DNA from: Elsinoe ampelina
Lineage: Eukaryota
Length of the DNA: 64,000 nucleotides
Assembly: GCA_010093995.1 (NCBI GenBank)
Contig: ML992502.1
Span: forward strand, 985,001 to 1,049,000
Reading direction: 5' to 3'
Of the stretch, positions 1 through 64,000 are shown in pieces. Every line of letters begins with the position of its first letter. Position 1 is the stretch's first letter. Below the pieces are notes generated by a model. It worked only from the letters and a program-made list of their open reading frames with translations, was not told where the DNA came from and did not search any database. Position numbers and translations under genes: made by a program.

Positions 1-801
1 CCATCTCGATATTCTTGCCATTTTCCTTCTTGGTGTTCACGCCGACGACATCCCTAGTTGTACTTTCTGCGCTCAGCGCTGTGGCTCGGTTCGACTGCTC
101 CCTCTCGATGATGTATTCGTGCTGAATCAGATCTGCGAAGACGAACCCGTACAACCCATGTGTGCCACAGGAGTAAAACTTTGTGTTGGCAACGCGGGTA
201 CCAGCGTTGACCATACTCAACATGAAGAAAGGCATGTCAGAAGCGACTACCACGTCGAATGCGGAGAAGTAGTCAGGACCTTTCAGGGTCACATCACCAG
301 TGTCTGCAACGACTGCAACGCGCGGGTTGAGCTCCTGCAGGCGTGTAGCTGCTGCCACTGCCCGAGATGACCCGACATCCTCAGTTCGCAGAAAGTATTG
401 TGCGCCGAGATCGCTTTCCTGCACAAGGTCCATGTCGCTGATGGTCAAAGATCCGATGCCGTTCAAGATCAAATTCTTCGCGATCTCAGTCCCAGTTGCC
501 TTCACATTGACCAGTAAGACCTTGGCTGCGCGTATACGCTCTTGCGCCTTGATTCCCCAGAGCCTTACTTGGCGGTCATATAGCTCGAGCTCTGCGGAAG
601 AAATTCCAGAGTTCTGATCATTCATTTCCAGTGTCGGCAGTGACCTTGCTGTGCTCATACTGTCGATCATTGGACCGTCCATCACTGGTAAGAGCTTTAG
701 CGACAGAATTAAAGGGTAGAGCGGTGAGTCTGACCTGGAGGAATGCCTGGCGCCACTGCATACGTCGCCGTCGCCTCCGTCACCGTCGCATCCGTCGCCA
801 T
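1..801 (-). CDS. AOS1: SUMO-activating enzyme E1 subunit (Aos1/SAE1/Rad31); 3' end runs off the window
   Basis: Manual translation MATDATVTE...ISSAELELYDRQVRLWGIKAQERIRAAKVLL...EIAKNLILNGIGSLTI...LQELNPRV...GLYGFVFADL matches the ThiF/E1 N-terminal pattern. ATG at 801; intron 685..734 (GTCAGA...CTAAA...CAG) restores the frame. Confidence 0.88.
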
Positions 802-1223
802 CGGGGTTGGAAAGGGTCCCGTAACAGGTATTTTTCGGGATGAGGCAAGTACTCGATTTGACTTGATCAATCGGTCTGGTCAGATTTGAATCCGAAATAT
901 AACAGAAAGGAATGTGAGGTGATGCGAAAAATAGTAGATCAGTGAAACCTTTAGTTGGTGTGAGTGAAGGTGATGCCAAGATCTGAAGTGATGTTTGACT
1001 TTCAAGGGCTCCACAAGTTTTGCGGGGCAATCAACAGCGGGCCGAGAACTCCGGCTTTGTGATACGCCGCCGGAGACTGTCACCTTCTGCCTCACCGTCG
1101 TCTCTCTTCATGCCCGAACAATCACACTCTCTGCATGCTGGCTCGCCAGGGACCACCAACGCCCACTATACTCTGGAAATTGTCGTTCTCGCGACGTAAT
1201 ATCTCGCACCACTGGATGCCACC

Positions 1224-2823
1224 ATGGGAGACAGAAGACCGCTTTCGTCGCTGACGGTGGGAGGCAACTGTCAAATCTTGGTGGTACATGTGCTGACTGA
1301 TATGCCAGTCTGGTGACTTTGACGACCCGCCAGCAAGTGCCACCTCATTATCACAAAATGTGGAGACCCGACTGAGTCGCCTTCACCGAACATTGGAAAG
1401 GACAAGGGAAGAGACAGTCAACCAAGCAGAGGCGGCACGGCACGAGCGCTGGGGCACTTATCCAGGTCAAAGGAGGCGCAGGAGTTATATGCGGCCAGCT
1501 GGACCTAGATCTCCTACCTACGAAGGCAGAGGCTGGCCACGAAGTGATGATTCAGACGAGGACGAGCGGCCTCGACACGCAAAGCGTCGGCGGCTAGATC
1601 TGCACTCACACACTTCGGACGAGAAGGCACACAAATACGGTCACTATGGTCAGGTTGAACCGGGTCGCTTAAAGTTCGAGCTAAGCAGTTGCGACGGAGG
1701 CGTACATGACGATGGCGCCCGTGCCGTCTACTATGGACCAAGTAACATCCTGCGACACGACCAGAGCGTATACTGTTCTCGGTCCCCTTCTTGCAATATC
1801 ATCATTCGACACCACGACAATAGCGCCTTCGCGTTAGAGAAGCTATACATCTTAGGTCCAGAGTGCGGCTTCACATCACCGGTCCGACATGGCACGGTCT
1901 GCATCGGCATGGGTCTGGATGAGCTGATGCCACTGGCCGCTGAGGCCTTGCTGTACAGTGCGCGCGGAGGAACCTTCAATGAGAGTGATGGCGAGGATGA
2001 GGGCGAAGGCGAGGGCGGAGAACAACTAAGCCTGCTGGAGAGTTTACGTGATCCAGAAATATCGAGGGCAATCCGACCACGAGGCGAGGATTGGGGCCAG
2101 GCCCCTTACCCTTTCCCTTACCCTCTACCGCCAGCACAGAGTACCAGCAATCGAGACGGCAGGATCTGGCCGAACAACGAGTTCTCGTGGCCAGCGCTGG
2201 AGCCGCAACGTCGGCCGGCGGGCGCCAATGCACCGGGATCATACCCAGGGAACGTACCCAGTGCTCCCCGGCGGTATACTGCCAACTCAGCACGCATGAC
2301 TACACTTGATTCAGGCATGCAAATCACGTTCGATTGTTCAGAGGAGGTCCACTGGCCCGAAGAGCCCACCACTGCAGCAGTTCTTGATGACAGACGACGC
2401 CGCGAACAGAGGATCAATGATGGACTCGACTCAGACGAAGGAGCTCAGACCTATCAGGACAGACGGTTCCGCTCATTCCAGCGATTACGCCGCGGCATAC
2501 GACAACGGGAAACACCTAGCTATCCGCAGATGGACAGTCCCCGTCCGGGAAGCACGCAACCCGGTCTTCTACGCCCACCCAGCCTGCATCAGAGCGGGAG
2601 CCACGCCGGTAGCTCACGGACCATACACGATGTCACAAAGGTAAAGTTTCACATGGAGCACCGCAAAAGCAAGGTGGCGATACATTTCGATCCACCAGTA
2701 TCTGGGACGTGCATTTTGCTGCAGCTTCATGGCGCTTCCGATGCGGAAAACGTGGATATCCAGACGGTCATTGCTTGTGGATACGCTGGACCGAGGTTCC
2801 TGCCAGCAACAACTCTTGCTTGA
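1224..2823 (+). CDS. Fungal hypothetical protein (PGRLKFELSSCDGG...YCS...F.LEKLYI..P..GFTSPV motif; C-terminal I.FDPPVSG..ILLQL)
   Basis: 487-aa ORF 1360..2823. Likely ATG at 1224 with intron 1257..1308 (GTGGGA...GCTGAC...CAG) joining in frame. Confidence 0.7.
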
Positions 2824-2962
2824 GCGAGCTACGTTTGAGAGGTGGCACGTATCATCACAGGCTGTAACGGCAGCATAGCTCATGAAGATACCCTTGAGGA
2901 AAGACCTGAGAAGGAGGATGACGATGAATAATACACATCAATGAAGCTGATCAAACACACTT

Positions 2963-4005
2963 CTATCTTCTGCTCGTACCGCCAAACCCTGTAGAGCTAT
3001 GAGAATTACCAGATGGCCTTGATGGACCCGCTGCGTAGCCTGAACGATAACCTCCGCCGTATCCGTCATCCCATCGATTGCCCCATCTTGAGCCATAACC
3101 CCAACGAGGTCCATTGTCGTAGTATTGATTGTTGTTACCCAAGCGTCCGAGGAAGTAGCCAGCCGCGGCACCCGCGAGGCCTCCAGTCCAGAATCCAGGT
3201 TGACCTTGCTGCTGCTGTTGAGCGCCTGTAGCGCTGCTTGTGCTAGATCCTTTGGTATGCGGGCCGAAGCCAGGGCCTTGTGAGTAAGGTGGCGGTGGGT
3301 CGTTCCCGTCTACAATTGTTAGGTCCTCACTAGACCAACGTTGCCGAGCTACTCACCTCCACCGCCGCCGAATCCTCCTCCCCAGCCTCCGCCGCCGTAT
3401 GGCGGACCCCCAGGACGGCCCCGAGGTCTTCTGCTACCTCCCGTGCAGTTGTCCCAGATGCCATACCCAATGACACCGAAGATGACTGCTATCGTCAGTA
3501 TGTGTCGTCCACCACGTCCTTCGAGGTACTCACAAGCAAGAACCGCAAACCCAATGAGGGTGTCCGTCCAAGAATTCTCACTCCCATGACCATATACCAT
3601 CTCCCCCCTCTCCGTCAACTGCAACCTATACTCCACCCCACAACTCCCCTTCAAAACATACGGATCATCAGGCGAATCATACCCTTCGCAAACCACTTCC
3701 GTGGACCCGAGCTTAAACTCCTCTGGCAAGTTCGCCTCACACGTCCATTGCACGTCGTTGGCGTCGTAGTCTGAGCCGACGTTCCTGCAACGCACAACAT
3801 CCACGTTTTCGCTGGCCCATTTCCGTGCATTGCCTCCGACGCATCGTAGCTGTGGAATCGGCGTGACTCGTCTGTGGGTGGTTTGTTTGCCGGATCGTAA
3901 TGTGAGGGTTTTGACTTTGCTCAGGAGTATGGCGTCGGATGACTTGCCCGCCTCCGCGAGGGTTGCGGCTCCGAGAGCGAGGGCGAGGAGGGAGGAGACG
4001 TGCAT
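2963..4005 (-). CDS. SARAF: Store-operated calcium entry-associated regulatory factor (SARAF/TMEM66 family)
   Basis: Signal peptide MHVSSLLALALG; LLSKVKTLTL...TTHRRV.PIPQL.CVGG...VQWTCEANLP..FKLG..EVVCEGY.SPDDPYVLKGSCGVEYRL; TM helix; Gly-rich tail ending HSSTGFGGTSRR*. Two GTGAGT introns. Confidence 0.9.
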
Positions 4006-4243
4006 ATCGCTGCTCCAGGACGCTTGTGATAGTATCCCTTGTCTTTGATGGTATAGCGACATGAATTGGTTCAGTGGCGCGGTATACCAGAGTTAAATAC
4101 TGTTTGGTGGCGAAGACAGTTGTTCTCAATTTCCACAAACGTGCCTGACCAAAGTCCAGGCATCAACGTCGCCGTCGGGAGCTGTGAAACTTTGCAACGC
4201 CGTCTAGCGGTGTAGTAGACAGGGTTCGAAGAGGGTTTTTGAG

Positions 4244-6079
4244 ATGAAGGAAAGAATCACCTATCTGTTGGCTGATGGTGAGCCTGGTGTGAATCCCGCT
4301 GATGTGCTGGTCGCGGAGGATGCGATCCAGCTTCCTGGAATTTTGGCTGCGAAAGAGTGGCGGATCACAATAGGAGTGGATCAGCTGCCAGAAGAGGTAC
4401 TCACCGAGTCTGTTATTGTATGAGCTTGTGCTGAAATGAGATAGGTCCAAGCGATTCTGAGAGATAGCCATGAGCTACATCTCCGGTGGTCTTCGTCACA
4501 GTATCACGACAGCGTCTCACCCCTGGTCTCGCGTTTGCCTCCTGGACTGCATGCCTTTTACACACCACTAAAGGGCAAACCGATTGCGTATGGTTCATTA
4601 AGTCCAAACGCACTGCCCCATCTAACATTTCTAGACCCGGACTATGTCCGATGATTAAGGATGTGTTCGGCTTTGATCTAAAATGCGACGACACAAAGGT
4701 TCTCTGAGATAGTACCATTCTACATCTGCATATTGACTGACTTCTCCTCAGGATGCATTCACTCGAGCCCCTGTACTATCGGAAAGGTTTGCAAGCTCTG
4801 CAGCCTACCAGTACTACCAACAGATCGCCACTCTTGAGCCTCTGCAGTTCTACCTCGTAGCAAACTTATGCCACGACTATACCGAACAATGCACACTCGT
4901 CATGGACGATCTCATGCGAGCATCTTCTCTCGACTTCGACTTCGACGCCATCTCACAATCAGTCGTGGTGACAGCGACATGGCCAGCTGCCATACAAAAT
5001 GGAATCGAGCAAAAACGCTCCCCCGAAGACCGCGTCGAAGTCGGCATCCTCAACAGAGAAACCGAGAAAGACCCCGAGAAGATATCTCTAGGCGGCTTCC
5101 TCACCGTCCTCGGCGAGGACGACCGACCAAGTATGCCCCCTCCCTCACCCCCCTCCCCACCCCCCTAACCCTCCCAGAACCCACCCTCTTCTCCTTCCCC
5201 TCCCGGCACCACCAACTCCCCGCCTCCTCCCCAGAAAGCTTCACCTTCACCACCACCTTCCGCGAACCCACCGGCCTCCACCCGACTCTCCAGCTCCACT
5301 TCTCCCCCTCAAACCTCACCGGCCCCCTCCCCTCCTGCTCCCTCCACACCTACCTCACCCTCCCCTCCACCCTCTTCATCGACCGCCACCAGCTCTCCGA
5401 CCCCTTATTCCTCGCCTCCCAGAACCTAGCCGCATTGCACTCCCTCTCCGGCGCCACGGACCTCGAGGCTCCCGAATGGGTGGTGCAGCAGTGGGGTTCG
5501 GCGGCGCTGTTCTCGCTCGTCACGCCGGACGATCTGCCTCGCGCGTCGCAGCCCAAGGCGGGTGAGCCGTGGACGGTGTCTGTGCCGTTGCATCTGAGGT
5601 ATTTGCCGCCGCGGCATGGGAAGGATAGTGCGACGTATCCCTCTTCTGCTATCGATGGGGACGACACGACTAAGCCGGGGAAACTCACGACCTCGGTTCC
5701 GTATCCTGTTGTGTTCTGGGCTTGTCCTGCGGATTCGGGGCTGAAGATGAATGTCAATCCGTTTGATAAAGTGAATTTGGGGTACGATGGTTTGTTTGGG
5801 CCGAAGACGCTGTTCTACCATGTGCCGCCGACAGGGGCGACGGTGGGGGGGAAGCTGAGTGGGACGGAGAAGGAGTTGACTGTCGAGGTGGAGGTGCCGG
5901 TGTTGGATCTGGATGGGGCGGGGTGGGTGGAGAGTGGGACGGGACTGGTGGTGCTGGTGGGGTTTGCGTGGGTGCTTTGGAAATTGTGGGCGGGCATGGC
6001 AGGGGACACAAAGAAGGGGAGCAGAGCACGGCAGGCTGAAAGGGCAAAGGTGAAGGTGACTGGGAAGAAGAGGCAATGA
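4244..6079 (+). CDS. PBN1: PIG-X/Pbn1, GPI mannosyltransferase I stabilising subunit
   Basis: Exon 1 MKERITYL...AAKEWRITIG; SHELHLRW...SRLPPGLHAFYTP; FREPTGLHPTLQL...CSLHTYLTLPSTLFIDRHQL...GATDLEAPEW...VPLHLRYL...NPFD...LGYDGLFGP; C-terminal TM plus KKRQ. About 4 short introns (first 4397..4444). Confidence 0.9.
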
Positions 6080-6173
6080 TCATTATCACTGTAGCTACAG
6101 ACACCCAGGACGATACTTACTCACCCCATTTCGGTGTCTCCCAAGCGCAGCGGTAAATACCTCCCGTTGTTGA

Positions 6174-6329
6174 TTGCCAAATGGCATTCGCCTTCGTACG
6201 ACGGGTCGATATTTCGTTCTTTGCGAAATCGGCTTTTCTCCATGATTCGGAGTTGGTTTGCATTTGTTTTTGCCAAAAGGCATTCTCCTTGACACGGAGG
6301 GTATTGTGTTCGTTCTTTGCCGGTTCGGC
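6174..6329. repeat. Diverged direct repeat, period 96 nt
   Basis: TTGCCAAATGGCATTCGCCTT...TTCGTTCTTTGC...TCGGC (6174) versus TTGCCAAAAGGCATTCTCCTT...TTCGTTCTTTGC...TCGGC (6270). Confidence 0.75.
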
Positions 6330-6599
6330 ATTATTCGCTCGTATCGAGCTGGTAGTAAATATCCTCTGATCGAGGAACCTTTTGTGCTTCCACTTGAGAT
6401 TGTTCGTCATCAAGCTGGCATTGTTCACTGTTGATGAACTTTTGGGGAATGTCCACCGTCTTTGGCCGATGGCCTGGTAGTGTATTCTTGCTATGGGATC
6501 GAGAAGACGTGAAGGGGGTGGGTACTAAATGCACATGTAAGCAGTAACGGATGGCCGCAATCGGCACAGGTTCTTCATATGACTTGTACCTGATCAGCT

Positions 6600-7406
6600 T
6601 CAGGTCTGATCGGACCTTTGGAATGGAAGCCCTGCCTCGAAGCGGACACGAGCTTGTTGGCGAGCTTCTTCGGTCAGAAGCCGGCAGTCATGGTACAAAT
6701 GGGTTCTCGCCGATCGGCGATTTCCCTCATCAAGACAGTTTTGACATGGAGTCGCAACAGCGTTCTCTGCGCGACGACGGCGGCGACGAGCTCGTCTTGA
6801 AGCTTGGGTCGCTTCACGGTCTTGGTCGCTGGCTTCTTCGCGACGGTGTGTCGACCTTTCGCGGTCTGCCCCTCGGACAGACTCACGTTCGGGTAGACGA
6901 AGGAGTCTTCGCTCTTGGGGCGATTGCGATCGATGTCGCTGCTGGGTGTAGGGCGGAGGTGGGCTTGAATACTCAGCCGGACGTGAGAGTGCAGAAGACT
7001 GTTCTCTTGCACGACCTGCTGATGGACGACGTCTTTGTTGAGTTCGATGCAGAGCATCTACTTGATCATGCAGCCGCCCAATTTGCATCTTCGCGATGTC
7101 GTAACGACTGCAAGTTTCATCATGCTCGTCTTCACCACGCATCCAGTGCTCCCAAAACACGTCAAGCTGGTGCTGGGATATGTCAGCAGGGCGGTGCGCG
7201 CTCGGTGCACCTCGACGTCGCGTTGCTATCACAGCTGCGCCGACAGCAGTAATGATCCCTTGACACTCGCAGTCACGAGTGCCGAATTCGTTTCTGATTT
7301 CGCCGCCGCAGACATCACAAACCCCATCATCAGTGTCGCGGCGAAACCTAGGACGAGATCTTCTCTCAATCGTTTGAGCATTGCCATACCTGTCATTTGA
7401 GGACAT
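6600..7406 (-). CDS. Orphan 268-aa Arg-rich protein with Cys/His clusters (Gag/nucleocapsid-like features)
   Basis: Intronless ATG-started ORF with CxxC-x12-CxC near the N-terminus, a predicted coiled coil, PPPPY, a poly-Arg tract and C-x2-C-x11-H-x4-C near the C-terminus. No family recognised. Confidence 0.5.
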   Translation of the reverse strand: MSSNDRYGNAQTIERRSRPRFRRDTDDGVCDVCGGEIRNEFGTRDCECQGIITAVGAAVIATRRRGAPSAHRPADISQHQLDVFWEHWMRGEDEHDETCSRYDIAKMQIGRLHDQVDALHRTQQRRRPSAGRAREQSSALSRPAEYSSPPPPYTQQRHRSQSPQERRLLRLPERESVRGADRERSTHRREEASDQDREATQASRRARRRRRRAENAVATPCQNCLDEGNRRSARTHLYHDCRLLTEEARQQARVRFEAGLPFQRSDQT

Positions 7407-7919
7407 GTTGATTGGCTGATCGTGTATGATAGGCTTTCGTGATATGTGAGGATGCTCGATTTCGATTTTGGTCTTGGTGGGTTGTTGTTGTTGATTGAAG
7501 CTCGAAGATCTGACGGGAAGCTTGAGAGAAATATTATGTGGGCCCCACCCCGCAGAGCCGCATTTCTGAATTTCATGCGACCTCTATCAAAGACCTTGCT
7601 GTCATCGGCCTAGCTTCGTAAGTAGTTACTCATGGTACTTCCACCTATCATATCCGACCCTCGAACAGCCTTTGATCTGCACTCCCATCACTCATTGAGG
7701 GCACCAGAGCAGACATTCGTCAAGTTGTCAACATGATATCCACCGCCAAGCTGGACGAATCGACCATGGACTACGACGACAACAAGCATCATCAACAAGC
7801 TTTAGTCTGACATCAACAACAACACCAACACCAATATACCTGCTCTACTGATCAATGGTCCCAGCGGACGCAATGTCGCGTCGTCGTGAATCGACTGTAT
7901 CATCCTTCTTGAACAAGCA

Positions 7920-8419
7920 ATGACTTTTACTTCAAGTAAAGCTACAAATTGCTCCAAACAACCTCTCCACGAAACCTTCACAGCCCTTGACTTCGCTTCG
8001 TTGTTGCAATTGGTGTCCTCTAATTCAATACTTGCTCGCAGCTTCTTCTCGGCTTTGGCTTCGTCAAATTCTTGTTGGCGACACATATTCAAACAACCTT
8101 CCAAGAAGCCGTCAAGTTCAACAACCCCTCTGTCGGCAACACTGCAAGGATCCGTCAAGTTCAACACTCTCCCTATCGACGTCGCACCCTTCCTCATCTC
8201 CGTTCCACGAGCTGGGCGAAGACGACCGGCCACGCTATCACTATTCAGATGGCACAGATCCAAACAACCTTGCAAGAAGCTGGCGAATTCAACACCCCGT
8301 CTGTAGACATGTCACCATCCTTGACCTCCGTTGCGCATCCTACCCCAGGCCAACCCATTCCTATTTCCGGTATCCTCGTTTACCTGCTCAACATCTCCGC
8401 GAAAATTATCTCTAAATAA
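7920..8419 (+). pseudogene. Probable frameshifted remnant of an internally repeated gene
   Basis: Related units QTTFQEAVKFNNPSVG, LQGSVKFNTLPIDVAPFLISV and QTTLQEAGEFNTPSVDMSPSLTSV lie in two different reading frames. Confidence 0.4.
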
Positions 8420-8719
8420 TTCATCTCCGAGACCTCTGGTGGTGCTAAAACAGCAGACCCCGTCGGAGTAGTAGCAGTAAGCATCTTCGCCACGCCAGCA
8501 TTCCAAGTCGGCACGACTATCCCGCTGATCGATATCCTCCTGGCGAAATATAAGTCGTGTGCCCTCCTCTCTTCTGCATCTCAGGGCCTCAGTACCACCG
8601 TCCCAGGCCGTCTCCGTCTAGGCTGGTGGTTGGTGGCGCGAAGGCAACTCTTTCACCGGGGAAAAGGGTGCTAGTCGAGGATAAACGCTGGGAGTGTCAG
8701 CCAATCAACATCTCTGCTC

Positions 8720-9660
8720 TTTCTACCTCTTCGCCTGCTCGACATGAACAAAGTGCTCCAACTTCAAGTTTCTACTTCTTCGCCAGGAGTCTGTTGCGCA
8801 GATGTGCGGCTTTCTGGTCACGTTCAAATTGAGCTTTGGACCCTGTGACCCGCCCGTGCAGTCTTTGTTCCTCTTTTGCGCTTACATAGTCAGCGAGATC
8901 CTGGCTATACGGCGATAAATCGGCTTACCGCACAAACTGTCCAATGTCGCTCGTCCTTTGACCAAGGCATCAACCTCCTTCTTCATGCTGATAAGCTTGG
9001 CGCCATTGATAGGTGCTGTTCTCGGCGCTTCCTTTGACATGCTGTTGGCACATGGTAGCTGGACCTGGTACGAAAATACGTCAAATCCTCAGAGACACGA
9101 GCAGCATATTATGTCTCTTCAAGCGAAGCGCAGCAAAGTCGAGAAGTAAAAGCCAAGAAAGGATCAATACCTCAGCGTTTCACAAGCAAGTCAACTTCGG
9201 CTTTGTGGAAGCCTCCTACGAAAGTGACATCAACGCGTCGAGTCCACAGGGGCCTGAACGGCATATCGAGTCTCTCCGAAGGGAGCGTGGGGTAGTTGAG
9301 GGATACAAACCAACGAAAGATTCTCGACTAAAAGAAATGCAGCGTCTGTCGTCAATCAGTAGGCTATTAGAAAAACCGCAACACGAATGCGTTGTTGATA
9401 ATTTTAACTCACCTACAGACGCCCGTCCTGGATACCTCTCCTCGATCTCGGCAACATCGATACACCTACTACCTCTCCGCCTAGATTCCCGTTCAATACC
9501 CCAGCAGCAACACCTGTGACCTCGGGTAGAATACGTGGCAGAGAAATACAAACCAACAACAGTTCCTCAAATGAAGGAGATGTAGCGAGTGCCGCTAGCA
9601 GGATACACGCATGGATGGTGACAAGGAAGCATAGGAAGTAGCAAGCATCATTCACACTGC
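8720..9660 (-). pseudogene. Possible decayed multi-exon gene
   Basis: Intron-like segments 9328..9412 (GTGAGT...TAG), about 9065..9170 (GTATTG...CAG) and 8881..8928 (GTAAGC...CTGAC...AAG) separate short peptide segments, but in-frame stops sit at the junctions. Confidence 0.3.
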
Positions 9661-10744
9661 TTGAGATTTGATGTCCTCCGAATCTGCTACATTCTTGTCC
9701 ATCTCTTCAAAGGCTCCACCTGCCAGCCTACTAACCCTTACCATCTCTGTTAGTTGACATCTCTATTGTTTTGATACTTCAGCTTCTCGATAATGTAAAG
9801 ACAAAGCAGCACCTAGCCCCAACCGCTGGAGCAGCCAGCGACTCGCCTAACCCTCACCAGACAGCCCTTGCATTCAAAGCCAGAGCAGCAGATCGCAAAT
9901 ACGACAGCACTCCTGTGATCTCTGCACCGCACGACCAGCTCCGTCTTGGTCGCAAGAGCACCACTAGGATTTGCCAATGAGCTGGCCGTGCAGTTCGATG
10001 CTTCAGCGACGGAGATCGCAATCCGGGTTCTCGACATCGAGGCATCCTCGATCGTGCAGAACTGCGGTCGTGCGTATGCGACCCTCCACTTTCCTCCACA
10101 ATCATGCCTCCAAGCATGGGCCCCAAGCGACGGTGATCGAGCGGGATTGGCAGCGCTGAGGATATTCCATAATGCCAATGTACGGAGCGTCCCCGTTGAT
10201 CAGATGCCATAAGACCTTGGGACCAGTCTAGCGGCAGCTCCTGCTTATGGGCGTGACGTGTTGTAGTCATGATACGCTTGTCTGGAATTGGCGACAGTGG
10301 AAGGCTCGCCAGCCGTGAATACGCACCCGGTGAAGTAGGTAGGTAGCAGCAGACAAGTACTACCACGATCCGGGTTGTCGAGGGAAGGATCTTCGTATAT
10401 CAACCTTGGCTGCCCATTGTTGTGACTAGCATTTGATGGACCGGTTGCGTCATGATTGCTTCGATCATAGACGTGCATGGAAAATTTACCGGCGGAGATG
10501 ATTCTTGGGATGGCTTATACGGAGTAAGTCCTCTTGCCGGGGAGCGAGGCTGACAAGGGGGAGATGATCGCGGTCTGAAGTGGCGGAGGCGAGCGCTGGG
10601 AAGGCGGCTAGTGTGCCGAGATATGTAGAGGAGCGGACCTCAGAGATCTTGTACTGTGGTCGAGTAGAGAATCCGTGAGATTCCCTCCGCAGAGGCTCTC
10701 GACGGCGGTTGTCTGGTGACAGGCCGATGATCACGCGACAGACT

Positions 10745-10792
10745 CCAGCAGTTCAGCTGTTCAGCAGTTCCACAATTCAACAGTTCAGCAAG
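10745..10792. repeat. Degenerate 8-bp tandem repeat (TCAGCAGT) x6
   Basis: ccagcagt tcagctgt tcagcagt tccacaat tcaacagt tcagcaag. Confidence 0.65.
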
Positions 10793-11287
10793 GAGTGAAG
10801 ATGTAATAGGTACACAACGACTCTGCCAATGCAGGGACCCGGTATTAGAAAAGTCTGAAAACATCCAATCTGCATATAGATCGTCACATGAGTATAGAGG
10901 CACAAAAGGACACTGAGTTCGGTCGACAGGTGCCGGACAGGTTGAGCTGGTGGGACCTGCTGATAACTACCTACCAGAGGGAGCAGGTGGAGCAGCAGGC
11001 AGGGCAGCAGGCTGTGCTGGCGGTGCTTGACGTTTAGCAACATGATGCTGAGTGGTAGTTGGAAAGTTATTACTGCGTGGGTGCGTGTGGTTGCCGCACT
11101 GACAGCGAGTCATGCACGCCCAGCTCTCTGATGATGCCCGCAACTACCTTAAACTCCTCCACTCTCTCACAAGATCTCCAACCTTCTCCATACCACTGCA
11201 TAGCCATTGGCTCGCTCTTCGAAGCAGTTCATCCCCTGCAGCCACAAATCATGCTCCCACCACCCCGCTAGCTGCCTCTATTCCAAA

Positions 11288-11858
11288 ATGTCTCCCTCCC
11301 CTCCCCCTCTCCTCTCTACCACCCACTAACCTCCCCAGGGTCGTCTTCTCCCTCCTCATAATCAACAAAGCCGGCGGCCTCATCTTCACGCGGACCTACT
11401 CCCCCGGCCTCGCCACGCTCAGCAGCAACGACTACCTCATCCTCGCCGGCACCTTCCACGGCATCCACGCCATCGCCCGCTCGCTCTGCCCAGTCCCCCA
11501 CTCCACCCTGCCCCTCCCGTCCGCGAGTCCCGCCATCTTCGCACCGGGCGCGACGTCCGCGACGCCGCAGCTGGGCACCACCACTTCCGTCCCGGGGCCG
11601 CAGAGACGGGCCAGCGCGACGGGGATCGAGAGTCTCGAGAGTGGGAAGTTTAGGTTGACGGTGTATCAGACGCCGACGGGGGTGAAGTTCTTGTTGTTTA
11701 CGAGCCCGGAGCAGGCGGGGTGTGAGGGGTTGGTGAGGAGGTGTTATGAGGTGTACGCGGGGTTTGTGATGGGGAATCCGTTTTATAGTCTGGAGATGCC
11801 GATACGGGTGGAGAAGTTTGAGGGGGAGGTGGGGAGGGTGTTGGGGAGGCCTGTGTGA
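11288..11858 (+). CDS. TRS23: TRAPP complex subunit Trs23 (sybindin family)
   Basis: MVVFSLLIINKAGGLIF...LSSNDYLILAGTFHGIHAI...GIESLE...FRLTVYQTPTGVKFLLFT...VMGNPFYSLEMPIR.EKF. ATG is formed across intron 11290..11338. Confidence 0.93.
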
Positions 11859-12444
11859 AAGGGACAGATGGATAAGGACATACTGATAGAGGAAAAGCAT
11901 GGAGCGAGAGGAGTCGGGTCGTGAGGGTATGGGTGTAGGTCAGACATGGACAGGACCCGCACAGCAAAGAGCTCTCGAGCCTAAGATGAGTACGGTGGCA
12001 CAATGGATGAGATCACTTGGGCCGGCTAGTCGGAGGCCAGTGACAGCGACAAGCTCGAGAAGGTCTATCGCAACCGACAAGACGACTAGACAAGGCGTTA
12101 GGCGCAGACCTCCCTCGTTCCCGGCGAGGCGCAACGGACGGTGGCACTCAGCGCCTCTCAAATCGGAAATTGTAGGTCAAGAAGGCTCAGGTACAGCATA
12201 GAAAGAGAATCGTTATCGCTACCCGCAGAAGAATCAACCCCATCCAGCAAACAAGCTCCTTTCCTCCGAAGATATCCTATACCAACTCAATCCCTCCACG
12301 ACCAAGTTCACTCTTCTCCACTTTCTCACCGCCAACCCTCCCCTTCCCCACTGCTCGATATACACTCCCCATCTTTCGCCTCCCCTCCCCTCCTCCCCTC
12401 CTCCTCTCCCTCCTTTCCTTCCTACTCGGCCCCTCTTATCCACC

Positions 12445-12919
12445 CTAACAATCACAATCCGCCAAACACTCGCAACACTCGAGACAGCACTCGCAGCTCT
12501 CCTCGCAGAGGAAGCAACAGCACAACGTCGCCAGACACGCAGTCAGACAGCCGCGATCCTTCTTCTGCTTCGGCGGGGGACCCTGTTGGTAGCCCTGTTG
12601 GTAACCCTGGGGGGCGTAGCCCATCTGTGGTTGTCAGCTTCTCTCAGAGCTATCAGTGAGAGGCATGGGGGATGCTGAGGCAGAGTGGACATGGGACTGG
12701 GAGAGGAACAGGCAATGAGGGAGACGTACCTGCGGCTGCTGGCCGTATCCTTGTGGGGGACCGTACTGGGGTTGGCCTTGCGGTGGACCGTAGTAGCTGC
12801 TGTTGTCAGTCGGGTTCTTGTGAGCAGTCGTAGCTGTCACGGAGGTCGCAATGCCTGGGACGAAAGACTCACGCTTGCTGAGGCGCCTGAGGACCGCCGT
12901 AGTATCCTTGGTTCGACAT
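12445..12919 (-). CDS. Small Pro/Gln/Tyr-rich, Cys-rich tail-anchored (CYSTM-type) protein
   Basis: Spliced product [98 protein letters not shown]. Introns start GTGAGT and GTACGT. The ORF track misses it. Confidence 0.85.
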
Positions 12920-13912
12920 GTTGACACGAAGCGATGCGCTGTCTGACTCGGTGCGGTCGTTGGCCGAGAAAGCTAGAAATGCTCCTTTCACTTATCCACA
13001 AGCGTCGAGTCGTCCAAAGAGTAATCTATCAATGCCGCGATCTCACAAGCAGCAGAACGAAAGAGCAAAAGAAAGACAGACGTCAGAAATGAAAGCTGAA
13101 TCTCCACGGGCGCCGACACGGGTTCACGAAAGAGGCAACCACGCATTTTCCCGTCCCACCCTTTCACTTCACTTCTGCATGATCGAATTTACGAGACCAG
13201 GGCGAGCTTGAGTCGCGGGGATGAGCCAATCGGGCTGTTTCGCGCTCGAGTTCGGCGCGAGCTTGGCGAAAGCTTGTCGAGGCTTACGCGTCGTTTGCGG
13301 CTCTGGGATGGATCTGGATCTGGATCGGAAGCTATTTGGGTCATGTCTGGTTGCGAGATTTGGGGGAGAGACAGTCTTGTATGGTGGACGTCTCGGTATG
13401 GTGGTATTGTGAATTGCGACAGCTGGATTTGTGGTTTGGACGTTGCTCGACGACACCGAGCTGGAGGGGGACGTGATTGTAATCGCCTACTCCGGCACGA
13501 AACTCCGATGCTTGAGTCTAGCCCTGAAGGATTTAATTCATGCGGCTGCTGGTCGTCCACAACAGGACGCCATGTGCTTGAAGACATGATTGCCGCATAC
13601 TCCATTCATTGCTGACTGCGCCTCAACGTGGCAGGTCATCTCAGCACTGACTGATGACACATGCACTGTGAACCATCGGCCAGATCCAGGGCTGCAGCAC
13701 CCGAAAGAGGAGTCGACTCCAGCTGATCAAAGCGTGGGCTTCACCGAGGGGGCCGAGAATTAAGCCCACCGGCGCTGCATTAGCGGTCATGGAGTGGGAC
13801 AGGCCGATACAAGGACGAGTCAGTTATTGATTGCTCCATGCGGGAAGTAGACATGCACGTCAGTTGGGTGGTCAGTATTTTAACTTCCGCGGAGCAAGGC
13901 GATGACTTGCAA

Positions 13913-13979
13913 GTTCTCCTGCAGAATGAGCCCATGTTACGGTTCTCCTGCAGAACGAGCCCATGTTACGGTAACATGG
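13913..13979. repeat. 29-bp tandem duplication followed by a 9-bp inverted copy
   Basis: GTTCTCCTGCAGAA(T/C)GAGCCCATGTTACG x2 (13913..13970), then GTAACATGG, the reverse complement of CCATGTTAC. Confidence 0.85.
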
Positions 13980-14540
13980 CATTCTTGTGTGGGCTCAGGT
14001 GTGGAACTTTGATCGTTGCGGCGCAGTCACAGGCAGCTTGCAGATACTTGCTTGTTGGTACACAAATGATGCATATGGCATTTGTTATGGTCGAGTCGAG
14101 AGAGGCGCCGTGCTCTCTCCCATGTGTGGCAAGCCCGTGGGCTGCTTTATGGATACTGAGATAATACAGTGACATGCACCCCTTTACCCAAAACCGCCGT
14201 GTTCCTTCCAAGGACCTGCCCAGCTTGAACCCATGCTCCGAGATTGAGATATCTTTTGCTGTTTCTCGCCTATGCTTGATTGCCCACCACAAACCCTCTT
14301 CAATCACAGTCCAAGTGGATGCGAGTCCAAAAAGCAATCCTACGTCCAACGTCGTGCTGAAAAAAAGTTTGTGCATTGTGAAATGAAGTTGTTGACCCGG
14401 TACGCCAAATGCTGTTGAGAGCTCGCACAGTCTACTGAGGTCGGCACTACCGACAACAGTCTCTCACGGGGTATCGAAGCCGAGCTCTTTTGTTTCCTTC
14501 ACACATGCATCCCAAAACTCCATGACTGTGTATATCGAGA

Positions 14541-16115
14541 TTACCGGACCTCGTAGCTGGATCGTGTTGGCAGAGCATACTCGACGCCTTGCATCGGAGC
14601 TGCGTGAGCTGCGTGAGCTGCGTAGGCGTTGTGGTGAGGCTGTTGATGTGGGTGCGCGGAGTGCTGTACCGGCGGTAGCGCACTGATATGCTGTGGTTGC
14701 CCATTCGGTTGTTGTGCTTGCTGCGACAAATGCGATGTGTATGCGCCATAAATGTGAGGATTGCCTGGCTCGAGCCGTCGTAGGCGTTCCTGCATGACGC
14801 AGATTTCGGTTCTGAATTGTTCATTCTCCTTGTGGAGCTCGCGAGCAAATTCCACGTCTCGCCGCAGGCGCTGTACCTCTTCATGGAGGTGTCGTTCTTG
14901 GTCGCGAGTGCTGCGAATGTAGTCAATCGCTAGGCCATGTCAGCTTGAAACAACTTGCATCACCTTTTAAAGCTTACCCTTGGACAATATTTCCCACTTG
15001 CTTGCCTTTGCACCACCATTAGTGGGCACAGCCTTGTTCAACTCCTCGAACAAATCCTTCATCTCGCTTCTTCGTTTCCGTTCCGCCAGCTTGTGACTGA
15101 CTCTGAGCTCCGGTGTCCTACTGTATCCACCAGGCGATCCGGCTCCTGGGTCACCAAGCATGGCCTCGTTCTGCAAAGCGGTGACCGCGCGATGTTGCAT
15201 TTGGTGGTGATGTGTCAAGGGTGTCTCGCCGGCTCTTGGCTCTTCTCCAATCGGCCCAATGATCTTCTGGAAAGCCATACCCTCCTCGAATTTGCGCTGG
15301 CCTGTTGGCATTGGAATCTCGTTGGAGAAGACGCTGCTTCTGACTGACGAGGCCGCAAAGCTGTTCTGCCGCGACATCTTCTGACTTTCGGAAGATTCGC
15401 TGCTCGATGCGCGGCGCTTCGGTCGGTCCTCAGAAGTAATGGCTAATGTCGAGTCCGGGAAAGCCCATGGGAAACCCTGTACTGGTCGCGAAGACGTCGG
15501 ATCTGGGGCGCCAAATTGACGAGGGTTGGGCACAATCGGGGGTGCAACTCGCGTCGAGGAGTGAGATTCCTGTTGGCGCAATTCAGATCTTGAACTCAAT
15601 GGCGACAAGGTCTGTTGACCTTCTGGTCTACGTAAGCTGGCAGCCAGGGATACTTGGGAGGGATGCTGACTCTCATAGGGAGACAACGGCTGTTGGATGG
15701 CAAGATTGTTGAAACCCGAATGCATCCTGCTGTCCACGCTGCTTCGGCGGGATTCATGAGCGTTGTGGTACTCGACCGACTGGCGAAGACTGTCGCGTTG
15801 AGCATGATGATCACCGCCTTGACTTATCGATGGAAGCTGGTTTGGGTGTGAGAGACGACTCGAGGTTGGTGTACTCGGCACAGAGCTTCTAACCTGAGAT
15901 TCTTCTGGGTTCAATAGTGTCGAGACGTGCAGTCCACTGTTGATAGACGTGTGCTTGCTCTGTGGGTTGAGCCACGCCCCCGAGTCTCGAGCTGGCGGGC
16001 CATGTGGCGAGTGTTGGGACGGCGGTGGCAAGCCATTGGTGAGAGAGGTAATCGAGGGCAAAGCATGCGATGGCGAGGTATGATGAGGGTTATGCTGGGC
16101 GTGAGGTGACTCCAT
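14541..16115 (-). CDS. devR: bHLH transcription factor, DevR/Esc1-like
   Basis: YSRTPELRVSHKLAERKRRSEMKDLFEELNKAVP...KASKWEILSK, intron 14930..14977, then AIDYIR...coiled coil...LEPGNPHIYG. Long Ser/Pro-rich N-terminus with PWAFPD. Confidence 0.8.
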
Positions 16116-17211
16116 GGCTGCAGATGTGGATGGCTAGCGATGAAGCTGAGCCTACAGCACAAATGACGAGATAAAAGACCGACCCGTGCGTGGGATGGGA
16201 AAGCTTGTGTACTTTAATCAAAAAGGAACCCCAAATGGTCCGTGATTAGAGGCGATGGAACGTGTTCGGTCGGACTGCTGTAATGGGCGAGCACAGATGT
16301 CGAGATGATGAACAAGAGATCGAATGAAGGATGCGGGAAGAAAGGATTGCGCGTGGAACTGTTGCAGCGGTTGACGATTGAATTGCAAAAACGGAGCGTG
16401 GGTGCAGCGGTCAGTACTGTCCTCCTTCGTGGGATAACGTCCTGAGGCCAACGGCGGAAGATGTGAGAGGTGGATATGGCCTTGATGTGTGAGGCCAAAT
16501 TGAGCAAGCGAGTTTAGCAACGCCTCCACGATCCAAACTTTGAGAGCGGGATTCGCCCTTTAACGATGAACCACCGACCGAGTATTGCTCGAGGAGAGAG
16601 ACCAGGAGACAAAAATCGGGTGGTTACGACAGTAGCGAAGACTTGGGGGAGTGGTGGTGGTGCGCGAGGTCGGAGTGTGTCGGTCCAAGAAGAGTAGCCA
16701 GTGTCACGGTCACTCCCTTTGCGAGCTACGACCGATTCGTCGGGCTTCTGTCGAGATCGAAAAGTGAAGAAACTACCAGTAATGCTGTCCCATGCCGCGG
16801 GCAATCCTTTGTTTGCGAGAATGTGCCTTGCATCAAACGTCTCTGGGCGGTGCGACAAGGTGGGTACGATGTGCCTCCCGCGTGCGAGGGTAGTAGTGAC
16901 TAGCGGTCGAGTCGTTGCGATTGGATGTCTGGCCGATCACACAGCAGGGCAGATGACGGGCGAGGAGCGGCAGCCAAACGTCAACGTCCTGGGATTGCTC
17001 AGACAGGCGGGCGGGCAAAGGAGAATAGGAGATGCAGCGTGCAGAAGAGAGAAGTATTGGAGCGCGTGGGGAAGCAGCTGTAGAAAGGACAGGTCCGACA
17101 GGGCAAGGTTGAAGATGTGGACGAAAGAGAGTGAGGTGGGTCGGTGGTGTGTGCTCTTGTGTCTCTGGCCGGGGTGACACCAAGTTGACACTGGAACGCT
17201 GTCAAAGGGGG

Positions 17212-17251
17212 NNNNNNNNNNNNNNNNNNNNNNNNNNNNNNNNNNNNNNNN
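17212..17251. other. Assembly gap (40 N)
   Basis: Run of N preceded by a G run. Confidence 1.
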
Positions 17252-20200
17252 AAGGGCGTGTTCGTCGTCTCAAAAAGCAGCAGACAGGCACCGAAAAGAC
17301 CAGGGTGCACAAGCAGGGTTTAGAGCAACGTCTTTTGCTGCGCAGATTAGAGAGAGAGAAAGCCTTCCAAGCAAGACGCACGACGCAAGGGTCGACGGTC
17401 GACCTCAGCAGCCAAAAAGGTCCAAAAGCCTGGGCGCGCGAGCCTTTCCTGTTTGGTGCCGTCGATCTCCAGCGAGATCCACTTTTCTTCACGTGCTTGA
17501 CGGAAGGTCAAACCCAAACAGGCTTAGTCTTCTGTCGGCTGTGGTGCCCTGAGCGCCTGCAGCGATGCGACCTTTCGCATTTCACACAAAAAGGAGCTGA
17601 TGGATCTCCGCCGCCTCTGGGGTAGCTTTGGTTTCGTCGGCACCACATGATTTCAGTTTGTGCGAAGATCATGGCTGATGACGAGAATTATTCAGGTGGC
17701 GAGCACTACACAACTATCATCAGTGGTGGTAGTCTTTTGTGGTTGTGGCGTTCCGGAGGTCAAGCCAGCCGTTATCCACCTTGAGAGGCCTTGCTCCCTC
17801 CAACCTGATCCATTTAGGGTAATAGGTCTAGCAGGATTGAGATACCAAAATTCCAATTGCTCAGCAGGACAATCGGGGCCGTTGACCTAATAACCTTGAT
17901 GTGTATAGACTATCATCCGCCACAAAACGTGCCATGTTAACGGTCTTTTGTTCGGAGTTCCAGCCGTGCATATGCATGCCAGTGATACGGGCGAAAGAGG
18001 CACCCCCATGTGCTATTGGGACTGCCGTTCAGTCACCCGCCGTAGGGCAATCACACACACGCCGCGGACTGTTGCAATCGTATAACAACGTTGGACAACC
18101 ACATTGCCGCCGAAATATATGCCTTGGCATAGTCGATACCCATCAGTCATGATAGATCTGCATGTGGTCGATCACGGCTGTGGTGCTCCAGCCGTGTCTC
18201 TCGCCACTCGCTTTCACAGACTCAAGGGCAGGTGACACGGCTCCAGACGATGATTTTCACAAAACAGAATCTGGGACAGGGAGAACCCATGACTCTTGTC
18301 ACCTGCAAAAGCACGAACCATGTTTGAGCCACCAAAGCGTGTGCTTCTCCAGAATCACCACTCGAGTCGCAAAGACCGGTCGATCAATCATTGGCCCTCG
18401 AACAGGTCCGATAGCAGATAGTATACTTGTGCAAAGTATCTGACGAATGGCAGTGAAGAGTGCCACGCGCCTGTATAACAGTAGCACATCCAAAAGTAGG
18501 TGGGTACTAATGGAAGCGTCATCTGGCAGTAGTACAGTACCTACTACCGTATCACTCTCCTGCATGACCTAGCTGTAGCCGGGAATCTCAGGACATTACA
18601 GAGCTCTGCTTATTCCCACGGCCGTGGACATCCGGCTGAAAGCGTCGTGCCTAGCGTCAGGGCTAGCTAGCTCCATGTTGGCTATCCCACGACCAGACAA
18701 TTATTTACGATCCGTGGAGTCGTCGACGGAAGCCTCGTCGATCCCTCTGATGTTCAACACGGCAAGGCAGCCGTGGTACCCACCTTGTGTTCACCCAGGC
18801 CCGCAACGAGCTGCTGCTTGAGAAATGGATGATCCAATCTTCCGTCGTAATCGTCACACAAGGCCTCCGTGTATTTGCAGTCCTACCAGGTCCTTGGGCT
18901 ACAACTGTTGGGGATGAATTGTCGACACCGAACGCAACGCTAACACCCAAGACGTTCGTTGCAAGACGCCACCCGCATGCGAGTGATGATTCGGAGATTC
19001 CTTCGATGCCCTAGAATCTGGTCTAAAGGAAGGTGGCTGGAATCACCAATCTCACACCACACCAATCGACTCCCGTCTTGGCTGCAGGTGTCCGCTTGCC
19101 AGATGCAACAATAGCACACGGATCGCTTTGAAAGCTGAGCATCGTCGACCGCCGTCATCTGCGACGACAGGCTCGGACGGCATAGAGCTTGTACATTTTG
19201 ACAGTACCTGTTGTGATTGACATCAGCTAAAGTGCAAGTCTACCGAACCCAGCTGACGCTATTGAGTGCATTTAGGGCAAGAATTCGAGTCTCCCCTGTG
19301 GTAGATGCAACATCAGGTATGATCACGTCTCCACTACGGTCCAGCATCCAGAATCCTATCCAAGTTTGTCGGTTTCACTTGCATGTCGATTGTGGACCTG
19401 CAGCGGTGCCGGTCGAGCTGCAAGCCCTCATCTCGAGCTGGAAGAGGATCTGCGGTTGAACCTTGCAAATCCCTGGGAGGACATCCCGCAACGTGGTTCC
19501 CCTTCTCTGTCGCGTGGAGCCAACCAAATCTCTGCAGCGGCCATCTCGGCGCCTTGGTCGACGCCCTCGGGGGTCGGCCTCATCTCTTTTCTCTGCCCGC
19601 GAGGTTGACGATCACCTCGCCTGGTAAGACCCTCTCACGGCTCTCCAACCGGTGCCGCTGGCTTGTAGCCCAAATGCTACCATCCAGTGAACCACCATCA
19701 TGTCCAACAAGTCAGGGCTGGTGGTCCGTCTCGGTGATCGTTCGCCTTCACCCACATTTGACCCTTTCGCTGGTAAATTACCGAACTCAATTGAGGAAGG
19801 TACTCCGTCAATCCATGCAGATTTCGAATGCGACGAGATGGCTCTGCTCTTCGCTTGGGGATGCAGCAACCTACCTCGCTACCGACAATTCAGTCTCGAG
19901 GTCATAGACCAGATCTTAGCAGCTGGATGCGACAGACGAGCCGAAAGCATAACATCTCCCTCGGGGCCTTATGAGAGGAGGCATGTGAAGGTGGTTCATA
20001 CTACTCTTGGCCAGGAATGCTGCACAATGCACGTTGTAATCATGAGGAATTCGGCTGTGTCGCGTGGACTTTCATTCCGCCTACGAAAAACGTGTCACTG
20101 TACAGTGTCTACGGCTTCCGAGGCAAAAGCGCGAACCGAATGCTGATTTTTGATTGCTGTTCATCAATCGTGCATAAGGATTCGCATGCCTGAGGAACCT

Positions 20201-20321
20201 CGGAATTCTGTTCGGCGGAGTTGGCGAGAGAGCTCCGAAATCTTGGCAATCAAAAACTTGTCCGTCCTTCGTGTGCTTCATCCTGCTGCCAATATCAGCT
20301 CGGTAATCACACTTGATTGTC

Positions 20322-22401
20322 ATGAAGCGAAAGCACGAGACCGAAGACACTCTTCAGAATGGGTCTGTCACCAAGGTGCCCAAGAAGAACGCCCCAGTAG
20401 ACTCGGATTTCGCAGCGGGTCTGCTGTCGAGGACCACTATAGAAAAATACACAGGTAGCTATGCAAGCTCAGGACCGTAAGCAATTTCATTTTCTACCTC
20501 GCCTGCATCCCAGTACTGAGTAAAGAAGCTATAAACATGCAGTCGTCCAGCCTCTTATATCAGACGACCTCCTCCGATCTGTCCGCAAAGAAATCATTGA
20601 CAACATCCACTTCACCCCCAAGGAGACGGATATCTACCGCATCTTCCAATCTGGCGACCTTGCCAACCTTGACGGACTTCCAGAGTCTGCCTTGAGTCGT
20701 CTTCCATCTCTGCTGCGATTGCGTGACGCATTGTACTCACCAGACTTTCGGTCATGGATAAGCAAGGTATCTGGAGCAGGACCTGTATCAGGGAAGAAGA
20801 CGGATATGGCGATCAACGTATACAAGCCTGGCTGCCACCTTCTCTGCCACGATGATGTGATTGGGAGTCGCCGGGTCAGCTACATCCTGTATCTCACCGA
20901 TCCAGATCGACCTTGGAAAGCTGGGTGGGGAGGTGCTTTGCGATTGTACCCAACCGAGCAGAAAGTGACCGAGGATGGGAGAAAGGTCAAAGTACCAGAT
21001 CCACAGTGGACAAAGGTCATACCGCCCGCGTGGAATCAGCTGTCCTTCTTCGCGGTGCAACCGGGGGAGAGCTTTCACGATGTCGAGGAAGTGTATCACC
21101 AAAAGGAAGGAGAGGAGGAAGATGACGGAGGCCGCGTACGTATGGCGATCAGTGGATGGTTCCATATACCACAAGAGGGAGAGGATGGGTATGAGGAGGG
21201 TCTAGAGGAGAAGCTTGCCGGGCAAAGCTCGTTGCAGCAGCTGCAGGCAAAAAATGATGCTCTTGATCTTCCACAGCTGGACTTTGTCGAGCCGAGAGAA
21301 GTGGTCGAGACCGCAGCCGGGGACGACGAGGATGAAGATGAAGGGCTCTCGCAAGCTGACCTCGACTTCTTGCTCAAATTTATGACGCCTCAGTACCTCA
21401 CACCCGACACGGTGGAAGAGCTGAACGACCTCTTCAATGAAGAATCCAGTCTTCAACTCGCCAACATCCTCTCGACCAAGATCATCTCCCGCCTCAAATC
21501 CCAAATCCTCGAACTCGAGCACCTTGACCAGTCAAACAGCACCTGGTCCACCGCCTCTCCACCACACAAACACCGCTACCTCTATCGCAAGCCTGATCCG
21601 ACCCTCACTCCTTCCGAGGACGACATCCTCTCCTCCATCATCAACGTCTTCCTCCCCTCCACCTCCTTCCACAAATGGCTCTCCCTCGCCACCGGCCTCT
21701 CCATCGGTCCCTCCGCCCACCTCGCCCGCCGCTTCCGCAAAGGAGTAGACTACACGCTCGCCACCGCCCACGAAGACGACAACATGCAGCTAGAATGGTG
21801 CCTCAACCTCGCCCCATCAAAAGGCTGGACCGGCACCGACCCCTCAGGCGAAGACGGCGAGGACACCACCCCCGCCACCTCCAACGGCAACAACACCACC
21901 AACCCCCCCGGCCCGACCATCGAAGGCGAAGACCCCCCCAACCCAGGCGGCTACGAACTCTACATGGCCGCCGACGACGCCGACGACGCCGCCTCGGACG
22001 CAGACTCGGACTCGGGCGTCCCCCTCCCCTCCCACGCCGGCCAACAACCAGCCTCCAGCAGCACAGGCGGCGGCCACCGCCGCCAACTCCACAAGTCCTC
22101 GTCCCGCTCGAACGGCAAAAAAGCAGACCCGGCCGTCTACAAAGCCGCGGGCGGCGAAGACGAGGACGATGGGATTTTGTTCACGAACCCGGCGGGGTGG
22201 AATAGTTTGAGCGTGGTGTTGAGGGATAAGGGGACGTTGAGGTTCGTCAAGTATGTGAGTCGGAATGCGCCGGGGGATAGGTGGGATGTGGTGGGGTGTG
22301 CGGAGGTGGAGGGCGGGGAGAGTGAAGATGAGGAGGAGGGGGAGGAGGCGGGAGAGGAGGACGATGAGGATGAAGATGGGGACGAGGACGGTGAGGAGTG
22401 A
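20322..22401 (+). CDS. TPA1: 2OG-Fe(II) prolyl 3,4-dihydroxylase Tpa1/OGFOD1
   Basis: MKRK...GP, intron 20477..20528, YKHAVV...FTPKETDIYRIFQSGDLANLDGL...HLLCHDDVIGSRRVSYILYL...WGGALRLY...SFHDVEEV...RMAISGWFH; C-terminal ARRFRKGVDYTLAT...WNSLSVVLRDKGTLRFVKYVS. Confidence 0.95.
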
Positions 22402-22512
22402 TGAATGAATGTATATCGTGGTGGAGTCATCTCGGATTTACTGTCGGCTCTGCGGCACGAACATATCCCTGTCCCATGCTCGAGCACAACTCTAGATACT
22501 GAATATAACCGT

Positions 22513-24265
22513 CTATGACCGTGCTTCCTCCCCATCCTCCCTCCTATCCCCCTTCTCCACCTCCTCCCCCTTCTTCCACCCCGTCGACGCTTGCAAAAAT
22601 ATAATCGACGCCGCAATCACCGCCGCCCCCAACCACAACGCTTTGAGCGCAACTGTATACCCCTCCGCCGCCGCCTCTTTCTCCAATCCGGACAAATCCC
22701 TCACCAAGGCCGGACTGCCCAGCAACTTCCTGGTCAGTCCTTCGCGGGGCTGGATCCCGCGCTGTGCAAATTGCTCTGTCAGTGCGTCTCGGAGGACGCG
22801 GACGAAGTACCCTCCCCCTGCTGCGGAGGCGAATGAGCCGGCGAAGCCACGGAAGGTGGCGACGAGGGAGGTGGCCATGAAGTGAGTGCTTTTTGGCGTG
22901 AGATGAAGGAGGTGGGCAAAGGTGTAGTTGAGGCTGGCGCCGGTGATGAAGCCGTTGGTGAAGACGAGGAAGACGTATAGAGCAGGAGAGGAGGTGGCAG
23001 AGGAGGTGAGGGAGAGGACAAGGAAGGTGATGGGGAAGAGGATGTAGGTGATTAATGCGGGGCTGATAGGAGTCAGTGGAGAGCGTAAAGGTGGGAGGGG
23101 GTTACTTACGTGTAGAAGCTGCCGTTGCGTTTGATGTGGAGCCAGCCGACGAGGAGACCACCAGCGGCGAAGCCTGCATTGGTAGGGATGAGGATGGCGC
23201 CGCCAGTAGCGGGCGACCAGCCTCGTACGGCAATGGCGTATGTGGGTGTGTAGAAGAGGACAGTCCAGCGGGACATCATGTAGCCGACTGTGGCCGCACA
23301 GGTGAAGAAGAGGCCCCTGGAACGCAGCAAGCTGATAGGGATGATGGGCTCGCTAGCGTAGTAGACTTCGATGACAACAAAGGCAGCGAGGATGATCAGG
23401 GACAAGATGATGGGCCATATCGGGATTCTTGTTGGTGATGATATGGCCAGAAGCATCAAGACGATGCTTAGAGTCTGACCAGCATTAGTAGAGTTGATGC
23501 CTCCGTGTTTCAACACAATCTTACCAGAGTGGCAGCTCCGAGATAATCTTGACCGGCCAGTCGCTTCAACATGGTCTCATCGCTTGCCTGTTGAGCCTTG
23601 GTACCAAAGTCCTTCGGTATAATGAACAGAATGAGGATGCCGCAAAAGACAGATATCGGACTTTGCATCCAGAACAATGGACGCCAGCCAGTGACTGGGA
23701 GTAGAGCTCCCGCTACCGTAGCTCCAGCAGAGACACCAACGGTCATGAGCATATTCATGACACCAATGAGAAGACCTCTTTGCTCCGGTGTAGCCAGATC
23801 CAAAACAATTATCACAGCTACAGTGAAGATGCCAGAAGCCCCTGTGCCGGTGGCAGCTCTTCCTACCACAAATCCTGTAAAATCGGTAACAAAGGCCGTC
23901 GCGAGAGTACCAATGGCAAGTATTATGGTTGAAATGAATATGGATATCCTTGGAGAAAGTATTTGAGCCAGTTTCCCATTAATTGGTGCAGCACTCGACA
24001 TGGCAATGAGGTAGGATGAGGTGAACCAGCTGGCCTCTTCAAAGGCATCCAAATCAGAGGCGATTGCGGATTGTGTGACTGTTAGAAGACTTATATTTGT
24101 TGCTTGTAGCATGATCAAGATTCCCAGGACGCCGACACACGCCACTGCCCTCGACGTCGATATTGGCTTGGTCTTGACCACGACCTCGTCATCGAGGACA
24201 GGTGCCTCGGACCATCGACGCAGGAGTGGTGACCGCTCGGAGACATTGTCGTTGGAAGCAGACAT
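22513..24265 (-). CDS. MFS DHA2-type transporter, vacuolar basic amino acid transporter (Vba)-like
   Basis: N-terminal ERSPLL sorting motif; IASDLDAFEEASWFTSSYLIAMS...GRAATGTGASG...RGLLIG...GWRPLFWMQ.P; many TM segments across spliced ORFs 23510..24265, 23106..23516 and 22513..22878. Confidence 0.85.
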
Positions 24266-25107
24266 TCAACTGTCTTGAGACGGCTTCCCTATCCTTGAAC
24301 GTGGTGATGTTTCTGCTTGTTGCTTCTCCGAGATTATGTCCGAGGTCTGAAATCGATGTCCTGGATCGGCCAGCGCAGTAGGCTGTCAGAGATGAGGAAG
24401 GCCGCGAATTTGAATGAGTACCCAGGCCAGTCCACGTTTAGATGCTATCGGCATGCAATGAAGAACGACATGAAGGAATCAGGAGAGGCTGGAGTGGTTT
24501 GTCAGCGTCACCAAGAGCCATCAGATCGACCGTTCCCTCCGAGCCGCGATAGCCGCAAGGTACTACCACTTCACCGACATGGAATGAACCGTGGCAGAAC
24601 CGATGCTGGTAACTCCTGGCATGTGTAGAAAGTGGATGATGCATGTCAATTTGCATTAGCTCAACCATGTATCATATTGAGAACGGCACGTGACGCTCGA
24701 GGTTGTGCAGGTCCGTTGCGGCTCAAGGCTGACTGCAACCTCGGCCAGCCCTGTATATTCGCAGGTCGAGCATACTTCACCTGACAGCATTCCCAGCTTT
24801 GCAGTTTCATAAATCGTGTCAGATCCCAAACGCGACAAGTAAAAGGTTCCTGGTGTGACACGTAGATCTCTTGCCCAAAGAAACGGGCGACACGCGGAAA
24901 CCCTGAAGCGCGGGCAAAGCGGCGTCACCTCAGGCGTGGAGCTCCAAAGTTGCCGAACAACCTCAGCACAGCTGGCTGTTCAACTTTCCGGCCGCCTGAT
25001 CATTCTTCATCTACAGCACCGGCCACGCCTCGTCACCATCACTGGAGTTGATACGAGCACAGTACAGATGACCTCCAACTAATGTATCCATCACATTCGC
25101 TACAACG

Positions 25108-28100
25108 ATGACGAGACTCATGTTCAGAGCAATCTGGCTCTTGCTCCTCGTCCTCGCCGCCGGAGCCGCCGCGAAGAAGGATAAGCCAGAAATCAGCGAA
25201 ACAAAATTCGAATCCTTACCGATAAACTTGTTCTACTTTGAGGACAGCGATGTGGTCATTGTGGAGGACTCTGGCCCGCAGAAGACCTATCGGTCGACTG
25301 ATGCTGGAGCAAATTGGAAAGAGATCAAGGACATTGAGCCAGGGAATTCGGTCCGGATAATACCACACCCGCTGGACAACAAGGTCGCAGTAGCGATTGG
25401 TTTGAAGCACAAGCACTGGATCACTAGCGATCAGGGTGAATCATGGACAAAGTTCGAGACCGAGTTCACCCCCATGATGAACAGGCAGCCCGTAGCCTTC
25501 CACGGCTCCAACTCGAAGAAGATCATCTTCTTGACCGATGGTTGCCCAGGTGGCGACTGCACTGGGCAAGCTCTTTACACTACCGATGGAGGTAAGACCA
25601 TTAAGAAGCTGCGCGATAAGATTGTACAATGCATGTGGGCAAAGGGCACCGACCTGTTTACGACGGGAAGCGACGAACACGATGAGGACCAGACCATGTG
25701 TATCGCCGAAGGCAAATACTCGCACTTTATCAAAGACAATCGCCTAGTGGTCAGCAACAACTACTTCGAGGACGAATTCGAGCCGGCAATGGATGGCGAT
25801 CGCAGAGTCCAAGGCCAAGTTAATATGGCGGCTGTCAAGGGCTTCATCGCAGTAGCCGCTAAGAGCGAGGGAAGCCTGGAGCTTGGGCTATATGTCACAG
25901 ACGATGTCAAACAGTGGCATAGAGCCGAGTTCAGCGGACATCGACTTGAAGAAGATGCCTACACGATCCTCGAGTCTACGAATTACTCCATGCAGATCGA
26001 CGTCATGTCCACCAAGCCAGACTCGCCAATGGGTACACTCTTCACCAGCAATTCAAATGGAACCTACTTTACCGAGAATATCAGGCACACGAATCGCAAC
26101 AGGCAAGGTTTTGTGGACTTTGAGAAGATTCAGAACATACAAGGTCTTGCGCTGGTCAACACGGTCGAGAACTGGCAAGAAGCCGAGCGATCTGGCTTTG
26201 TAGCAAGGGACATCGTCACACGCATGAGCTTCGACGATGGACGGACGTGGCAGAAGCTGAAGGCGGGCGAGGACGACCTGCATCTACACTCTGTAACCAG
26301 CCAGCGGAACTCTGGCAGGATCTTCTCGAGCCCAGCACCAGGTATCGTCATGGGTGTAGGTAACACCGGAAAATCTCTCAAGCCGTGGGACGAATGCGAT
26401 ACCTATGTGTCGGACGATGCTGGAGTGTCATGGAAGAAAGCGGTCAGTAAGCCTCATCTGTACGAGTTTGGCGGCCAAGGATCTATCCTTGTCGCCGTCG
26501 AAGACAAGGAGACAAAGGAGGTCAAATTCAGCATCAACCACGGCAAAGATTGGACGACTTTCGAGCTCGAAGACAAGGTTAAACCTGTGACTCTGGTCAC
26601 CGTACCAGACTCGACCAACTTGAAATTCATCCTTACCGCAAATAAGGGTTCAGGGTCCGACACAAAGCACTACACAATCTTCTTCGACTTCAATGAGCTC
26701 CACGAAAGAGAATGCAAGAGCGGCGATTTCGAGGACTGGCCCGCTCGAGTCAACGAGAAGGGCGATGCTACCTGCGTCATGGGCCACAAGCAATTCTACC
26801 GCAGGCGTAAGGCAGGTGCCGATTGCTTCGTGAATGATGAGTTCAAGGACCCAGTACCGAAGTTTGAGAAGTGCACCTGCACCGATGAAGACTACGAATG
26901 TGACTACAACTTTGTCAAGAATGAGAAGGGAGACGAGTGTGTACCCGCGGGGCCACTGGCAGCACCGCCTGACACTTGCAAGAACGGCGCAGAGAAATTC
27001 AAAGGCAGTTCTGGATATCGTCTCATCCCAGGCAACGTATGCGAGAAGAAGGGCGGCAAAGTCAAAGATGAACCCATTGAGCGGCCTTGCAAGGAAACCC
27101 AGAAGACGCCAGTCAATGGCAAGGTCAGCCATGAACTCACGGCATTCAAGGAACCAAAGGTCAAAGAATATTACTATCTTGAAAGGACGGCCGATGAGAA
27201 GGGAGATACTGTGGTCATGCAGACTTCTGATCGCCACGTCTACCTGACTCACGACCACGGCAAGACCTGGGAGCGGATCCTGAAGGACGAAGACGTGGTC
27301 GCAATCTACCCTCACCAGTACTACAACGATATCGTCTACTTCATCACCGCTTCGAACAAGGTCTTCTATTCACAAAACCGCGGTAGACGAATCAACGACT
27401 TTGAGGTTCCCGAACCTCCCAATACCGATCATGTCCAGATTCTCACCTTCCATCCCAAGGAGAAGGACTGGCTTATCTGGACCGGAGGAAAGGATTGTAA
27501 AGACCAGAGAAAGTGTCACTCGGTCGCCCACATCTCTACCAACAATGGTGGTGAATGGAAACAGCTGCTGCCATATGTCAAAAAGTGTCAATTCCTGGAC
27601 ATCGAGAAGATCCGGTATCTGCCAACAAAGGGTAACGAGAAGCTCGTGTACTGCGAGCAGCACGAGGATGAAGACCCAAAGAACAATCTTCAGCTGGTGG
27701 CCAGCGATGATTGGTTCGAGCACAAGACGACTTACTACAAGGACATCATCAGCTTTGCCACCATGTCAGAATTCATCGTTGTTGCGCTGAGGGACCAGAA
27801 GCAAAAGTCTCTTCGCATCGATGCCAGTATCGACGGCTCGACATTTGCCAACGCCCAATTCCCTAAAAACTTCCAAGTCGAGCAGCAACAAGCTTATACC
27901 GTACTTGACAGCTCTACCCACGCCATTTTCTTGCATGTCACAGTCAACAACAACGCTGACCGCGAGTTTGGCTCAATCATCAAGTCCAACAGCAACGGTA
28001 CTTCATATGTGCTGAGCGCCAGCCATGTCAACCGCAACACTGCAGCTTATGTCGATTTTGAGAAGATGCAAGGCCTTGAAGGTGTCGCCGTCATCAACAT

Positions 28101-29578
28101 TGTGGCCAATGTGGACGAGCTTCAGAAGGGTGCCGCAAAGAAGCTTCGTACGCTGATCACGCACAACGACGGGGCAGAATGGGGCGCGCTAAAGGCTCCT
28201 CCAAAGGACTCCGAGGGCAAGGCGTACGACTGCAAGGATAGATCCGAGGAGGGTTGCGCGCTTCATCTCCACGGCTATACTGAGAGGACAGATCCTCGCC
28301 ACACCTTCTCGTCTCCATCCGCCGTCGGCCTGATGATGGCTGTCGGCAACGTCGGTCCTCATCTTGGTACATTCAAGCAAGGCGATACATTCATCACTCG
28401 CGACGGCGGTATTACTTGGCACGAAGTCTTCAAAGGGACATACATGTGGGAGTATGGTGACCAAGGAGCCATCATTGTCATTGTCAAGCGCGACGTCCCC
28501 GTCAAGAGTGTTTTCTACTCTCGCGACGAAGGCAACAAATGGGCAGAGTACGAATTCACCGAGCATGCTGTCATTATCGAGGACATCTCGACTGTACCAG
28601 CGGATACATCCCGCAATTTCCTGCTCTGGGGCCGTGACGGCGATCAGCTTATCACTGTCAATCTCGACTTCTCCGGTCTTACTGACAAGCAGTGCAAGAT
28701 TGACGAGGAGAATCCAGAAAGAGAGGACCTTGACTACTATCTCTGGCGACCGAAGCACCCATTGTCTCAGGACGACTGCCTTTTCGGTCACATCGCTCAG
28801 TATCATCGCAAGAAGATCGAATCCGACTGCTACAACGGCAAAGAGATCAACCATCTCCACGACTCGACTCAGAACTGCACTTGCACCCGGCAGGACTTTG
28901 AGTGGTAAGTCACCCTAAAACCCCTGTCTACCCCAGTACTAACAATTTCGCAGCGACTACAATTACGAACGCCAACGTGACGGCTCATGCAGACTCGTCG
29001 AAGGCCTCCAACCCCTCGACCACTCGGCCATCTGCAAAGAAGACCCCAACGCCGTTGAATGGTTCGAACCCACAGGCTACCGCCGCATCCCTCTCACCAC
29101 CTGCTCCGGCGGTAGAGAGATGGAGTACTCCGCCCAAAGCCACCCTTGCCCTGGCAAAGAGCAGCAATACGCGGAGAAGAACGGCATCGGTGCATGGGGC
29201 ACTTTCTTCGCCATCGTCATCCCCATTTCTGCAGCCGCGGGTGTGGGTTACTGGGTCTACAAGAACTGGGACGGCAAGTTTGGCCGGATCAGGTTGGGTG
29301 ACGGACCTACTGCGGGCGGCATGTTGGACGGAGACAGTCCGCTTGTGAAGATCCCGGTGCTGGCTATCAGTGGCGTTGTGGCCGTAGCCGCTGCTCTGCC
29401 GATGCTGTTGGGTAGTTTGTGGAGGGCTGTGGTTGGCAGGTTTGGAGGGAGGGCAGGGTATGGTTACTCAAGGCCGTACACGAGTCGGGGGAGTTTCCAG
29501 CGGAGTAGGGGGGATTATGCTGTGGTTGATGAGGATGAGGGGGAGTTGTTGGGGGAGGAGAGCGATGAGGAGGTGTGA
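25108..29578 (+). CDS. VPS10: Vacuolar protein sorting receptor Vps10 (sortilin family)
   Basis: Signal peptide; two Vps10 domains with Asp-box repeats (S.D.G.TW), SNSNGT and VDFEK motifs; 10CC Cys-rich modules; intron 28905..28953 (DFEC|DYNY); TM helix; cytosolic YAVV and acidic ELL motifs. Confidence 0.97.
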
Positions 29579-30078
29579 GGGGTGGTGGATTTGGGTATGA
29601 TCCTTAGCGTTGGTAGCATGGACGAGGGGAATGTACATTTGCGACATGTCGCTATGGTTTGGGCATGCATTGCCGCGAGAATGTGCCAGAGTACGTGGAC
29701 GGAGTCGTCAGCTTGGGGTTGCGAGTACAGTCAGCCACTTTCCCATGGCAGAAGCCTATCGTCCGGGAGCGAGGGAGCAAGGGTGAGCTCCAAAAGTCCA
29801 GAATCTGTGGATTCATTACGTATTACTCTACGCCTCTAGAGATTTTCAGATGCTGTGTGCTATTGCTGGTAGTTTTATTCGGCTCTAAAACTACCACAGC
29901 TGATTCAAGCCTTGGACCCTCGGACTGTTGCGCGTGGACATGGCCGCAGAGCCGCACTGTCAGTAGAATGCACTTGCATCCTTTCTCTTCTCACGCTCGT
30001 AATCGTCTTACCTTGAGATGCCGATTGCGACCAAGTCAGCAGTCTCTTCTCTACAATCCGGCTCAGTCGTACCGCATG

Positions 30079-30088
30079 CTGAAAATAG
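30079..30088. promoter_or_regulatory. Possible Rlm1/MEF2-like site upstream of the CRH gene
   Basis: CTGAAAATAG, one mismatch to CTA(A/T)4TAG, about 600 bp upstream of a CRH-family gene. This class is a known cell-wall-integrity target. Confidence 0.25.
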
Positions 30089-30688
30089 CACCTTTCTCTC
30101 AGACCTTCGCCCAAGGAACAGCCGATAACCGGCAAACGGTAGATCGTTGCCGCGTACTCGTAACCACAGCACGTTGATACGAGAGCCCAGGCCAACGACG
30201 CAGTTGCTGCAGGAACTTGACCTCTCTCACACTCCATGACCAGTGTCTGCTGGCCGGCATCCTACATCCGGACCGTCCCTGTCATCGTTCTCCGAATCTT
30301 GTCTTCCTTTCCACGCCATCTTGGTCCCATTTCAATCCAGACTAACGACAATTGACTTTCATATCACGATAGAGGGGCTCCGGACGTCTTATCGACTGTC
30401 ACCTACGCAGTCGTTCGATGAGGCTCAGCTCCTCAGTTTGCGTCCGGCCCCTCCGTACTGCAACGGTATTCATGTCGTAAGTCGTTCATAAAGGCCTCAT
30501 GTCTCTCGTGTTCGTAATGCTATCCTCCCATCCCTTACCCTCCTCTCCCGAAATACCACTCCTTCTTTTGTATTTCAGTCGTACGCTAGCCGTCGACAAT
30601 ACACTACTCTCACTCGCTACACCTTTCGAACTACCCACACTCGCTCCCATTTCCTCTCAACTGCCAAGTCACCATCCAAGTCGTCAAT

Positions 30689-32035
30689 ATGCAATTCACC
30701 ATCGCGGCCCTCGCTGCTCTTGCAGCTCTCCCAACCACATTCGGACAAACATTTACAGATTGCAACCCACTTGAGAAGACCTGCCCGGCAGATTCAGGCC
30801 TTCAATCATCAAGTTTCGAAACCGACTTCACTCAAGGAAAAGCCCAGGGCTGGACCCTCGCGGCAGGAACAACACTCAACTATGGATCCCAGGGTGCCGA
30901 GTTCACCATCGCCAAGCAGGGACAGGCTCCCACGATCGAGAGTGACTTTCACATTCTGTTCGGTACCCTAGAAGTCAAGATGCAGGCTGCGCCTGGTGTG
31001 GGTATCGTCAGCTCGATCGTGTTGGAGTCTGCCGACCTGGACGAAATTGATTGGGAGTTTATCGGAGGAGATACGGCACGAGCACAGTCAAACTATTTTG
31101 GCAAGGGCAACACCACATCGTACGACCGTGTTGGCTACTTACCAGTCGTGCCTCCTCCTCAGACTTCCGTTCACACCTACACACTCACCTGGACGCCATC
31201 TCAACTCGTTTACTCGATCGATGGCGTTCAGATGCGTGTACTCAACGCCGCCGACGCCAATGGCGGTAACAACTACCCGCAAACGCCGATGAAGGTCAAG
31301 CTCGGTAGCTGGGCTGGCGGTGCTCCTGACTCCCCAGCAGGCACTGCAGAGTGGGCAGGAGGCCGCACCGACTATAGCGCTGGTCCCTTCACCATGTACG
31401 TCCAGTCTGTCAAGATCACCAACTTGTATCCTGCGAAGGAGTACGTCTGGACGGACAGGTCTGGTAGCTGGCAGTCAATCCAGGTTGTTGGTGGTAGCAG
31501 TCCTGTCAACCAGGCTGCGAGCAGCAGCAACAGCAACAGCAATGGTAACAGTGGTAACAGCAACGGCAACAACAACAACAACAACTCTGGTAGTACCTCC
31601 GCCGCCGCTCCTGCGTCGACCACCGACAAGAAGACCGACGAGGCCAAGACAGAAACGCCCAAGACAACAGAGATTGCTAGCCCTGTGCAGAAGGCCGCCG
31701 CTACCACCACCGACGCCTCTAGCACCAAGTCTGAGTCTGCTTCAAAGACCAAAACGGATGAGCAGACTACCCATACCGACAAGGCGAACGCCACCGCAAG
31801 CGAAACGCACTCCAAGAATGGCACGTCATCATTCACCACCACCACAAGGACAAGTGAAGCTACTCCCGCCGTCCGCAACGGCAATACGACCACCACCGGC
31901 TCTGGCACACGATCCGGCAGCGCGACCTCATCAACGGTATCGCCTGCCCGCCAGACAGGTGGAGCATCCAGCAACTCTGCCATGACGGGTCTGATCCTGA
32001 TCTTCACCCTCAGCATGTGCATGCTAATGCTCTAA
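30689..32035 (+). CDS. CRH1: GH16 Crh-family chitin transglycosylase, GPI-anchored
   Basis: Signal peptide, QTFTDCNPLEKTCPAD, catalytic DLDEIDWE, NYFGKG, YPQTPM.VKLGSWAGG, Ser/Thr/Asn-rich stalk, hydrophobic GPI tail. Confidence 0.93.
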   Translation: MQFTIAALAALAALPTTFGQTFTDCNPLEKTCPADSGLQSSSFETDFTQGKAQGWTLAAGTTLNYGSQGAEFTIAKQGQAPTIESDFHILFGTLEVKMQAAPGVGIVSSIVLESADLDEIDWEFIGGDTARAQSNYFGKGNTTSYDRVGYLPVVPPPQTSVHTYTLTWTPSQLVYSIDGVQMRVLNAADANGGNNYPQTPMKVKLGSWAGGAPDSPAGTAEWAGGRTDYSAGPFTMYVQSVKITNLYPAKEYVWTDRSGSWQSIQVVGGSSPVNQAASSSNSNSNGNSGNSNGNNNNNNSGSTSAAAPASTTDKKTDEAKTETPKTTEIASPVQKAAATTTDASSTKSESASKTKTDEQTTHTDKANATASETHSKNGTSSFTTTTRTSEATPAVRNGNTTTTGSGTRSGSATSSTVSPARQTGGASSNSAMTGLILIFTLSMCMLML

Positions 32036-32597
32036 TCACGAGCACTGCTTCGGTGCATCCTGTTCATGATTTAGCGAGTCGTATTTTGCATGCTTTGGAA
32101 ACGCCCACAAAGATTGTAATAGATGTATAACAAGAGTAAGAGATATTACATTCGACACGTAATGGTAGAGGGATGCATAGTGGTAAAGCCAGAAGGAGTA
32201 TCGCAGGCGATATCCGATGAGCATTGTGGGGTTGATCGACGCGGCCCTTTAGATAGCCAAAGAAATCAACACTTTTGACCAATCGTTTGCCCGCGTGTGT
32301 GAGATGTTTGTTAAACTTTTGGGGGCTGCGGTTCGCGGGTCTGACAATAATGAATGACTGTTGGACGAGAAGCTTGGGATCATGAGAGGAAACAAAGAAT
32401 TCTGATTTTACGTCTTGCTGTCTTTGTCATTCTTTCAATTGCGTTGCTTTCTGTGTAGAGTATCTGAACGAACAGGATACTCCCAGACTGCGCAGAACAG
32501 CAAGTAACTCGCAAGCTGGTCTGCAAGCGTCCCAAGCTTCACTATTCTTTACTCCACGAGCAGCGACTCCCACCACACCTGTCTACAACCTACAGCC

Positions 32598-35582
32598 ATG
32601 TGTCCACCTAGCATGCGTCCCCTGCGCACACGCACCGGTTTCGAAGAAGGCTCTTCCTCCTCCGCCGACGAAGAGCTCTACGACTCCCCCTCCGACACCG
32701 ACCTAGCCTCCGAGAATGGCGGCCACGAATCCATGTCCACCAGCCAACTCGCCGCCCTCTCCCTCTCCCAAACCCTCTCCGGCCACGGCCACGACCCATC
32801 CCAAGACGACCCCTCCTCCACCTCCCTCCCGCGCTCCGAATCCCTCGCCCTCCTCACCTCGGACGATCCGGACCTCCTCCCCCGCGACCGCCAGCGCCGC
32901 ACCACCCACTACAACTACACCCTCGAGAAAGCCATGTCCCACAGCGAAGCGAAGCAGTTCTACCAACGCCAGCGCGGCGAAGGCGGGGACGGCTCCTTCT
33001 CCCCCGTCGCGCCGAGGGTGTCACGCAAAGGCTCGCTCAAGTCGCGGCGCAGCAACGTCTCGCTCGCGGCCACGGCGGGGAAGGAGAGTGCGTACAAGAG
33101 CGTCGCGCCTGTTGGGTTGGCGAACCCGGATAAAGACCCCGCGGCCGCCAACGTCCAGATGCCCGAGCTGGGAGGTGTGGATCCTTACTTGGCTGCCGAC
33201 AGGGAAGCGAGGAGACACGATCGTCACACTGGGGTACCGCATGAGCAGAAGCCGATGTTGGAGCGGGAGGGGATACATGGTGCTGGGGCAGGGGTTGGTG
33301 TGGGTGGTGGACTGGACGGGTTCGCGGCGAGCGATAGTAAGGTGACGAGCGAGCTGCGGGCGATTTACAGTAATATCCAGCGGATCCTGGACATGCGACA
33401 CAAGTACATCCGGTTGAGTCTGCAGGGACCGACGGACAACCCGAAGGATGAGCCGGGTTGGAATATCTACCCCCCTCCGCCCAGGCCGGTGTGGCAGGAG
33501 AATTGGGAGGGGGAGCAGGGTGCGCAGGAGGAGAAGCCGCAGAGGAAGATGGGGACGGATATTGGGGAGGATTTTGATCTGAAGGATCTGGAGCCGTTTC
33601 CTGAGGAGGCGGAGATGTCGTATGAGATGGATGCCGCGGGGGTTTATCAGGTGTATGAGACGCAGAAGGATAAGGAGATGGATACCCCGATCGTGCATGT
33701 CCCGACGATCAAGGAGTTTTATATGGATCTGGAGACGCTGCTGGCGGTGTCGAGTGATGGGCCGACAAAGTCGTTTGCGTTTAGGCGGTTGCAGTATTTG
33801 GAGGGCAAGTTCAACTTGTACGTCCTGCTGAATGAGTATCAGGAGGTGGCGGATACAAAGGCAGTGCCACATAGGGACTTTTACAATGTCAGGAAGGTGG
33901 ATACGCACGTTCATCACTCGGCTTGTATGAACCAGAAGCATCTGCTGCGGTTTATCAAGAGCAAGATGAAGAAGTCTCCGGACGAGGTAGTGCTGTTCAG
34001 GGATGGAAAGCACTTGACGCTTAAGGAGGTGTTTGAGAGTATCAACTTGACGGCATACGATCTCTCGATTGACACACTGGACATGCACGCCCACACCGAC
34101 TCTTTCCACCGCTTCGACAAATTCAACCTCAAGTATAATCCGATCGGAGAGTCTCGCCTGCGTACCATCTTCCTCAAGACAGACAACTACATCCAAGGCA
34201 GGTATCTGGCCGAGATCACACGAGAAGTCATCTCCGATCTCGAGTCTTCAAAATACCAAATGGTCGAATGGCGCATCTCCATCTACGGCCGCACCCTCGA
34301 CGAATGGGAAAAGCTCGCCGCCTGGGTCGTCGACAACAAGCTCTACTCGCCCAACGTCCGCTGGCTGATCCAAATCCCACGCCTCTACGACGTCTACAAA
34401 GCAGCCGGCAACCTCGCCTCCTTCGAACAAGTCCTCATCAACATCTTCCAACCCCTCTTCTCCGCCACGGCCAACCCGGCCGCCCACCCCAAACTCCACG
34501 CCTTCCTCCAACGCGTCATAGGCTTCGACTCGGTCGACGACGAATCCAAAACCGAACGCCGCTTCTACCGCAAATTCCCCCTCCCCCGCGACTGGACCAA
34601 CCGCGACAACCCCCCTTACAGCTACTGGATCTACTACCTCTTCGCCAACATCTGCAGCCTCAACGTCTGGCGCAAACAGCGGGGGTTCAACACCTTCCTC
34701 CTCCGACCCCACTGCGGCGAAGCCGGCGACCCAGACCACCTCGCCGCCGCCACGCTCTGCTGCCACAGCATCTCCCACGGGCTGTTACTCCGCAAGGTAC
34801 CCTTCCTACAATACATCTTCTACATGGAACAAATCGGCGTGGCCATGTCCCCGCTCAGCAACAACGCCCTGTTCCTCGCGTACGAACGCAACCCGTTCCT
34901 GGGGTACTTCAAGCGGGGGCTCAACGTGTCGCTGTCCACCGACGACCCGCTCCAGTTCGCCTTCACAAAGGAGCCGCTCATCGAGGAATACGCCGTCGCG
35001 GCCCAGATCTACAAGCTCAACAGCGTCGACATGTGCGAGCTGGCCAAGAACAGCGTCGTGCAGTCGGGCTTCGAGATGGAGGTCAAGAAGCGCTGGTTGG
35101 GCAGGGATTTCACCCTGCCTGGTGTCAGGGGGAATGATGTCGGTAGGTGCAATGTGCCGAATATCCGCGAGGCGTTTAGGCATGAGACGCTGAGTATGGA
35201 AAGGGAGATGGTGGAGCGGTATGCGTTTGGCGGCGAGGCTGAGGGCCAAGGGGAACGCGTCGAGTTGAGGGAGGAGGCGGTGAGGAGTAAGGGGGGTGTG
35301 GGGCTCAAGGGGCCGGTGGCGGGGTTGAGAGAGGAGAGCAGGAATCCGAGTCTTTTGGTTAGGGCGAGTGTGGATGGGAGTGAGGACGGAGGGGTCACGC
35401 CGCAGAGTCCGGGGAAGGTGAGGAAGGCGGAGACGTTTCCTTTGGTTGGGGCGGAGGGGGGCATGAATCCGGTGGAGCCGAGGATGTTTCCGGGGGTGGT
35501 GAGTAGTAGGAGGAGGAGTAGTGTGGTGAGGACGGATGGGAATGTGGGTGGGGAACAGGAGGGGAAGGATGGTCTTGCGTAG
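32598..35582 (+). CDS. AMD1: AMP deaminase
   Basis: [72 protein letters not shown]. Single uninterrupted 994-aa ORF. Confidence 0.97.
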
Positions 35583-35777
35583 AGGAGATACCCTGGTTAG
35601 ATCTGTAGACTTGGACTGAACCGCCTTTGGGTCAATTGACATCTTTGAGAAATACTTGTGAATCATTACATTGTCCCTCGTCCAAGCTCGATGCTGCTAT
35701 CTATATGCTGTGGTATATGATACAAGTGAGAAGAAGAAAGAGAACCCGCTCATGCGACCCTTGTGTATCAAAATGAA

Positions 35778-37133
35778 TCAAGCAAAATCCGACTCCATCC
35801 GTATCGACTCTGCCTGAGCCTTCTTCTGCTGCTCCGCTTGCATCTCCAATTCATCCAACGCCTCATAGTATCCCTCCATTTGCCAGCGTCGAGCTTGCAT
35901 CCAGAATCGCAGCTTGCCCACATCCTTGCCCATGATCCACCATTTCTCGTGAACAGACTTGACGCCCTTTTCCACGTCCGTCATGTTAGGGTAATGGATA
36001 TTGTAAATTGTGTTGACTTGCTGCCAGGGCATGTTTCCATCTCTTCTATGGATGGCGTTCATGAGATTCTGCTCCGGGAGTTTGGAATCGAACGAGTCGG
36101 GCATTTCGAGAACGGAGAGGTAGTACTTGAGCATCTCCACGTCGGGCTTGATGATAAAGAAGCCAGCATTGAGGTATCGCCGGTTTGGCCAGTCACGGCC
36201 TTCTTGCGTGGGTGGGAACTCGTGGCCATGAGCGGATTCAGCATTTCCGGCAAAGACGTACGTGTCAGGTGCCTCGATAGCGCCAGGAATGTTCATATGT
36301 ATGTTCCTCAGGTTGTAGCGCTCTTCCACAGCCGGGTCATCAAAGACGTCATCAATTGGCTTGGAAAGGACAGTGTCGACGTCGAGGAAGGCAATCCTTT
36401 CGAAATCGGTGAATTCGAAAAGACGAAGCTTGGTCAAAACAGAGTCCCAGCCTGACCACCCTGCTTTAGTCCAGCTGGCCGAGAGAGAAGGTACCTGGAC
36501 AACTACAGCGCCATCCTTTCGCAGACGCTGGCGTTGGTGTTCGGGCACTCGTTCGGCGACAATGACAATGACCGGCACGGTATAATTCTGACTCTTGGTC
36601 TCCTTGGAGTGAAGTAGCTGCCAGACCAAAAGACGGGTCGCAATGAAGTAGGTGTCAATCTCGTATGGGTACTCCTTTTCCGAGCCAGACAAGAATGTCG
36701 CGAAAGCGAATCTCGCTTTGACACCTGGAATGCTGACTGCTCTTGGTTCGTCATTCGGGATGCGATGAGGTAGATCGTGAGAGACTGGTATGACGGGTTT
36801 CGGCACTGACACTGCCACCGGGACGGGCTTTGGGTTTTGTGGTTGCTCGTGCTCGTACTCGTGCTCGGGGACAGGCTCGGGCTCAGGTTCCGGGAAAGAT
36901 GGAGTCTCCTCCAAGGGCATAGGCTCTTCGACTTGTCCACCGCTCAGATGCTCTCTCAGAAAGTCTCTTGAATGCGATGACAGAGACGCGACTGATGGTA
37001 CCGAGACGGATCCAGGACTGAATGCCAGTATCGAGACCAAGATGAGGAGGACGGCGAATGTGGCGAGCGAGTAGACTGGTTTGGATCGCATCCAGCTGTG
37101 TTGCGGCACAGAATGCCTAGAGAAAGCGGCCAT
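35778..37133 (-). CDS. Glycosyltransferase family 8, type II membrane protein (glycogenin/Gnt1-like)
   Basis: N-terminal TM and Pro/Glu stem; FAFATFL...YFIATRLL...LTKLRLFEFTDFERIAFLDVD (DxD)...YLNAGFFIIKP...PEQNLMN...HEKWW. Confidence 0.9.
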   Translation of the reverse strand: MAAFSRHSVPQHSWMRSKPVYSLATFAVLLILVSILAFSPGSVSVPSVASLSSHSRDFLREHLSGGQVEEPMPLEETPSFPEPEPEPVPEHEYEHEQPQNPKPVPVAVSVPKPVIPVSHDLPHRIPNDEPRAVSIPGVKARFAFATFLSGSEKEYPYEIDTYFIATRLLVWQLLHSKETKSQNYTVPVIVIVAERVPEHQRQRLRKDGAVVVQVPSLSASWTKAGWSGWDSVLTKLRLFEFTDFERIAFLDVDTVLSKPIDDVFDDPAVEERYNLRNIHMNIPGAIEAPDTYVFAGNAESAHGHEFPPTQEGRDWPNRRYLNAGFFIIKPDVEMLKYYLSVLEMPDSFDSKLPEQNLMNAIHRRDGNMPWQQVNTIYNIHYPNMTDVEKGVKSVHEKWWIMGKDVGKLRFWMQARRWQMEGYYEALDELEMQAEQQKKAQAESIRMESDFA

Positions 37134-38356
37134 GATGGTATGTGGGGATACAGGTGATTCGGGTGAGGAGGAGGGGAGCGGAAAGAAAGGAAAGCGGGAC
37201 AGAGATAACAAGCTCTATGAAAAGGTCTAGGCAAGGTTGTTTCGCAAAGGAGACGAATCCCTTGCAGGCTATGATGCAGTAGGGTAAACGTCTGAAGACA
37301 AGATTAGAGCATCATCTTAGCAAGAATCCGTCGAGGGTGGTGGTTTTGTGTCTGACCCGGTCGAGGCAGGTGCTGCTTTGCGCGATGGCCCTTTCAATTT
37401 GCTGATGAAATGTCGTGCAGTCATTATTCGTGTCACTCTTGCCTCGTAATTGACAATATCCTGAACTGGTCAACACAAGGTCACCTCAAGCCTCGATGTG
37501 AGGCTTCACAACCAAAGGGGGAGGGCAAATGTCGTCCATCCGTGCTTTACAAAGGGGTTTACCTCCAACGGCCGAACGGCGCGCACATGGTAGGAAAATG
37601 TCGTGCTTCAGGCTAGCAAACATGGCCATCATGCATTGGATATGCCCATGATGGCAGTGGTTGTTTTGAGCATGGCGCATGAATGGAAAGTGTGATGGCG
37701 GATGGAATAGGGATTCGTATAGCTGACTGTCGTTCTGGTAGTAATTTTTGAGGTACCCGAGCACGCCGAGGTTACAGTATATAGGTGGCGTCGAATTTTA
37801 CGGTGCTCACGCTTGCATTGAGAAAATTGAGCCACTTCTGTGGCAGATGCTCGTGTTCACGAAGAGATGTTCGTATGACCTATGGAGCTGTACGCATTAC
37901 CAAAACTACCAGATCAGACGCCATGAGTCTAATGTTATGCTAGAACCGCAGCCAAACCTGGTAGGATGCCAGGCTTGTCATCTCTTTCGTGGACCAATCG
38001 ATCCTTGCTTGGCTTCGCATAAGCGCGGGAGATGGTTTCTTCCTGTTGGGGAGACTTGGTGTCGGCTTACTTTTTGGCAGAGTGTCGGCCATCGGAGCAA
38101 TTGACAAAACTTGCCCCTCACTTCCCCACTGACGCCATCCCAAAATGGGGCCTCTAGGCCTGCTCACCTTCCTCGACTTAATAATCAACAATCGTAGCTA
38201 AGGACATCTTAACGCCGTCGCGGGCCTAAGATGACTGCTGACTAGACGACATGTTGCATATAATACCAACATAAGTCAACTGCTTAAGCAACGTCCCTAC
38301 CTCTTCACTACCACAATACTAAACACTTGATCGCTACATACAATCCCTCTACAATC

Positions 38357-39322
38357 ATGTCTGGAATCAAGATCGTCATGGGCGGCTTGGGCATGGGCGA
38401 GGCCATGGCTGGCAGTAACCCGCTGGCAGGTGAAGCCGGCGTCAAGGAGCTCCTACCAAAGCTCAAGGAATTGGGTGTAGATACTCTGGACACGGCACAG
38501 TTGTACGGAGACTCGGAGAAGACTCTCGGCAACCTCGACGCTGGCAAGGACTTCATCATCGACACAAAGTGGTTTGGTGGTTTCAAGCCAGGCCACATCA
38601 CGAAGGACAGCGTCGTCTCTCTCGCCAAGCAGTCCATCGAGACCCTCAAGGTCAAGCAGGTCGACATCTTTTACATCCACGCGCCAGATGACTCTGTCCC
38701 AATCGAAGAGACCCTCGAGGGCGTCAACGAAGTCTACAAGCTCGGTCTCTTCAAACGTTTCGGTCTCTCCAACTACAAGGCCGAAGATGTTGAGAAGATT
38801 TACAACCTGGCCAAGGAGAAGGGCTACCCGGTCCCTCAAGCCTACCAGGGCAACTACTCCGCCGTCGCTCGTCTGCAGGAGACTGTCCTATTCCCAGTCC
38901 TCCGCAAGCTGAATATCTCCTTCTACGCCTACTCTCCGATCGCTGGAGGGTTTTTGACCAAGACTGCCGAGGACATTGAAAAGGGCGCTGGTCGATTCGA
39001 CAAGAATTCCCCGATCGGCGCCATGTACCACGGGATGTACGCGAAGCCCGCTTACATCAAAGCTCTCAAGGAGTGGGCCAGCATCGCCGAAGAGGTTGGC
39101 ATCAGCAAAGCCGAGCTGGCCTACAGGTGGGTTCGCTTCAACAGCCCACTGAAGCCTGAGTACGGCGACGCCATCATCATCGGAGGGAGGACCATCGATC
39201 AAGTCACTCAGACCCTTGCAGGTTTGAACAATGGTCCACTCCCGGACAGCGCACTCAAGAGGATTGATGCTGTCTGGGACACCATCAAGCACGAAGCACC
39301 TCTCGACAACTACCACAAGTAG
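38357..39322 (+). CDS. Aldo-keto reductase, aflatoxin aldehyde reductase (AKR7)-like
   Basis: LDTAQLYGDSE, IDTK, VDIFYIHAPD, FGLSNY, YQGNYS, FYAYSPIAGGFL. Confidence 0.92.
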   Translation: MSGIKIVMGGLGMGEAMAGSNPLAGEAGVKELLPKLKELGVDTLDTAQLYGDSEKTLGNLDAGKDFIIDTKWFGGFKPGHITKDSVVSLAKQSIETLKVKQVDIFYIHAPDDSVPIEETLEGVNEVYKLGLFKRFGLSNYKAEDVEKIYNLAKEKGYPVPQAYQGNYSAVARLQETVLFPVLRKLNISFYAYSPIAGGFLTKTAEDIEKGAGRFDKNSPIGAMYHGMYAKPAYIKALKEWASIAEEVGISKAELAYRWVRFNSPLKPEYGDAIIIGGRTIDQVTQTLAGLNNGPLPDSALKRIDAVWDTIKHEAPLDNYHK

Positions 39323-40209
39323 GCCAGTCTGATGGTGGTCACGAGTGCAAAGTGCTCCCAAGGAGCTCTGGCACGGAACTTGACAAGTAGTAAACTCAGC
39401 ATAAAATGTAGATATGAATCCAAAAGATACATGAGACAATCAACCGTCTCGATCCAGATTGTGGTTGAACATGGGTTGTCCCGAAAGGTAATTACCGTTA
39501 AACTATGTAGTGCCGCGGGGTTGTTGGCCCCATGTTTTGATTAATCTCTTCGCAATCTCTATCGTCCTCTTCTCCTCCACTTCATCCCAAACGACTCGCT
39601 CACTGCTACTTGATCCGGATTACCTCGACTCCATATCGTAAGTCCAGGATGGACCGATCCTCAAGCGATAAATAGACGTATCAGCGGGAAACCACTAATA
39701 TCTCATGTCAACCTCGAAAAACGTCTTTCAATAAGCTTATCCAACTAAAACGCTACACCGTTTCCAGGTTGTCAGAGTTACACCTGTCAGTGACTCTCTT
39801 GCCGCTTTCTGCCCGCCTTTGCCATTCATCGCCTTGCCTTCTGCCCACGGATCGTCCTTACGAACCATTGAGCCGTCTCAACGAGGATCTTTAGCGTCAA
39901 CTGTCGTGGTTGCGGGAGGGGATCCCTAACGCAATCCAGGACAAGCTATGCCAGAATCCATCTAACGGCAAGCTCTCGCCCATCTTTACCATACTTCTCT
40001 GCAGAGAGCTTGCCGCTCCGATGTTTCGCATAACGGATTGAAAGTGTATCTCAGTGAGAGAACAATCTACCCGTCGAGGTAGGTCAGCTCAGTATATTGG
40101 GCAGATACGCCACCCATCCAACATCTTTCTCTGGTTGGCTTTGCGTTTTTCAGATCGTCCTGTCCCATCTCCAGCCCAATCGCCAACTAGTCCAGCGACT
40201 GCCACCATA

Positions 40210-40891
40210 ATGAAGCTCTCTTCGCTCCTAGTCGCTGCTCCATTCCTCGCAACCTACACAGAGGCCTTCCCTGCTTCTCACTTCACCATCACTGCACTCG
40301 GTGATTTAGTTCCTTCAGGCTACACAGGGTACAAGTACTCGATACGCTTCTTGATCCGGGACAAGTTCAACAAGGCAACTCTGACCAGATGCCACTTTGA
40401 CTGGAAGAAGCAGACAAACTTTCCCGACAACTATGTAAGAGAGCTTCCCTTCCCGCATATCAACCTCACTGACAGTCCTACAGATCGACTGCGACGACAA
40501 GGCCTGGCAGTGGATGTACAATGGTGCCTATAAGGAGTGTGGATTCTCTCTCTCCCTAGCACACTCTAAGATCTCAAAGGATGGCACATACAGATACAAC
40601 ACCACATCATTCGCCACCATTTTACCTACACAAGTACCCTGCGGCGTCGGTGCAAGCAAGAACTTCACCTGCATCTACGGCGCTAGCGGTGCACAGCTTT
40701 GCGGCCTTGGAGAGGGGACTATCCTGCAGACGCCTGTCAGGAGTATCAAGACCAAGACAAGCAAGATCAAGAAGAAGCAGGCGGGTGCGGGAAAGAGGTC
40801 ATTCATCTACGAAGAGGAGGAGGTCATCAGTGAGGTTATGGAATACGACGATGGGTCGACGACTGACTTGATTGGACCTCTGACGGTCTAG
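40210..40891 (+). CDS. Small secreted Cys-containing protein, effector candidate (possibly AA1/Alt a 1-like fold)
   Basis: Signal peptide MKLSSLLVAAPFLATYTEA; intron 40435..40483 (GTAAGA...CTGAC...CAG) joins two ORFs in frame; 6 Cys; basic tract plus KR, then an acidic tail. Confidence 0.8.
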
Positions 40892-41085
40892 TTGCTGGCC
40901 ATTGTACAGAAAGAACAGTAATAGTAATGACTGCATTGGAAAGGAGCGATAAGGCTGCGAGAGACACCTTCGATATTGAATGTATATTTTCTAAAGAGCA
41001 GGTGGCTTGTGTGTTGGGTAAATGATTCAATTCGTACACATGGGTATCATCGCTATCAAGAACAGACCACAAATCCTACCAGATA

Positions 41086-42186
41086 TCACACTTCTGGTCC
41101 CTTCAGCCTGCTCAGCGCGCCTCTCAGAACCTCCCGCTCCGCCTCAATACCAGCTATGCGACCTTGCAGCTCAGCGATTCTGGCTTCTTTGCCCTTCAAC
41201 GCAGTCCTAACCAGATCCCTCCCCTTGATCACGCCCTGCAGCTTCATCTCATGTCTGGCCAAAGCTGCCCGCAGATCACCCTGTGCTTTCTCCCCAAGAC
41301 TCACGCCGTTCTTCTCCAGCAGATCAAAGACTTCCATACTCAAGGTCTGCCCAGCCATACTACCAGCCCCTTCAGCTGGCGGCGACCGCATTGCATCCCT
41401 GAACCTTCCCGTCATCGGACTCGTGCTCGGATCCTGCCCGTTCGTCTTCGTCAGACTCGGCGTCGGCAATCCATTCCCAGGACTTTTACTTGGCGTCTTC
41501 ACCTCCCCCTCATCATAATTCAACCACGGCAACTTCCTCTTTGTCGTAGCGACGGGTGTCACTTCCTCCACTTTCTGCCGCTTACTCGGCGTCTCCACCT
41601 CTCCTCTTGCCGTAGGAGGCCAACTCATCACATCATCCAGCTCATCCTCCGTCGTATCATCATCCACCTCCAACACCTCCCTCTTCCTCTTCTCCCCCTC
41701 ACCATTCGCCCCCCTCTCCTTCTTCCACATCGGGTTCGCCTCCCCCACGTCCTGCCCCTTCTCCTCGTCACGCACCCTATTCTCCCCCTCCCTCTCCCAC
41801 TCCTCAAACCTCCCCCCCTCCCCCCTCCCCAGCTTCCCTCCCTCCCCCTCCCCCTCCCTCCCCGGCTCCGTCGTCTTCCCCGCCAGAACCGTCTTCTCCT
41901 CCCTCACCTTCGCGTCGTCATCCCAGAGGAAAAACCCGCATCGTTTCCCCTCGCTGTTCTGGCACGTGTAGAACCAGCGCCCGTGGTTCTTGCCTTCTTT
42001 TTTCACGCGGAAGTGTTCGGCGGGTAGGCGAGGGGTGCAGTCGCAGTGCCAGGTGAGGGAGGTGAAGAGGCCGCGGTTGGTGGGGGCGCGGGAGGTCGGG
42101 GTCGAGGGGCCGTGGGTGGGGTGGGAGTAGCGGGTGGAGGGTTTGCGGGGGGTTGGGGCGGGGGTGCGGGGGCCGCGGCGGAACAT
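41086..42186 (-). CDS. GRF-type zinc finger protein with C-terminal coiled coil
   Basis: GLF...WHCDCTPRLPAEHFRVKKEGKNHGRWFYTCQ...RCGFFLW; C-terminal GVIKGRDLVR.AL..KEARIAELQGRI. Confidence 0.88.
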   Translation of the reverse strand: MFRRGPRTPAPTPRKPSTRYSHPTHGPSTPTSRAPTNRGLFTSLTWHCDCTPRLPAEHFRVKKEGKNHGRWFYTCQNSEGKRCGFFLWDDDAKVREEKTVLAGKTTEPGREGEGEGGKLGRGEGGRFEEWEREGENRVRDEEKGQDVGEANPMWKKERGANGEGEKRKREVLEVDDDTTEDELDDVMSWPPTARGEVETPSKRQKVEEVTPVATTKRKLPWLNYDEGEVKTPSKSPGNGLPTPSLTKTNGQDPSTSPMTGRFRDAMRSPPAEGAGSMAGQTLSMEVFDLLEKNGVSLGEKAQGDLRAALARHEMKLQGVIKGRDLVRTALKGKEARIAELQGRIAGIEAEREVLRGALSRLKGPEV

Positions 42187-45141
42187 GCTTGGGTTTGGAG
42201 ATGTATGATTTGGCGAGGAAGTTGTTATGAAATGATGGGGAGAGCGAGGGCCATGTTGGATTGAGAGCAATGCCATTCTCGAAGATGAGTGTTGGCAAGC
42301 TTGTGAAAGTGAGTGGCTGAACGACGTCAGTGTGGCTGGAGCTGCTCCGCGGAACTCAAGGGAACGCGGGCCGATCGGCCGAGGAGCTCTTATTTTGATT
42401 TCACTTCGCTTGACTCTGTTCCTTCTTCAACTGATGTATTTGCAATATTCATCGATGCAGACCAGACTGTGTCGTGCCACTACCCGGTCAAGCAATTCGG
42501 GCCTAATATACTAAATGGTCAATCCTGGACTTATGAATGTGTGACTTGTACAGTCCCCAGTCGTATTACCTACCCATTCGTGACCGGGTCGTCGACGACA
42601 TGTCTAAAAGTGACCGACACGGTTTGTCATGCCTTCTATTTTCTCATATGCCTATCGAATAAGCAGAAGCTATGTAGCATGGCACACAAGGAGTATTCTA
42701 TCTCGATGGGTGACGACAGGCTACCTGTCGCTCTGCCTGACATATGCCACTCGTGATTCAGAGTGATTCCAACTTCCCACAACTGGTGGTTTCTCGGAGG
42801 CCTATAGGCATCTTGACCTCGAACCTCGTACCGCAATCACCGCATGATCCGCACAAAAAGACGAACAACTCTCGCGACCCCCTTGGGCTCCCAGGTCTGC
42901 CATCTCCTCGCTCGTCAAAACTACGCCGCCACCTACGCCTTTCACTATTTAGCCAAATCGCCACCCGCCAACATACACCACGTGCAAGACTCGAACCCTG
43001 ACCAAAAAGGAAGCACCTTATCGGTGTTGGTTGTTCTTTGCAGAACCTCCCCCAAACTCATCTGGGCGACACGGATTGGGTACCGGGATCTATTTACACC
43101 GCTTACGATTGGTTTGATTATTTCACGAGCACACATGCATGACACCTTGGCCACTGGGAGAAGGGGGTTCGTTTAGCCAGACTGATTGACGTTGCTGGTT
43201 ACTCCTAATCTTCTCTTGAGGAAGGGGAGGGAGGAGAAGTTATATATACCTTTTGGGGGGTAGTGGGGGACTTTGCTGCTGCGACAGAAGCCGCGTGGGA
43301 TTCGATGATGCTACCTGCGATCAAATATACTGCGGATACCGACATGGTCTTGCCATGTAGGCATTCACTTCTAGATTCGAGAACTGATTTTATCACATGT
43401 AATTTGATGGGAAGAACACCAGGTACAGTTCCGATGTCTGCGATTCTCGCTTCACCGTTTGAAGTCTATGCTGGCGTTCGACCGGACAAACTACCAGGCC
43501 AATAGACAACAACAACGCCGCTTGCTCGGAGCAACATCACATGACCAAAAAGCGGACTGCGATTTGGCCTCTTGTCGCCTCCGGGAACGAAAGTACATCT
43601 ATCGTAACACTCATGGCTACCTTGGATTGGCAGAAAACCTAATCCGCAGGGCATGAGCGGTGTCTTCACCCATAGACAAGAGTGAACGTCCCCAGTGAGA
43701 CTGCAAGGCTTGCGGCGTCATGAGCTTGAGTCCACTTGCGATTCCTACCTCGGCTGACACCTATTCTGCCATCATTCTTGCTTTGTTTGAGCCAGAATGT
43801 AGTGATACATGACCTATCAGGGCATCTGCGGCATGTACTGGTAGGGAAAGTGGGGCGAATTCGGGTCTGAACACAAAATGGTCGAGCATAGTACAGATGG
43901 TGATGTGGCCATCAAGATAGAACATTTTATCGAATTCATATACAGTTATTTATAGCTAAACGATGTGATCATGTGTCATATACGAGAGAACCTCTCTCCG
44001 CGATGTCATGCATCTCCACTATGATAAGGACATGACCAATCCAAAAAGAACGTCCCCTACGCAACAATTGTAGCTCCATAGGATACCCGTGATTTTCTAG
44101 ACATTGTCACTTCGTACGCATCGAGTTCAAGCATCATGGGCAAGAGTCATGTCGAAGACTTTGGGTGGAAAACGTTCCCACGGCGGACACAGCAAAGATA
44201 AAGAGATATGGCCCAAGACAGAAGTCGTCAAAAATAGTCGAGACATGGGCACTCACCTGCCTCTACCACGACATCGCCACCACCCCGGAGAACCGCGACC
44301 GCATGCACCTCTCCTATCTCTTGACTTCGTCAGCCGCCAGATGCAGTGCCATGGCCCATACTCATCGATCGTTCTTGTCGATGCCCAGACGTAGCTTGAG
44401 CATTGGACAAACATTTCCTGTTCCTGCGACTGTTTGCACTTTGCAGAACGGCACCGGCGGCACGGCGCCACAAAACCAAAAGATTGACGACCTCTCGTTC
44501 GGCGCGTTTCAGGGCAATTTGTGCCGGGGACCACACGTCGATTTTTAACCGCGGGAAAAAGCCCCCTGTTGCCTCACCATTGTTTCTGCTTTCTCCATCC
44601 CCCTGCGACGAACTCTCCACCGTCAACCTTAGCACTGCGTTTTGCACTTCTTTCTGCCCTTCGACGTGCCGCCCTGTGGTCTTTGACACCTCCGCCACGA
44701 CTCTTGTCAGAGCTTGTCCTGTCCGGCCCTGTTTGAGCGACGAATAGTACCCAACCTGATCTGCATTACCTTCACCAGCCAGGGCCGTCGTCGTGGGATG
44801 AGAAGAGTACCAGACCTTCCACGAATGGGGACCCATCCGTTTACGCACTTGCTGCACACGGTCGTCGACGAATACCAGATCTTGTTTCAGTGAATCGCTG
44901 ACCGTAGCCGATGCATAGGGCATACATATCACTTGAAACCACCCTGGTAGGTGTCTTTCTCTTCACAGAGCCTCTTTCTAATCCCACTCTTCTCTGTGTG
45001 TCTGTTAGTCCGCCTTGAAGGTGTCGACACTCTTTTGTGCTTTCATTCTCACGGCCTTGACGGTCTTTACGCTCGCTGTTCTTTTCCACGAAACGCAGAT
45101 ACCCTCACCATCTTTGTTTATTCTTCAAGATCGATCACAGA

Positions 45142-46278
45142 ATGTCTCGCTACGGTTTCCTCGCCGCAGCTCTCGCTGCAGGTGCAGCTGCTCAGGCGGC
45201 CGCTACTCCTGACCCTGCCACCGGTATCACCTTCGCCACCTACAAGGAGGAGACCACTGGCGCTCAGTTCGGTCTTGTAGTCCCTCAGACCTTCACTGGT
45301 GACTTCATTGGTCAAATGATTGCACCGACTGGCAACAGCACTGGCTGGGTCGGCATGTCCCTCGGTCCATCCATGCTGAGCAACCTTCTCGTCACTGCTT
45401 GGCCCAACGAGCAGGAGATCGTCTCTTCCTTCCGTCTGGCCACCGACTACGCCCCGCCCGCCCCTTACCCGGCCGGCAACATCACTGCCACCCCAATCAC
45501 CACCGGCACCTTCGTCAACAGCACCCACTACGCCTACACCTTCCTGTGCACTGGCTGCCTCTCCGTCCAAGCCAACTGGCAAGGTAATGTGACTGGCACC
45601 GGCATCGGCTGGGCCTTGTCTACCAACGAGCTGGGCAACACCGCCAGTGCTAATGCTACACTCAACTTCCACAACGCCGGTCAGGGGATTTTCGTCCTAT
45701 CTCTCGCCGACGCTCAGTCCGCCGACTTTGCCAAATATGCCGCACTCGCTGGTAGTGGCTCTACGCCAACCGAGCCGGACGCCGGCAACAGTAACGGTGG
45801 TGGCAGCGATGGCGGATCCGGCGAGACACCAGGCGAAGGTGACGGGGGTGAGACTCCAGGTGACGGAAGTGAGATTCCAGGTGACGGGAGTGAGACCCCA
45901 GGTGGCGGGAGTGAGACTCCAGGTGACGGAAGTGATACTCCAGGTGACGGAAGCGAGACCCCAGGCGACGGCTCCGGCTCTCCCGCCCCTACCGGCGCTC
46001 CGTTCCCAACTGCGACCGGATCTCTCCCTGACCCCACCGAGCCAGAGCCAGAATCCCCCTTCTCCGCCCCAGCTCCCACAGGCGAGGCACCACGTCCCAC
46101 TCGCCGCCCCAGACCAAGCAAGAGCACAAAGACTTCGAGAAGGAGCGGCGCCAAGAGGGCGGCGCCGGCGCCGTTCAGGCCGGCGTTCAACCCAGAGGCC
46201 GCGTCGGGGAGTGATTTTGAGGAGGCGCAGAGGTTCAAGGCGAGTTTCTTGGATGGGTACTATAAGGGGAGCGAGTAA
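45142..46278 (+). CDS. Secreted stand-alone CDH-type cytochrome b (AA8/DOMON-like iron reductase domain) with repeat linker
   Basis: Signal peptide; DPATGITF...FGL..P...DFIGQMIAP...GWVGMSLGPSM..LLVTAWP...SSFRLATDY..P...NSTH...TFLCTGC...LNFHN, with putative Met/His heme ligands. No dehydrogenase domain. Confidence 0.85.
   Translation: MSRYGFLAAALAAGAAAQAAATPDPATGITFATYKEETTGAQFGLVVPQTFTGDFIGQMIAPTGNSTGWVGMSLGPSMLSNLLVTAWPNEQEIVSSFRLATDYAPPAPYPAGNITATPITTGTFVNSTHYAYTFLCTGCLSVQANWQGNVTGTGIGWALSTNELGNTASANATLNFHNAGQGIFVLSLADAQSADFAKYAALAGSGSTPTEPDAGNSNGGGSDGGSGETPGEGDGGETPGDGSEIPGDGSETPGGGSETPGDGSDTPGDGSETPGDGSGSPAPTGAPFPTATGSLPDPTEPEPESPFSAPAPTGEAPRPTRRPRPSKSTKTSRRSGAKRAAPAPFRPAFNPEAASGSDFEEAQRFKASFLDGYYKGSE
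45850..45975 (+). repeat. 21-bp coding tandem repeat x6 (ETPGDGS)
   Basis: GAGACTCCAGGTGACGGAAGT-like units. Confidence 0.9.
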
Positions 46279-46459
46279 GCATTTGATGTATGAGAGGAAG
46301 AGACAGACGGAGGAGTTCAGTAGAGGCAATAGACAGTGGATGTAATAACTTTCTCACGCTCGTTCAGAAGATTGATGAATACATATTCTCTGCAAAGAAG
46401 TCTTCCTCTACACGCCATACTTTACTCCAACACGATGCATCCCTACCCCCAACCCCAGT

Positions 46460-47832
46460 CTACTGCGCCTTTTTCCCATTCGCCTTCACCCCCTCCAACT
46501 CCCTCCTCCTCCTCTCCCTCGGCACCCTCCAACTCGTCTCCCACCCATACAACGCGCCCGACCCAAACACCAACCCGGCCCCCACCATCATCCTCCCACT
46601 GAGCACATGCCCAAACAACCACGTACTGAAGATAAAACTGACCAACTTGCGCACATTCAACACAATCGTCACCGTCACCGCCGAACTCCTGCTACTCAGC
46701 AAATTCACCCCAGAAATACACGCCAACTGCGTCGCGGCATTGACGGCCAGGAAGAACACCCCGGACGGCACATCCCTGCTCCACTCCGCGAGCCGCATCA
46801 CCCAAGGCCTCATCCCCTCCCCAAGCACAGGGGACTTTGCCAACGACCGCAACGCCCCCGCCACCCCCGGCGTAGCGGCGAGCGAAGCATACTGCCTCCG
46901 CAACACGGGCGCGACGGGGAGGAACAAAGGCAGGGACAAAAAGTGCGACCAGAAGAGATTCTCCCGCCACGTCGTCGTATAAGCGGCGTAGGTATCCTGG
47001 ACGAAAATCCCCATCCAAGCCGACAGGATCTGCGCGGCCAACAACAGCCCCAGCCCGGAAAGGAAGTTCCGCATCCCCTTGTCCGCGCCTGGCCCTGCGC
47101 CTGCGCCTGGCCCCTTGCCCCCTGTTTGTCCCGCCGCAGACGAACCCGTCGAGGGAGAGGATACTTTCCCCTTCCCCTCTGCGTCCGCCCACGCGCTCAC
47201 GATCACGCCGAACGTCAACAGCACCACGCTGAACGTCTGCAGCGGCGTGTACCTCTTCCCTCTCAGCCATCCGGCGAGCATAGTCCATACGCTCCCGAAC
47301 GAGCGCAGGATAATGTGCACGGGGACGGAGATGGAGAAGGCAAACGCCCAGTTGTTGAGCATGTTGACGGCGAAGAACATGCTTGCTATCAAGGCCCAGC
47401 GCGGGAAGGGGACGGGGGGTTTGTGGGGGGCGCTGGAGGGGGGATTGCGAGGGGAAGGGGAGGGAGAGGGGGAGAGTTGGGTTGGTAGGGAGAGGAGGGT
47501 GGCGAGGAGGAATTGGAGGGCGGTTATGAGGAGGCCTGGTGGGGGGAATGTCAGATGGGTAAATGAGGGAGGGAGGAGGAGAGAGGGAAAGGAAGGATGG
47601 GAGAGGAAAGGGAGAGGGGGCGTACCGCTATCGGGTTCTTGTCTAGATTTGGTTAGGGAATGTAGACAGGAATAGTGGGACGGCTGGCTTACTTGAGAAT
47701 CTCTTCCAGAGCGTAGACCTGCCTGTATCAGAATGTTACTCTTCGCCCTGTCGAGAGGGAAGATCTCACGTTCGAGCAACATCCTCCGAAGATGAGCGTG
47801 ATGATGCTCAACGGGCCGAACAGTTCTATCAT
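46460..47832 (-). CDS. YEA4: UAA-family nucleotide-sugar (UDP-GlcNAc) transporter
   Basis: LIFGGCCSN|VYALEEIL|KQEPDSG|LLITALQF...FFAVNMLNNWAFAFSISVPVHIILRSFGS...WRENLFWSHFLSLP...TVTIVLNVRKLVSFIFS; C-terminal KKAQ; three 5' introns. Confidence 0.9.
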
Positions 47833-48546
47833 GATTGCCGATGGAGAAGAAATCTGGATGGAAGTTAGTCGACGTTCAGTCGTTCTCAATTGAAGCTGGA
47901 TGGGTCTGGTGGAGCACGCGGGAGATATCGCCGGTGGTCGAGATCTCTTGAGGATGTGACACAAGATAGCAAAGCAGAGCCCGTACCTGTTTCCAATGCT
48001 AACAGGCCATGCCAGTATCCAACAACGCCTCCGGTATGCAATCGAAGATGATAGACCCAGAAAGTATCAAAGTTGACAAGAGCGCAAGGATGAAAAGGTT
48101 GTTCAAGTGTAGCCACATTGCAAGCTTCACGTGGTCGAAGCTTCGCCACCCTTGCTCGTCGGAGTAATGTCCGAGAACCTTGCTTGTCAAATCAAGGAGT
48201 GAAATTCGACACATCATTGTCAAAGAATTGGCACCATGATCAATTTTACATCATTTCATTGCACGGTCAGTCTATCTCATGTATCGAGGCAGACTGGTAC
48301 CTGCACGACATAACACATCGCCGGCTAGCTCGAGATACCGACGGCAACAACAAACGAAGCGATGAGCAGCAGGAAAAGAAATCGAGCTGATCATGATCGT
48401 GCTGCTCTTCTCCAGAAAGCCGGCACCAATATCCTCGACTTTGCCTGTCCATTGCATACCACCTCGTGATCCTATCCCGCTTGCGCCAAGCAGAGAGTCG
48501 TTGCAGCCAGTCTGGAGGAGATTAAGGAGTCATGAGCTGTATTCAT

Positions 48547-50387
48547 CTATAACGCTGAGAAGACGAAAAGCTGTCAATGTGTCAATGGTTAACTCTCGAT
48601 TGTCAATAATTATACTCACGTTATTAGTCGCAGCAATCGCAATGCTGTCTTCGAATGGATGCCAGCTCATGTGCAGGATCTTCTTGTTGAAATCAATTTG
48701 ATCCGCGTCGGTCTCCTTCCTCATCCTTGCGCCTTGACCAGCGGGACTGTTGGCCCTGCTGCCCTTCTTGTCCTTGCCTCCAGGGCTGGTCGCGCTGTTC
48801 ATTGGTGTGGGCACGCCGACCTTCTTGGCCTTGAACGCACTCTTGTCTGCCTGAAGTACAACTTCGGTATCCTTGTTCTCTTCTGACGGGTAGATCATGA
48901 AGTTGTTATTGTATGAACCTGTCATGACGTTCTTGCCGTCTCCAGAGAAGACAACCTCAAACTTGTCGAAGATGGAGTCGTTTTCGTAGGTGTCGCAAAG
49001 CCTGGGTCGTAGGTGTTCATGGATAGGAATTGTCTTGACCGGCTTGCTGTCCATCTTCACGTCCCAGATCTTGACTGTAAGGTAGTCGCGCGAAAGGATG
49101 TACCGGCCATCGTTTGAAAAGCGGACGTCTGAAATGGATGAGATGATTTCGGAGAAGAAGGATCTGGAGGACGGGTCTTCCTCTTGCTCAAATTCTAGTA
49201 TCGGCGTCAGTCGTTAGATATCTTCCGAAGCTAACTGTCCTTACGCTTGGCATGTGCATCACAAAGGGCACTCTCTCGCATATCAGCCAGCTTGATGGTG
49301 CCTTTCGAGCTGGCATACATGAAGATGTTGCAACTCTGTGGGTGGAACTCTGCAGCTGTGATGACTTCAGTGAGCTCCTCCATGTTCGCCGGCTTGATGT
49401 CGACAATGTTGAAACTTTGATCTTGTATGTTGAGGTTCCAGAGATTGATTCGGAGATCGTCACTGCTGATGAACGTCTCTCCATCGCTATTCGGCGAGAT
49501 GCTGTTGATGTGGTAGGCGTGAGCATTTGCGTAGACCTTTCTCGGAACAGCAGCGATGACGGTATCGTGGTGTGTCATGCGAGGGAACTTCAGATCGGCT
49601 ACACTTCTGAAGGCGTGGTTCGGAGTTCTGACTGGGCCACCTCCATTCGCATTCCCAACACCAGCTGGTGTGAGCTCTTGTGATAGATTGTTCTCGGCCA
49701 CAACCTTCAGACTCTTCTCAAAGACTTTCCAGAGCTTGATCGTCTTGTCGTTGGTCGATAGAAGGTAATGTGAGGCATTTTGTCGTCGGCACCACTTGAT
49801 CTTGTTGATCTTCTCTTCAATTTCCAATGATTTGAGGTAGTCGAACTCTGGCTCGTGTGACTGGAACTCCGTGTGAAACTTGTATTCGCATGTCTTCTTC
49901 TGTTGGTATATGAGCGATCTGGCCGTGATTCAGGGTAAGGGATCGTCTTACGCTCTCATTACGCTCAAAGAGCACAACGCGACCACCTTTGTCACCGGTC
50001 GCAAGATAGTTGCCCGTCTGATCGAATTCGACTGTTGAGATTATGTCCGCTGTAATATGTCAACACCTTGTTCTTAGTGGAGCATGGCGATCACAACCCA
50101 CCTTCTGTGATATCTTCAACGTCGCCCTTGTCTCCGAAACATCTGCATCAAATGTCAGCGGCTTCTTATCTATGCAGCCGTGTCTTCTGCTTCGGCAAGG
50201 TTGGGCTTATAGAGCTGTTCTCGTGGCATCTCGTATGCTGTGCCCGGACCGCCGAGAGTGTTCAGATGTGCTCTCCTAGCTCTTGAATACCGGAATTGCC
50301 TGATATTTTACTACCAAAGGTGATGAGGGAGCAGACATACTGTGTGAACTTCCATGTTGGAGTCTGCGAAGAGTCTCCGTCCACCAT
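48547..50387 (-). CDS. CDC55: Protein phosphatase 2A regulatory subunit B55
   Basis: WKFTQCFGDKG...[29 protein letters not shown]...[26 protein letters not shown]...[11 protein letters not shown]...[16 protein letters not shown]...LFVFSAL*; about 5 introns. Confidence 0.97.
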
Positions 50388-50948
50388 CTTCTGTGTCGTT
50401 GTCCGGGAGTGAGTCCTGCTTGGTGGGATGATTCGTGCAGTTCAAGCTTGTACTGATTACTTTCGGTCGATGAGCAGGCCGGTCACTTTCGATCTCTTTG
50501 TAGTCCGGTCTAATCGCGTGTGATGGGTGCTTCCAAGCTCCAATGCAGGTCGCGAATCGGTCTCAGACGCCTTACGTCAGGCGGCTGATAATATGCAAGT
50601 GAGTTGTAGTGCGCACGACCTCGTTATGTCGGTTTGGGCGATGTAGCTTCAGTGGTGGGTTGTCGACGAAGCTCAAGATGAGGTGTGAGAAGAATGCAGA
50701 CGAGGTCGGCGGGGAATGGTAATGGAAGAATCAAGCTGTGGGAAGTCTAGATGGGAAGAGGATGAGGAGCATCGGTGCGATGCGGCCGCCAAGGAAACTT
50801 GCTTTCCCCTTTGTTGGCTTGTCTGGTAGGCCTTTATTTGTTCACTTCACGTTGTTTGATATTGAGACATCAACTAAACTTGATGACGCGAAAGCACACA
50901 TACGATTTCGATTATGGCAGGACGTATGAAGTCAGCTTCGACGGAGTA

Positions 50949-52710
50949 TCACCACGCGACGTCCTGCTTCGAAGCCTTTCGACCCTTCCAGCCGCCACTT
51001 CCAGCATCGCCCTTTGACTGATTCCAGTCGTTCTTATGGGATCCTCCCCATCCACCCCCTCCTCCATTCTCAGCTCCACCGTGATTATCTCCCCATCCGC
51101 CCCCTCCTCCCTGTTCGGTACCCCATCCACCGCCGCCACCTCCTCCTTGCTCGTCTCCTTCGCGTGCAGCATCGTCGACTTCCCCGCCGGCTCCTCCATC
51201 AGCTTTACTACTACGTGTTGTAGGCTTCTTGCTCGGGACCGCGGACGGTGTCTTTGACAGCTTGCTACGATGTGCACAAGCCTGGATAGCGGCCGCCTTC
51301 TGCTGGTTGCCATCGTCCCAATTTGCCACTGTCTTGCGGACACTAGGCGTCTTGACTGAGGATGCGGCCTGTAGCTTTGCGAAGGCGTGGGAATCAGCTT
51401 TGGAACGAGACTTCTCCTTGGCCGCCTCGAAAAATGCTTTGCCGCGGTAGTGGAAAGTGAAGACCACGAAAGGAGCTTCCATTGTGTCGAAGTAAAGTGG
51501 ACGAGCGACAGGGTGAACGTAGCGAGCTCCCTTATAGGTTGTGGCCTGAACATAGAGTCCTCTGGCACGAGCGAAGTCACTGTAGATCTCTGGCTGTTCG
51601 TATGCTGGCTCGACATATGGATCTCTAGGCACGAACCGATTTGCAACGTCAGGGGCGGCGATCCCATTGTCATGCCTGTTAGGATCACCGTAGCCTTTCG
51701 AGTTCGGGTTCCACGCTTTCCAGTACGTCTTTGAGGATTGTTGCGGTACTCGATGAGGGACTGCACGGCTCAGACTTGGGCTTTTGGGTGCTGACGTCTT
51801 TTGCTGGTTTTTGTTTTTGACGAAATCTTCATACTTGATCTCCTCAGCATCGTCAGGCTTCCAGATGCCCTGCGCTTTGTTGTGATGCGAGCCTTGCTTG
51901 CTGCGGCTGTGCTTGTCTTCGTCGTTGTTGTGGTTGGCCCAAGGGTCGTCGCCTGCTCCGTCGAAAAGACCTCCTAGACCACCAAACATGCCGTTCTCGC
52001 TCGGCGCAGGTGTTGCTGTCTTGACCGTGGCAGGTTTTGGAACGACTTTCTTGGCTTGAGACTTTTTGTGGTTTGACTTTTTGTTCGCATTCTCGCCTTT
52101 GGCTTCGGATTTGCCGCGTGTAGGCAAAGCTGTGACAGGAAGGGTAGACGCTGATACGGCGTCTGAACCGATGTCTGTGGCTGATTTTGGATGTAACGGC
52201 CCAGAAGGTTCGCATCGCAGTACAACGACTTCGATAGTGCCCAGATTTGCAGCGAAGGACGGGTCGAGGTGAGGGACGGACCCAGCCGGAGCTACATGGA
52301 AGTCAGTGAGGGAACAAGGTAATATATCAAGAAAAGTGTCAACCAAGTTTGATCTTGTTGAACCGCCATTCGCGACCAATCATACGCTTTTCATGAGGTA
52401 TGGGTTCTTCTTTTTGACGAAACCGCATGTCAATTTGTTGAGCTTCGCCGCCATTCGTTACTTGTGCTGGTGGTGAGAAGCCTGTTTTATTTCTGTTCGC
52501 CTGGTATTGTCCATCGAGGAAGACGAATGCTGCGAGACCGGATGCGACGAAAGAGGTAGTTGTGAGATGAATCGAGAAGGGGGCATCGTTGTCGGGCACA
52601 CGAACGAAACATTCGACCCTCTGATCGCCGTAAGTGATGCTTGATTCTGGCAGTATATCGTTGCTAGGGGTGAGTTCAAGGTGGCATCTCATGCCGTTCA
52701 ATTGCGGCAT
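50949..52710 (-). CDS. Fungal hypothetical protein (beta-rich N-domain ...FVFLDG.YQ.NRN...GTIEVVVLRC, FTFHYR motif, Gly/Trp-rich tail)
   Basis: ORFs 52339..52710 and 50949..52379 joined by an intron GTTGAC...CTGAC...TAG. Confidence 0.75.
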
Positions 52711-52917
52711 CTTGACTTTTGTGATTAGTCTTGCAGTGCGATGAAAGGTCTACTCCCTGTTTCTGGTAATTACCCAGCACGCAATTCACGCGTAGTAGCT
52801 ACACTGCCAAGTACTACACCAGTAGAGCACGTTCATGGTGGTAGTAGATGTGGAGGAGAGTGAGTGTTGTGGAGGCGAAACAAGAAAGACCAGAAGAACG
52901 GCTCGAACTGTTTATGA

Positions 52918-52930
52918 TGCTGACTCAGCA
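52918..52930. promoter_or_regulatory. TGCTGACTCAGCA: extended AP-1/Gcn4 (MARE-type) bZIP site
   Basis: Pseudo-palindrome with a TGACTCA core, about 210 bp upstream of the 52710 ATG. Confidence 0.35.
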
Positions 52931-54480
52931 AGATCTCTTGGCGGGATATGATCACATCCAGAGGCGATAACTTACATCGAAGGCCTCGGGATGTCACTGT
53001 AAGGTTGTCTGCAGACTACCTTCTACCCGCATATCCAGACCCGAGTTCCCAGTTTCCTGCTGCATTTTAGCTCGATGCTTCAGACCTCGGTCCGGCGGAC
53101 GTTCATTAGAACGTGAAGGGCCATGTCATCCTTCTGCAAGCCTTGCGGGAAAAGTCGCGTCCAACGGCTGCGAGTGATGGAGCAGGTCGGATTGTCTGCG
53201 ATGCAACGATTGATTGCTTCAGACAAGCTCCGGTACCAAGCACATCAGCTGCAGCATACTCCATATAAGATGTCAAGATGGTGGGTCCAAAACGGAATCA
53301 CTTGCGGGGTTGATAATCGCGGGGCATCCTTGCATGTTTCGAGACCGAAGATCCATCACACGAGGTTCGAAACATATCAACAGCTGCATTTGCAGTGGAT
53401 ATTGCGTGATATCATACCGTATCGGGTGAATCTGATCAGCAATCACCGCGAGACGCACCGTTGAATTGATATCAGATCTGCTGAATCGTGGGGTGCGTCC
53501 ATGTCATCAACGGTCCAGCCAATGAATGCGGTTTCATACTTTCGAAGACTTGTCAAGTCCAGGCACACAAAGCTCTTTGGAACGCGTCGCGGAAACAGTC
53601 GGGAAGCGTTCCCACACGAGCATCATCAGGTAGCTATGCCCATCGAATAGAGCGAGTGTGATGTAGTAGAGCTTGCCTTGTATATTCGTACCTTGTTGCG
53701 GGGGATGCTCGTCCTCGATCATCGGGGTGGGATGTGAATGGGAATGGTTCAGACAGACTCTACTACCCACCAATTTCCTGAGCTGCCATCTTGTTGATTT
53801 TACTGTCGAGAAGGATTACTCTCAATCATACACCATACACCCGACTACCGAGTACGTACCTGGCGAGGCCATCTCTAGACCAAAGCACGAACCAGCAGGC
53901 CCAACGCCCTCAGTTTTGCGTCGCCCGTCACATGTGAACGGTCCCTCACCGTCTTATCCACACCACCACTCCACCAAAACCACTACGCAGATATCGCCCT
54001 TTGACTTTGGTCGAGCTTCTGTCCCTATCACTGGTATCCTACTGTACTATCTGCGAATTATCACCACTGTCACATACGGATTATTACCCCCTACCTTAAT
54101 GTCATCCGCGACTTCCTGACTCGACGTCATTATTGCTTTCCGTTTGCGCAATCTCAACACGTTGGGTCGAATATACGAATAACCAGCAATTCCATGCACA
54201 CTGTACATTCAACACGATATACGATTGTATTCTACATGAGCGAGACGAAACAGTCCTGAAGAGGAGGATTCACACACACAATCACCCATACCCTGATCAT
54301 ATATTCCTACGCCCTGCAAGGGAACTGTTCCGAAACCACGCTATCAGTGCGACTGCTTCCTGTGCTCCGCTGATACACGGGCGACGCCAGTCGATTGGAA
54401 CGCTCTTGATATTGTGGTGGGAATGCCCACAAACTCAAGAGGAACACCCCGTCGATAGCTAGCCACATGAACTTGCAGCA

Positions 54481-56751
54481 ATGGCACCCGAAGCTCCAAA
54501 GAGGCGGTTTGCTCCTACGCCTGTCGAGACAACCACAAAATCGAATAGATCAAAGCAGGAGGAACCCTCGCGCGCGAAAGCAGCTGCCCCGAGGAAGTTT
54601 GCTGTCGAACCCGTGGAGACCTCGGTGAAACGCAACACACCGGGCAAGGACGCTTCCAATGAAGCCAACTCTCCTGGAAGCGACCCAACAGCGAAGCCCA
54701 AGCCTCGCAAGTTCGCTGTTGAGCCCGTCGAGACCTCCAGCCGCCATAACATCCACGTTCGGATAGACTCACCAAAAGAGGAGGAAGCGCCAGAGCCAAA
54801 GAAGCCACGCAAGTTTGGTGTGCAGCCGGTGGAGACATCGACGAAAAGTAGCCACAAAAATGCAGCACCGGACACCAAGCCGCGGAAGTTCGCCGTGCAA
54901 CCGGTCGAGGAAACGGTGAAGAGCAACAAGGTCAAGCCATCTGGAGAGAAGAAGGACAATCCGAAAAGTCGCTTCACCCCACAGCCTGTGGAAATGACTG
55001 AGCGTCGGAGAAGATCTCATGGCCCGGCGAGACGAGACTCAGAATTGGACGAGACACCTGCAGACATACCTGTACCTCGACCCGTCAAGAAGACGTCGAG
55101 GAAGTTTCACGTCGATCTCATTGACACGAGTAAGAGATCAAGGAAGAACTCTGATGAATTGTCTCCGGTACCGCAGAAGTTCAGGACTGATGTGGTACCT
55201 GGTCATATGGTGACTGCCAATGGAGTACCTCTCTTCCCGGCCGCATCAGAGGTCAAGAGATTACCACTACCGCATGAGCGGCGGAAAGAACGGCATGGCT
55301 CGTGTGGAAACATCCGAAGTCACAGCTTTTTGGCGCCAGACCTTGAAACCATCGAGAGCTCAGAAAGCGAAGCAAGCGAAGCAGGCAGTCCTCTTCGATC
55401 CAAGACCCCATCAGCTGTCAACGACTCTCCTCTCACTCTCTCAGAAGGCTCGACCGAGAGCTACAAGCAAGGTATCAAAGCACAAGAGGTGCAGGAAGAG
55501 CAATTCAGTCAGTTCATGTCCGGGCTTGAAGCCCAACGAGCAGAGCAGAAGCTACGAGAGCAAGTTCTGGCAGCATTTCCGAACTCGGATTTCCACGAAC
55601 CCGTTGAGCATTACGTTAATAATGATGACAACGATAGCGATGACATCGAGTTCGAGGACAGGCCAGCAACATGGGAGGGCCATGAAGATGACGAGGAGGA
55701 ACTCATGGGACCAAAGGCCTGGAGGCAAGCAACTTCGAGGATCGATTGGGAGCTTGAAGACATGAAGAAGCACCACGAGGAATTGGAGAAAGCCAGAGCA
55801 GCAGCTCTTCTTGCCTCGACGAAAAGGACAGAAGCAAGTCCTTCCCCTTGGTGGAATGCAGCGGCAGCACGAGACTTCGCCAAGGGTGTGGACCCAGAGA
55901 CCACAGCCATGCGTGACGGAGCTCGCCCACCTATGCTCGGTACCGACCTCGTCTTCCCCCGGTCCAAGTCCCCCGAGCCAGCTCGATTCGACATCACGCA
56001 AGGCTCAGAGACTCTCCGGACACAAATGTGCTACCTCACAGAACAAGCCGAAGCCCGCGCACGAGAACCCAAGACCATCAACGGTCTCTGGGGAGGTGCC
56101 CCGTCCCCCATCAAATCCTCCTCGGAGACAAAAGGTCTCTGGGCCGGCCTCTGCGCCTCCTCCCGTCAAAATTCGTCCGACTCCTCCGACAGCGCCCTCC
56201 CCTCTGGCCTCGTCACTCCCGCCATCCTCGAACGCGCCAACCCCTTTGACGAAACCCTCTCACACAAAACCTCCTCCAAAACCCTCCGCCCCCCTACTCC
56301 TCCCCACACCCGCACCAAAATGCAACGCCAAGGCATCGTCGAGCCCCGAATCGACTCCGTCCTCAACACGGACGAAGAACTCGACTCCCTCATGGAAGCC
56401 GACTACCCGGACACCTTCGTCACGCAAGTCTTCAACTACCTCTCCCTGGGCTACCCCAGCCTGGCGCGTCCCTTTGACGACGAACTCGCCAAAATCTCGG
56501 GCGTGCCCGTCGCAGAACTCCGCAAGGACGACGCGGTGGCGAAAAGCATGCCCAAGGGGTATATTCGGATCGGCGATGATTTCGAGGGGCGGAATGACGG
56601 GACCAGTCAGGATTTGGAGCATAATCAGTGCGCGAGGTGGAGGGCGTTGAAGAAGTATATCCGTGAGTGGGCGAGGCAGGAGAAGGGGATGGTGCAGGTT
56701 CAGGCTGTGCCGTGGGGGACGGGGGCGAGGAGGGGGAGTTGGGCTTGGTGA
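54481..56751 (+). CDS. Fungal hypothetical protein with N-terminal RKFxVxPVET repeats and C-terminal FVTQVFNYLSLGYPSLARPFD.EL.KIS domain
   Basis: 756-aa uninterrupted ORF ending RRGSWAW. Confidence 0.85.
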   Translation: MAPEAPKRRFAPTPVETTTKSNRSKQEEPSRAKAAAPRKFAVEPVETSVKRNTPGKDASNEANSPGSDPTAKPKPRKFAVEPVETSSRHNIHVRIDSPKEEEAPEPKKPRKFGVQPVETSTKSSHKNAAPDTKPRKFAVQPVEETVKSNKVKPSGEKKDNPKSRFTPQPVEMTERRRRSHGPARRDSELDETPADIPVPRPVKKTSRKFHVDLIDTSKRSRKNSDELSPVPQKFRTDVVPGHMVTANGVPLFPAASEVKRLPLPHERRKERHGSCGNIRSHSFLAPDLETIESSESEASEAGSPLRSKTPSAVNDSPLTLSEGSTESYKQGIKAQEVQEEQFSQFMSGLEAQRAEQKLREQVLAAFPNSDFHEPVEHYVNNDDNDSDDIEFEDRPATWEGHEDDEEELMGPKAWRQATSRIDWELEDMKKHHEELEKARAAALLASTKRTEASPSPWWNAAAARDFAKGVDPETTAMRDGARPPMLGTDLVFPRSKSPEPARFDITQGSETLRTQMCYLTEQAEARAREPKTINGLWGGAPSPIKSSSETKGLWAGLCASSRQNSSDSSDSALPSGLVTPAILERANPFDETLSHKTSSKTLRPPTPPHTRTKMQRQGIVEPRIDSVLNTDEELDSLMEADYPDTFVTQVFNYLSLGYPSLARPFDDELAKISGVPVAELRKDDAVAKSMPKGYIRIGDDFEGRNDGTSQDLEHNQCARWRALKKYIREWARQEKGMVQVQAVPWGTGARRGSWAW

Positions 56752-57381
56752 GGTTTTGTGTTCATGGTGGGTTGGTGGTTGGGTATGCTGGGAAGGGGAA
56801 AGGTTTGGGATGGTGGTGTACGGATTGCGCGAGGTGGCCAGGGATGGACCAGGACAGGCCGAGGAAAAGGCTCCAAAAGGCGGGTTGGGGCGTGGTATAT
56901 TTCTAGCATGGCATGGGCAAAGGCAGGAGGCTCGAGCACAGGAGACAGCATGGGAAGCAGCGATATCACCGCGACGGCGTTCTGGGAGTGTATTGGCGAC
57001 AGGCACGCGCACAAAAATCTGTCCTGGGAGATGGGGGGAAGCATTGTTTAGTTCTGCCGTCCTTGTACTTTTTTCCTCTTTGAGATGACGATAACGAAAC
57101 ACATTACATTACCACCCATTGTGATTATTGGAATGTAAGCTTTTGATCTGCAAGAATGGGTGAATGATGGATCGTGATTCGTGAATTTTGTATTACAGCA
57201 TGATTGATGCTCGTTTCTTTTGGTCTCATGATAAGATATGCTTCCCTGGCCCCTACCCCTCTGCCGATAGATATGGCTGATGACCTTGACCGTCCCAGCC
57301 AAAGTATGCGCCCTTGAGCTCCACAGGAAAGCAATTGGACCCGCCAGCTTTTGTGCATCTGATATCATCAAGCGCCACCTT

Positions 57382-59363
57382 ACTACCAGCTGCTCCTTGA
57401 CCTGGTAGTAATTTCTCGTAATACCTACCAGCTCCCCCCTTCATCTGGTAGTACTTCCCTGCAATGACTACCAGCTTTGCCATGACCGGGTAGTATTAAC
57501 CAGCCATGACTACCAGCTCACAACATGACAAACCCCTCGTCCGTCTCTTCGGCGGCTTGTTCAACTTCCAGACTGACCTCCACCATGTCCGAGTCGGGCG
57601 TCGCAGGATCCTGTGGACGTGTCTTGGTCTTCGGCTGTGGATCGAGGTCGACCACGTCCCAGCTCTCTTGCACGGGGGCCGGTGCTTTGCTTGAGCTTGC
57701 AGCTTCTGACAGATACGATGGCGCTGAGTCGCCATAGGTAGATGGCGCGGGATGGATGGGGAGATCTTGGGTTTCCGGGAAGGGCGCTGAAGAAGTGACT
57801 ACTGGTGCTGTAGCTTTGTCAGGACCTGGTAGTACTTCTGTGCCGATGGCCGGGATGTCAGGGACCGGGTCGAGTTGCGCTAGGAACCTTCGGACGGCTT
57901 CGCACTCATTGTCATGGTTACTACTAGAAGTAGCATGCCTGGTAGTTAGTGCGTGTGGTAGTGGCACGTTATCCAGGCTGAACATCTGATCCAGACCAGT
58001 CCCGGGTGTGTCCTCGAAGAGACCCATCACAGCAGCTTCGGCGGCAGCAGATTCGGTAGCGGCAGCTTGGTCGGCAGCAGCCTCGTTCATGCTCGCAAAG
58101 AGGTTCCACTTTTCAGGGCCATGCCAGCCCGGCTTGTAGTTAGATGGCGCTCCTGGCGGCATCTGGGAGGACATGTGCACGGGGTGCTGGTAGGATACGG
58201 AACCCGAATGCTGGTAGGACTTCGACGTCGGGTTGCGCTGCTGGTAGGATTCGGGGACCAGATCTGAAAGGCGGTCATGAAGGGCGGCTACATCTGAAGC
58301 ATCCTGTTCACTTCTGCGACTGGACCTGGTAGGATATGGCTGGAAGCGGCTGGACTTTGTGAAACGCTGAAACTGCTCGAGCTCCTCGTCCTCGCCGGGG
58401 ACAACGAGTCCCTCAGAACCACCCTTTTTGACCTTGACTTTCTCAGGCACCGGTTCGGTTCGAGCCTCTGGCGTACACAAGAAGGATTGGACAAGCGCTC
58501 TACGGGCTGGTGACATCCTTGATAGAGCGCAAACAGTCCTACCAGGGTGCAGTGGGTGCTCGGTGTCGACGAGCATGAAGGGGTTAGGTTCTGCAGTTTT
58601 CAATGTAACACCGACCTGGACGAAGGTTTGGGCGCCCTCGTTCCTGTGCACATGAGACATATTGGCAACGCAGAGATCCTGGTGGAACACGGGATGGGTG
58701 TTGAGCAGGTCAATGAACTCACGATCGAAGAGTAGATCGTGTTGGACGAGGTTTGTGGCGCAGTAGCCGAGTAGAGAGCTCAGTACCTTGGTGTCATCCT
58801 GGTAGTACTTGTACGCGTATCTGACTGCAGCAATCAGGTCGAGGGGCCGCTGCCTGGTGTAACAACTCGATTCTAGCGATTGGACCACGGACATGTAAGC
58901 TTGGTCTCTCAGCGGTTCTGCATCGTAATTGTGCGCGATACGATACACCTGGAGATGTGTGGTGAGGGGTGTCTTCGTCGGATCCTGGCAATGTGCTGGT
59001 AGGTATTCCAGCGTGTACGAGTATCTCAACAGTGCTTTTGCAGCATCCGGAGTGAACTCGTCGTCTTCCTCAAAGTAACATGCTTCGATCCCGCGAGCTG
59101 TGGGCTCGAAAGAGGCTGCGAGCAGCGGGCATGCCTCTTCAACTACCAGAATCTCGATGTTGCTGGTAGTATCTTTCTGGCCTTTGTGTTTCACTACCAG
59201 ACATCCTGGTCGGCGGATCTCGTTCGGCTTGATGACTTTCAGGAAATCGGTACTATCCATTGGTAGGAACTGGCAAGAGGTACTACCAGGCGGGAAGTCG
59301 AGCTTGGCTTGATCGAGCTGAATGAAAAGTGGTTTGGTAGTTGGCGGGAAGGAGTACTACCAG
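57382..59363. repeat. Dispersed homotypic cluster of CTGGTAG/CTACCAG (20 exact copies)
   Basis: 7-mer starts at 57383, 57402, 57425, 57445, 57468, 57510, 57826, 57939, 58187, 58211, 58241, 58326, 58539, 58799, 58996, 59143, 59163, 59194, 59283 and 59357. Confidence 0.9.
57518..59260 (-). CDS. Divergent BTB/POZ-like domain protein with long disordered C-terminus
   Basis: 580-aa ORF with CPLLAASF...EDDE...AKALLRYSYTLEY...HLQVYRIAHNYDAEPLRDQA, the fungal BTB pattern L.Y.YT..Y...H..VY.lA.kY...L. Confidence 0.75.
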   Translation of the reverse strand: MDSTDFLKVIKPNEIRRPGCLVVKHKGQKDTTSNIEILVVEEACPLLAASFEPTARGIEACYFEEDDEFTPDAAKALLRYSYTLEYLPAHCQDPTKTPLTTHLQVYRIAHNYDAEPLRDQAYMSVVQSLESSCYTRQRPLDLIAAVRYAYKYYQDDTKVLSSLLGYCATNLVQHDLLFDREFIDLLNTHPVFHQDLCVANMSHVHRNEGAQTFVQVGVTLKTAEPNPFMLVDTEHPLHPGRTVCALSRMSPARRALVQSFLCTPEARTEPVPEKVKVKKGGSEGLVVPGEDEELEQFQRFTKSSRFQPYPTRSSRRSEQDASDVAALHDRLSDLVPESYQQRNPTSKSYQHSGSVSYQHPVHMSSQMPPGAPSNYKPGWHGPEKWNLFASMNEAAADQAAATESAAAEAAVMGLFEDTPGTGLDQMFSLDNVPLPHALTTRHATSSSNHDNECEAVRRFLAQLDPVPDIPAIGTEVLPGPDKATAPVVTSSAPFPETQDLPIHPAPSTYGDSAPSYLSEAASSSKAPAPVQESWDVVDLDPQPKTKTRPQDPATPDSDMVEVSLEVEQAAEETDEGFVML

Positions 59364-60538
59364 GGGAATATGTGAGACTGGACTGGTTTGGCGCGTGAGG
59401 AATGAGGTGATTCTGAGCTGCAGCTGAGGCAGCGGCGAGTTCTGCTAATTATACAGCCCGCGGTAGCTTGCTGAGACGATGGCAAATGTCACAAGACGGC
59501 AACGTTTGTGAATGCTTGTGATGTTGGTAGAATGAAGTGAAACGCTGATAGTTTGTGCAACAGCACATGAAGATTGATTGACAAGAAGAAATTCAGGCAG
59601 ACTCACCTTGGAAGCTTGTCGAGGTCCCAGAACAGTCATGCGTCGAGGCTCCAAAGGTGGGAGCTCCCGTTCAGCTACAGCACAAGGAGGGGCAGTCACG
59701 GCCCACATCTCACTTCTCAATGGAGAGTAAAATGAGCCTCTGCACCGCCGCACTCATGCCACACGCGTAGACTAGCCACAGTCGGTCATGCCGCTATCAC
59801 TTCAAGTATCACCGAAGCAGTCAGACCAGTTGAGGCACAGTCATTGCCTTTGTATCCAGATTGTTTGTGACGGAAGGTCCGAGTGCTCACTTTAAACACC
59901 ATGCCATGGGTCCGCAGATCGTCAGGAGCAAGCGAAATGATGAATCTTCAACGAACCCCGTCGTTCTCACCGGAGCATTGGGGCCGGAAACTCTATTGAC
60001 CGCAGGGATCCACCGTTTTTCTTTTTTGGCTCCACCCGCATGAACCTGAACTGAACAGAAGCCGGAAAGACAGTTGGGACTTCCATTGATAGCACGGCCC
60101 TCTTTCACATGCACGACATTTCCTATTCCTTTCTCCTTTTGCGCCACCGACATGTCTCGTCCATCACTTGTTGAGGAGACAGCCATGCGGTGGAAAACGG
60201 CATGTTGGCGTGGGATCTTCCAGTCCATCGTCATTGACCCGGACGCCTCCCGCCGCATCCCCCAGGCCAATTTCTGGTCCTGATCGTGGTCCCTGAACCA
60301 AGGGCTGGAGATGATGGACCCCAGATAAACTCCACACAACCACCTCCCACGCCCTGTTCTCCTACGCAACACATCCCCTTGACGTGCGGCTCAGCGATTG
60401 ATGCAATTGAGCGTGCATGGCCTACGCAGCATGATCACACCCAAGGGGTAGCTGCAAGCCAATCTTTGTGGCTGTCCGACTTGCGATCTTCCCTTCCTCC
60501 AGCCTCAAACATCGCGCCGTCGTCGTCATACCCAGTCA

Positions 60539-61007
60539 ATGGGTTACTTCTCACTGCTACCCGAACGATTGGGCTACATCGAGCAGGGCATATCCTACAT
60601 CTTCGTACCGCGCAACCACACCCACCGACTTGGCCCTCACTGACCTCCACCAGATCTTCCTCGGCGTCATCACCATCGGACCATGGCTTCTCATCTTCTT
60701 TTATGACCTTGTACTATACATGTGGCGCGCCATGACCCACGACGTACCCTTTGTCGGAGGCGCCGCATACGGCAAACACCGCCCACGCGCCCCGAGTCTA
60801 GTCACCAGACCCAATGGCCATCGGCGACGCTTTAGTTTGGCAGCCCTATCGGTAGACCTGACGCAATTTACCATACCCGAGGACGAGAATGAGGATAATG
60901 CGGAACGAAACGACAGCCTGGTCGACAGTGGACCGGAGAGCGACTACAGGAGACGGAAGAATATCATGAGGCAAGAGTCCGAGGATCATGTCATTGTCGA
61001 GGACTGA
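60539..61007 (+). CDS. Small fungal membrane protein
   Basis: Exon 1 MGYFSLLPERLGYIEQGISYIF, intron 60605..60653, then IFLGVITIGPW...YDLVLY.WR...P.VGG.A.G..RPRAPSL..RPNGHRRRFSL. Confidence 0.78.
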
Positions 61008-61098
61008 TTAGGAAGTGTCGTTGGCGACATTTGTATCTACCATATGTGCATGAAGAGTATAATGGGTATCTACGTCACTGGACGCCGCAGTACTGCGA

Positions 61099-62573
61099 TC
61101 ATCCCTCCTCTTCCTCGACTGCGATTTCAACGTCTGCGCTGCCTCGCCGGCCCCAGTTGGCTGGTTGTCGCTTCAGGAAGGCTCCGACTGCTCCTAGGTA
61201 GCCTTCGTGCCGGAGAAAGTATGCCTGTTTCTGCCCTTTGCTCCAGAACTTGATGGCGAATGACAAGGTGTGAATGGTTTGGCGGTGGCCGCGGATGAAG
61301 GAGCCTCCAAAGTAGATGCGTTGCAGGTTGTGCTTTTCAGACTGCAAGTATGCGATTTGGCCGATGTTGTTACTACATCATCGTCAGCTTGAATCCGTAT
61401 ATGCTTGAAGACGAGCACCCACCTGACAGCGTACAAAAGACTCCTCGAAATGTCTTCCGTCTTGAACATCCGACCATCACCCACCTCCGCCCTCCTCTTC
61501 GACTCCTGCCTATCCGCCTGACTCCCATTCCCATTCACCGCATCCCCATCGCCATTACTCAACCACTTCCCATCCTCAGCATCCCTCTCCGCCTCCCTCT
61601 TCAACTTGAACACCTTCCCAAAACTACTCGCAATCGTCCTCTCACTCAACCCAATCTTCTCATACCCCATGCCAGCCCCATATATATCCCCCACCAACAA
61701 ATCCACCGCCGCATTATCCCCCTTCTCACTCATCGCCAACATCTCATCAAACGTCCTCGCCCCCGTGAGCAAACTCAACAATCCCCACAGCGTTCCGCCT
61801 CCCAAACTCGTCCCTCCAATCCGCTGATACCTCCCCACCCCTTCCACCTTGATCATACTCACCCCACTCCCGATATTCACCAGTAAGTACGGGTACACAT
61901 CCTCCTGCTCCTCGAGATACCGCATGGGCTCCTCCTCCCCGTCATCGTAGCTGAAAACCTCGCGGGGTATCTCCGTGATGAAGAAATCCAGCCCGCGGAT
62001 CAAGCACTCCATCTCGTCTTCCCGGATCACGTCCACGCCCCCGAGCCGCGACCGTATGCGGTCGTAGTACTTGAACGCCCCGCCGCCCGTGGCCATGACG
62101 CAGAGTTTCTCCCGCTTGGAGGACGAGGACGAGGTGCGCCCGGCGCGGCGGCGTTGTTGCTCTTCCAGCCCGCGGAGGAACTCGATGCAAGCGTCGATTT
62201 TGTCGGTTTCGAAGCGGAGGAAGTGGAGCCGGCCGCCTTTTCCTTTGGACTTGGACTTGCTCTTTCCGTTGGCCGGCTCTTCCGTTTCTGGCGCAAAGTA
62301 GACGACTTTGGCCAGGCTGCCGCCTATGTCGGCTGCCACGTGGGAGACGAGGCCCGTGTGGTTGGGGAGCCGGATGTCGCGCTTGTCTTGCTCGAAGGCG
62401 GGTTCTTCGCTCGAGGAGGTGGGGGAGGATGCGCCGGAGGAGGGAGGGGAGGAGGTGGTGATGTAGGCTCCCGAGACGTTGATTTTGATGCTGCCTGGTT
62501 CGAGGATGGCCGTGGCCATTTCGCTGGCCGTGGAGGAGAGGCGGCGGCGTTTGGAGGGGCGGGGGGAGGGCAT
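61099..62573 (-). CDS. CAB1: Pantothenate kinase, eukaryotic type II (fumble family)
   Basis: [66 protein letters not shown]; intron 61373..61422; NNIGQIAYL...[10 protein letters not shown]...[14 protein letters not shown]. Confidence 0.96.
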
Positions 62574-62948
62574 GGTTGTTGGGTTTGGTGGGGTAGGTAT
62601 GGGGAGTTCAGATGGGCATTGAGGTTGGGGAGGTAGGCATTGGGTTTGGTGAGCGTAAATAGGAGAAGGAGGGAGGATCGTGGAAGGGTTTCAACAGGTG
62701 CAGATGGCAGACGGAGTGGATTTGAAGTGGTCGCGTGGGCTGATGATAGCTTGAGCTGGTCTGCCCCATTGGCCCGAGATTTTGGTCGGGCCTCGGGAGT
62801 GGGTTGATGTAATTTTAACAGGAGCCGGGATGTAGGGCCGGTCTGCCGCTCATGCCATATACCAGTGCATTGCTTACAAGTTATAAGCTTACGATCATCG
62901 GTTGGATCAGAAATTCTAAGTATTATAATGGTATCATCTGTCTCTCAT

Positions 62949-64000
62949 CTAGAACCCCGTGTCATACCCTTGGCCGATCGTGCTCAAGCTCTTCTGGTCG
63001 GCACTGACGAGATTACCGACATGCTGACCCGGCGCTCCAGCCATGTACCAGGCATACTTCTCGACGAAAGTTGCTTGAGTATCGAGGTGGGCAAACACAT
63101 TTGTCACAAAAGCATTCACCTCCGCATCAGTCCCAGAGTTGAGGCCGAATTCAGTGATCCAGATGGGGTAATTTCCGCCGCCGACAGTGTCGTGCGTGTA
63201 GTACAGTTGGCTGTAAAAGCTGTCGAAATCGTTGGGTCCGCCGTACCAGTGGATAGGAATGAAGTCGATCTTGCAGTCCGAGCACGCTGCCAGGAACTTG
63301 ACCAGCCAGTCATTGCCAATGTTGAGACCTTGTCCATTGGTCACGGCGGGGGCACCAAGTCTGAACCCTTGCGCCTTGAGCGGAGTGATATACTGGCGGT
63401 AAGCTGTCACTGCATCAGCGACGCTCATACACGAAGAACCAGCGCCATCAACGCAGAGATCTGGTTCGTTGAATCCGAGAACTTCGGTCCATCCTTTTGC
63501 CTTGGCGGCAGCAACGTTCGTGGCCCACACATCGGTGAGGTCAGACGCTGCGCTCCACAACATAGGCACGAACTGCAGGTTGGGATGGAGGGGCGCTTGC
63601 TGGGCGCCGAGCTTGGGATCATGAGGCGCACTGAACCAGTTGTATGCCCAGCTGACTTTGGATGTGCCAGCCGAACATGTGGTTGAAAAGAAATTCGTGA
63701 CGGGCGTGTAGTTGTAGGCGAGGCCTCGTTTGCCACTACCAGCAGTTGGACGACAGCTGGAGCTTGTGGTCGTTGTGGTGCTTGAAGTAGTTGTTGTGGT
63801 CGTTGTGGTCGTCGTTGGTGGACTTGTGGTTGTCGTTGTGGTTGTCGTAGTTGTAGGGCGAGTCGTGGTCGTTGTGGTGCGCGAAGTAGTTGTTGTGGTC
63901 GTCGTAGTGGTCGTCGTTGGTGGACGTGTGGTTGTCGTTGTGGTTGTCGTAGTTGTAGGGCGGGTCGTGGTCGTACTGGTAGTCGTCGAAGAGCTGGTAG
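62949..64000 (-). CDS. GH128 (Asl1-like) beta-1,3-glucanase with Thr-rich stalk; 5' end beyond the window
   Basis: KRGLAY...SWAYNW...FVPMLW...LGFNEPD...LGAPAV...DFIPIHWY...PIWITEFG...VEKYAWY. Confidence 0.92.
   Translation of the reverse strand, partial: TSSSTTTSTTTTRPTTTTTTTTTTRPPTTTTTTTTTTTSRTTTTTTRPTTTTTTTTTTSPPTTTTTTTTTTSSTTTTTSSSCRPTAGSGKRGLAYNYTPVTNFFSTTCSAGTSKVSWAYNWFSAPHDPKLGAQQAPLHPNLQFVPMLWSAASDLTDVWATNVAAAKAKGWTEVLGFNEPDLCVDGAGSSCMSVADAVTAYRQYITPLKAQGFRLGAPAVTNGQGLNIGNDWLVKFLAACSDCKIDFIPIHWYGGPNDFDSFYSQLYYTHDTVGGGNYPIWITEFGLNSGTDAEVNAFVTNVFAHLDTQATFVEKYAWYMAGAPGQHVGNLVSADQKSLSTIGQGYDTGF
63766..63966 (-). repeat. About 100-bp tandem duplication encoding Thr-rich linker
   Basis: Two near-identical units (63766..63864 and 63865..63966) encoding TRPTTTTTTTTTT(R/S)PPTTT...TS(R/S)TTTT. 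Confidence 0.85.

Follow-up and report, generated by a model that had tools for sequence, protein, structure and literature searches.

A strict word repeated across the transcribed part of one Elsinoe ampelina gene suggests an undescribed binding array overlaid on coding sequence

What places one seven-base word 20 times along a single gene, in both orientations and in coding and untranslated sequence alike? The question is raised by a locus in contig ML992502.1 of Elsinoe ampelina (assembly GCA_010093995.1), within positions 985,001 to 1,049,000 of the forward strand; this 64-kb stretch is the window analysed here, and all coordinates refer to it. An earlier note, made from the sequence alone, had drawn attention to the word CTGGTAG and its complement CTACCAG over a BTB-like gene, and had proposed either a binding or marking platform or a localized process that generates the motif. 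The 20 exact copies that it claimed in 57382..59363 were recovered on recounting and span 57383-59363, with start positions of 57383-57510 or 57826-59357 (Table 1). The window holds 43 exact matches altogether, 20 inside the locus and 23 elsewhere, where the earlier guess was about 20.

Table 1. Positions of the gene, its approximate transcript and the groups of motif copies in the window
Feature	Position	Strand or orientation	Details
Exact-copy array, CTGGTAG[T/G]	57383..59363	both strands	20 copies, 11 on + and 9 on -
Approximate gene transcript, intron-less	57200..59550	-	from RNA-like contigs
Coding sequence, 580 aa	57518..59260	-	12 motif copies
3'UTR array	57382..57519	both orientations	immediately follows the stop codon; 7 copies, 6 of them exact and 1 near
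SYQ copies	58185..58254	+	58187, 58211 and 58241, 24 and 30 bases apart; short local repeat
First codons of the gene	59143..59201	alternating	copies at 59143 (-), 59163 (+) and 59194 (-), read as LVV, TTS and LVV
5'UTR array	59260..59364	both orientations	two 31-base units, 59260-59290 and 59334-59364, 74% alike

The excess lies far beyond chance, as had been argued from an expectation of about 0.24 copies. Markov models of order 0-1 predict 0.26-0.31 copies in 57382-59363, and 100 dinucleotide shuffles of the whole window gave a mean of 5.77 copies (standard deviation 2.62, largest 13), none reaching the observed 43. Codon-preserving nulls, which the earlier note had proposed as a check, were also exceeded by the 12 coding copies. 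With 5,000 samples each, keeping the protein and drawing from window codon usage gave a mean of 1.05 and a maximum of 5; the gene's own codon usage gave 1.51 and 6, synonymous permutation 1.49 and 6, and shuffling of codon order 0.41 and 4. No second 7-mer in the 64-kb window is clustered in the same way; the best unrelated words reach 9 copies per 2 kb and are low-complexity sequences or protein repeats.

The word is held strictly. Its eighth base is T in 13 copies and G in 7, which bears out for all 20 the claimed extension to CTGGTAG[T/G], and a fuller form is (G/C)CTGGTAG(T/G), often followed by A. The 21 possible one-mismatch 7-mers occur 0 to 2 times each within the array, 11 in total against 20 exact copies; among these 11 are all four near-copies that had been listed, at 57487, 57955, 59260 and 59334. 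Both orientations occur, as had been reported. G or T at one position, read as A or C on the other strand, is a kind of degeneracy known from protein-DNA sites. Unrelated flanks surround at least about 13 copies, and for these the earlier statement that the array is not a tandem repeat holds; it fails for the 3'UTR part, a 42-base tandem. Since several copies arose through local duplication, independent origins number closer to 13 than to 20.

Known words were also considered. The portions of the literature that matched the 7-mers or 8-mers as whole words, or that concern Elsinoe, describe no such element, and to the same extent we agree with the earlier note, which knew of no described fungal element with this consensus; among the matches listed, the Elsinoe literature deals with host plants or consists of reviews. 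The analogy offered with the Drosophila Zelda site CAGGTAG found no support, that word having 6 copies outside the cluster and none inside. Splice-site and branch-site words, complements of U1 and U2 snRNA, 5S rRNA helix II, tRNA D-arms, E. coli Chi (GCTGGTGG), the Ace2/Swi5 site ACCAGC and the CNGG loops of Smaug/Vts1 were dropped, since each leaves seven invariant letters plus T/G, and both orientations, unexplained. An origin by RIP from CTGGCAG was rejected because it would require 20 earlier copies of CTGGCAG.

The gene product is predicted to have a BTB(-BACK)-like fold in its N-terminal ~220 residues; the C-terminal half is fast-evolving. Pfam families gave no match to the 580-aa protein at E values up to 1, and none to 12 homologues at up to 0.01. 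A structure model built on an alignment of 78 sequences (pLDDT 85.4) superseded a poor single-sequence model (pLDDT 46.5), and its best listed PDB matches are all BTB or BTB-BACK chains (KBTBD2, KEAP1, SPOP and vaccinia A55), although with E values of 1.1e-3 or weaker; TM scores by target length are 0.55-0.62 for the single BTB domains. Orthologues are named "BTB domain-containing protein" in their sources.

Contigs from three sequencing runs, taken as RNA by guess and therefore called RNA-like here, outline the transcript: X4 covers 57224-59548, with adapter letters at its end and no coverage of the flanking spacers, X5 covers 57175-59554 in two overlapping pieces, and X3 covers 57201-59737 in two pieces. 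No joints indicative of introns were seen in any of the three. With a 5'UTR of ~290 nt and a 3'UTR of ~320 nt, the array lies wholly within the transcript, ~185 bases at each transcript end being free of the motif; the coding sequence has 12 of the copies, the 3'UTR 6 and the 5'UTR 2. The 597-base upstream spacer contains no exact and no one-mismatch copies, in keeping with the earlier observation that the cluster stops near the gene limits. All copies lie downstream of the apparent transcript start, which is unusual for an array of DNA sites; this confinement fits a role at the RNA level or one linked to transcription at least equally well.

The two untranslated regions share an ordered arrangement. 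The segment 57382-57519 is a degenerate tandem with a period of 42, 3.3 copies and 72% matches, in which ACTACCAG arms alternate with CTGGTAGT arms; as RNA it is predicted to fold into three hairpins (minimum free energy -58.6 kcal/mol, z -3.8), and 0 of 200 shuffles fold as well. Each 5'UTR unit consists of a near-copy, TTGGTAG[G/T], followed after 14 bases by ACTACCAG. Orientation alternates strictly in both UTRs, giving five units of the form CTGGTAGK-N14-MCTACCAG, all with a start-to-start spacing of 23. An Rfam search returned only one match, below threshold (20.4 bits against a cut-off of 80).

In the coding sequence the array is a nucleotide-level feature and not a protein repeat. The copies are read as LVV (twice), TTS, YLP(A), YYQ, PGR, PTR, SYQ (three times), TTR and LPG, that is, as nine different tripeptides in five combinations of frame and orientation, which, with the codon nulls, upholds what had been said of several reading frames. 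Tripeptides compatible with the word number 17 in the 580 residues, and 12 of the 17 are realised as coding copies, against 7 of 122 in the other open reading frames of the window. They are themselves frequent, at 2.9 per 100 aa against 1.12 in those other frames; the E. batatas protein has 17 in 571 aa, that of E. australis 5 in 800 aa and that of E. fawcettii 6 in 613 aa.

Comparison with homologues, in which E. batatas enters at the protein level only, indicates how the coding copies were acquired. In 60 aligned homologues, five of six sites within the conserved N-terminal domain have a motif-compatible tripeptide only in the window protein and in E. batatas, and at the sixth (YLPA) the tripeptide is found in one further sequence, P0037. 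The middle Thr of TTS replaces a hydrophobic residue: I, V, L, F or M stands at that position in all 57 other rows that have a residue there. Because the alignment with orthologues is ungapped at these sites, the coding copies arose by substitution and not by insertion. The third SYQ copy has no counterpart in E. batatas, and in the C-terminal half the window species and E. batatas each have private compatible tripeptides. In a relative (contigs X12, ~95% identical), all three assessable sites (57826, 58326 and 58799) are unchanged, a weak test of conservation, since about one change would be expected by chance among them; these contigs leave 58912-59447 and the UTRs uncovered, and 83 unseen letters take the place of 58120-58246. 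An unaligned tail at 57915 in this relative contains an exact ACTACCAG, where the look-alike place reads ACTACTAG in the window and SGS in E. batatas.

Outside the cluster the same extended word recurs. Of the 22 heptamer copies for which a next base can be read, 21 have T or G there; [A/G/T]TGGTAG shows no such preference (C 6, T 11, A 10, G 6). The 28.9 kb of non-ORF sequence beyond the locus contains 15 copies, which ranks the word 6th of 7,497 7-mers, an enrichment seen in one 62-kb stretch; over all window sequence outside the cluster it ranks only 74th of 7,961, and the 23 other ORFs (10,876 aa) contain 7 copies against 3.6 expected. Relative to the nearest gene these copies show no fixed strand, and they are found in 5' and 3' flanks alike. 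Six pairs fall within 60 bases of each other, against a rough expectation of about 3, and three of them are spaced 24-25 bases apart, a pattern we find unconvincing. A metagenome scan for ACTACCAG-N12/13-CTGGTAGT found at least 119 loci, and 87 of the 119 listed have the pair alone. Among the matches listed, the richest locus has 7 copies in 4 kb (L051 has 7 over ~2.4 kb and L005 has 5 over ~2 kb), and five of the seven that are richest or densest prove to be short repeats, simple or of bacterial type. Nothing comparable from a fungus stood among these matches; the collection contains few fungi, so this negative says nothing about relatives.

Taken together, these observations lead us to favor a binding or marking platform over a local motif-generating process, because the same T/G-restricted 8-mer is frequent in other non-coding parts of the window, because conserved residues were replaced to make the word, and because the density persists in relatives despite turnover of sites. 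Our leading account, held tentatively and at somewhat less than an even chance, is that the locus represents a multivalent array, under selection, of a single strict and general protein-recognition word. In the genome of this Elsinoe the word would serve generally as a non-coding cis-element, and in the lineage shared with E. batatas it would have come to be written some 20 times, on either strand, along the transcribed body of the BTB-like gene, in the UTRs in part by local duplication and in the coding sequence in part by point substitutions, including amino acid replacements. We infer a single sequence-specific reader protein, with duplex DNA as its most likely target; the inverted pairs, with their fixed 14-base spacer and a 23-base start-to-start distance of about two helical turns, would fit binding by a dimer or on the same face of the helix. 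Such an array could hold many copies of the factor on the gene and might thereby control its elongation, termination or chromatin state, or it might be a sink, drawing the factor away from the scattered sites by titration. A permanent block to transcription is unlikely, because a full-length RNA-like contig is found in three runs. A bolder form of this account, somewhat less likely again, is that the nucleotides of the coding gene were themselves selected as an array, the word, a non-coding signal in use throughout the genome, colonising the transcription unit through adaptive synonymous and amino acid-changing substitutions, with the BTB gene or its mRNA serving as a dedicated hub or sink for one factor and the array being kept across species while its sites turn over.

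An element acting at the RNA level is the first competitor to this account, and we consider it rather unlikely, at about the same level as functionless copying. The word and its complement could pair within one mRNA, in hairpin arrays in the UTRs and possibly in long-range or intermolecular helices, or an RNA-binding protein could read them; either would control stability, translation, localisation or clustering of the mRNA. The confinement to the transcript between empty spacers, the strict alternation in the UTRs and the 3'UTR hairpins all speak for it, as does the near-balance of 9 CUGGUAG and 11 CUACCAG in the mRNA that pairing would need. The minimum free energy fold of the 2,351-nt transcript contains five motif-motif helices, two of which link the 5'UTR to the 3' part, and the large surplus of exact over near-copies is what pairing would demand. 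However, the coding sequence as it stands has no folding advantage over 22 synonymous permutations of it (z +0.12), several units leave the eighth base unpaired (the G-type arm at 57425, for instance, lies between T-type arms), the 5'UTR near-copies give a C-A mismatch on the mRNA strand, and eight-base helices are weak. A reader of single-stranded RNA would require one orientation, and the copies elsewhere lie on either strand of the nearest gene and on both its flanks. Functionless copying would have been seeded by the UTR repeats and spread by short-patch copying between near-matches, through micro-conversion or through template switching at inverted repeats. The local duplications in both UTRs and around the SYQ copies agree with this, as does the surplus of exact over near-copies, and quasi-palindrome correction yields perfect inverted pairs, such as the 8-base pairs seen here. 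Some distant copies share 12-13 identical bases: CCTGGTAGTACT stands at 57825 and 58798 with a reversed copy at 59353, and GCTGGTAGGTATT at 58995 with its reversed copy at 57420. These extended identities are weak evidence, because by a rough estimate about 3 pairs sharing at least 12 bases are expected by chance among 190. Copying without function leaves unexplained the abundance of the T/G-restricted 8-mer in non-coding DNA elsewhere, the sharp stop at the transcript limits, and the exchange of a hydrophobic residue conserved in the family, after which the gene was nonetheless retained.

The two remaining explanations carry far less weight. That the array is the remnant of a mobile element (a MITE, a DNA transposon with subterminal repeats, or a foldback element) that carried the gene or landed in it is very improbable. 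The copies are densest at the ends of the unit, ~135 bases at the 3' end containing 7 copies, exact or near, and ~220 bases at the 5' end containing 5 exact and 2 near ones, and hAT and CACTA elements have subterminal repeats in both orientations, as here. The outermost copies (57383 and 59357) are both on the minus strand, so terminal inverted repeats are absent, and neither such a repeat nor a target duplication was seen at the locus. Searches with blastn using both UTR arrays found no dispersed copies in the window, only matches of 11-56 bases outside the locus (E 0.19 or worse), and the ungapped coding copies point to substitution. Chance, codon usage or a protein repeat we regard as negligible explanations. 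The three SYQ copies do form a peptide repeat, and compatible tripeptides are above average in the protein, but 8 copies lie in the UTRs, no codon or window null approached the observed counts, and the tripeptides are realised at a rate that other ORFs do not match.

If functional, the array would show clearly how a regulatory code can take precedence over a protein code: six conserved-domain sites, among them a hydrophobic position conserved across the family, would have been changed so that the nucleotides spell a word of DNA or RNA. The word would, in addition, supply a ready 8-base bait for a sequence-specific factor of Dothideomycete fungi. The locus is a natural test bed, with 20 sites open to synonymous recoding. 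If local copying was responsible instead, it would be an unusually clean example of motif spread within one gene.

Among known systems, homotypic clusters of binding sites, of which the gypsy insulator with twelve Su(Hw) sites in the element's 5'UTR is an example, resemble the selected array in having many copies of one short word in both orientations over 1-2 kb, beyond chance, and in keeping their density while individual sites turn over. They differ in lying in promoters or enhancers, whereas 12 of the 20 Elsinoe copies are coding, 8 are in UTRs and none is upstream of the transcript start; and their copies are degenerate and their reader known, whereas here nearly all copies are exact and the reader is a putative one. 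Reb1, with core TTACCCG, belongs to the Myb-type Reb1/TTF-I family, whose sites stand in promoters and behind genes. Like the Elsinoe word, they are strict sequences of 7-8 bases, used in either orientation and scattered near gene starts and ends, and CTACCAG has 5 of 7 letters in common with the Reb1 core; we know of no Reb1 arrangement with 20 sites inside an expressed gene. Minisatellites and palindromic repeats of the REP or MITE type recall the 3'UTR part, with its 42-base tandem and inverted 8-base arms that fold back, but the tandem holds 6 of the 20 copies and the rest have unrelated flanks and lie, in frame, in conserved coding sequence; head-to-tail units alike over their whole length are seen at 57382-57519 and are absent for the other 14 copies. 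At the RNA level, clusters of the DSR core motif U(U/C)AAAC on fission-yeast meiotic mRNAs are reported to be bound by the YTH protein Mmi1, for which they mark these transcripts, and meiRNA, with numerous copies of the motif, to act as a decoy or bait for Mmi1 (PMC3352096, PMC4077057). In both cases a short word is repeated inside a transcript, all 20 Elsinoe copies falling within the span of the RNA-like contigs; the DSR is read on RNA in one orientation, whereas the Elsinoe mRNA would carry a different word in both. If the array is selected, it might by analogy be a hub or sink comparable to the meiRNA decoy, yet overlaid on a working coding sequence.

The word CTGGTAG, searched on both strands, occurs 43 times in the 64-kb window, and 20 of these copies lie within 57383-59363. 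Dinucleotide shuffles of the window gave a mean of 5.77 copies (largest, 13), and Markov models of order 0 and 1 predict 0.26 to 0.31 copies for the 1,982-base cluster stretch. The following base is T in 13 cluster copies and G in 7, so that every important number of the cluster described in the earlier note was reproduced; its estimate of about 20 scattered copies in the rest of the window was slightly low, as 23 were counted, and these are not clustered. Of the 21 7-mers that differ from the word at one base, each is present zero to two times in the cluster (11 in total versus 20 exact copies); near-copies are thus scarce, and the word shows hardly any variation. No other 7-mer or 8-mer scanned across the window clustered comparably, the next-best unrelated words reaching 9 per 2 kb within CT-rich runs or a protein repeat. 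The array is genuine, its statistics are extreme, and its evolution has been directed.

Close relatives of the 580-residue protein encoded under the cluster are found only in Elsinoe: the E. batatas orthologue is 79% identical overall and 96% identical across the first 270 residues, and those of E. australis and E. fawcettii are 54 to 61% identical over the N-terminal domain. Pfam gave no match for the protein or for 12 homologues. HMMER, with the N-terminal 270 residues as query, recovered 181 homologues, and a structure model from 78 of these was confident (pLDDT 85.4); its best PDB matches, weak at E values of 1.1e-3 or worse, were all BTB or BTB-BACK chains, and judged by this predicted fold "BTB-like" seems a fair label. 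Contigs from three public runs cover the gene with no joint. Adapter letters close one of them, and at least one run has no contig coverage of the flanking spacers; we read the contigs as an intron-less transcript of ∼2.35 kb, the runs being of presumed RNA type (an index guess, "RNA?") and the transcript ends approximate. On this reading the 5′ untranslated region (UTR) holds 2 copies, the coding sequence 12, and the 3′ UTR 6, with ∼185 motif-free bases at each transcript end. The 597-base upstream and 174-base downstream spacers contain no exact or one-mismatch copy; all 20 copies thus fall within the transcript, in agreement with the earlier proposal that the cluster ends near the gene limits. 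No repeat-rich or accessory compartment was found in the 64-kb window.

Features of the window and of the array-bearing gene
Feature	Position	Strand	Details
Surrounding genes	1-64000		Ordinary core-genome genes: ThiF, SARAF, PIG-X, sybindin, HLH factor, Ofd1-type oxygenase, MFS, Vps10/sortilin, GH16, AMP deaminase, aldo-keto reductase, GRF zinc finger, CDH-cytochrome, UAA transporter, pantothenate kinase
Undetermined bases	17212-17251		Run of 40 N, either an assembly gap or a withheld stretch
Contig, run X4	57224-59548		No joint
Contig, run X5	57175-59554		No joint
Contig, run X3	57201-59737		No joint
Degenerate 42-base tandem	57382-57519		3.3 units, 72% matches; directly after stop codon
Third 3′ UTR pair unit	57484-57516		Left arm is near-copy CGGGTAGT
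ORF under cluster	57518-59260	minus	580 aa
15-base tandem	58030-58085		3.7 copies, 70% matches
ORF with glycosyl-hydrolase catalytic core	62952-63998	minus	
∼100-base repeat within that ORF	63740-63980		

The 12 coding copies occupy both strands and several frames, encoding LVV (twice), TTS, YLP-A, YYQ, PGR, PTR, SYQ (three times), TTR, and LPG; with nine different tripeptides, they are not a protein repeat, as the earlier note had argued. With the protein kept, recoding gave means of 1.05 copies under window codon usage (maximum, 5) and 1.51 under the gene's own usage (maximum, 6); permuting synonymous codons gave 1.49 (maximum, 6) and shuffling codon order 0.41 (maximum, 4), each in 5000 trials. 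The codon-shuffled comparison that the note had called for therefore sets 12 observed copies against at most 6. This protein realizes the word in 12 of its 17 compatible tripeptides, against 7 of 122 for a set of 23 further long ORFs in the window. The array is neither a protein nor a codon effect, and the shuffles and codon nulls exclude chance or coding bias.

The earlier statement that the array is not a tandem repeat fails for the 3′ UTR, where ACTACCAG and CTGGTAGT arms alternate in the 42-base tandem (six exact copies and one near-copy), and holds for nine copies whose flanks are unrelated. The three SYQ copies, spaced 24 and 30 bases apart, lie within a short local repeat, and each of the two 5′ UTR copies belongs to one of two 31-base units with 74% similarity; the nine copies beside these groups imply at least ∼13 independent origins. 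The arrangement CTGGTAGK-N14-MCTACCAG (K, G/T; M, A/C; start-to-start distance, 23) has three instances in the 3′ UTR and two in the 5′ UTR, and in three of these five the left arm has one mismatch. The opposite arm order, with 12 to 13 bases between arms, occurs four times, once within the first codons of the gene. In the third 3′ UTR unit the predicted RNA fold has an 11-base-pair stem through alternative pairing on repeated GCCATGAC, by which hairpin potential appears to be maintained. On the coding strand of the same gene, the 15-base tandem specifies AAADQAAATESAAAEAA, a stretch rich in Ala and Glu and retained in E. batatas.

Outside the cluster the copies exceed mere background. T or G follows 21 of the 22 copies that have a next base, and [A/G/T]TGGTAG controls show no preference (C, 6; T, 11; A, 10; G, 6). 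The 28.9 kb of non-ORF DNA holds 15 copies (6th of 7497 7-mers), and CCTACCAG and ACTACCAG are both among its ten commonest 8-mers; ORFs (32.6 kb) hold 7 copies versus 3.6 expected, and the word's rank is 74th of 7961 when everything beyond the cluster is counted. Enrichment in this one 62-kb stretch is therefore mainly non-coding, with copies on either strand, close to where ordinary housekeeping genes begin and end. Because the ∼100-base repeat abounds in GTCGTTGTGGT-type words, it contains clusters of ACCACAA and ACGACCAC; at its edges stand three CTGGTAG copies, the last cut by the window end. Among the matches listed from a metagenome scan for inverted CTGGTAG pairs, four loci on unrelated contigs (L115, L118, L117, and L096) have CTGGTAG/CTACCAG in close palindromic or tandem arrangement, such as repeated CTGGTAGtgcgaCTACCAG; these are probably bacterial repeats.

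Six sites of the conserved N-terminal domain were compared across an alignment of 60 homologues. At five, a word-permitting tripeptide is limited to the window protein and E. batatas; the sixth, YLPA, recurs in one distant homologue (P0037). Close relatives have LII/LIV, VIS, SIV, YLPP, HYK/HYP, and PEK/PDR at these places, and the middle Thr of TTS is I/V/L/F/M, mostly Ile, in 57 of 57 other rows with a residue (counted by eye). This distribution indicates that the N-terminal copies arose by amino-acid-changing substitutions in the lineage of E. ampelina and E. batatas. Compatible tripeptides number 17 in each of these two proteins, 5 and 6 in the longer proteins of E. australis and E. fawcettii, and on average 1.12 per 100 aa in the window's other ORFs. 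Compatible tripeptides unique to one protein occur in both the window protein and that of E. batatas within the rapidly evolving C-terminal half, the pattern expected of turnover at constant density, E. batatas being judged from protein only. In X12, a run from a relative with ∼95% DNA identity, the three judgeable sites (57826, 58326, and 58799) are unchanged, which at ∼4.7% divergence is not significant alone; 58539 lies too close to a contig end for judgment. Beyond 57915, X12 has an unaligned 21-letter tail in which ACTACCAG occurs exactly; by eye the tail matches 57903-57923 at 17 of 21 letters, a place at which ACTACTAG stands in the window and SGS in E. batatas. X12 also has 83 other letters in place of the 125 bases with the three SYQ copies (58120-58246), lacks 24 bases at 57717, and carries an extra CCG behind 57864; the C-terminal half, which is disordered, changes through in-frame indels.

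Tentatively, and at somewhat less than even odds, we favor selection for the recognition word of a putative sequence-specific protein, arrayed at very high copy number. Its strictness, the G/T position, near-equal orientations, non-coding enrichment, derived amino acids, and apparent persistence with turnover argue for this reading. Duplex DNA is the more likely target. The inverted pairs, fixed at a spacing near two helical turns, would be suitable for a dimer; a factor held over the gene body might affect elongation, termination, or chromatin, or the array might instead titrate it away from the scattered sites. The chief point against a plain DNA site, that the array occupies only the transcribed part and leaves the promoter empty, is the strength of an RNA-level element in the gene's mRNA, which we consider unlikely. 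That mRNA carries the word 9 times and its complement 11 times; the 3′ UTR is predicted to form three hairpins (z = −3.8), and the whole-transcript fold pairs five motif couples, two of which link the 5′ UTR with the 3′ part. Three observations weigh against this rival: the predicted fold of the coding sequence is no more stable than those of 22 synonymous permutations (z = +0.12), the eighth base is frequently unpaired, and on the mRNA strand the 5′ UTR near-copies introduce mismatches.

We give the same low weight to neutral copying that started from the UTR repeats; it would account for the duplications, for how exact the copies are, and for the 12-13-mers that some copies share, but not for the word's behavior elsewhere or the sharp limits. 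The remnant of a mobile element is very improbable, given that the outermost copies at both ends share one orientation and that terminal repeats, and dispersed copies in the window, are lacking.

Rfam gave no match above its cut-off. Literature searches with the 7-mer and 8-mer as printed words found, in the portions of papers available, no paper on such an element, in line with the earlier remark that no described fungal element is known to have this consensus; among the matches listed on Elsinoe genome motifs, as far as their available text goes, nothing was relevant. The word may resemble Myb-type Reb1 sites. The array behaves as a homotypic binding-site cluster would, but its location is not the usual one. 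In fission yeast, clusters of the DSR motif tag meiotic mRNAs for Mmi1, and meiRNA, with numerous copies, is a decoy (PMC3352096); the array resembles both, but its orientation and consensus differ.
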